From: Mizuhopecten yessoensis
Lineage: Eukaryota
Assembly (NCBI RefSeq): GCF_002113885.1
Contig: NW_018408532.1
Location: forward strand, 606,685 to 670,684
Length of the DNA: 64,000 nucleotides
Reading direction: 5' to 3'
In this document: in pieces, positions 1-64,000 of the stretch
How positions within the stretch are numbered: position 1 is the stretch's first letter
Layout of the letters: each line of letters opens with the position of its first letter
Position numbers and translations under genes: made by a program
The notes under the pieces: generated by a model
Told to the model about the DNA's origin: nothing
What the model saw: the letters and a program-made list of their open reading frames with translations, nothing else
The model's database searches: none

Positions 1-13972: not shown

Positions 13973-16900
13973 TGGCAAATAAATCAAAGTACTCTAGCGC
14001 ACATCATGCATTTTGCCTTGCAAAACAGTGTCCTTTATATAGACTGTAAATGCCATATCTACACATGTAAAATGCTTTAGTATTGAGTCTGCTGTCGGTT
14101 ATACTGTGGTGACTTCAGGGTTCCTTTATGTCATCAATCCTACTGCGTTGACTAAATCGTACTGTTTTTCGAGATTACACTTCATGTTAAATTTCTCCAT
14201 CAACAATTATACCTATATATAGAATTTCTCATCAGTTCCGGCGGTCCGTTGAGGTGGTATCTTAATCTCCCTTTCGTCATTACGTTCTAAAAACGGTAGG
14301 CCTGTCTCTGACCATTATCTCCCATCGCGTCCCTGGAACAATCATGTCGAAGAATATCTCTTTAAATGTGTCCGTGATGGTACGCGAGCGACTATCATCC
14401 GCGGATCAAGCGCCGACAGCTTTCCCGGAATTCCCTCCGATTGTTACGTAAGTGTACATGACATTATTAAACTTCGGGACATTTGACTTACGTTTAATAG
14501 CCGTGACGTCATCATTGCCACGAAGAGCCTTCGCTTGTATGAGGATTATAGTCAGCTTTACGTACTCATTTGAAAACAAAGCAAATGCTACATGATCTTG
14601 TATCGTGTTCAGCTTTTGTGAAGGTTTCGTAAGTTTAATCATTGGAAAGTGAATAAGCGATGAAATTGTACAAACTACCAAGATAAGATAACCAATTGTT
14701 CAACAAACGTTGTATGTCAAGCTGGTCTATCTGTAAACATGGTGTTTCAAAAGACACAGACGTCTGCAATATCCTGGAATAATACGGATTACCTCTATTA
14801 AACTTTACATGATCGTCCGCGCGGCGGCTCCGCGCGCGTATACATCACACTAACAGTGCGCGGGGCCATCCATCCAACGCCACCTACCGACAGCCTCGGT
14901 CTGGTGAGATATATATGCAGCCTCAGCACCAGTTGCCGACAAAGACATCAAACAAAGCACATTGTAAAATTGACGTTTTGTTTTTCACCAATTTGTTCAA
15001 GTTGTCATGCGTAGATAGATGCAAGAAGTACTTAGACACGTGAACAGGTCGTGACTAAGCTCGCTTAATGATCCAAAGAGAACTTTCTACATCGGGTGTA
15101 ATGTATAGTAAGTATTTGGGTGTATAAGTACTTATACTAATACAATGTTTTTGACTTACGTACGTGTTCATTATACTGCTGGTAAATAATTACGTGTTGG
15201 GTACATGTACATATGTAGTTTCCCGCCAAACAGCCCACACGCGAAGAAAACATCGCTAACGCCTTTGTACCGGAGTGACGTCTGTTGAGAAATGATAACA
15301 ATTTGTCCTATTCTAAAACACACGTGTTAATAGTGATACAAACGCCGATCATTTCTAACTAATTGAGATACAAACACCGATCTCTTCCAATTAATTAGTA
15401 CTGGAGTAACGGTACTGTCACGGGTGGATATAGGAATCCATCACATTGATGACATGATAAATGTAGAGAGGTTCCGGGTCATCGATCAAGGGACTGCGGT
15501 TGTTAAACGTAGAGATAGATATATGTCGCCACCGTGTACTTAACTGCACGTATCTAAACAACATGATGAAAGGCATACCTAAAATGTATTATCTTTCGAC
15601 TTTAAAACATGAAATAAACATTTCAGAGTGCCTTTATGTACTAGCGGTAATCTATTTCAATCAATGTTAATAAACGATCTATAAATAGTTAAGCCTAAAA
15701 TAAGGTACATGCATTGCTATTAAGTTCTTTACAATTGTACAAAACGTATAAACGAGTTGATTTTATAAAAGTTAGCTTTGCAAAATTATGTCTATGACGA
15801 ACACAACCGTTTTTCCATTCAAACATTGATTTTCTACCTTTCCATTTCACGTTTGCAATGATATTGGAGACGTATTGGTGATAATTTGCTGCATGCTAAA
15901 AGCACGAGTATGCGTTTCTGTGTTAAAATTTTCAGTCATAGTATAAGAAATTGATTTCGTATCGACATCATTAAAATATGTTTCATTTCCGTTGGCCATC
16001 TTTTTTTTCTAGGTGCATTCGTTTCAGATACCGTGACAAAACTATATCAGCGGTTGGAGGGAAAACCGTGTGTGTCTACCTGCAAGCGATTTATTGAAAA
16101 TCGAAAGAAGAAAACTATCAAAATGTTTACGTTGACGGCATGCTCCAAACAATTTAACTGCCTTTAGGCCGAGAAATCGATGGAGTATTGTGTAAGACAT
16201 CGGAACGTATCGCTAAGGATTTTGTTGTAAAGTCGGTTGTCTGTGGGAGATAACGCATTTCCGGTCAGGCCTACGGGTATATCTAATATTCAAACCGGAA
16301 CGGACAATGATGCACACGATCCGTATTCCGACATGGGTAGATACAGCACAATGGTTTATGGTGTACGTGCACGTTGTCTGTGTTGTTAATTCTCTGTGAG
16401 CTGTCAATAGAAATGATCTAACAAAACAGTTGAGTAATCCCGTATCAGACACGTACAAATCAAATTTTCAAAATTGCATGTCACATTTTATGTTGGGAGA
16501 AATCTAAAAACGCCCACTATAAAGTATGGCCGTTAAACTATTTCGTTTGCCTCTATTTTTGTACAAAAATATAATCAATATATACGATGAGAATAATTTA
16601 TATGCAAACTTACTATAAATGTGAAAGAGTTCAGTAAAAGATATACTTTCTCATGTCTTCTGGGAACGGTTCTCCTAATTAGCGTGCCTTGCGAACCTCG
16701 GCGGGATCATTGTCCTTTAATGACTGTACATAACGACCGTTGTGACGCCTTTAAACCATTGTACGGGATAATTACACATACTCTCATGTACTAATGTGGT
16801 TGTTGTTAATTTCTCACAATACATATCCCAAGATTGATAACATCTTGTAACGCTTCCGGATGTGACATCACTCGTGACGTAATAGTTCATCCGTGACGCC

Positions 16901-19900
16901 TTGTTAATTTCTAAATATGAAAAATGATAATCAATAAAAATGTTGCTGGAGAGTTGTTTATAAATATCAAAAGTGTGTCTGTCATAGTTATTGGTTTAAC
17001 GAGCGATAAAGTTAAATTATTTAGTGACATTATTTAAATTCCGGATCTTTAGGACTTGCTAGAAATGCATCAACATATAGATACATGTAGCACTCTTGCT
17101 AAATAGAACAGTATCTTCGTATCCTTTGAGGAGTACGTTTTTTTTTTATTATTGTCAAATATATCACACACAATTAATTATATTGATTATTAATTTGCAT
17201 GGCGCTACATTCAATACATTCGTGCTTTTAAGAGCGGATTAGAGTTATTACCAGAATATAAACCAATACACTGTATCATACCTATATATAATTGATAAGC
17301 TTGACATCCACTGAACTGTTCAATTAACACGTGGCAGACGTAGGAAAGCGACCAAGCAAGATACGCTCTGAATCATGATTTTAAACACAGTAGATCGCAT
17401 GGGCAAAATCTATAATGAATGTAGTATGTCTTGAAAAACTATAGGAAGTGTGAATTTAAGTTTATAACAAAGTGAGTTTTATTTAGTAGTATAACTTACA
17501 ACATACAAAGGTCTGTAATGTATGTACATGAACGTATCGGAAACATACTGTTGAATTTCTGTATACATTAAATGGCTGCGAGGCCTTGTTAGTAACAGAA
17601 TTAGAAAGAAAGTTCTTCCATTATATCAGATTTAAAAAAAATCATAATTTTTATATCTCGACAAAGCCGGACTATCTTTGGCCAGTTTCTCAGTTTCCGT
17701 ACAGGTTTTTGTTTACGTTATGCATTGTGACGTCACATAATTGTAAGCAAACGACCTAACAAAGCTTCGACTGTCCAGTTTTAAGTACTGTTGACCATTA
17801 CTGACCAATGTTGTCGATTGCTGTTGCTGAGTGAGTCTAATGGGACTGATAGTGTTTGTAATGTTAATATAGTTGTGTAAATAAATACATGTACACAGCG
17901 CTATACAACAGCACAACTACAAATTGTGCCCCGTCCGTAAGTGATGAAGCGGTTGATTCGTCCCATCACTCCCTGGACCATAGATTCTGTATCGATGGTA
18001 GGAAGGATTAATGACACGTGATTTACAATTAAGTGGACTCCTCGTTACTGTTAACGATAATTAACGATAATTACTTTAGAACATTCGGGATAATATTCCG
18101 AATATAATGTTACGAACTGTTATGATCCGATGTGTACTGAAGTGCTCAGACAGTTGTAGCGGCGCTAGTAATAAGTAATAATGATATGTAAACAAGACTG
18201 TCCATCCTTTCAACGGACATACTAGCAAAGTGTTGTTACAATGCGATTAAGACATAAACGAACAGCGTTATTCTCCTAAAAACGGGAGGTAAACGATACT
18301 TGTGTAACGGACCATACGACAAACACTCTAGTGGGATCCTTTGTCAAAATCATATCTCGTTATATATCGGATCACATGAAATTAGTATGAAGTAGAAAAA
18401 TGACGCATTAGCAACATTTGTGAGTGGGCCTGATATCTGATACCAGTGATCCGAGAAGTGAGAAGGCCGAAATATGAATGACATGCACCGGAAGACAAAA
18501 AAACGCGGTAAGGAATATTCATTTTGCTTTTCGCATTTTCAGTCTAAACGTGTCGTGTTCTGAAAATATCGCGTCTTGAATTTCTTTTGAGCTATCATTA
18601 AAAGCGCAGGTGAACTGAGCGGATAGAAAACACGAAGAGGGATACTTACATTTATATGAGGGTTTTCAATCCATCCATTTAATTTGGAATGTTTGTTTTC
18701 AATAAAAACAATCATTTCAAACGCTAGTTCACCAGAGTTAGGCAAAAATACAAATGTTATACATGCGTTTATGCATGTACCTGTATTTGCTTTGCGTCAT
18801 TTAGTTAACGTTACGTCATGATAATCAGTCGACGTCACATGTGTCAATTATGACGTCACATTTAGTTGTAAGTCAAGGGTGCAATGAGTGCGTTTACAAG
18901 CAAGACCATGTGGATGAAACGGTGGTATTTCAGTAGAAAAGGTAGGCATTTCAAAGTAAGGGTTATCCAGCAATGCTGTCACTATTGGTTCGTTTACACA
19001 TAGACATTTTCAGTTGTCAGTCAGTTGAAAACCTAAGTTCCTTTATGATAATTCCTTACTATTATTTGATGTAAAGTATCTTCTGAACATAAGAGTAGCA
19101 TGATCTTAACAGAATTTGTTTTAGAAGGTGTTTTTTTTAATATCAAATAAGGAATATTCGAGAAGGTCAGCTTCGAGCACGTGCGAATATTCCATACTCA
19201 CTTCCTAGAAAATGGCGGCCTAGAAACAAATATTGTTTTATTAGTTAAACTTACTTACGATGTATGCGTGGCGAAAAGGGTTTAGTTTATTGGAGAAACT
19301 TTTATATATTTTAGCCATTTCATGTTTGTTAGAAAGAAAAAACCCGCTATCATTCAAAAGAGGAATTCTATATCTCGCGTTAACATTTTCGATTAACGTT
19401 CACAGTTTGGCAATGTTCCACTGTATGTTTTAAATAAATTACTTCGCTGCAGGAAAATGTATTCAATATTCCGTTGATTGACCACCACTTTATTAGAAAA
19501 ATACGTATCCCCCACCCCCCTTTCACAATCGCACTCACCCTCCCAAATAAAGGACAGAAGCCTAAATGTTCCTGAATTTCCACGTGTCTATTTCTGCACG
19601 TTTCGGTACCAGTTTCCTTAGTCACATCGTTGTTTAAGTAACAGTCCATGAGGTCTGCAAATGAACAAGTTCAAACACAAACTTTTGTTTTTTGTTGTTC
19701 GAAGTTTTATGCTTGGTAACGCATTGTGTACTGATTCCTAATACTACACGTACTTCGTTTAATGATGACATCATTGGCTTGACAGTTGTGAAAAAAAAGA
19801 AAACGAGGAAATTAGCGAATAGGTATGATGGACGGAATACGTAATGGCCCTAATATTTCCAGAGAAATCCTTATAATTTTGGTGCTCTCCTGTGTTCCCT

Positions 19901-20854
19901 GCGGTAGAAAGCGCAGACTAAACCCCACAATGATTTGCGATGTAGAGGGAAATGAAATTGTCCTATACTTGATGACAAGACCGATGGACGGGAGCGAAAT
20001 GTTAATAGGCAAAAAAATACTATCAATGGCATTTTTAAAATTCAGTCATATCTTACTAAAAGAAAAAGAGGGAAAACAATCCTTTAAGGTATTCTGAGCA
20101 AATACATTTACTATAAATGTACCTTAAGAGGCGAGGGGCTGCGATATTTCGTTGGCACTGGTTTATGAAACATTAGTTTGTGCGGTCAGTAAGCCGCTGT
20201 CGTAGACGGCCTAATTAGACGAAATGGAGTTATTCCTTTGCTTCGATGTTGTTAGGTATTATGTACTTCTATATTAATTGACGATCATCTCTCATTGTTA
20301 CAACTAACAAATTGATCTAAATGACTTTGGATTCTATCTGGTTTATTACCTTTTTGTAATTGTCTCTGTTGTGAAGAACATTTTTATTTCCACTTAGACG
20401 TATCGTTTATATTATTAATACCTTAATGAAGATTAATACATTCAGCTATTGTTTAGAAACTGAATGTGGGAATACGTACCATTAAAGTTCAATGCACAGC
20501 AAAATGTGCTGACAAAACATGATTGAATATGTTTAGCTAATTGGAGAGTGTTTCTATGCGTTGCGCGGTTTCTGTTAACGATAGGATATTAATTAAGAGA
20601 TCGTAAAACGGGAATGTTTAATTAACAAAAAACGCATTTTTGTTAAAGTAAGTTTTATTGCATGACGTAAACCGCATGTGTGAACAAGCTGAATATTTTA
20701 TTTATTTATAAGGTTATTCCTAGTCTTCGCAAAACATAACCACCCTGACAGATCCTAAAGCTCGTCCGCATACAATTGCTTACAATACTGAAAAATCCAA
20801 AACTTTATGTTTGTTCAACGAATGACAATACCTGGCAGGTTCTTATGTTTGGGT

Positions 20855-21870
20855 GTGTATACAATACATTACAATGCATGGCACACCAAAAGGTTCGTGT
20901 GTGTACAAAACATTACATGTTCGATATAGGGCACATCCAAAGGTCTGTGTGTATAGAATACATTACAATACATGGCACACCAAAAGGTTCGTGTGTATAC
21001 AATACATGTATTACAGTATAGAGCAGATCCAAAGTATCGTATACTAATACAATAAATTACAATATAGAGCAGATCCAAAGTTTCGTGTGTATACAATACA
21101 TTACAATATAGAGCAGATCCAAAGGTCTGTGTGTATACAATACATTACAGTATAGAACAGATCCAAAGTTTCGTTTAATCATACAATACATAACAATATA
21201 GAGCAGATCCAAAGTATCATATACTAATACAATACATTACAATATAGAGCAGATTCAAAGTTTCGTATACTCATACATTACATTACAGTATAGAGCAGAT
21301 CCAAAGTATCGTATACTAATACATTACATTACAATATAGAGCAGATCCAAAGGTCTGTGTGTATACAATACATTACAGTATAGAACAGATCGAAAGTTTC
21401 GTTTAATCATACAATACATTACAATATAGAGCAGATCCAAAGTATCGTTTAATCATACAATACATTACAATATAGAGCAGATCCAAAGTTTCGTGTGTAT
21501 ACAATACATTACAATATAGAGCAGATCCAAAGTTTTGTATGTATACAATACATTACAGTATAGAGCAGATCCAAAGTTTCGTATACTCATACAATACATG
21601 ACAATATAGAGCAGATCCAAAGTTTCGTATGCTCATACAATACATTACAGTACAGAGCAACCGATTAACAGGCGTACACAATACAATATAGGACAGGTCC
21701 AATCGGTATACAATGTATACACTGCATTAGAATAAAGGGAAGATCCCGCGGCGCGTGCGTTAACAATAACATTTCAATGTTCAATGTAGATCAGATCCAA
21801 AGGTTCATGTACATACCATACATTACAATATAGGACAAATCCCTAGGCTCGTGCGTTTACATTGTATTAC
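20855..21870. repeat. 44-bp minisatellite (ATACAATACATTACAATATAGAGCAGATCCAAAGTTTCGTGTGT), homogeneous core ~21000-21660
   Basis: Unit starts at 21091 and 21135 give period 44; the flanking copies are diverged. Confidence 0.95.
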
Positions 21871-23756
21871 AATTTTTGCGATTAATCAATTTGAAATAAA
21901 AAAATAAAATTTGTGTATCTTTTGTGAAACTGTGCCAAAAAGGAAAAGACAAAAGTTACAAGCGTTTGATCGAACGTCGGGGAGTATGACCTAAAAGCTT
22001 GGCTATCTAAACTTTAATCTGAGAAGACCATCTGAGACTCATTTAAGCAAACATTTCGTTGATTGTTATAGCTGTTTGAAAGTATTTTGAATCATTTCCG
22101 ACCTCCCTGTGAGATTAATGTTGTCTAGCTGGAAAACATACAATTTGTTTGTATTACGATAAGCTGTCTTTTTTCTTCTTTAAATGTTGTAAGTAAATAT
22201 GAATGCGGTGGGTGGTACATACAATATGATATTCCCATCAAAAGATAGATAATTTGACTAGGCAATTTCACGGCAAACAGGACCTGTATTGTTCCGCTAC
22301 TGTTATCAGATATGTAGGTAAGTTTCTTAAGTCTTGATAAAATTTGTGAAGCGAAACTTTCTGAAACAGATTGAAGGAAAGAAAATTAACCTGTTATCAG
22401 ATCTAAATGAGCGGAACAATAAATAATCGTTTTGTAAAAGGTTTGATTTTTATTGTTTAACATGTGCGTTTTGCTCAACGATGCTACACATGCGTTCTTG
22501 AAGCTTACCGTTGTATATATCTATCTGGTACTTTAGTACTAATCAATATGGCGACCGCGTCGAAAACAGAAATTAAAACAAAAATGATCTAAATGATTTC
22601 TTAGGATGTAAAGAAATTAATAATGATCGAATAGGCGCTATTGTAATCAATGGGAGTTATATTTGTGTTGATAATATTCATCATAAATGTGCAGAAATTT
22701 CTTGGATTTGATATTATACTGTATACAGATATACAGATGCTAAACCCGAATATAACCAAACGGGAAAACAAACCGGACGTTTTAGTGTTAAACACTTACC
22801 GATCTATTGTTGTCTTTTATGTTCCGGTAAAACAGCGTTTATATTCATTTTACGTTTTTCCTTGTTATTTATAAACACGACGTGTTTTGTTGTTATCTAT
22901 AAACACAAAAGCTCGTAAACACGGACATGGTACATTGTTATATCTGTAGATTTGCTGCGAACATTTTATATCTATTCTTGTAAACATTTAAAAATAGCAT
23001 GTACATGTATAACTGTTTATAGTGGCGTTTGCTAAAGAGCTCAAACAATAAAATGAAAAATAGTTTAGTATTTCATGTAAACAGTTTCACGTAGATAGAC
23101 ACGGAAAACATAGCAAACTTATTATAACAATATTCGGCTAATTTGATGCCGAGATAGACACAATCATAAACATTTCTTTGCACTTGATGTACTGGCTTAA
23201 ACCTTGCGTTGACTGACGGTAACCGCTATTCCGCTTGCAGCGTTTTAGATTTTCGGTCTGGGTTCGATTCCTGGAATTGACATTCGAATGTCTAGCAGAC
23301 TGGAGAAACAATTTGACCTCACAACATGTAAACATATTCATTCATGACAGCCAATTACTACGTATACGTCTGGCCAGCTAAATGAGCACGGTTCGGGAAG
23401 GTTACCGCCAACCGCTTCAAGTATTTTGACGTAATTCTACGTTCCGATAGTGGTGACGTCTGGCGGTGACAATGGCTGATTCAGTGTATATTTACACGCT
23501 TCTGGCGGTAAGATATAGGAATTCTTGTATAATTACTTGCTTGTTTACTGATTCTAGTTTAATACGTTTCTGTTAAATGGGATCGTGTCGAGCATTTGTG
23601 TCTGATACGTCACTTCCGGAGAATATCGAACGGGGTTAGTTACACTGTATTAAATAACGATCAGCAAATGAAGCGAATCCTCTTTTTGGGCATTGCAAAC
23701 ATAATCAGGCACTGCAAGTACTGTAGCAACGCACATGTTTAAAAAATTTAACTGTA

Positions 23757-23955
23757 TTTTTTTTTACAACAATTGCGAAACAAATTCTATCTCCGGTGGT
23801 AGCGCGCACCGGGTCTGAATGTGGGAGGAAACGGAAGTACCCGGAGAAAACCCACGTAGTCGGGTAGGTGACCTTATACCTTTGAACATCCGACCTAGGA
23901 ATCGAACCCCTGCCATTTGGTGGAAGGCAATTGCGGTATCCACTGCGCCATCAAA
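23757..23955 (-). mobile_element. tRNA-derived SINE with V-domain-like core
   Basis: Minus strand has A box TGGCGCAGTGG and B box GGTTCGATTCC, then the conserved core GTGGGTTTTCTCCGGGTACTTCCGTTTCCTCCCACA, then an A-rich tail (T-run at 23757-23765 on +). Confidence 0.85.
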
Positions 23956-24684
23956 CAACACATGTATAGTCCAAAAAACGCTTCGAGCTATTTGCAAATT
24001 ATTTTCTTTCGTTTCTTCATTGAAATGGTATTCATTGTCGAAGTAACTTCTGCAACGTATTTTTCCCGTATCTACTTATACTCTACGAGTGGTCGTAATC
24101 TTGTAAGTCAGATAAAATGCCAGTCTACATGCAATCTCTTATAGTGGTTTCTTCAGAGAGATTTTTTATTACAAACCCAACCTCAAGCAAAATATGCGGC
24201 GATCAGAGAAAAAGGAAGCCAAACATGTACTTAAGGTTGTATATTTACAAGCGCGGAAGTTAAATTATACCAATATCCATCAAGCGAACATGTAGCGACC
24301 TTGGTTTTGGCGCTAATGGCGACTGGCATGCAAAGCGAATATTTGGCAGGATGCTTGTAGGTAAAGTATACATATACTATCTAGATAGTGGTAGTGACTT
24401 TCAGGCCATGCTTGTTTTTACTTAGGTTTTTTGGATGCTTTTTCATTTTTCCATTTGTAACATATGAATGATGCTCGCATTGAAATGGAGTGTGGTACAG
24501 GCTGGTATTTGCTCAAGGTCATTAGATTAGATACTTTTTTTCAAGTTTAATGCCCTTGTGGTACCAAGATGTGCAGTGTATATTAAAGTAGCTGTTAAAA
24601 TGTATATCTTTAGCTGTATAAAACGTGTTACAGCAGCTGTTCACGTGATGTGTAAAGTCAATGTTCTTTTTCTGGTTACAATTC

Positions 24685-26980
24685 TATTACTATCGTATGT
24701 ATGTTGGAGTTCTATGACTATTGTATGTATGTTCGGGTTCTACAACCATTGCATGTATATTGGGGTTCTATAACTATCGTATGTATGTTGGGGTTCTATA
24801 ACTATTATATGTAAATTTGGGTTCTATGACTACTGTATGTATGTTGGGGTTCTATGACTATTGTATGTATGTTGGGGTTCTATAACTATTGTATGTATGT
24901 TGGGGTTCTATAACTATTGTATGTATGTTGGGGTTCTATAACTATTGTATGTATGTTGGGGTTCTATAACTATTGTATGTATGTTGGGGTTCTATAACTA
25001 TTGTATGTATGTTGGGGTTCTATAACTATTGTATGTATGTTGGGGTTCTATAACTATTGTATGTATGTTGGGGTTCTATAACTATTGTATGTATGTTGGG
25101 GTTCTATAACTATTGTATGTATGTTGGGGTTCTATAACTATTGTTTGTATGTTGGGGTTCTATAACTATTGTATGTATGTTGGGGTTTTATGACTAATTC
25201 ATGTATGTTTGGGTCCATAATATTTTATCTTTGTTGTGGTTTTATAACTATTGTATGCATGTTGGGGTTCTATAGCTATTGTTTGCATGTTGGGGTTCTA
25301 TAACTATTGTATGTATGTTGGGGTTCTATAACTATTGTATTTATGTTGGGGTTTTATGACTATTGTATGTATGTTGGGGTTCTATAACTATTCTATGTAT
25401 GTTGGGGTTCTATGACTATTGTTTGTATGTTGGGGTTCTATAACTATTGTATGTATGTTGGGGTTTTATGACTATTGTATGTATGTTGGGGTTCTATAAC
25501 TATTGTATTTATGTTGGGGTTTTATAACTATTGTTAGTATGTTGGAGTTCTATAATAATTGTATGTATGTTGGGGTTCTATGACTATTGTATGTATGTTG
25601 GGGTTCTATAACTATTGTTCGTATGTTTGGGTTCTATAACTATTGTATGTATGTTGGGGTTCTATAACTATTGTATGCATGTTGGGGTTCTATAACTATT
25701 GTATGCATGTTGGGGTTCTATAACTATTGTATGTATGTTGGGGTTCTATAACTATTGTATTTATGTTGGGGTTTTATAACTATTGTTAGTATGTTGGAGT
25801 TCTATAATAATTGTATGTATGTTGGGGTTCTTTAACTAATGTATTTATGTTGGGGTTTTATAACTATTGTTAGTATGTTGGAGTTCTATAATAATTGTAT
25901 GTATGTTGGGGTTCTTTAACTAATGTATGTATGTTGGGGTTCTATAACTAGTGTATGTATATTTAGGTTCTATCACTATTGTATGCATGTTGGGGTTTTA
26001 TAACTATTGTATGCATGTTGGGGTTCTATGACTATTGTTTGTATGTTGAAGTTCTATAACTATTGTATGTATGTTGAGGTTTTATAACTATTGTATGTAT
26101 GTTGGGGTTCTATAACTATTGTATGTATGTTGAGGGTTTATAACTATTGTATGCATTTTGGTGTTCTATAACTATTGTTTGTATGTTGAGGTTTTATACC
26201 CATTGTATGTATGTTGAGGTTTTATACCCATTGTATGTATGTTGGGGATCTATAACTATTGTTTGTATGTTGAAGTTCTATAACTATTGGATGTATATTT
26301 GGGTTCTTCAAGGATTGTATGTATGTTGTGGTTCTATAACTGTTGTATGCCTGTTGGGGTTCTATAACTATTGTATGCATTTTGGGGTTCTATAACTATT
26401 GTATGTATGTTGAGGTTTTATAACTATTGTATGTATGTTGGGGTTCTATAACTATTGTATGCATGTTGGGGTTCTATAACTATTGTATGCATTTTGGGGT
26501 TTTATAACTATTGAATGTATATTTGGGTTCTATAACTATTGTATGTATGTTGTGGTTCTATAACTATTGTATGTATGTTGGGGTTCTATAACTATTGTTT
26601 GTATGTTTGGGTTCTTCAAGTATTGTATGTATGTTGGGGTTCTATAACTATTGTATGTATGTTGTTGTTCTATAACTATTGTATGTATATTTAGGTTATA
26701 TCACTATTGTATGTATGTCGGGGTTCTATAACTATTGTATGCATTTTGGGGTTTTATATCTATTGAATGTATATTTGGGTTCTATAACTATTGTATGTAT
26801 GTTGTTGTTCTATAACTATTGTATGTATGTTGGGGTTTTATAACTATTGTATGTATGTTGGGGTTTTATAACTATTGTATGTATGTTGGGGTTCTATAAC
26901 TATCGTATGTATGTTGGGGTTTTATAACTATTGAATGACTGTGTTCAGTAACTATTTTATGTATGTTGGGGTTTTATTAC
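24685..26980. repeat. 28-bp minisatellite (TATAACTATTGTATGTATGTTGGGGTTC), ~80 copies
   Basis: Unit starts at 24881 and 24909. There is a perfect run at ~24870-25140, with more variable copies elsewhere. Confidence 0.98.
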
Positions 26981-29900
26981 GTTTGTTAGTTTGTTCCGTT
27001 TTATTTGTACAATCGTTTATTTGTGGATATGACGGTTATATTACTAAATGGTATGTGTGTCGATATAACAGTGTATCACTATGGTAGTTTATGTTTTTGT
27101 TGATGTGACGGTTCTGTTGCTATGGTAATGGTGTATCTATAATGATATCCCCTAATTGCAGTTTTATCAACACAGCTTAAACTTAAGAAGTGAAGAATTT
27201 AACCTTGACTTAAATCTGTTATTGTTTAAGTCGGCGGAATTTCTGTTACATAACAAAGGGTAATTAACTTACACAGAGCTGCTGCTGTTTTATGACAAGT
27301 TAATGCCGTGTATCATCTGAGATTATAATACATCTGATGTCTGTGAAGAAGTTAACACTAAAAAGTTGCAGGTGCGTGGAACTGTGAGGAAAACACAGGC
27401 GTGTGACTACCTGCCGATAACTCGAGTAAAATGTTCTATCCGGAACACCTCGGGCTTTTCTTCTGTTCTGAAAATCTGGATTGTGTACAGAAAGATAGCG
27501 TAAACCCGGACTTTGTAAAATAAAATTTCGTACATGTGTACCTTGTGCATACGAATCTCGCGAATCTTAGCTATGTACTATATAGTATTGCTTTTATACA
27601 GTTAAACCACGTTCATATGGACCGTGTGCTAGAAAATCGTTTTTGATACAGACTGACAACAGTAGGATATTGGTAATCAGAGAGAAATTTAGAACATTTC
27701 TTGTTTCATTTATCCGGAATTTTGTTTTATTTGTTCCAAAAACCAAGTTGTTCTGGTGTGTATAATACAATTGCATTTGCAGTCCCCTTATTTCCTGACG
27801 ACAGTTTTTGAAATTAAAAGGACCCTCGTTTGAAATCATCTGATATAGTATGGGTACATATATTCATGTACCTGGCCCCTGTGTCTAGCACATTTGGAAT
27901 TCGATGCATGCGACCGTTTATCATATTCACAAATAAACAATGCATACAACTGTATATACATAATGTATAAGACCGGCCAATAATAATAATACACGGAAAA
28001 TGTATATAAATAAATATGGATTCCGACTATTTTCGGAATTTTAAAACATGATCGACAAATGCTTTTCCATTGCATTAAACACATACATACCAACCAAAGG
28101 TTTTCGAATAAAAGATAACGAAACTACAATACAGAACACAATACAAGAAAACTATGGATATGTACTCACGGAGCACATTGACATTATGAGATTATATTTC
28201 CTATACCTTATTGTGATCGGAGGTCCAAGGTTCAAATCTTTTTTTGACATCGTTATCGTTACATTTTTTTTCTNCCCCCACCCCACCCCATTAAAATTCC
28301 GCAAGGGACGGGTTTCTTGTTAGAAATGATTTATTCAAGCCTTCATCATGATCATCATGAAGGTAGAAAGTTTCCTGTTCATAGTTACACGTTTTACAGT
28401 GGTACAGGGATCTTTAATGCAGCTATTCATCATAGATTCACTTATCTTTACAATTTTCTTTCACTGGTAAAATTTATGGATGTTTTAGAAATTCTTAGAT
28501 ACTGGAAAAATAAACGTTACACTTTATATCTTTTAGATTGTAAATTATTGCGGAAAATCAGCGGGAATGTAAGATAAGCAATACTTGCTCTTAAATACAG
28601 CTGCTGCTGTTTGAAGAGTCCAGACATCAAGCTTACTGCACGTGCATTCAATGAGCTGGGAGTGCAACTAGGCTATATTACATGATAACTGTAAAACCAA
28701 TTTTAAATATACCGTTATTTATAAAATAATGTGTTCAGTTAAATACCTTGAAAATCGTTACTTTAAACGATTTCTAATGCTGTGTGCTTGTAATTAGTTT
28801 TAATGTTATTATTTACCGATTTGAATTTGAAGCTGTCATCAGGTTTAATTATTGTATTTCATTACATTTTCGCCTAATGAAATGATTCCCTGTAGTTGTC
28901 ATACAAATGTACAAGTATAACTAAATGTTAATGCTACATGTACAATTTATTACCTCAGCTTCACTTCCGGGATTTGTCAGTGGCTACAATTTTTAAATGT
29001 GTTCGACCTGACAGGGGGTGTCGATGAGCTTTGTGTAACACGAGAGCTGTCTAACTAGACATGACGAGATCTGTTATTGTGCGTCAAAGATTATATAATA
29101 CGCCGTTATTTTGTTTCTCTCTCAATAGTTTAAGACAATAATTGATCCATTTGTTTGATAACATATATTTCCTTTTCAAGGCCAAACCCAATCACGTACA
29201 AGTTTTATTTTTTATTTTTTGCCTTGAAGGCAATTTTCATTTAGACGGGGAATCTCCTTGAGTGCTGTTTGTTGGTTATTGTCCACGCGGTGTTAAAGCG
29301 ACATTATCTTGAAAACTAGAAATGCCTTTTCTCTGAATTTTGACATGCCGATGATTGCGACATAGATAGGAAATACAAAACAAATTGAAACAAGAAATTT
29401 CTTTTAAAAAGATGGTCTGTGCTGTATCATTTTGACACACGTATCCTATCATTACACGCAGTGCCCTGTAAACTTATTGGGAATGCAAAGTAATGTTTAA
29501 ACTGTCAAAAGGTATCAAAATAATAAAGAAAAAACAGGAATGTTTTAATTGCATTTTTTTTTGTCATTGATTAAAAAAATAGCCAATGACAGACGAAAGC
29601 CGCTTTCCTGTGAAAGATGAAGTCTATATGTGACCTTAAAGATCCTAGCCCGTGCACTGTGGTTTTTCGTACTTACAGTTTTCTCCCCTTAACTTTTTTG
29701 GCTATAACTGTTTGGCCAGGACAATGTCGTTGACTACGTAGCTCAATCAGTATCCTTTTCTTTTAGGAAATGATTTATAAAAGCTGTTGTCATACCAGAA
29801 AAACCCCATATCCATTGTGCAGTTACAGTTTTTGGCAGTGGTCCTCAAATTAGAAATTATAGCACTCCATGACAATTTCCGTGATACATTGCATCTGTTA

Positions 29901-30349
29901 ATGCAGTACAATGTATTAGCGTACATGTATGCTTTATTGACGTCGCATACTCGTTACGTCAGACAGCACATGTCTACGTTGATGAAATGTTTAAACAATT
30001 TTCCCTGCGATTACGCGACTTTAAATGTTTGCATACTGAAACATTTTATTTTCTATTTTTTCCGTAATCATCTTTCGTCCTTGAGGAGTTTTAAGATGTA
30101 CGCTGTATATTTTAACATTGTTGGCATTATTTGTGTTGCTTTAAATACAAACCGATGTCAGTTGTACGTAATAATACTTTGAGAACACTATTAAGCGGTA
30201 ACAGTAACCTAAATAAGAATATATTAAGTGTTTCACTTTAAAACAGCCGTAAGTCTCAAGTCGTAATGGTAAACTTTATTATCATTTACTACGCTAAAAT
30301 CCTACAATTGGCTTTCTGTAAATGATGGTCGTGTAGGTGTGAACCAGTG

Positions 30350-30920
30350 TACAGTACACAGTATCTCCTGTAGGAGGGGTGGGTATGTTGGAGCTCTTGT
30401 AGGCGTGGTCTGTACACAGTATCTCCAGTAGGAGGGGTGGGTATGTTGGAGCTCTTATAGGCGTTGTCTGTACACAGTATCTCCTGTAGGAGGGGTTGGT
30501 ATGTTGGAGCTCTTGTAGGCGTGGTCTGTACACAGTATCTCCAGTAGGAGGGGTGGGTATGTTGGAGCTCTTATAGGCGTGGTCAGTACACAGTATTTCC
30601 TGTAGGAGGGGTTGGTATGTTGGAGCGCTTATAGGCGTGGTCTGTACACAGTATCTCCAGTAGGGGGGGGGGGTATGTTGGAGCTCTTATAGGCGTTGTC
30701 TGGACACAGTATCTCCTGTAGGAGGGGTTGGTATGTTGGAGCTCTTATAGGAGTGGTCTGTACACAGTATCTCCAGTAGGAGGGGTGGGTATGTTGGAGC
30801 TCTTATAGGCGTGGTCAGTACACAGTATTTCCTGTAGGAGGGGTTGGTATGTTGGAGCTCTTATAGGCGTGGTCTGTACACAGTATCTCCAGTAGGAGGG
30901 GTGGGTATGTAAGAGCTCTT
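30350..30920. repeat. 58-bp minisatellite made of two 29-bp halves, ~10 copies
   Basis: GTATCTCC starts at 30361 and 30419. The halves are GTAGGCGTGGTCTGTACACAGTATCTCCT and GTAGGAGGGGTGGGTATGTTGGAGCTCTT. CCTGTAGG and CCAGTAGG variants alternate. Confidence 0.95.
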
Positions 30921-31700
30921 GTAGGCGTGGTCTGTAAACTGGGTCTCATGTAGGCGTGGTCTTTACACTGGATCTCATGTAGGCGTTTTCTGGACAGCGG
31001 GTCTAAAGTAGGCGTGGTCAGTACACTAGGTCTCATGTAGGCGTGGTCTGTACACTTGGTCTCATGTAGGCGTGGTCTGTACACTGGGTCTCATGAAGAC
31101 ATGGTCTGTACACCGGGTCCCATGTAGGCGTGGTCTGTACACTTAATCTCGTATTGGCGTGGTCTGTACACTGGATTCCATGTATGTGTGGTCTGTACAC
31201 TGGGTCTCATCTATGCGTGGTCTGTACACTTGGTTTCGTATTGGCGTGGTCTGTACACTGAGTCCCATGTAGGCGTGGTCTGTACACTTGGTCTCGTATT
31301 GTCGTGGTCTGTACACTGGGTCTTGTATTGGCGTGGTCTGTACACTGGGTCTCATGAAGCCGTGGTCTGTACACTTAATCTCGTATTGGCGTGGTCTGAA
31401 CACTGGGTTTCATATATGCGTGATCTGTACACTGGGTCCCATGTAGGCGTGGTCTGTACACTGGGTCCCATGTAGGCGTGGTCTGTACACTGGGTTTCGT
31501 GTATACGTGGTATGTACACTGGGTCTCACGCATGCTTGATTTGTACACTGGGTCCCATGTAGGCGTGGTCTGTACACTTGTTCTCGTATTGGCGTGGTCT
31601 GTACACTTGTTCTCGTATTGGCGAGGTCTGTACACTGGGTCTCGTAATGTCGTGGTCTGTACACTTGGTTTCATGTAGGCGTGGTCTGAACACTGGGTCT
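30921..31700. repeat. 29-bp minisatellite (GTAGGCGTGGTCTGTACACTGGGTCTCAT), ~27 copies
   Basis: GCGTGGTCTGTACAC recurs every 29 bp. Confidence 0.95.
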
Positions 31701-33240
31701 TTATGTCTGTATACATGATATCGTGTACGCGTTGTCTGTATACATTATTTTGTGTGGGTTTGATACCTGAGTGAACCGTCTCTATGTCTGTATACATGAT
31801 ATCGTGTAGGCGTTGTCTGTATACAGGATTTTGTGTAGACGTGATACCTGAGTGAACCGTCTCTATGGTTGTATACATTGTCTCGTGTAGGCGTTATACC
31901 AGAGTGAACCGTCTCTATGTCTGTATACATGATCTCGTGTAGGCGTGATACCTGAGTGAACCGTCTCTATGTCTGTATATATGATATCGTGTAGACGTGA
32001 TACCTGAGTGAACCGTCTCTATGTCTGTATACATTGTCTCGTGTAGGCGTGATACCAGAGTGAACCGTCTCTATGTCTGTATATATGATCTCGTATACCG
32101 TCTTCAGCTTGGAAAAACGTCTCTATGTCTGTATATATGATATCGTGTACTCGTTGTCTGTATACATTATTTTGTGTAGGCGTGATACCTGAGTGATCCG
32201 TCTCTATGTCTGTATATATGATATCGTGTACTCGTTGTCTGTATACATTATTTTGTTTGGGTTTGATACCTGAGTGAACCGTCTCTATGTCTGTATATAT
32301 GATATCGTGTACACGTGATACCTGAGTGAACCCTCTCTACGTTTGTATACATGATATCGTGTACGCGTTGTCTGTTTACATTATTTTGTGTGGGTTTGAT
32401 ACCTGAGTGAACCGTCTCTATGTCTGTATACATGATATCGTGTAGGCGTTGTCTGTATACAGGATTTTGTGTAGACGTGATACCTGAGTGAACCGTCTCT
32501 ATGTCTGTATACATTGTCTCGTGTAGGCGTGATACCTGAGTGAACCGTCTCTATGTCTGTATATATGATATCGTGTACGCGTTGTCTGTATACATTATTT
32601 TGTGTGGGTTTGATACCTGAGTGACCCGTCTCTATGTCTGTATACATGATATCGTGTAGGCGTTGTCTGTATACATTATTTTGTGTAGGCATGATACCTG
32701 AGTGAACCGTCTCAATGTCTGTATACATGATATCGTGTAGGCTTTGTCTGTATACATGATCTCGTGTAGGCGTGATACCTGAGTGAACCGTCTCTATGTC
32801 TGTATATATGATATCGTGTAGGCGTTGACTGTATACATTATTTTGTCTAGGCATGATACCTGAGTGACCCGTCTCAATGTCTGTATACATGATCTCGTGT
32901 GGGCGTGATACCTGAGTGAACCGTCTCTATGTCTGTATACATGATATCGTGTAGGCTTTGTCTGTATACATTATTTTGTGTAGGCGTGATCCCTGAGTGA
33001 CCCGTCTCTATGTCTGTATACATGATCTCGTGTAGGCGTTGTCTGTATACAGGACTTTATGAAGGCGTGATACCTGAGTGAACCGTCTCAATGTTTGTAT
33101 ACATGATATCGTGAAGGCGTTGTCTGTATACAGGATTTTGTGTGGGTTTGATACCTGAGTGAACCGTCTCTATGTCTGTATACATGATCTCGTGTAGGCG
33201 TTGGAACCAAATGAACCGTCTTTCGTATATATCTGTACAT
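31701..33240. repeat. Composite minisatellite of 52-bp and 29-bp modules
   Basis: A 52-bp module (CTGAGTGAACCGTCTCTATGTCTGTATACATGATATCGTGTAGGCGTGATAC; e.g. CTGTATA at 31921 and 31973) is interspersed with the 29-bp GTAGGCGTTGTCTGTATACATTATTTTGT. Confidence 0.93.
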
Positions 33241-35666
33241 TTGCGCTGTACACAAATCAATCAAAACTGACTACCAGGTTTGAAACAAATGGGAAAATAC
33301 ATCTTTCACAAAAGTCATTATCTCATAGGTAATGCATTGCATGACAATCTGAGCGCAGCCATAGGAACAATAAAACATGCCAATTCTGTTTTGTGCTGTA
33401 TCAAAAGAACACGATTTATTTTCACTTTTAAATGGCTTGCAGTTATTCATTTTTCATAAGCCAATGTGTCGTCATCAATCTTATTTCTGAGAAATCCATT
33501 TATACAACACGGCAAAATGCCACGAATGTGTCACCGAGTCTGAGTTGAAGGCCGTCAGTGTACAGCAAAGGTATGTGATCTCTCTCAATTCCTGTGAGAA
33601 TATACCTTATATGTGCACGTACCATTCCTCTGTTATTTACCAACTTCTTGTCAATATCCTGGTATACTGCACCTCAATCGGGGTTCTCCCGCAAAACGTC
33701 AGGTTTACTCTCCCCCGTCTCATTGGATAAGCCTGCTGGCTGTGAACAGACTTGGTTACCCCTCGAGTGGGTAACACCCTGGACGCGATTCCATTGGTCT
33801 ATGTTTAAATTATGACGTCATGCAACACTGCTTGCGTCGTCATCTTCCTTTGTGACGTCATGATTTGGAGCAATTATTTTCCCGATTTGAATTGAAAATA
33901 AGTTATTTTCACAAGAAACATTTGGTCATATGAAAGCTATGGGAGATACTTTTCCTCAAAGTCTCCTTAGTTGAATTAAAAAAATTGTAAAAGACTCTCG
34001 GTTAACCTCATGTTTTAATACAATTTCAAAATTAACTAGCTCGAGTTAAACAAAAAACATGAAAGCCAACCAACACTTATTGGGGCACCTATATATATTT
34101 AATGTGAAAAAAAAAATATTTGTTAAACTGTTTCACTGCTTTTTCTCATATATTTGCAACCAGAGGTACTAGAGGCAACTTGAAAATACCCGAAACAAAA
34201 GTATTCCAGTCGGAATCTCTTCCCTCACATAAACTACCTGTATTGCATTTCTCCATTATTTATCCTCACTAAAAATATCTCTACGCACAGTATGCGGTCT
34301 CAATCTATATGTGTTTCTGTTCATTCTTTAAAATCTCGGTCAGGGAAAATTTGTTCTGTTGGATTTGATTGAAGAGATATCTTGTACCACGATCTTTTGT
34401 AACTATAAACCAAACATCTACATTTTGTTTAATCTGATAAAACTTTCTTTCCCACCTTGTATCAGGCTTATCGACCCATCAAAGAACGCACAACTCGACC
34501 TATCTGTAAACACACAAATCCCAAAACAGGGACTCTAGCCGCTTAAATGGTCTTTTATCTTAAAGTCTTTCTTTATTAAAACAATTCTTAATATACTTTT
34601 TGAGACCTGGCTAATGTTAAGAGACGCTTAATCAACTCCGCAATGGGCCAAGGCGAAGTGTTCTTCGTAAACGGTTATAAAATAGCAACATCCAGTCCAC
34701 CCAGCATACGCAAGAATTTATTGGACAAAACTCCCGTAAATAAACAATGACATTAAGTGTTGAGTAACATTCCGAACATCTGTGTTTTAACATTTGAGTA
34801 CAGTTGAAGTGTTTATTTTTCAACACACTAAGTGTCGGACTATTTATATATTCGCCGGCCACTATCCTGACATAGATAAGTGAATGTTTATATACATAAA
34901 CAATTAAAGTTATTTCTGAAGATCACTAGCAATCCCCGAACCAGTGAGAGTAAGAACGGTAACTACTCAGGGGGAAAGTGTCGGTAGCTACAACTGTACA
35001 CGTAAAAACTTTCTCTAACATAGCATCACTTTTGAACGATCAATCATTGTAATTAATGAAGATTTAAAAGATATAATCTTTTTTAACTTTATTAAATGTC
35101 GTCTCGAATCGAAATATTTGAAATTAAATATCAACGAGATGGCCTTTCCCCGTTTCGTCATCATCATTGATCTTTGCGACCTTTCGTAGTGGACGATGAC
35201 ATTTGTACCGTATTTAATAACTACTCCGTGGATTACACATTATATATATATAACATCCCAGTTTATTGTATATTGTTTACATACTCAATGACTTTTATAA
35301 AGTATAAAACATTGCTGAACAGTATACAAGACGAATTGATATGAAAGATGTTGCAATTGTTGTTTTCTATGAATTTACAAGTAAGTGAATATTCTCACTG
35401 GAATTAAAACACACACAACCAAATAGAACAGCTTGACTTCATCTTCAAATTTAGCTCAACCTGACATCGTAGTACTCCGCCCCAACAAGTCGTCCATTTG
35501 ATTGGCACTTACAATTACATTGACGTAGATACACGACAATTGCAGGAAGTGCGTTATGACCGATCTAAGTGGAATTATTTGATTTCTAGTTGGTAACACG
35601 TATGTAATGTTGAGTTGATGGAACAGCGCATACTTGTGTATTTACATGTATGTTGAATTGATTGAA

Positions 35667-35992
35667 CAGTTGTTACGGAACCTTGAAAGTCAAAGCGTAG
35701 AGATATAGAAATGAAGTGAGACGGATCACAAATTAATCATGGAATATTTAAGCATTGAACTGCTTTCAGTTGGCAATTATAGGCAGTATGAATTCCAACT
35801 GGACAAAAGCAAATCAAACATGAAGCACTAGCGCGCTTCATTGAATTTGCCTTTGTCAAGTTGGCATTCATATTGCCTATGGTTGCCAAATGAAAGCAGT
35901 TCAATGCTTAAATATCCCATGATTGTTTTGTGATCAGTCTCACTTCATTTCTATATCTCTACGCTTTGACTTTCAAGGTTCCGTAACAACGG
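35667..35992. mobile_element. Fold-back (palindromic) MITE, ~325 bp, with Tc1/mariner-like CAGT terminus
   Basis: GTTGTTACGGAACCTTGAAAGTCAAAGCGTAGAGATATAGAAATGAAGTGAGAC (from 35669) is exactly inverted at the right end (to 35990). Pairing continues with mismatches to a small central loop near 35830. TA follows the right end. Confidence 0.85.
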
Positions 35993-36545
35993 TAACACAC
36001 TACACGTATTGTATAAGTAGACACTATTTACATATGTAGACGTTACCAGGGGCGTAGCTAGCCCTTGTTCAGAGTGGATTCATGCATAAGGAGCGGGTCC
36101 AGAACAGGGCCTTGATAGGGGAAAAGAGAGTAAATCAAGCAGCGTTTTGGCTTTGTTTTGTTTTTCGGTTGGACCATTTTTTCGGATTCACTCGCTTACC
36201 AGCCGCTACGGAATGCACCTAAACATTTTATTTTTTAAATGATTCACTAAAAATTGCTTGAAACCAGTAAAATACATGTACAACATGAACAGATTAATTA
36301 AGTTCAAGATAATGTGAGCTGTATGATAGCAGAACTAATCTGAAATCGGAATGAAATTATAATCATTTTATGCAAATTATCACCAAAGCTAGGATACCAT
36401 CTATATGATAGTATTACATAGGTCATACAGTTATCGACAAACGTGCACCCGTAAAGCACGTGACAAGTGACATCGTTCGATAACCCGGTTAAGTTTCGGG
36501 CGTGGTAAATTTAACCAGATGCAAAATGTGCGTTATTTTCGTTAA

Positions 36546-36628
36546 TTCATTCACCCCTGAAGACACATTTAAACCCTTCCAATTCAAAGGTTAGACCAAC
36601 TCATTGTGATATTTTAGGGGTGAATGAG
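36546..36628. mobile_element. 83-bp MITE with TTAA target-site duplication (piggyBac-type target)
   Basis: TTAA|TTCATTCACCCCTGAA...TTTAGGGGTGAATGAG|TTAA, with TTAA at 36542-36545 and 36629-36632. Confidence 0.75.
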
Positions 36629-37409
36629 TTAATACGTTATTGTCAGATTTAGAAATATCATTTCTTCTACAGTATTAATGCAAAAACGAAACAAAAGAAA
36701 ACGAAGCACGAGTTGACACTCGAACGATCGCCAAACGTTACACGATGTGTGGTATGCTCACGATGTACTTGTTCCTATTTCCTCATGTGTTAGATTAAAG
36801 ATCATGTGCATTTAACCTTTAAGAAATGTTTTTATATATGTATGATATTGAAGATGTTTAGGCTTGTATAGATTCTATATTTCCTGTCGTGACACATTAG
36901 TTACAGACACTTGCCAGGTAGTCGATCTTTAGGGTATGAGAAACATACCGGAATTCTAGTTTACAGCTACAAGGGAAACAATTTCCACCCATGTTTAATT
37001 TGCTACTGCCTTTAACTAAACGTCATATAATTCCCGCGCGACTCATTAGCACGTCTTAGGCGGCGATTATGTCCAATTTACACGTGACGTGTTCTATCGA
37101 ACAGGCCATTTCATTACATCCTGAACGTAAGAAGGAGATTAAAGACGATAACCTTTACACGCGCTCATAAATATTGAAGGACATTGTTTGGCCTGATCGC
37201 TGTCTACATCACGTAGCGGATAACGTGTTTGTCATATAGATCGTGTCAAAATGGAAGGATATTACAAATCTGATTTCATGTCTGACGTCACACCGGATGT
37301 CATGAAGGTACAGTTGGCTTAAGAACTCTATTCCTTACCGAGAGCAACATCTTTACTCTAAGCCCGACTAGCGCGCAGCTTTTACTTCCTACAAGAAACC
37401 AACATTAAA

Positions 37410-37750
37410 TCACTCTACAAGGGCCCAACGTATACTCCTCTCTCAACAAGGGCCCCAAGTATACTCTTCTCTCTACAAAGCCCCGAGTATACTCTTCTCT
37501 CTACAAGGGCCCCACTTCTACTCTCCGCTCTACAAGCGCCCCACTTCTACTCTCCTCTCTACAAGGGCCCCACTTCTACTCTTCTCTCTAAAAGGGCCCA
37601 ACTTCTACTCTTCTCTCTACAAGGACCCCACTTCTACTCTTCTCTCTCAAAGGGCCCAACTTATACTCTTCTCTCTACAAGGGCCGAACTTATACTCCAC
37701 TCTCTACAAGGGCCGAACTTATACTCTTCTCTCTACAAGGCCCCCACTTT
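37410..37750. repeat. 29-bp minisatellite (CTCTACAAGGGCCCCACTTCTACTCTTCT), ~11 copies, decaying to ~38060
   Basis: CTACAAG at 37501 and 37530; diverged copies continue downstream. Confidence 0.93.
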
Positions 37751-39041
37751 AATCCTCACTAGTTCCCCCGTGACCTTTACTCTGTCCATGGAAGAGCTCT
37801 TTTTGTACTCCTTACAAGGCCCACAAACTACATTACTATCCTACTAGCTAACCCACCTTTACCTTATGCCATAAAACGCCCCCAAGTTTACCTTACTCTC
37901 TACAAAAGCTCCAAAAATAACCTAAAAGGGCCTCACATTTACAATTCTTCCTAGCATGACTCCATATTTACACCCTATTAGGGCCCACTATTGCTCGTTT
38001 ATCCCCTACAAGGGCCCAACCTTTACTCCCTTCCCTACGAAGACTATGGAACTACATTTACTGTCCCCCTACAGAAACCCCCGCAATGCATGTGTACCCT
38101 ACTTGCCTTTACTATATGTACAATGTACGTTGTCCCCGTACGAAGGACCTCCAAATTTCGCCAAACAGCTAGAAGGAACCCCGTTTTCATGATTGTATTA
38201 TGAAACCATCAAAATGTAGAAAATTTATCATTTACACATATGTATTCACTTTAGCTGACGAGATTCTCGAATAGATCATTGGCAAATTACCGTTAACAAC
38301 CGTTCCCAGTCCCTAGAAACATATGATACAAGCGTTTTTGATTTCATGATTACGGCATCAAATTACCATCACTCCTATATAAAGTGCCTATCAGAATTGA
38401 ATAATAATTAACTGTTTCATGTTTGCAATTATGTCTAACCAATAAGAATCCCAAAAGGGTTTCAAAGCTAAATTTGTGCATGTGATGCTGTACAAATCAT
38501 TGTATGATGCGCTCACTTCAACCCGTATATTTCCTCGAGGCTGTACTAATTGCTTATCTCTATTGTTTATTAATTTAATTTGAAAGCAATCGTATTTGTG
38601 TCTTAATGTAATATGTATTTGAACTAAAGTTATCGTGACGGCGAGGTGACGGAGGACATTTTGTGTTGCATTTCTAACATGCCTTGGTTTACCTCGCGCA
38701 CTAGCGTCTATAGTAGGTGTGTTCGTACGCTACACACAGTTACAAATCGAGTACCAGATTTCTAAATATTTGTTTTAATCAGCGGATCATTCATTAAAGC
38801 ATCTCCCGAGAATGATTATACAGTAACCATATTAACAACGCATGTTAGCTGTTTTTAAATTGTTGTTTATGTTTATTGATGAGAATTGTCTGCGTGTTGA
38901 CTCATCTCGTACGTACATGTAGAGAGATGTTCGTGCTGATGATTTTATCAGCGTTTACCTCAGATATAAAGTCTTATCACATACTTACTACTAAATACGG
39001 AATTCCCGCCCTATATGGTACGACTAAAATCCCGTGACCCA

Positions 39042-39310
39042 TATCAGACCGGCCGGTCGGAAAATGCATATCACGTATCAGACCGGCCGGTCGGAAAATG
39101 CATATCACGTATCAGACCGGCCGGTCGGAAAATGCATATCACGTATCAGACCGGCCGGTCGGAAAATGCATATCACGTATCAGACCGGCCGGTCGGAAAA
39201 TGCATATCACGTATCAGACCGGCCGGTCGGAAAATGCATATCACGTATCAGACCGGCCGGTCGGAAAATGCATATCACGTATCAGACCGGCCGGTCGGAA
39301 AATGCATATC
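39042..39310. repeat. Perfect 34-bp tandem array (TATCAGACCGGCCGGTCGGAAAATGCATATCACG) x ~7.9
   Basis: AAAATGCA at 39061 and 39095. The copies are identical, and each holds the 12-bp palindrome GACCGGCCGGTC. Confidence 0.98.
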
Positions 39311-39344
39311 AAAATTTATGTTCAAGTATATGATAAACAGAATA

Positions 39345-39503
39345 AAACATGGTAAAATCCATATCACATGCCATATCAGCCCGAGGACCCAATATCAGAC
39401 CGAGGGCTTTAAACATGGTAAAATCCATATCACATGCCATATCAGCCCTCGACCAATATCAGACCTCGGGCTGATATGGCATGTGATATGGATTTTGCCA
39501 TGT
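39345..39503. repeat. 66-bp direct duplication plus 36-bp inverted repeat (hairpin); probable end of a non-autonomous DNA element
   Basis: AAACATGGTAAAATCCATATCACATGCCATATCAGCCC occurs at 39345 and 39411. 39413-39448 pairs with 39468-39503 (one mismatch, 19-nt loop). Confidence 0.85.
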
Positions 39504-39705
39504 AATATTCTCCAATTAATATACTTCTGCAGCAGTTTAAGGAGGCAAATACTGATGAATAGACAAACTTTGGTATCGATAGTACCACAACAATTGGTGA
39601 TCCGTTGCGGCCCGCGATCGCGTTAAGTTAAATCTACAAACTATCCTAATGCACGCATTAAAGTTAGGACTACGTCAACTGACATTCCTCTTTGTACTCT
39701 TTCAG

Positions 39706-39783
39706 ATTGATGTGCTTTTGTCAGGGAATACAAGAGTTAACGTGACATCGATGACATGACAAACATCTACCCAATTTACAAAG
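39706..39783 (+). other. Candidate 78-nt exon (5' UTR, possibly with start codon: MTNIYPIYK...)
   Basis: Branch-like CTGAC at 39679, pyrimidine tract TTCCTCTTTGTACTCTTTCAG| and a perfect donor AAG|GTAAGT. All three frames contain stops, so it is not an internal coding exon. Confidence 0.4.
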
Positions 39784-39954
39784 GTAAGTGCAAAGGTTTC
39801 ACGATTTTTCATTGGGTACAAATGAATACATTTCTTCTTGTAGAAGCAATCTCTTTTAGAGAGTTGCATGATGGCGTGGATAATGTTGAAGGGGAAACAA
39901 ATAGTCCGTAGTACGTCTAATAGGGACAGTATAGCACCTAGTGCAGTTGACGAG

Positions 39955-40050
39955 TATGATTAGTGGAGACAAACTAGGACCTGAAAATCGCATCGTGACG
40001 GATACAATTAGTGGAGACAAAGTAGTACCTAGTACACGTGACGGGTATAA
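39955..40050. repeat. Three copies of ATTAGTGGAGACAAA(G/C)TAG(T/G)AC
   Basis: Copies near 39959, 40007 and 40050, with variable intervening sequence. Confidence 0.7.
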
Positions 40051-43000
40051 TTAGTGGAGACAAAGTAGTACGAACGTTTTAGGTGCTTTTACCTTTTTGG
40101 AGAAGGACATAAAAGTACATAATTCTAGATAGGAGAAAATATCCACACGCTTTATTGTCTTGACAAAAAATGAACATGCAATAAACGTGCAACTCAACCT
40201 GGATTCCTCCGCCTAGCAGCGCAGTAATATTGCTACCAAAGGTTAACTATACGCCATGTAAGTAAGATCAGATTTCGTAACGGTGCATGATCTTGTGTCG
40301 TATTAATAAAATCGCAATATCGTGATATAACAGTTCTCCCAAAGGTACAGAGCTAAAAGAATAATGTCAGCGGTTTTGGTGTCTTAAAAGTACAAGATAA
40401 AACAAGTCACAATTAGGATTCACATGACTTTGTACCATATTTAATCATTCTAAAAATGTCACTTGTACTCCAAGTCAAATTTAATTTTTAATTCGTCCAT
40501 ACTTTAATAAATCATTAGTCAGAATATCAGCTTGTGTTAAGCACGTTTTTTGTAAAATACAACTTGAATATAGCGTATGCCAACTCTAATATTTTATTGA
40601 CGGCAATGACGGAACCGTTGTATAAGTATCATACGCTCTGTATATTCAGGGCGTAAAGCTATTGTTATAGCATAACATATAATATTTACGCGCGCATATT
40701 TAAGATATATAGCCATGTCTAGCATTATAGATTATAGTATTTGCTGTTACGTTTAGGACGTACCAAAAATTGAATAAAGGCGAAATAACTCTTAGTGTCT
40801 CACTTAGAATATAAATAAAACACACATGTCGTACATTTGACCTTGACCTTCATGGGGTACGGAACTAGCGTTACGATCATAAGCTGTATGTATAGCAGTG
40901 ATATACGACATGCCAGTCCGATTTATGGCTCGTTTAACGATTCTCTGGCGTGGGGTGACCGTAAAATTGTTACCCTTGGTTACAGCTTCTTACATTTACA
41001 TACATACTACCATCAACTCTTCCCTCTTCTCCACTTCAGAAATGAACCTCATCAACGCGTAGTTACTCGTAATTTCGCTAATTTGATTATCCCGCGGGCT
41101 GTACATTTTACCGTCAGAGCAATTAACTCAACAGTTAAGGCCTATACCCGCATCAGTACACGGAAATACTTCAGTGGTGCTTCCTGGTAGCTATTTAGGA
41201 CATTCCTGATTGGTATTTATCAAAATAGAGTATGACATTGTGTTGCCATTAGCAACGTACAATGTCAAAGAAGTAGCACACGCCAGTTATACATTGTAGA
41301 GGTCGGCCTTGTCATCATTACTCATCTAAAATAAATCATAGCCTAATTTACTTGAAACTTCCATCAAGGAAGTCATTGCCAATTTTGTAGTTCATCAATT
41401 TAGACGGGTAGCTGTATTTTATGTTCATCCGTTGATGAAAGAGAAACTCAGAACTCTGTTACATAGTCATATTTAAAAAGGTGATGCATCTTCACTTGCT
41501 TTTGTGCAGATCGAATATTATCTGCAAACCCATGCAAATGCCTGAAACAAATACAACTTCGATGGGAATGGCGTGGATTTTGACAGATAGTAACAGGGAT
41601 TCTATTTCAGTTGAGATTTTATTTCAATGATAACCTACTACCCATGAATATATCTGCCATGTTACCGTTTTTGCAACCATTGTATATGCTGTATGTCAAC
41701 ATGACCCGATCACAAACTTATTTCACTGTTTACCATTATGATAGAAATGTTCACTAGAGCGGTGTCTTAAAACGTTGGTGACTACCTGCTTTCCCTGTAT
41801 TTGACAGGACACATCGATTGTCTCCAGAAACAAGAAAAAGGAAAACATTTATTTCAAAATCTGTTTCGTAAATGCAGAGAGCCAAACAAATCTGTTACTG
41901 TACCATATACCCATAACGAGGGGCTGGCGTACCTTTTCTGCTTTGATGTTCCTTCTGTCCCCGAACGCTAGCCTGGTATTTTGTGACGGTTCGTTGTCTT
42001 TCGTTTTGCTATATTGTCTTTTCTATTCCTATGGTCGGTTCTATTGCGCTCCCATTTTATTCTTGAGTGTTTTTCTTCTCTTCGAAATTGTAGCTTTTTA
42101 CGTTACCAAATGGGATACAACATAAAGAGGTAACATATACAGGATGCACCTATCGTGACATGAACGCGTCGGGAACGCCATCAACGCCAACGCTAACCAT
42201 ATTTACCTAACATTACCCAACTCCCATTGACCCAGAATTAGCAGGAATGTTACGTTTTTAAGCGGATAATGGTTTTACCATAATTCATTTTATTTTGAGT
42301 AAATGCAGGAGGTCATGAAAGCGTCGCTGAAGTTGGCAGCATCGTTGTACTTAAAACCAAACATGTAGTAAGAAGTACCCTGTATTGGAATCCCAACAAA
42401 AACGGAAAGTGATCCCTCGTACTGGTACACTGATGAGACACCTTGCAGACACGGAAACTTTTCTCTGTGTCCTGTTCTAATAAAGCCCTGAAGAGACTAC
42501 CTCAAGAACATAATTGAGAAGGGGCCGTTTACATTACATAGGTTATAATATTGTAATCGGAATTGCATTTTCCACATAATGACATAATATTTGTTATGAT
42601 ATACCTATTTTATAACATTATGTTTGTCTTTATATCCTTTAGTCATTAAAGCTAATGGGAGATTTTCTTGAGTCTGCCTCAGTACTTTTGAACACATCAA
42701 TATCACATACACGTGCATTAGTAATTCCTTTATAGGAAGAATTTATTATAGTATATGAAGCATATTTTCAAGTTTCTTGTGTGTGTTATATCTACTGTTG
42801 AGTTAAAACAAATCACAACAAAATTGGAAAACCTGTTTGACGTGGTAATGTCTGAGCTTGTGATACTTGTGGTTGGACAGAGGGTAAAGTCATCAACATT
42901 TCCAATCGACTTCTCCGCACTTCAGTAATGGATATGGGGAATTAACTTGAAACACACTTCTCGCCTGCTATGACTCTGACATAGACCTAACAGCCAAAGT

Positions 43001-43229
43001 CAAAACAACTTGTTCTACTGAGGATCCTCCTGATGTCTTCTAAACACTAATCCGTAATGTGTGTTGTGAAGACGAGAACGTTGATCACCGGTAATTTCGG
43101 TGATAGGGACAGTGAAGTCGATGAACTTTGGAAAGTTGAAGAACCAAACATTTCATTATCTAATTAATTTAGGAATATTTATGATAGATTTATATCTGAA
43201 ATCGATTTTATGAAATAACACTAACATGG

Positions 43230-43580
43230 AAAAACATCAAATACCACACGGCAAAGGAATCAATGTCCTTGTGGAACACAGAGAAACCAAAACAATATCA
43301 GGAACATAACAAAGAAAGCATTGTTTTATTTGGGATCAGAGAAACCATTGTTTTACTTGGGATCAGAGAAATCAATGTTTTACTTGGGATCAGAGAAACT
43401 AAAATACCAAACATAACACGCTAAAGGATTCAATGTGCTTGTGGAACACAGAGAGCCCTAAACATCATCTAGAACAAGGCAAAGGAACCATAGTTTACTT
43501 TGGGACAGGGAAACTAAAATACCTTACGTTACACGGCAAAGGTTTCAATGTGCTTTTGCCTACAGGGGAACCAAAACCCG
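43230..43580. repeat. Degenerate repeat cluster including GTTTTACTTGGGATCAGAGAAA x3 (27-bp period)
   Basis: Three copies at 43323-43400, within a larger diverged duplication (CAATGT..TTGTGGAACACAGAGA at 43261 and 43431). Confidence 0.65.
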
Positions 43581-43599
43581 AGTGCGGTCAATTAGGTAC

Positions 43600-44230
43600 A
43601 TGTATCTCCTATTACACTTTTATACCCTGATTTACACTATGATACTTCTTCCTTTACACTCAATTTCTATCTACACAATAACTATTTATTTACACTTTGT
43701 AAACCCTATTCACACTAGCATATCCTATGTTATATACTACGATATTTCTATTTCTATTTTGATATTTCTATTTACTCTTTAATATCTCTACTTACTTCCT
43801 ACTCTATACGACTTTAATTAAACTTTGTGGTTTTTTTTCTTACACTTCGATATCTCTATTAACACGTTTTGAGTTACACATAATTAAACCTGTATTTACA
43901 CAAAGACACTGTTATGTCTTTATTTACACTATACAATCGCTATTTACACTTTGATGTCTCTATTAATGGGGTTTTTCCTACATTTCAAAATATCTCTATT
44001 AACACGTTATAAGTTACACATAATTAAACCTGTATTTACACAAAGACACTGTTATGTCTTTATTTACACTATACAATCGCTATTTACACTTTGATGTCTC
44101 TATTAATACTCCAATAGCTGTATTTACACTACGGTTCAGCTCTATTTAAACTATAACATTTATATTTACATAATATCTTAATTACCACCATGACGCCTCT
44201 ATTAACATTGTAACAAGTCAATTTACAATA
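43600..44230. repeat. ~20-bp degenerate TATTTACACT repeat containing a recent 140-bp duplication
   Basis: Near-identical blocks start at 43851 and 43991. Confidence 0.8.
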
Positions 44231-45772
44231 CGATGGTATTCACTTAACAAACTCAATGGATATATCAAACGTTAAAACACACCCGCAGAATGTAATCAAT
44301 TTACAAATCGTTGCGTTATTTATAAACTTTGAATTTATCCCAGGCGGCGTTCTTAATTTGATTGAGAATACACCATCTGTCAGCTAGGGGGCTCCCAAAC
44401 TACCTAACAGACTGGCACATTTATCAGAAATCTTAATCACTCACTTTTGCGGGGAAAAAATCAACAAAATAAAAAAAATCAACAAAACAAAAAAACAAAG
44501 ATCAAAAGAAATCGACATATGGTGCTGTGAATGTCCGTTTTTTTATCTATAGTTTTTGTTTTCTATCGGCATCGACTGAATGTTTTTTTTTTAATAGATT
44601 TTATCTTACTTATTATTTAAGCAATTATTAGACAGATTATTTTCTGTTATCATTTACCTATTTCCAAAAGAGCAGCCCAGTATTAAAATAAACGATATCT
44701 GCCATTAGGTCCTGCCTCCCCAACGTCCCAGGCAGTCCTTATAAAAGGCAAAACCTCACGGGAACGTTACAGTTATTGCTGGAATACTCCACATGAACGA
44801 AAGTCTATCATAACCCGTATATTGTATTATTCATGAAGCTAAACAAAATTTCAAAGTAGCGACGGAAGGTAAAAATAAAGTAAGGATCAATAAAATCGGG
44901 TTTGACCGAGTATCTTCATGTGTGTAGTTTCGGGGAATAGTTTTGCTCGACCCGGGCCCACCTCATTATATATGCATGGGTGTTTGCCGCTTACAACATG
45001 ATGCTAACGGGACAAGTAACCCGAGATCAATATAGAATACAGCATAAAGAGAAAATAAAATTAACCTTCTCATCCAGCAATTCCATTGTAAGGAAGTCAG
45101 AGTTACACTTCAGAGCCACAATGCGTAGCAGTTGAACACTGTTTCTCTCGCTGTTGTAGTGAGAATTTAGTTGTCACTGGGCTGGAGATAATTGCTGAAT
45201 TATTCACGAAACTTTACAATAACGAAACTACGCATGTTTATAGTGTTTTTGTATGCAGATGATATAAATACGATTAAGAGTTCTAGAGAAGATGAATTGA
45301 AAGCTTGACTAATGTCTGGAACACAAATGCGTTTGCATGTAAGAGGACCATTTAACGATCGGTTACAACAACAAAGCGTCTGGCTTAACGTCGTATACCT
45401 TCAGACGGTCGGCGTTCTTTGGCGTCTTTACGAAGGTAGGCGCTTAGAGCACTTAAATCTACATGAACGTTGTACCGTAGTAGGGTAGTGAATTAAATGT
45501 TTCGTGACATCTGTTTCTTTTTCTTTTGATAATTTGAACAATTTTCATTATGACATGTTTTAAATGATTACAAGCATATATGACAGGTGATGTCAATATC
45601 TTGCATGTATAAACAAACCGATAGTCTATTTCAAGTTCGTTGACGTTTTAAACATACAGGTAATCTGTATCAAAGGATTTCAGGTGAAAACATATATAGA
45701 TAACGTCACACAGACAGTCTTCGTCAAAACCTTGGTATATTGTGGGAGGGTATGGTCTATTTCACACTATGT

Positions 45773-46445
45773 CAAGTACGTACAGGTGTAAACATAGATA
45801 TAGTATATGTCCGGCCTTTATGTCAAAGCCTTACAGATATATTGATTATGTGTCGCACTTTTTCAAGTACGTACAGGTGTAAACATAGATATAGTATATG
45901 TCCTGCCTTTATGTCAAACCATTACAGGTATATTGTTTATGTGTTGCACTTTTTCAAGTACGTACAGGTGTAAACATAGATATAGTATATGTCCTGCCTT
46001 TATGTCAAACTCTTACAGGTATATTGTTTATGTGTCGCACTTTTTCAAGTACGTACAGGTGTAAACATTGATATAGTCTATGTCCCATCTTTATTTCGAA
46101 CCATTACAGGTATATTGTTTATGTGTCGTACTTTTTCAAGTACGTACAGGTGTAAACATTGATATAGTCTATGTCCCATCTTTATGTCAAACCATTACAG
46201 GTATATTGTTTATGTGTCGTACTTTTTCAAGTACGTACAAGTGTAAGCATAGATATAGTATATGTCCTGCCTTTATGTCAAACCATTACAGGTATATTGT
46301 TTATGTGTCACACTTTTTCAAGTACGTACAGGTTTAAACATTGATATAGTCTATGCCCCATCTTTATGTCAAACCATTACAGGTATATTGTTTATGTGTC
46401 GTACTTTTTCAAGTACGTACAAGTGTAAGCATAGATATGGTCTTT
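45773..46445. repeat. 91-bp tandem repeat, ~7.4 copies
   Basis: CAAGTACGTACA recurs at 45773, 45864, 45955 and onward. Confidence 0.96.
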
Positions 46446-48571
46446 ATCCCACCCTTATTAGTGTAAGCAATGACAGTCTATGCCATAACATGTATAAATG
46501 CAACGTTAAACACCGATATATGTGAAACTGCGCGTGAAGGCCATAACGAACCGTGACATGTGAAAATATGCATTGGGCTATGTCAATGTCTTTACACGTG
46601 ATAACGCGCATGAGATCTTTGACAAGTATGCACACTTGTCTATAATCAGGTAGTCTATAATAAGTATATGCAATATATGCCAGTGATATCGCAGCATGTG
46701 AATTGACAAATTTTCTTCCAGACTCGCTTTCTACAATTCACATATCCGTTTGAAGCCAATAGTTGACACATTTCCATTGTTTGTGTAACTATATGTATGC
46801 ACCAATCAATTGCAAACATGTTTACAAACATCGCGTTGCTGACCAGTATTATGAACTGATATATTCTCACAGTGGATGTTTTGCCGGATTTGTCGTAGAC
46901 ATATATATTGTATTACGTAGCCATAAAAGTGTTTTTATCCAGCATTTCACTTATATGTTCTATTTACATATAAGCCTTCTCATTTGAGATTATCATGTAA
47001 CAGGATGTTTGTTGTCATTTGCATCATTTTGTTGTCCTGCTTTCCTAATTATGTTCAATTTTTCTCTTCTGAACATTTATTTCAGTTCAGATATTTTATT
47101 TTTACATATACCTTTTTGTTCGACTATCATTTGTATTTCGATTCAAGTGTTTTAATTTTTCTAAATGCTATAATGTTCATATTTGTGTATGTTCGATTGT
47201 TTTAATGAATACATTTATTGTATTCAATTGTTTTCATATACTATTTATGGTTTTTATTACTACTTTATTTCTGTTCAATGGTTTTAATTACTACTTCATT
47301 TATGTTAAATGGTTTTAATTACTACTTTTGTTCCTTTTCAATGGTTTTAATAACTTCTTTTGTTCCTCTTCAAGGATTACTGCTTTCGTTTCTGTTCAAT
47401 GATTTCAATTGCTACATGTACTTTCGTTCCTTTTCAATAGTTTTGATATTGTGTTTTGTTTTGATACTCTAGTTTTTATCACTGCATATACAATTACTGT
47501 TGTGCTAATAACCTACTTAATTTTTAGATTTGTCTCGGTTTCAATTACAACACCTGTATGATAGCGATGCAATAAGCAGTGACGCAGTGGCATATACAAG
47601 TCAAATATAAAACAATGTGACATAAAATTAGAAACGATTAAGCGTTGGTGACGAAATTAAGTTGTCTTAACCCTCAACGAAGACATGTTAATTGCAATAT
47701 GTGTAATAGTATGATAATTTCATGTATATTATCTGACGGTGAAGTTTTTTATCTAATGACTTGCATATTTTGTTTTTAATTCTAATATCACCGATTCTAT
47801 TTGTATCTTTATGCTTCATTACGCTAATGAACTTTGTTACAACTGAGCCTAATACTTTTGAAAAGTAGGAATATTTATTTATCGTCAAGGGAATTGGTGT
47901 CGGTTAATACATTTTAACACAATCGCAGTTGTAGGCCTTTGTGTATACCTATACACTGTATTATAAAAACCAGTTTTGTTTTATAGTATATTTTTCCGGG
48001 AAGATGTTGTCAGACCACCTACAGTCGAACCAAACTGCTATCATATTTAACGATATTCGCTTTATTCATGAAAGATGCAAAATGTATGCTGTAGTCCTTC
48101 ATGATTTCCGCCCAGTTCCGTAATTGCGAGGCGCGAGAAAAACATGGTCTGGAATGCATGCGCTAATTTATACTCGTATACCACAGCGGCACGTGAGTGA
48201 CTGTCCGGCTCAACCAAGATCCAAGTGAGAGGTGAACTAACCCCGCCGACAGTCAAATCTGTTCTCCTACTTGTCAGTCTGCATACCTCTCTTGCGTTTT
48301 CTGTCGTCATAAACCAGGTTTTTAGATTTGTATCAGAATGCGCTTTCTAATTAGCTGTGGGTGTTTCGGCTGCTGTTTGTAATACACTCGGTAGATAGGA
48401 TAATGTACTGTTTTAGTATACACGGCGCGGTACCACGCTTATCTACTCAGCTCTTTATGTCACTGACCAGCTCAAATATGCTGTACTACATGGACCAACA
48501 TGTAGACAATAAATAGATGTCCAAGGTATTCGAAGGAGGGATGAAAGGGGTGGTAAGTTTTTGTTGTCCTT

Positions 48572-48770
48572 ATCTATTCCACTTGTTGGGGGCTAGTTAC
48601 ACATAAAGGTGTACAATATAGATACACATTGGTGGTCACGTGTTTAGGTACCTATTCACTTCCGCTTGTTGGGGGCTAGTTACACATAAAGTTGTACAAT
48701 AGAGATATACAATGATGGTCATGTGTTCGTTGACCTATCCACGTCAGCTTATGGGGTACTAGTTATATCC
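48572..48770. repeat. 83-bp tandem duplication (~2.3 copies)
   Basis: CTTGTTGGGGGCTAGTTACACATAAAG at 48582 and 48665, with a diverged copy at 48748. Confidence 0.8.
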
Positions 48771-50504
48771 ACGTGTCATAGAAATATACAAAAAACTACG
48801 GATATGTATTCGTTGTGACCAGATCTGTGTATTCACATGTGATATATCATCTATTGATAAATCTGTGTTTATAAATGAGTACAATGCTTTAAACCTTTAT
48901 TGAAAGATGTATTACTCTTGATACACTGAGCATATGTTTCTGAGATGCCTGTTACTATTGTTAAACTATCACTGTTATGAACGATAAGAATGTGCAACAG
49001 ATCACCGTGTTTTGGTTTTGTTAAATAAGCTATAAAACCCATTACTCCCGCTGGTCGAGACCAGTACTTAACCATTCCTGTTATACATACTAATGACACA
49101 TGGGTTGTGATGTTCTTTGGTTCTGTTGTTGGACCACAAACTTCTCCAGCCTGTAGATAACGGTGTGATTCCCTACAATGTAGTGCTGTGCTTTGTGCCT
49201 CGACTTTCTCTCTTTCTCATCATAAACATCACCTATTCTCTTCTGCGCGGTGCTGGAGATGTAGGCGTTACGGCGTCTTTTTGTTCGTTTACGTGTTTAA
49301 ACCGTGACTCCGCGGCCTTCAAAGATAAGGATCGCTTTACAAAAATAGCAAGACTTTCGTTGATTCTGTAAGTACTGACAATGTACAATGACACATGCTT
49401 TTACTGCTTTATGAACGATTTATCACGCGCATGTGTTGAACTATGGTATGCAATATTTCTTCTATAGAATGCATGTCCATTTTTGGATGAAGGAGAGCGG
49501 AAAGAGCATGTGTTTGTTTAGTGTTTATTTGTTTATCGACACAAAAGAGCAACAAAATGGCAAACAGAAAACACTGCACAGTAGATAACTTCAAAGTAAA
49601 ATCACGAACAAATGGAATTTAAACTATAACAGCTAATAAAAATATGAAACTTCACCTAAATAGTCTGTGTCTTATTACCAATATTATTTCGAAGATGTAT
49701 TGAAGGATAACTGGTCTGGGAATTTAAAAAAAATGAAGACAAAAGATAACGTACATACCTGCTAAGTTATAAAACATATCGCTAACCAGTTTTAGATGAA
49801 CACAACTTATCATAAAAAGTTAGACACTGAATGGGCCGTCGCATTGTCTAAAGTACAGCTGGGCTTAATATTGAAGCAATAAGCATGAGTGGCATGTGAT
49901 TACCAGGGAAGAAACCGAAAAATAACAATACGGTAACAGAGTGTGGAGGGGTCGCGTAAACCGGAGGAATATATAGCTAGTTTATCACTTGTGATAACGC
50001 CATGATGTTTCTAGTAATGAACAGTGGAAACATTATGACAAACCATGTGGGACAATTTCTCTCGAGGCGTCGTTCATAACGTACATTGTATTTAAGAGAT
50101 GATAATCCAAACTGGCATTGCCCTTAGAAAAGAATCCCTTCCAAGTAACAATGTTTGTATAGTACAACATTCTTCCTGAACAAATTAGCAGGGACATCCC
50201 CAGCACGTGCCCTCACGTGCCGGAGAGAGGGCGCGAAGAAATATTTAGTGTTTAGCCGTGACGACCTTTGTAGACTGCACCTGGTAAGGTGAATGGTCGC
50301 GGTTCTAATGAAGGAAATTGTCTTGGACAATCTGGTTCTGGTTTTGTGTTTTCGGGATATTTATGTACGGGGTTATGCCAGTTTACGGTCGGGGACAGCT
50401 TTAAACAAAAACTCCTTTCTTCTTTTGTTTCATTATGTTTTTGCGGTGATATACGTTTCAGACGTTTCTTGCGTTCAAAAGATGATTCACAGGGAAATCC
50501 TTAC

Positions 50505-51056
50505 GCCTTGCCAATTATCAGGGACTAGCTACTAGCTGGGACATTCCCTTCGTCTTGTCTATTAGTAGGGACATCCCCGCCCCTTTACTATTATCAGGGA
50601 CATCCCTACGCCTCAACTTCAAGCATGGAAATTCCCGTCACCTTGCCTATTAGCAGGGACATCCCCGCGCCTTGGCTATTATCAGGGACATCCCCACGCC
50701 TTGGCTTCTAACAGGGACATTCTCTTCGCCTTGCCTATTAGTAGGGACATCCCTACGCCTTTTCTACTAGCAGGGACATTCCTACGCCTTGCCTATTATC
50801 AGGGACATCCCCATGCCTTGGCTACTAGCAGGGACATCCCTACGCCTTGCCTACTAGCAGGGACATCCCTACGCCTTGGCTACAAGCAGGGACATCCCTA
50901 CGCCTCGGCTACTAGCAGGGACATCCCTACGCCTTGGCTACTAGCAGGGACATCCCTACGCCTTGGCCACTAGCAGGGCCATCCCTACGCCTTGGCTACT
51001 AGCAGGGACATCCCCACGCCTTGGCTACTAGCAGGGACACCCCTATGCCTTTGCTA
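50505..51056. repeat. 29-bp minisatellite (CTACTAGCAGGGACATCCCTACGCCTTGG), ~18 copies
   Basis: CTACTAG at 50822 and 50851; an orphan partial monomer lies near 50187. Confidence 0.95.
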
Positions 51057-51467
51057 CTCCGCACATGTTACCATCTCTGTCCCATTTTCAAAGCTACTTG
51101 TATAAAATATGTAAGTGCTGTTTTTGCTAGTTTAGGTATCACTATACATATTTGTATAAGTGTGTATAACAGTTCACACTTAAATAGATATGTATTTCAC
51201 CTATTTAAAAGACTGCTGCGTATTTTTATCAATAAAAGTATCTGTCACTGTTTTATGTGCTTATCTACACAATAGCAGTGATCCTCCGATAATGTTTGAC
51301 TATGCATGTATTTCACTACAAATAGGTCTTTAGTGGTAATGGTATCTGAGCGTTTGTTTTACGTGTATCCGCTATTATAAATATGTGATTTAAGTACTTG
51401 TAGATCATTTTTATATTTTTTTTTGTATTGTTAAACACATAAACAATTGTTACGTTATAAACATCAA

Positions 51468-51591
51468 ATGTACATTTCACTCGTAACAGAGAATTATAAG
51501 GGGATATATTCATCATTCTCACATGTACATTTCACTCGTAACAGAGAATTATTAGGGGATATGTTCATCATTGTCACATGTACATTTCACT
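51468..51591. repeat. 55-bp tandem duplication (2.2 copies)
   Basis: ATGTACATTTCACT at 51468, 51523 and 51578. Confidence 0.9.
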
Positions 51592-53863
51592 TACATAACT
51601 CTTAAATAACGGCGTACGTATCCCTAGCCTGTCGATGTTACTGATATAATAGCTTCAGAACATCAGAATGACTAGCTTGGCGCCGTGCAATAACACGACT
51701 GGGTTAACCCCTTTCGACTCCAGACATACATAGGCACACTTACAATTACAACTACCAGAACCAATGAAAGTCAGCCTGAATCGTCGTGATCTCAAAAAGA
51801 CCTCAATAAATCCCGATAAACGGTTACATTGGAATGGCCTTGCTTTTAAGAATCGCTTTAGGAATGGAATTCTTGATTTTTTCAAGAATATTTATGTAAC
51901 TAATTTGGTCTAAATTGATACATCATTGACAGTATTTTAAAGTATGAACCCTTTTTTTCGTAAGATGTAGGAAACAAGTCTGACTTGATAACTGGTCCGT
52001 TCGTTTAAATGGCTTATATAAAGGGAATTCGGAGTGCTGCAAACATGCTCTGAGAAATGATGTACACATGAAGAGACAGTTTTATATTAAGATCTTTTTT
52101 CGAAGCCATTATTGCGATGTGCAATTCGGATTTTCGAGAGCTCGACAATGTAGACAGTATGTTTCGCTCGCAATCTGGAGGTTATTTTTATGATGATTAT
52201 CTGTTTTTGTTTCCAAATTACTTCTTGACTCCTGGAGAAAATATCGTCAATACGGAAATTGGCGGAGACACTGATCCCCCTGATAATACAGGTTCTTATC
52301 TAATATTACAGTATACCTTAGACACTGTTTGTGACTAACTAAATGGGTCGCTCAGAAGAACGTGCCCCGATTTTAATCAAGAAACGCAGAAGACATCAGC
52401 AACCTCCACTTATTCCACTTATTCCATTTTAATTCCTTAAGTTATACAACGTTTGATGAACAATGGTTTTGGACGTAATCTTATTTCATATCCCTATGTA
52501 AATGACAAAGAACAAGCAAATTTCAGTGTTATACAGCAGGCCTGTTCTTTCTCTGAACCTGCACAAAGTGTGACCATTTGTTTGTTTCGGGTTGAACGTT
52601 CTCGCAGCATCCAGGATCATATGAAGACTAGGTGACCATCTGACATTGCTAACTAACAGATAGGCAAGTTTCATCGATTACGAAGCTATGCTCTTAGAAC
52701 GATTTTTTGATATTTTCAGTTATAATCCAGAAATTATCGCGCCAGGTGTAATTTTATTCCTGAAATGATACTTATTAACATTTAACAACCTAAAACACAC
52801 ATATTTTAGGTGCATGCTCTTACCTGTGTAGGCGACCATGGGTTACGGTATACCCTTCATTTGCCATGACTAGTTTGTTGATTAACAATGAAAATATGAA
52901 ACGTTAACTGGCATACATTAGCCATCAAGTCTTCCTTTGCCATCCTTACGTTTACAATACATTTGCAATATATACCGCACTATATAAACGTACATGCACC
53001 ATTTGGCGTTTTCATGACAACAACACTCAAAGAGATCATCACATTTCGGTATTATTTATGGAATTCTGGATTGTTAACCTCTTTCTTTGTAAATATAATA
53101 TATGCTTAAGTGGAACCATTTCTTGCCAGTTTCCTCCTACGCTGACATACTATATTGAAAGAAAGATGAAAAGAGACAGGAGTATCAAATATCGGGAGTG
53201 TATTTCCGGAAGTTTCCTACCGATGTCTAATTAGTCACTGAATTGTCTGACCGATGTATCTAGGTCACCAAAAAGACATTGACATTAGTGCTACAATAGT
53301 TTCCACGTGCGTAGATAGTGGTAGGTACCACATATACGTGAATATAAATCACTCGCATGAGTTATGGTAAAGAGGCCTCCTACATTACTCTAAAAGTTAT
53401 TACTTACTAGAGTTTTGATTACTACCAACTATCATTCGTGTTGGCATTCAGAACATGATACCGCGGTTTTACCGGCCATTGTCCTCCCTAGTTAGGATAC
53501 AAACTACTTACTGATGATACTTTTGATCTCATTACCCGAATCGAGTACTTTGGTATACTCCCTGTTTCAATTGACACAAAAATTGTTAGGATTATTTTGC
53601 GCGTATGGATAATTTAAAAAGCGCATAGATACTCATATTTCTGAAGTAAGGTTAACGTTAATGCTACTACATGTATGCAGTCTGTGTACTCCGAATATAG
53701 AGGATCTGTCATAAGTTTCATATTTGATTTATGATACAAGTTTAGGGTTTTTCATGTTTGCAAGCCTCTGGCGAGTAAATATGAAAAATCAAAAACGAGT
53801 ATCATCAATCTTATATGTAGGGAATCGATATTTTTTTTATTTTTTTTTATCATATAATACAAA

Positions 53864-56800
53864 GGGCCGGTTTCCAAAACGGCCCCTTCTCTGATTCAAA
53901 TTTCCTGTTGGTGGTGCATTGCACATGCCGTTGTGGTCACAAATCTATAAAGTATAAAGATTTAGGTCACTTGGTTTGTTTTTTATGGCTCCTCAAAGTT
54001 GTACCTTTCAGAAGCTGTCTAAGTGTTGATAAAATGTGCATGTTATGTAAAATATTAATGAAAATCTAATCAAATGATGGTCACCGTAAAGAATACATTC
54101 ATGGCATGATTGTGACAAAAAATCATGTTTCCATCGCGCCATTTGGCTGTTTTATGGAAGAAACAATCTCAAAAATGCCATTTTCGATGATAACATTTTA
54201 GACACAAAAACTGTGTTTTTTAGAGAATACACCCTTTTATGGGCGTTGGATGCAAACCAATTTTTATCCTATTAAACAGTACGTAATATGCTATTGATGA
54301 GAGGAAAAATCATCAAAATGTAAGTGGTGGAACATTTTCAAATGTTGGGTTGAATTAGCCTATGGTTGAATTGCCGATTTTCGACTTTCTTTAGATAATT
54401 AACAAAAAAACGAGAGTATTTGCTCGGTATGTTGAGAATATGTACACAGATATGAAAAAAAGTGAGAGAAACACTTTTTCATAAAAAAAATCCAAGATGG
54501 CTACTTCACAAGTCCCCGTGGTTGAAGACATTGGCTGACAAATAGACAGAACAACAAACAAAACGTGTTCCTTATGATTTTGGTTGGTTTTCGCATTTAC
54601 GGGAGTGTTCATAGCTACGGGCGATTGTATAATACCTATATTTATAAGTTTGGTTAGTCACATGGTAACGGGGATCTTTCATATCGAGCCCCAAACATAC
54701 TTTCGACATATGCACTCCGTTGCCGCATGGAAAACTATTTCAAGTTTTGTCGGAATTTCTTTACCTGTGGTTGTAATGGTCGAGGGTTTTCCAGCGTCCT
54801 GTAATACCCAAGGTAGTACAAGATACTGGAGATGTGCGCACACATTCCCATCGTTCTCTCTCCAACTGGGCACTGGCAGTAGTAGTCCTTTATTGGGGCC
54901 TCAACATCGGGTGAAACGGTGAACCGTATCCAAACGTTATATTTCGTTTGGCTTTTGTGTCGAGAATGTATTTGACATCGGAGAAGGTCTGGGGAGTGCT
55001 GGTAAAGCCACACCTCATAGTCTCCGTCATCACTTAAATGTTCGGCGATGTAACCAGGAGCCAGAGATATCTGATACGTTCCACACGTAATGGTTCTCAA
55101 GTAATCAAGATCGAGACGGGGAAACAGTACGGAAGATGCATCCATCTTGACAAACTCGGACCTTGCCCGTCTAGATAGATCCGGATCTGTCTTGACTCTC
55201 TGAGCTAAACCATTCGGTGTTGTCAAACGGTCCTTCATACGTTCAGCCATTAGCCTATCTTTGGCATCTCTCTCTGGAGATCTCTGGTAGATCGGTCCTC
55301 TAATACCATTCAGACAGGCTGTGACGGTTCGAAGCAAAGCCTCGATGACATTGATAAAGCTGTTAGACACCAATTGCGTTCGGAAGAACGTCCAGTGTTT
55401 CAGACGACCATGATAGGATTCCACAATCCACCTCGATTTGGTGATAGTTCTGTCAAGATTTGCTTGGACGTCAGAATGTTGACTTTGACCGGGTTTCAGG
55501 TATGACGGCATGCTAGCATTGAGGCCAGAGGCTTCGAGAACTGGTAGGACATCTCTAAAACCTCGGTCAACGACAACGTTGTCGTCTGGTTGTAGCCAAG
55601 TAACTAGCTTGTCCATGACTTTTTTTGTAATTGTAGCATCATTTTCGCTGCCAGTGAATGGTCCTACTGTGTCCAGAATGTAGCCATCTGGTAAGGCGAT
55701 GCTCATGAATTTGAGATAGTTTCTCTTCTTCTGGCCACAGTAGGACATTCTCTGGAGCTTGTGGTCGGAGCTTTTCTGGATATAAATATAGGTGCCATCT
55801 AATATGGCAGTGGCTTTATCTCCAAAAAATGCTTCTGAAAAGACAGTATTGTGCCCGAGCAACTGTTCTCTTGTCAAGTGATCCGGACCTAGAAATTGTG
55901 GGACTATCGATGTGTCTAATGCCTGTACTATGGAGTGGAAAGTTTTGGACACACTTGACTTGGAAATTCCAAAAAGAGAAGAACACTGACTCCAGGAAAT
56001 GTCGGTTTTCAGTTTTACCCAGAACAGTAATAGAGCATCGTGTGTAGTCTTGGTATATATACCAGATGAAAGATATGGGGAACAGTGCGAGTGGATTTCG
56101 AGGAACTGATCTTTGGACCAACCTGTCCAGGCCATGCATGCCGAGTCATCAAGAGAAGAAAAGCTTATTGTAAACGCAGACTGGTTCTGTGAAAGGACGT
56201 GCGACACCTCTAGGAGGTCATTAATGATTTCGGACGATTTTGATGGTAACTGAGATTCCAAGGAACCTCTACCATCAAGGACAACCTCTGTAGACGGATC
56301 TAAGTCGTTACCAATAAGGTGAATGGAGCAGACGCGGGATGAGGTGGGACACCACAGTTTGTGTGAATAGATCAGGTGATGTCTTGCACGTTTTGGTAAG
56401 ACTGATGATTTTGTTCCATTTCTTGCAAAGGTAACAAGACAGAGACAGCATTTTTTGTGTGAAGATGATCCATTCAAAAGATCATGAAGGGTCAGCAACG
56501 GCAGGATATGGGACGGGGAGTCGTCTTCTTCCTCTATTTCCTGGTTCTGCTCGGGTTCAGGTTCAGGCTGATTTTTGTTCCGAAGATACTTCATGTAGCA
56601 CTTCTGGCAAATAAGTGCTTGTTCCTTTGCTGACATCAATCCTTGTTGCACCAGCGTATCTAGGAGCCATTTATATTGTGGACTATTTACATTGCGTGCA
56701 CTTCTGTTCTTATTGCCACTACGTTTCTTGAAGTATACTTGACACCCTTCTCCAACACATTTACCCTCCATCTTGAAACAATAACGATTGGTTTATGAAG

Positions 56801-57935
56801 CGTCGATAAAGTAACAAAATAGCAAGCCACCGATGATTGCTGTAAACAGCTAATACTTAGTAGTTTGGTACAATTATGCGAAAATGTGTGATAAATAACG
56901 AACAACTAATTACACAAAATAACAAGACAATATAATAAATCACATTCAATACCTCCAAGAAGCGCAGAATTGATTGATTACTTAGAACAAAATAAAGTAT
57001 TTCATATGGATAATCTATCTATTCGATGTGGCGTGGTCGGCAGGCACAAAGAAAGTGAGACAAGTCAGGGTCCCAACCCTGACAGAGCCACAACGCTTTG
57101 GAGATGGGACAATAAAACAAGGAAAGTGAGACAAGAATAGCTAGCGTCGAGTCAATGATTCCGTAAACGTATAGACAAAGACAAGAAGATACGGATAAAT
57201 GTACAAGGCCACACGATCAGAAAATTCAGAAGAGGACAACTTGAGATAGAACAGTATTCATGTATCAGGGTGTCCTCAGTGTAAATCTTTATATCGATAC
57301 TGTTTATTTAGTCGTTACACATCATAAAACTGTCATGAAAATATCCGCTCTGATATTCAATATAAAAGTTTGTATATAATAAGCTATATAATAGGGTTTC
57401 AGACAAGGTTGTTACTCATTTCCCCTTTTCTTTCAATTTACAACCACATTCAGGCGGCGATATGAGAACGTTCCACCACATGGAATTAGCTGATTTTTGG
57501 TACACATATGAAACAAGTAAAGCTCTATCCGATTTTCTGATGGAAATTTGCATCCAAAACTATATAACGGGAGAAAATTGCAATTTTATGGCATTTTTCT
57601 TCATAATTGTGTCTCTGCAAGTGCATTTTCATCCGAGAATTTTTTTTTTTTTTTTTTATGAATAAACACGATGTTTTGGAAATATTTATCAAAAGAAATT
57701 TATACTATGTTGCGAATTACAATTTCGAGATAACCTTCTTTTATTTACGAACTTATGTCTTTGATGCTGAAATTGACAACTTTATAAAAATATATTTTCA
57801 CTGAAATTATGAAATCTGGGTGTCGGAAAGGTGTAAAATTATTCTTCGGAAAAGAAAAAAACAGTAGTTGAGCTAGATAAGAAATTATACGGGGGCAGGC
57901 TCCTATGGAGAATTAACATTACTGGAAACAGGCCC
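53864..57935 (-). mobile_element. Putatively autonomous cut-and-paste DNA transposon, 4072 bp, PIF/Harbinger-ISL2EU-Spy (IS5-related) group
   Basis: 13-bp TIRs GGGCCGGTTTCCA (53864-53876) and TGGAAACAGGCCC (57923-57935) have 1 mismatch. The element is flanked by AAA and TTT and holds a single intact transposase ORF. Confidence 0.85.
54735..56771 (-). CDS. DDE transposase (DDE_Tnp_4-type) with N-terminal Cys-rich Zn-finger motifs, HTH and C-terminal SWIM zinc finger, 678 aa
   Basis: Intact intronless ORF. Catalytic-type motifs ILDGTY, NDA, VVDRGFRD and RWIVESYHGRLK. HTH-like LLLFWVKLKTDISWSQCSSLFGISKSSVSKTF. SWIM CQCPVGERTMGMCAH (CxC...CxH). N-terminal CxxxxC, CxxC, CCLC and CxxH motifs. Confidence 0.93.
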   Translation of the reverse strand: MEGKCVGEGCQVYFKKRSGNKNRSARNVNSPQYKWLLDTLVQQGLMSAKEQALICQKCYMKYLRNKNQPEPEPEQNQEIEEEDDSPSHILPLLTLHDLLNGSSSHKKCCLCLVTFARNGTKSSVLPKRARHHLIYSHKLWCPTSSRVCSIHLIGNDLDPSTEVVLDGRGSLESQLPSKSSEIINDLLEVSHVLSQNQSAFTISFSSLDDSACMAWTGWSKDQFLEIHSHCSPYLSSGIYTKTTHDALLLFWVKLKTDISWSQCSSLFGISKSSVSKTFHSIVQALDTSIVPQFLGPDHLTREQLLGHNTVFSEAFFGDKATAILDGTYIYIQKSSDHKLQRMSYCGQKKRNYLKFMSIALPDGYILDTVGPFTGSENDATITKKVMDKLVTWLQPDDNVVVDRGFRDVLPVLEASGLNASMPSYLKPGQSQHSDVQANLDRTITKSRWIVESYHGRLKHWTFFRTQLVSNSFINVIEALLRTVTACLNGIRGPIYQRSPERDAKDRLMAERMKDRLTTPNGLAQRVKTDPDLSRRARSEFVKMDASSVLFPRLDLDYLRTITCGTYQISLAPGYIAEHLSDDGDYEVWLYQHSPDLLRCQIHSRHKSQTKYNVWIRFTVSPDVEAPIKDYYCQCPVGERTMGMCAHISSILYYLGYYRTLENPRPLQPQVKKFRQNLK

Positions 57936-58439
57936 TTTAACTGTAAAATTGTGATCTGGAACGAATATTTTGCACCTCTGAAGTGATATAAATTGCGTCT
58001 GCCTCACAATGAAGTGACGTAACAATGATTGTTCCTATTCGATTGTGACGTCATTTCCGGAGTGATGTTACACACGTTACATAACCATCATTTATCACAT
58101 AATGTACTATGTTATCCAGTGAATATACTGATGTCATATTTTTTTGCGTATAAGCCCATGTAATATGACCTATCAGCCCTGTGTTTCAATTGTGACGTCA
58201 CACCTTGGACAAGTACATGACTTCACAGCCTTACGCACTGGAGTCTCAAAATGACGACTTTTTACATTTCAAGGTTGCTTGAAAATTGTCGTTTAACACG
58301 AATAAATGCCACAAATAGAAAAATTCTTAGACTCGTTTCATACATATCATATGAAATGGAAACTCATGTAAGATCCTATATTTATGTGATGGTTTTATTA
58401 CACTGCATAAAACAGTATTCAATTTTGCTCACGGAAGAA

Positions 58440-58484
58440 AAATAATAAACTTCCTCTAATTACATTAGAGGAAGTTTATTATTT
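58440..58484. repeat. Perfect 21-bp inverted repeat with 3-nt loop
   Basis: AAATAATAAACTTCCTCTAAT-TAC-ATTAGAGGAAGTTTATTATTT. Confidence 0.92.
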
Positions 58485-59909
58485 AGATTTCCATAAGTAC
58501 TCAACGCATTGCCCCGCAAGAAGATACTTATATTCTCGTGGGATATATAAAACATGCTCAGGTTTTTTTTACTTATTCATAAGAGATAATTAAGAAATGG
58601 TGTGTAATAGTCCCATGTCATTTTAGTTTTAAACCTGCAACTAGAAGCATTGAGATCTTTATTTGATCATTAAGTATTTAATGTACTAGCTGAAGTTTTT
58701 AACCGGAGATCCAGTTTAACACACACAGACGCTTAAGGCTTTATTGTACCTATGTAAAACCCACGGCGGATTATTTTTAATGCTGCAGTCACCTCCGTCA
58801 TAATTCTTGTGTATTGCTGTAAGTATTCATTGTTTCCTTAGGGGAGTGCTATATAACCATCTTTACTGAACCACATTCCTGACAAACTCTAAACAAAACA
58901 CTTGTAATGCAAGGATCTGAATGTTATCGCCAGTCTTTGGTACAAAACATTGCATGATGGAGTATAATGTGCTATGAATACTGTAGTGGATAAACCTGAA
59001 CCTTATCTTTGGTATAAACCATTGTATAAGATAAAACAGTGTGTGTATATACGAAATACGCAGGGTATGTTTCTAGGGATCAATTCTTACTCTTTCTTTT
59101 GTACACAGCATATTTTGGAATATATATGTTTTATGTATATTGCTGGAAATCAAGTCAAGTTCCCTTTTGTACAAATATAACATTGTATACTATATGGAGT
59201 AATGATATCAAAATCTTGCAAAAAAAGTACGAATTATGGACAGAAGATACAAACATGTTAGATCTGTGCATCGAGATATTTACTCCAACCTTTTTACATT
59301 GTTTCAGAAAGCATTGTTGTATTGTTCTGTGAACACAAAGACCAAAAGCATGTGGTTTGACATCTGTCACATGGTGCTATGCCAGGATTGTTTTTTAAAG
59401 TGATATTTCCAACACAACATTTTCGATGTGTCAGCGCATGATATAAACACGTGCAGTTTATTGTATATCATACACACATGCATATACAATGTTTGTTGCA
59501 AAATTTTGTACGCACGCGATCTATTTATACCCGTTGAGATTGCCTCTTTATTCCTCACTCGAGAAAAAACAACATTGTACGTATGGTGTACTCAGTATCG
59601 TTATTAACATTTCTGGTTATCAACATTGATGCCCGCGTTTCGCCAAGTACGTAACAATTTCAGTACAGATCAAGCGGAGACAGGGGCTCATGTTATCGAC
59701 ATATTTACACGTTACACTTCTATCAATGGCCGCCAACAGTTTTAATTAGAAAAAAAGATAACAACCTTTCTCTCGTAGTGTGATGTTTTACAAAAAACAA
59801 ACTAGATCTCTACGTTATTTCTGGATAGGAAGAACTCACCAACATTCTTCATATAATGCTTTACTTCCTATAAAATTTTGACATCAACAGAACGACGGGT
59901 GCCGTCAAA

Positions 59910-60057
59910 TTGTTTCGTTTGTTTGTGTTTTACCTCCTATTGTCAGCTATGGTCATTGAAGAACTTGACAGGTGGTGGTGGTGGTGGAGGAAAGCCGGAG
60001 TTCCCGGAGAAAAAACACCAACCTACTGCCAGTAACTGGCGACTGCCCCATGTAGGC
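59910..60057 (-). mobile_element. 5'-truncated SINE (conserved core plus (AAAC)n tail)
   Basis: The minus-strand core GGTGTTTTTTCTCCGGGAACTCCGGCTTTCCTCCACCA is related to the core at 23.8 kb. It is followed by a 3' segment ...ATGACCATAGCTGACAATAGGAGGTAAAAC and an ACAAACAAAC tail. There is no tRNA head. Confidence 0.75.
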
Positions 60058-62739
60058 CTCATACAGTCTCTAATAAAGTCATTGGTGTTAATATCATTGG
60101 GGTTTGACGTATCCTAAATATAAACCGAAGTCAAATGTTAAATGTTCTACGGAGATTTCTTTGTTTATTTTCATATCATTTCATAATTAAAATGTCTTTG
60201 CTTCGATATCTTGTTTACAAGTACCAATTAGTTAAGCAGTTATGTGCAGGTGTTTTCAAGCAGTTGGAATGTAATTACCGTATGATTGCTTTGGCGATAG
60301 AGTTGTTATTCTTAATGTTTTGATAAATTGCTTTTATCCAAATCCTTTTTAATTTTCAGTACTTTTTACAATTTATTATTGTAATCACTGCCAACAGGTT
60401 GACACCAGTACATATATATACATATAGTTCATTGTCCTGGCACGGCATGGTAACGTTTGGCAATGGACTGGTGATGCCGTCTCGGTACCGTCGTAGAATC
60501 AAGACAACTTCCTGTTGTTATTAAATTTATAAACACATAGCAAAGGGATGAATCTAACTTCCGGTGTAATGCCTTCCTTCATAATCTTACCGAATATAAT
60601 ATGGCGGTGTCGGTTATGAAGGGAATATCATCCCGGTATTATACATGTTATTGTAAATTACACAAATTAAAACAATAAAAAAACAGGACCATATACACAT
60701 TCTAACATATTAATAAAAAAAATAAAAAATAAAAACAAACATTACTCCAATACTGAAAAATGGCATTTTGATAACGACGTAAGGTACCCGGTACTATTCT
60801 CATTGTTTTCCGACTTTTTTGACGTCCAATTGATAAAGCATAAATCTGTCAGTGCATAGTGAATATAAACCGAAATCTTGACACAAAAAAATATATGTCT
60901 TTTTATGGGAATATAGAACGGTCTGTTTATGAAAAATAAATGCAGACACCCTGACAAGAACGCACGAACGACAGTCTTTCGTGATTATCGGGACCCTGAA
61001 ATGAACGAATCTGCGACCAACTACGGAAAACATATATTAGCAAACTTGATATGAACGAACCTTTTTGTCAATTTACGGGAATACTGAACGGAAACGCTAA
61101 GTGAAAAAACTCTTTGTCTGTCAAGGGAGACGTTAAACAGGAACGCTGACGTGAACCAACCTATGCCTGTTTTAGCGTTGTATATACCGGAAAGCTAAGG
61201 TGCATTCCTTCATAAACCTGCGACGGCACTGCAGTACTTAGGTCTGGGATATTTATCTATAATATAATAATGTAATCTCCATATTACGTTGTCTTCTGGC
61301 AGATAGTCCACAAGACGGAGTTGTGTACACTGGGAGTATCTCTCTTTACGTCATCTATTGGTTTCCATAGTGTAAAATACACAGAAAACAGACAATTCAA
61401 TTAGTTTAAATGATTGCTTTTGGAGAAAATGCAATTTGGAATCTATGCTAACACCATGCCAACATTAAATCAGACTTGGAATATCTCCGATTTCCAGCGG
61501 GAAGTCGATGACATTGATCCTATGTTACCAAATCTTTACCGAATAGCGTAAGCGTCAAGTATTCCAAATTCCGGAGACGCAGCTACGCCGGTTCCTTTAT
61601 TAGAGATCAAACTAATGCTGTGAAAACTACAAACATTATAAATCCTGACACATTTAAACGCCAGAGGCTAAGCAGTGTAGATCAAGCCGTGAAGCATCTT
61701 TAAGTAAACGATTAGCCTGTATGTTAGAGGGATCAGACACGCCACAGTGACGGGATTAGAAACAGCATGCAAGGGTGAGGTGTTAACCTAGTGTTAAATT
61801 TGAAACAATTTCTTGCCTGACGTTTGGAAATTAGTCACAACATGGAAAGCTAACGAAATTTAAATCAGGGATGCAACAGTGTGAAACATAGCAGTGATGC
61901 AATCTAAAAGTCTATTTCAACAAGCTTACGGAGGTGACTGTGTGATAAGCTATTCCTGTTTGAAATTCCTTGTAAAGAGGCTAACAACATACAGTTAAGT
62001 ACATTGAAGTACAATAAGTAAGGGTGACCCAAGTGCCTTACCTGCCACCTTTCCAGCATTGGTCTATATACGGGTAGAAACTTCTACCCATCTCCTCCGT
62101 TGGGAGCGCTGCTTTTTCCTATTTTATCACAGAACAAAACTGTGGCTACCAAACCGGATTCTAACATGGGAGATGTCTTACTTTTCATTGGTAAAATTAA
62201 ACTCTTACGTCACATGTCTTAGATACAGTGCATAGAAACCAATAAACCAAAACATTGGTAAAATTGCCATTTCTTAACAACCTTTTAGGCGTCCGCTTGA
62301 GGTTGATATGAATGTGAAGACCGTGCCCTTCATATTGTCTTCTTTGTAAAGCAGGTTTCCGTTTTGATTCTTCTGGAGTTATTTATACACATGAACAAGC
62401 ACTTTTAAACGAGAAATGTGTCTCTCATTTTCCTTTCGGTACTTTAGATCCTCACAGAACAATCGTTCGTTTGAAGCTCGTGTAATCGCGACAATAAGTA
62501 TTGGCTGAACCATTCACACCTAACACTATATAAACATCTCTCAGCCCAGTTATAATAAACCTTAGCATCAACTCGTTACTACAAAGTTCTTTTGTTAATG
62601 GCATCTGTTTACTAGTGTCTTTTTTGCTTATTACTAACGGCCTCTGGTTCCCGGACCCTGGTTCCCGGGCCCTAGTTATTGGCTTCCGTTGATCAGTTCG
62701 AGGTAGGGTTAACGAGGATTTGGCGGACGTGCAGCTTAC

Positions 62740-62799
62740 CATGCATATTTCGCGATCGCGAATGTTTTTGACGTTAGGGTACATGCGCATAGCTGTCAT
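62740..62799 (-). other. Possible first coding exon portion (MTAMRMYPNVKNIRDREICM) of an unidentified minus-strand gene
   Basis: ATG in context ACATCATGA, 20 codons, then a phase-0 donor ATG|GTAAGC in a locally GC-richer patch. No homology recognised. Confidence 0.25.
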
Positions 62800-64000
62800 G
62801 ATGTCGTGGGAGTTAGATAGAACAGGCTAGACCTATCTCCCCGACCAAGAGTCGCGTTACACCTTTCAGTATGCGCCTATTCAGTGGGCTGCATCAGAAA
62901 GAGCGTTGCTGTCTAGTTGGAGGCGATCTCGTGCAACCCTGAACAGTTTTTATTGTTTTAAAGGGAACACACTAACACTTTCAAAGATTGATAGCTCTTT
63001 TTTCTATCAGTTTTTTCGTTTGTACTTTGTAAATCTGCACACACGCACCGTTGTTAATGCAGACATTTAAAAATTGGGCGTTCACATGCAAGAAGGCGTA
63101 ACACGTCCAGTTCTTTGAAAACATTGACTCTACAAGTACACACTACATATGGTGTTTGGGAATACGTGATGTTTTGATACGTCACTTTATAGTACACAAC
63201 ACATCAGTTCACAAATAGTACGCCGGCTTTGATTATTCCGACAATGAAACGACCATCGGGTTTTAGTTATGCATATACATAAATATTCAAAGTTTTGATA
63301 GTAACGTTTAGAAAAGTATTCAGTTTTTTTTGTATATGTTAGCTATGTTACGAACTCAGATTTTAAATAAAGTTATTGACATTAACATATGTATATACCT
63401 AAAAATATTTTCCAATAAAAATGTTAATATTTAACTAACGGACAAAACTGTTACAGATCCCGTAGATAAACTCTCATCAGCTGTTTTGTTCATTACAATC
63501 CATTTTCATGTATATATTAATATTAATAACGTGACTTTAAACGTACTTTGCTCGGTATGGACCGTTACACGTGTCGTCACTCGGTACATTTACTTCTTGT
63601 GCGTCTGGCTTTGTTAAAGACCGTCAGTGTCTGCAACAGTCGTGGAATTAATGAACTCGTAGAGCTCTCGCACTTTAAACATACACAAATATTAGTGTAT
63701 AACTTTCTGTACGGAATACCTTAATTATAACTTTTCCAGACATTGTATGTAGACAGGGCAATATACGGTTTCGGAAAGATGGCTTGCCACCCTGTTCAGT
63801 ATTTCTTGCTTCTTTTCGAAAACCAAACCAAATTCCCAGTTGGCATATAAAAAGAAAAAGACAACTTTTGAAAAATAGGGCCAACCAGAGCAATAATTCT
63901 TTCCATTGCCAAAGGGAGCAATTGAAAACGTGGCTATCCAAAACTCTACCCTAGAGAATTTACGAATTAGAACTAACATCTGTATTACGATCGGTAACAT

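What the first reader, a model, noticed from the sequence alone, without database searches (positions are those of the whole stretch)
53861..57938. Intact single-ORF DDE+SWIM transposon inserted at AAA|TTT with no target-site duplication
Seen: 13-bp TIRs (GGGCC(G/T)GTTTCCA) bound 4072 bp and are flanked by ...ATACAAA and TTTAACT..., with no duplicated flanking sequence. The single ORF is an uninterrupted 678 aa. Known: PIF/Harbinger makes 3-bp TSDs and uses a second Myb/SANT ORF. ISL2EU typically makes AT TSDs and has a second YqaJ-exonuclease ORF. TSD-less insertion into AAATTT is the described behaviour of Spy elements. Inference: this element combines a DDE_Tnp_4-type core, a fused SWIM finger, no partner ORF and Spy-like blunt integration. 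It may be a poorly characterised lineage, recently active, and potentially capable of scarless excision.
Basis: partly seen in the sequence, partly recalled or inferred. Interest (0 to 1): 0.8.

Follow-up and report, generated by a model that had tools for sequence, protein, structure and literature searches.

The report
Active Spy-family DNA transposon in scallop

Summary
Window 53864-57935 is a 4072-bp element with 13-bp terminal inverted repeats (12/13) and one uninterrupted 678-aa ORF.

- **Copies:** the assembly holds 330-441 left ends and at least 350 right ends.
- **Flanks:** 318 of 330 exact left ends follow AAA. 342 right ends precede TTT, against 8 followed by a non-T base.
- **Empty sites:** paralogous empty sites for two independent insertions, one of them this one, read an unbroken AAATTT. 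AAA and TTT are therefore host bases, and no duplication is made.

The interpretation as a new combination does not hold. A single HTH + DDE_Tnp_4 transposase of about 700 aa, no partner ORF and TSD-less AAA|TTT insertion define the Spy group (Han 2014). Two members were shown to transpose in human cells in 2024.

The protein aligns along its full length with an ant Spy transposase. Its GGGCC terminus matches that of the active cgSpy.

The SWIM finger is real: the fold matches ZSWIM8 at Z 7.0. It is not a lineage-specific fusion, because CxCx9CxH is invariant in 25/25 relatives. The Spy papers do not mention it.

All 28 same-length copies encode an identical protein. A 97.6%-identical copy lies in the scallop Ylistrum balloti.

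Verdict: new member of a known kind, of modest interest.

The parts
53861..53863 (.). Host AAA half of the AAATTT target. It is not part of the element.
   Evidence: Paralogous empty sites read an unbroken AAATTT. 318 of 330 exact left ends follow AAA.
53864..57935 (-). Autonomous Spy-family DNA transposon, 4072 bp. The transposase is encoded on the minus strand.
   Evidence: At least 36 near-identical full-length copies were found. The assembly holds 330-441 left ends and at least 350 right ends.
53864..53876 (+). Left terminal inverted repeat GGGCCGGTTTCCA
   Evidence: The same GGGCC start is seen in a 57%-identical relative (L032) and in the cgSpy primer AAAGGGCCTGG.
57923..57935 (-). Right terminal inverted repeat, GGGCCTGTTTCCA on the minus strand
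57936..57938 (.). Host TTT half of the AAATTT target
54735..56771 (-). Transposase ORF of 678 aa plus stop codon
   Evidence: The translation is identical in 28 of 28 same-length copies. At least 52 further copies show an open frame with no stop.
56598..56759 (-). N-terminal Cys4 motif, residues 5-58 (C5, C10 ... C55-x2-C58)
   Evidence: C55 and C58 are invariant. C5 and C10 are present in 22 of 25 relatives. That it binds zinc is an inference.
56319..56450 (-). C2CH motif with THAP-like spacing, residues 108-151 (C108-x2-C111-x36-C148-x2-H151)
   Evidence: C108, C148 and H151 are invariant. The model shows a beta-alpha-beta arrangement. Pfam THAP is not detected, so this is a resemblance only.
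55908..56045 (-). HTH_Tnp_4 DNA-binding helix-turn-helix, residues 243-288
   Evidence: Pfam E 3.4e-7, above the cut-off.
55314..55802 (-). DDE_Tnp_4 catalytic core, residues 324-486, with D325, D402 and E451
   Evidence: Pfam E 1.9e-17. D, D and E are invariant in 25 of 25 relatives, with spacing D(76)D(48)E. Fold matches are piggyBac, Tn5, Mos1 and integrases.
54768..55154 (-). C-terminal SWIM-type domain, residues 540-668. The signature C632-x-C634-x9-C644-x-H646 is encoded at 54834-54878.
   Evidence: The signature is invariant in 25 of 25 relatives. The domain model has pLDDT 92.8. The best solved match is ZSWIM8, Z 7.0, with the next at 4.9. ESM Atlas matches are SWIM clusters. Pfam SWIM is sub-threshold in 8 of 25 members.
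54305..54343 (+). Left subterminal repeat, 441 bp from the left end, inverted relative to 57460-57498
   Evidence: 39 nt, 77% complementary, at mirror-image distances from the two ends. A role as a transposase-binding site is an inference.
57460..57498 (-). Right subterminal repeat, 437 bp from the right end
1003..1038 (+). Paralogous empty site for the copy in L012, inside a reverse-transcriptase-like repeat, with AAATTT at 1016-1021
   Evidence: 95% identity over 714 bp, colinear across the junction. It is also listed as G000:C5205:607687-607722.

Best explanation

**The transposase.** The one 678-aa protein has, in order:
- two N-terminal cysteine-rich motifs;
- an HTH_Tnp_4 DNA-binding domain;
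- an RNase-H-like DDE core (D325, D402, E451);
- a C-terminal SWIM-type zinc-finger domain.

**Proposed mechanism (inferred).** The protein binds the 13-bp GGGCC... ends. It cuts the element out with double-strand breaks exactly at the boundaries. It then joins both 3' ends to directly opposed phosphates at the centre of the palindromic host site AAATTT. Because the two joins are not staggered, no gap is filled and no target-site duplication arises.

**Shown here**
- The anatomy of the element.
- The AAA|TTT flanks and the unbroken AAATTT at empty sites.
- Membership of the family.
- Several hundred near-identical copies, with many internal-deletion derivatives.

**Inferred**
- The zero-stagger chemistry, which is the proposal of Han et al. 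2014.
- The role of the zinc fingers.
- Precise restoration of AAATTT on excision.
- That the element still moves today.
For: **Target site**
- 29 of 29 fetched copies are flanked by AAA|TTT, with variable bases at -4 and +4.
- 318 of 330 left ends follow AAA. 342 right ends precede TTT, against 8 followed by a non-T base.
- Empty sites with an intact AAATTT exist for two independent insertions.

**Published definition of Spy**
- AAA|TTT target, no TSD, single ORF, N-terminal HTH, D(79-80)D(44-62)E (PMC4122938).
- About 700 aa, with activity in human cells (PMC11304231).

**Homology**
- The protein is 31% identical over 87% of its length to P0049, E 8.7e-70.
- The P0049 gene lies in an ant element bounded AAA|GGACCTCG...CGAGGTCC|TTT, with about 347-bp inverted repeats.
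- That ant species is listed as a Spy carrier.
- A 57%-identical relative is bounded AAA|GGGCCTCTTTCAT...|TTT.
- The cgSpy primers start AAAGGGCCTGG.

**Tree.** The window's protein nests among the ant, moth, rotifer and bivalve clades. A THAP-HTH-DDE protein serves as outgroup.

**Activity**
- 28 of 28 copies have an identical ORF, with pi about 0.0006.
- At least 52 more copies have open frames.
- Pairing the coordinates gives 39 of 61 pairs at 4055-4078 bp. Eighteen are internally deleted, from 296 to 4036 bp. Such deletion copies are what interrupted gap repair after excision would leave.
Against: - The terminal motif is GGGCCGGT rather than the published GGANNNNG consensus.
- The D-D spacing is 76, not 79-80.
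- No reference Spy, ISL2EU or Harbinger sequences from Repbase or Dfam were available. The tree has a single long-branched outgroup, and its root is weakly supported.
- No allelic empty site or excision product was seen in the four runs laid on the locus. These runs were available only as contigs.
- The blunt-joining chemistry has not been shown biochemically for any Spy element, as far as the papers read here say.
Confidence: 0.9

Rival explanations
1. AAA and TTT are the outermost bases of the element, giving 16-bp repeats AAAGGGCC.../...GGCCCTTT. On this reading the element belongs to another superfamily, for example a Kolobok-like one with a TTAA target. Its duplication would be absent or hidden.
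For: AAA and TTT are themselves inverted complements, so the copies alone cannot tell host from element. The right flank of this copy reads TTAA.
Against: - Empty paralogous sites keep AAATTT, with nothing missing and nothing duplicated.
- Positions -4 and +4 vary, so there is no TTAA or other duplication.
- The protein is a DDE_Tnp_4 type, not a Kolobok type.
Confidence: 0.02
2. It is a new PHIS lineage, distinct from Spy. It would have acquired a SWIM finger and TSD-less AAATTT insertion independently.
For: - The terminal motif GGGCCGGT departs from GGANNNNG.
- The D-D spacing is 76 rather than 79-80.
- The window's clade of 13 proteins is well separated, at 100% support.
- The Spy papers mention no SWIM finger. 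The 2014 paper says most Spy transposases lack zinc fingers.
Against: - The SWIM signature, both N-terminal cysteine motifs and the DDE residues are shared with an ant transposase from an element that meets the published Spy criteria, and with moth, rotifer and bivalve relatives.
- The clade is nested within these relatives, not outside them.
- cgSpy, an accepted and active Spy, has the same GGGCCTG terminus.
Confidence: 0.06
3. The many identical copies are an assembly or haplotig artefact, or a segmental duplication, not transposition.
For: The assembly is fragmented (82,659 contigs), and the fetched copies are almost identical.
Against: - Every fetched copy has different flanks beyond AAA and TTT.
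- There are hundreds of ends on different contigs.
- Contigs of four independent sequencing runs give the element roughly 100-500 times the word depth of the single-copy left flank. The tool warns that this figure is not a copy number.
- Internal-deletion derivatives share both ends.
Confidence: 0.01

Closest known systems
Spy transposons (Han et al. 2014, PMC4122938), including cgSpy from Colletes gigas and cvSpy from Crassostrea virginica (PMC11304231)
   Same: - Insertion exactly between AAA and TTT with no duplication.
- A single ORF of about 700 aa with an HTH and a DDE_Tnp_4 core.
- No partner ORF, and short GG-initial inverted repeats.
- An invertebrate host, with bivalves already on the published host list.
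- The terminus GGGCC(T/G)G is shared with cgSpy.
- Full-length protein homology to an ant Spy transposase.
   Different: - The terminal motif is GGGCCGGT, not GGANNNNG.
- The D-D spacing is 76, not 79-80.
- This high-copy intact family is not in the 2024 survey table. That table lists only TIR-less fragments for the two scallop species (ORFs of 284 and 372 aa).
- The conserved SWIM-type C-terminal domain and the N-terminal cysteine motifs are not described in the Spy papers read here.
ISL2EU
   Same: It is the sister group of Spy in published trees. Its transposase has an HTH_Tnp_4 + DDE_Tnp_4 core, a GG-initial terminus and an N-terminal zinc finger (THAP).
   Different: ISL2EU makes AT duplications and carries a second ORF with a YqaJ exonuclease. 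Neither is present here. The nearest THAP-HTH-DDE protein found (P0104) ends right after the DDE core and lacks the C-terminal SWIM domain.
PIF/Harbinger
   Same: It has a DDE_Tnp_4 catalytic core, descends from IS5-like elements and prefers AT-rich targets.
   Different: Harbinger makes 3-bp TWA duplications and needs a separate Myb/SANT protein. Neither is present here.
MULE/MuDR transposases and their FAR1/FHY3 derivatives
   Same: They have a C-terminal SWIM CxCxnCxH zinc finger after the catalytic domain.
   Different: They have an unrelated catalytic-domain family, 9-11-bp duplications and long inverted repeats. The shared SWIM finger is a domain-level resemblance only.
piggyBac
   Same: It is a cut-and-paste element whose excision can restore the target exactly. 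It is the top whole-model fold match, though a weak one.
   Different: piggyBac duplicates TTAA and restores it on excision. It has a different transposase family and a different cysteine-rich C-terminal domain.

Membership tests
Spy (PHIS superfamily) | Insertion precisely between host AAA and TTT, with no target-site duplication or deletion | tested here: met
   29 of 29 fetched copies are so flanked. 318 of 330 left ends follow AAA, and 342 right ends precede TTT. Empty sites with an intact AAATTT exist for two insertions.
Spy (PHIS superfamily) | A single long ORF encoding the transposase, with no second ORF | tested here: met
   The only ORFs of 80 aa or more are the 678-aa ORF and two short frames that overlap it.
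Spy (PHIS superfamily) | DDE triad with spacing D(79-80)D(44-62)E | tested here: inconclusive
   The spacing here is D(76)D(48)E. Relatives in the same alignment show D(77-82)D(46-48)E. The D-E spacing fits. The D-D spacing is 3 residues short because of a loop deletion.
Spy (PHIS superfamily) | Helix-turn-helix N-terminal to the catalytic core | tested here: met
   HTH_Tnp_4 at residues 243-288, E 3.4e-7.
Spy (PHIS superfamily) | Terminal consensus 5'-GGANNNNG-3', described as 'relatively well conserved' | tested here: not met
   The terminus is GGGCCGGT. Only the initial GG agrees. However, cgSpy, an accepted active Spy, starts GGGCCTGG according to its cloning primers. The consensus is therefore not strict.
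Spy (PHIS superfamily) | Transposase falls in the Spy clade, sister to ISL2EU | tested here: inconclusive
   The protein is nested among the ant, moth, rotifer and bivalve relatives, with a THAP-HTH-DDE outgroup. Only one outgroup was available, the root is weakly supported, and no curated reference sequences were at hand.
PIF/Harbinger | 3-bp TWA duplication and a second Myb/SANT ORF | tested here: not met
   There is no duplication and no second ORF.
ISL2EU | AT duplication, a second ORF with a YqaJ exonuclease, and a THAP domain in the transposase | tested here: not met
   There is no AT duplication and no second ORF. Pfam THAP is not detected in any of 25 relatives. Only a C2CH spacing resembles it.
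Kolobok | TTAA duplication on both sides | tested here: not met
   At position -4 the bases are C12, T9, A4, G4. At +4 they are G11, A7, C6, T5.
SWIM zinc finger (PF04434) | CxCxnCxH signature on a beta-sheet-plus-helix fold | tested here: met
   - C632-x-C634-x9-C644-x-H646 is invariant in 25 of 25 relatives.
- In the model the CxC ends a strand and the CxH opens a helix.
- The best solved match is ZSWIM8 residues 109-212, Z 7.0 against 4.9 for the next. Shu2 also appears, at Z 3.8.
- Bacterial PF04434 clusters match at TM 0.56-0.57.
- The Pfam score itself is below the cut-off: E 0.05 here, and 1e-3 at best in the family.

The most novel reading that the evidence does not exclude
The C-terminal SWIM-type domain, of about 130 aa, is a hallmark of all Spy transposases that sets them apart from ISL2EU and Harbinger enzymes, whose proteins end after the DDE core.

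It is structurally close to the SWIM domain of eukaryotic YqaJ-exonuclease proteins, the kind of partner protein that ISL2EU elements encode. Spy may therefore have arisen from an ISL2EU-like two-gene element: the partner's SWIM module would have been captured into the transposase and the exonuclease lost. On this reading the domain is what permits recognition of the palindromic AAATTT and unstaggered, duplication-free joining.

Separately, this scallop family may have spread by recent horizontal transfer between scallop lineages and may still be transposing.
Probability: 0.15. Interest if true: 0.6.

Novelty: new member of a known kind. Interest (0 to 1): 0.3.

Why it matters
Spy is the only eukaryotic cut-and-paste group known to integrate without a target-site duplication. 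Two members were turned into gene-transfer tools in 2024.

This bivalve family has several hundred copies. Of those examined, at least 80 carry an open ORF, and 28 fetched copies encode an identical protein. That makes it a strong natural candidate for an active element.

It also gives a clean data set for studying:
- target choice;
- internal-deletion derivatives;
- insertion polymorphism in an aquaculture species.

The conserved SWIM-type domain and cysteine motifs correct the published statement that most Spy transposases lack zinc fingers. They also name specific residues to mutate when asking how duplication-free integration works.

The 97.6%-identical copy in a distant scallop points to horizontal transfer.

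None of this changes the classification of the element, so the finding is useful rather than surprising.

Tried and rejected
- **Allelic empty site in reads.** I laid four independent runs on 53300-58500 to look for an empty allele. Only assembled contigs were available. Contigs of two runs (X9, X15) cross the left junction, so the insertion is present there. No clean 53863-to-57936 joint was seen. A few joints that skip 4083-4300 bp have short sides (20-25 nt) and probably come from paralogues.
- **Third empty site.** A search for the joined flanks of the copy in L027 found nothing. Only a 77%-identical paralogue, colinear across the junction, was seen locally.
- **More copies.** Copy lengths were therefore derived by pairing the coordinates listed.
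- **Whole-protein fold search.** It gave only generic DDE transposase and integrase matches at low TM-scores.
- **Sequence search of the C-terminal profile against solved structures.** It gave nothing.
- **THAP test.** A profile comparison with the THAP-HTH-DDE protein P0104 aligned only the HTH + DDE part. Pfam finds no THAP domain in any relative. The THAP likeness of residues 108-151 therefore rests on spacing and predicted topology alone.
- **Literature.** Searches found no paper linking SWIM to Harbinger, ISL2EU or Spy. This absence covers only the held library.
- **Not run.** I did not run the large representative-protein search, because the family was already identified.
- **Organism.** The tools did not name the organism. 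The assembly size and contig count recall Mizuhopecten yessoensis from memory, but I could not verify this.


Full report
**1. What is in the sequence**

The element proper is window 53864-57935, 4072 bp.
- It starts with GGGCCGGTTTCCA and ends with TGGAAACAGGCCC. These ends are 13-bp inverted repeats with one mismatch.
- One uninterrupted ORF of 678 aa runs on the minus strand at 54735-56771. The only other ORFs of 80 aa or more overlap it.
- Pfam finds HTH_Tnp_4 (residues 243-288), DDE_Tnp_4 (residues 324-486, E 1.9e-17) and a sub-threshold SWIM match at 627-654 (E 0.05).

**2. It is a real, abundant repeat**

- The window's own genome is 988 Mb in 82,659 contigs. It holds at least 36 full-length copies at about 100% identity.
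- The exact 30-nt left end occurs 330 times, and 441 times with up to 2 mismatches. The reversed control finds none.
- The exact right end followed by TTT occurs 342 times.
- I paired the left- and right-end coordinates listed and obtained 61 pairs:
  - 39 are 4055-4078 bp long.
  - 18 are internally deleted. Fifteen of these are 296, 371, 678, 885, 1044, 1328, 1963, 2020, 2785, 2828, 3294, 3436, 3466, 3670 and 3855 bp. Three are 4008-4036 bp.
  - 4 are longer, from 7.9 to 16.8 kb. These may be nested insertions, gaps or unrelated ends.
- Among the 29 fetched copies, 28 have the same length.
  - They differ by 2.4 nt per 4072 bp on average.
  - All 28 encode the identical 678-aa protein.
  - These were the best-scoring copies, so they are a biased sample.
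- A protein search lists at least 52 further copies with an open frame and no stop.
- Contigs of four independent sequencing runs give the element roughly 100-500 times the word depth of the single-copy left flank. The tool warns that this is not a copy number.

**3. The target site**

- All 29 fetched copies are flanked by AAA on the left and TTT on the right. The neighbouring positions vary. At -4 the bases are C12, T9, A4, G4. At +4 they are G11, A7, C6, T5. There is therefore no duplication and no TTAA.
- Genome-wide, 318 of 330 exact left ends follow AAA. 342 right ends precede TTT, against 8 that are followed by a non-T base.
- The copies alone cannot say whether AAA and TTT belong to the host or to the element. 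Empty sites settle this.
  - The joined flanks of the copy in L012 align at 95% over 714 bp with a paralogous reverse-transcriptase-like repeat in this window. The alignment is colinear across the junction, with AAATTT at 1016-1021.
  - The same joined 36-mer occurs 10 times exactly and 30 times with up to 3 mismatches in the genome.
- The joined flanks of this very insertion occur at two other places and read ...ATACAAATTTAACTGTA....
- AAA and TTT are therefore host bases. Insertion is at the centre of AAATTT, and nothing is duplicated or lost.

**4. What it is**

These features are the published definition of Spy.
- Han et al. 2014 (PMC4122938) describe:
  - insertion between AAA and TTT without a duplication, proved with paralogous and orthologous empty sites;
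  - a single ORF;
  - an N-terminal HTH;
  - a D(79-80)D(44-62)E triad;
  - a sister relation to ISL2EU;
  - hosts that include a bivalve.
- The 2024 paper (PMC11304231) lists 182 Spy elements in 172 species. It describes transposases of about 700 aa. It shows that cgSpy and cvSpy transpose in human cells into AAATTT without a duplication.

Direct links from this element to that family:
- The protein aligns along its full length (31% identity, E 8.7e-70) with P0049 from the ant Cyphomyrmex costatus. That species is in the 2024 table.
- The P0049 gene lies in a 2890-bp element bounded AAA|GGACCTCG...CGAGGTCC|TTT, with about 347-bp inverted repeats.
- A 57%-identical relative from another assembly is bounded AAA|GGGCCTCTTTCAT...ATGAAAGAGGCCC|TTT.
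- The cloning primers for the active cgSpy start AAAGGGCCTGG, the same terminus as here.
- In a maximum-likelihood tree of 53 proteins, the window's protein lies in a 13-member clade. That clade is nested among the rotifer, moth, ant and bivalve clades. A THAP-HTH-DDE protein serves as outgroup. The root is weakly supported and I had no curated references.

Departures from the published description:
- The terminus is GGGCCGGT rather than GGANNNNG.
- The D-D spacing is 76 rather than 79-80.

**5. The SWIM finger and the other cysteine motifs**

In an alignment of 25 relatives (bivalves, ants, a moth and unnamed sequences), the following are conserved:
- C632-x-C634-x9-C644-x-H646 is invariant in all 25.
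- D325, D402 and E451 are invariant in all 25.
- C55-x2-C58 is invariant, and is paired with C5 and C10 in 22 of 25.
- C108-x2-C111 ... C148-x2-H151 is conserved. This is a C2CH spacing like that of THAP.

Structural evidence:
- AlphaFold2 models the whole protein at pLDDT 85.6 and the C-terminal domain at 92.8.
- An exhaustive structural search of that domain puts the SWIM-containing N-terminal region of ZSWIM8 first (Z 7.0, 96 residues aligned). The next chain scores 4.9. The SWIM protein Shu2 also appears, at Z 3.8.
- ESM Atlas neighbours are SWIM-type clusters and bacterial PF04434 proteins. Eukaryotic YqaJ + SWIM proteins also appear (TM 0.56-0.74).
- Pfam SWIM is sub-threshold in 8 of 25 members, with a best E of 1e-3.

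The SWIM domain is therefore real, but it is a family-wide feature, not a fusion in this lineage.
- The nearest THAP-HTH-DDE protein ends right after the DDE core. The roughly 180-residue C-terminal extension may thus be specific to Spy.
- The Spy papers do not mention it. The 2014 paper states that most Spy transposases appear to lack zinc fingers. Searches of the held library found no paper linking SWIM with Harbinger, ISL2EU or Spy.
- One relative carries the automatic UniRef name 'SWIM-type domain-containing protein'.

**6. How it most likely works**

- **Shown:** the ends, the target, the absence of a duplication, the conserved catalytic and zinc-binding residues, the recent amplification and the deletion derivatives.
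- **Inferred from the DDE family and from Han et al. 2014:**
  - The transposase binds the ends as a multimer.
  - It makes double-strand breaks exactly at the element boundaries.
  - It joins both 3' hydroxyls to opposed phosphates at the dyad of AAATTT, so no gap is filled.
- Precise religation after excision would restore AAATTT. This is untested.
- The subterminal inverted repeats about 440 bp from each end may be extra binding sites.

**7. Beyond the finding**

- A copy 97.6% identical over about 3.9 kb, with a roughly 200-bp internal deletion, lies in the Ylistrum balloti assembly.
  - It is flanked by AAA|TTT and sits inside a CUB/lectin gene.
  - The gene model has taken up pieces of the element as exons.
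  - The 16.6 kb beside that copy has no match above about 76% over more than 300 bp in the window's genome.
  - The best match to the host part of the gene is 48-54% identical in protein.
  - This contrast suggests horizontal transfer. Orthology was not established, and only the best candidates are scored.
- The genome also holds other, more divergent Spy-like lineages, one with a two-exon gene. This agrees with another first-reader note.
- The 2024 survey lists, for the two scallop species, only TIR-less fragments with ORFs of 284 and 372 aa. If this genome is one of them, which I could not verify, the intact high-copy family was missed there.

**8. Verdict**

The element is a new, high-copy, probably active member of the known Spy group. 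The claimed novelty of the architecture is not supported. The conserved SWIM-type domain is a small but real addition to what the Spy papers describe.

Noticed in passing
L033:16664-20516 (Ylistrum balloti assembly GCA_031769215.1, contig JAUZWB010001353.1): A copy of the same element in another scallop genus. It is 97.6% identical over about 3.9 kb, has a roughly 200-bp internal deletion and is flanked by AAA|TTT. Surrounding host DNA finds no comparably similar sequence in the window's genome, which suggests recent horizontal transfer.
   Followed up: partly
L033:6001-24858 (protein P0103): The annotated Ylistrum CUB/lectin gene model includes exons taken from the transposon. Residues 156-221 are 91% identical to the transposase, and residues around 226-251 match the element's left end. 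It is probably a chimeric annotation or an exonised insertion.
   Followed up: partly
window 57939-58385: The DNA directly right of the element is itself a high-copy repeat. Its word depth is about a thousand times that of the left flank in all four runs, and many contigs break at 58381-58385. Its nature was not determined.
   Followed up: no
window 706-1414: A reverse-transcriptase-like repeat (it encodes a YADD motif). Its family served as the target of another copy of the element. At least 30 paralogues share the AAATTT site.
   Followed up: partly
G000:C5376:180865-183384, C5399:1068027-1070546, C5569:1166100-1168619 and others (C617, C2186, C3816, C4192, C5246): Other, more divergent Spy-like transposase genes lie in the same genome, 42-63% identical to an Argopecten relative. 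One type is split into two exons by an intron of about 460 bp.
   Followed up: no
window 53864-53885: The left end can form a short hairpin: GGGCCG, then 10 nt, then CGGCCC. The right end cannot, and the stem is not conserved in the Ylistrum copy. It is probably of no significance.
   Followed up: no
window 53923 and 57793: This copy has two private substitutions outside the ORF (A for C, and T for C). They differ from all other fetched copies and from the contigs of all four runs.
   Followed up: yes
ESM Atlas matches of the C-terminal domain model: Eukaryotic proteins that combine a YqaJ exonuclease with a SWIM domain resemble the Spy C-terminal domain in predicted structure (TM 0.57-0.62). 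YqaJ is the partner ORF of ISL2EU, the sister group of Spy.
   Followed up: no
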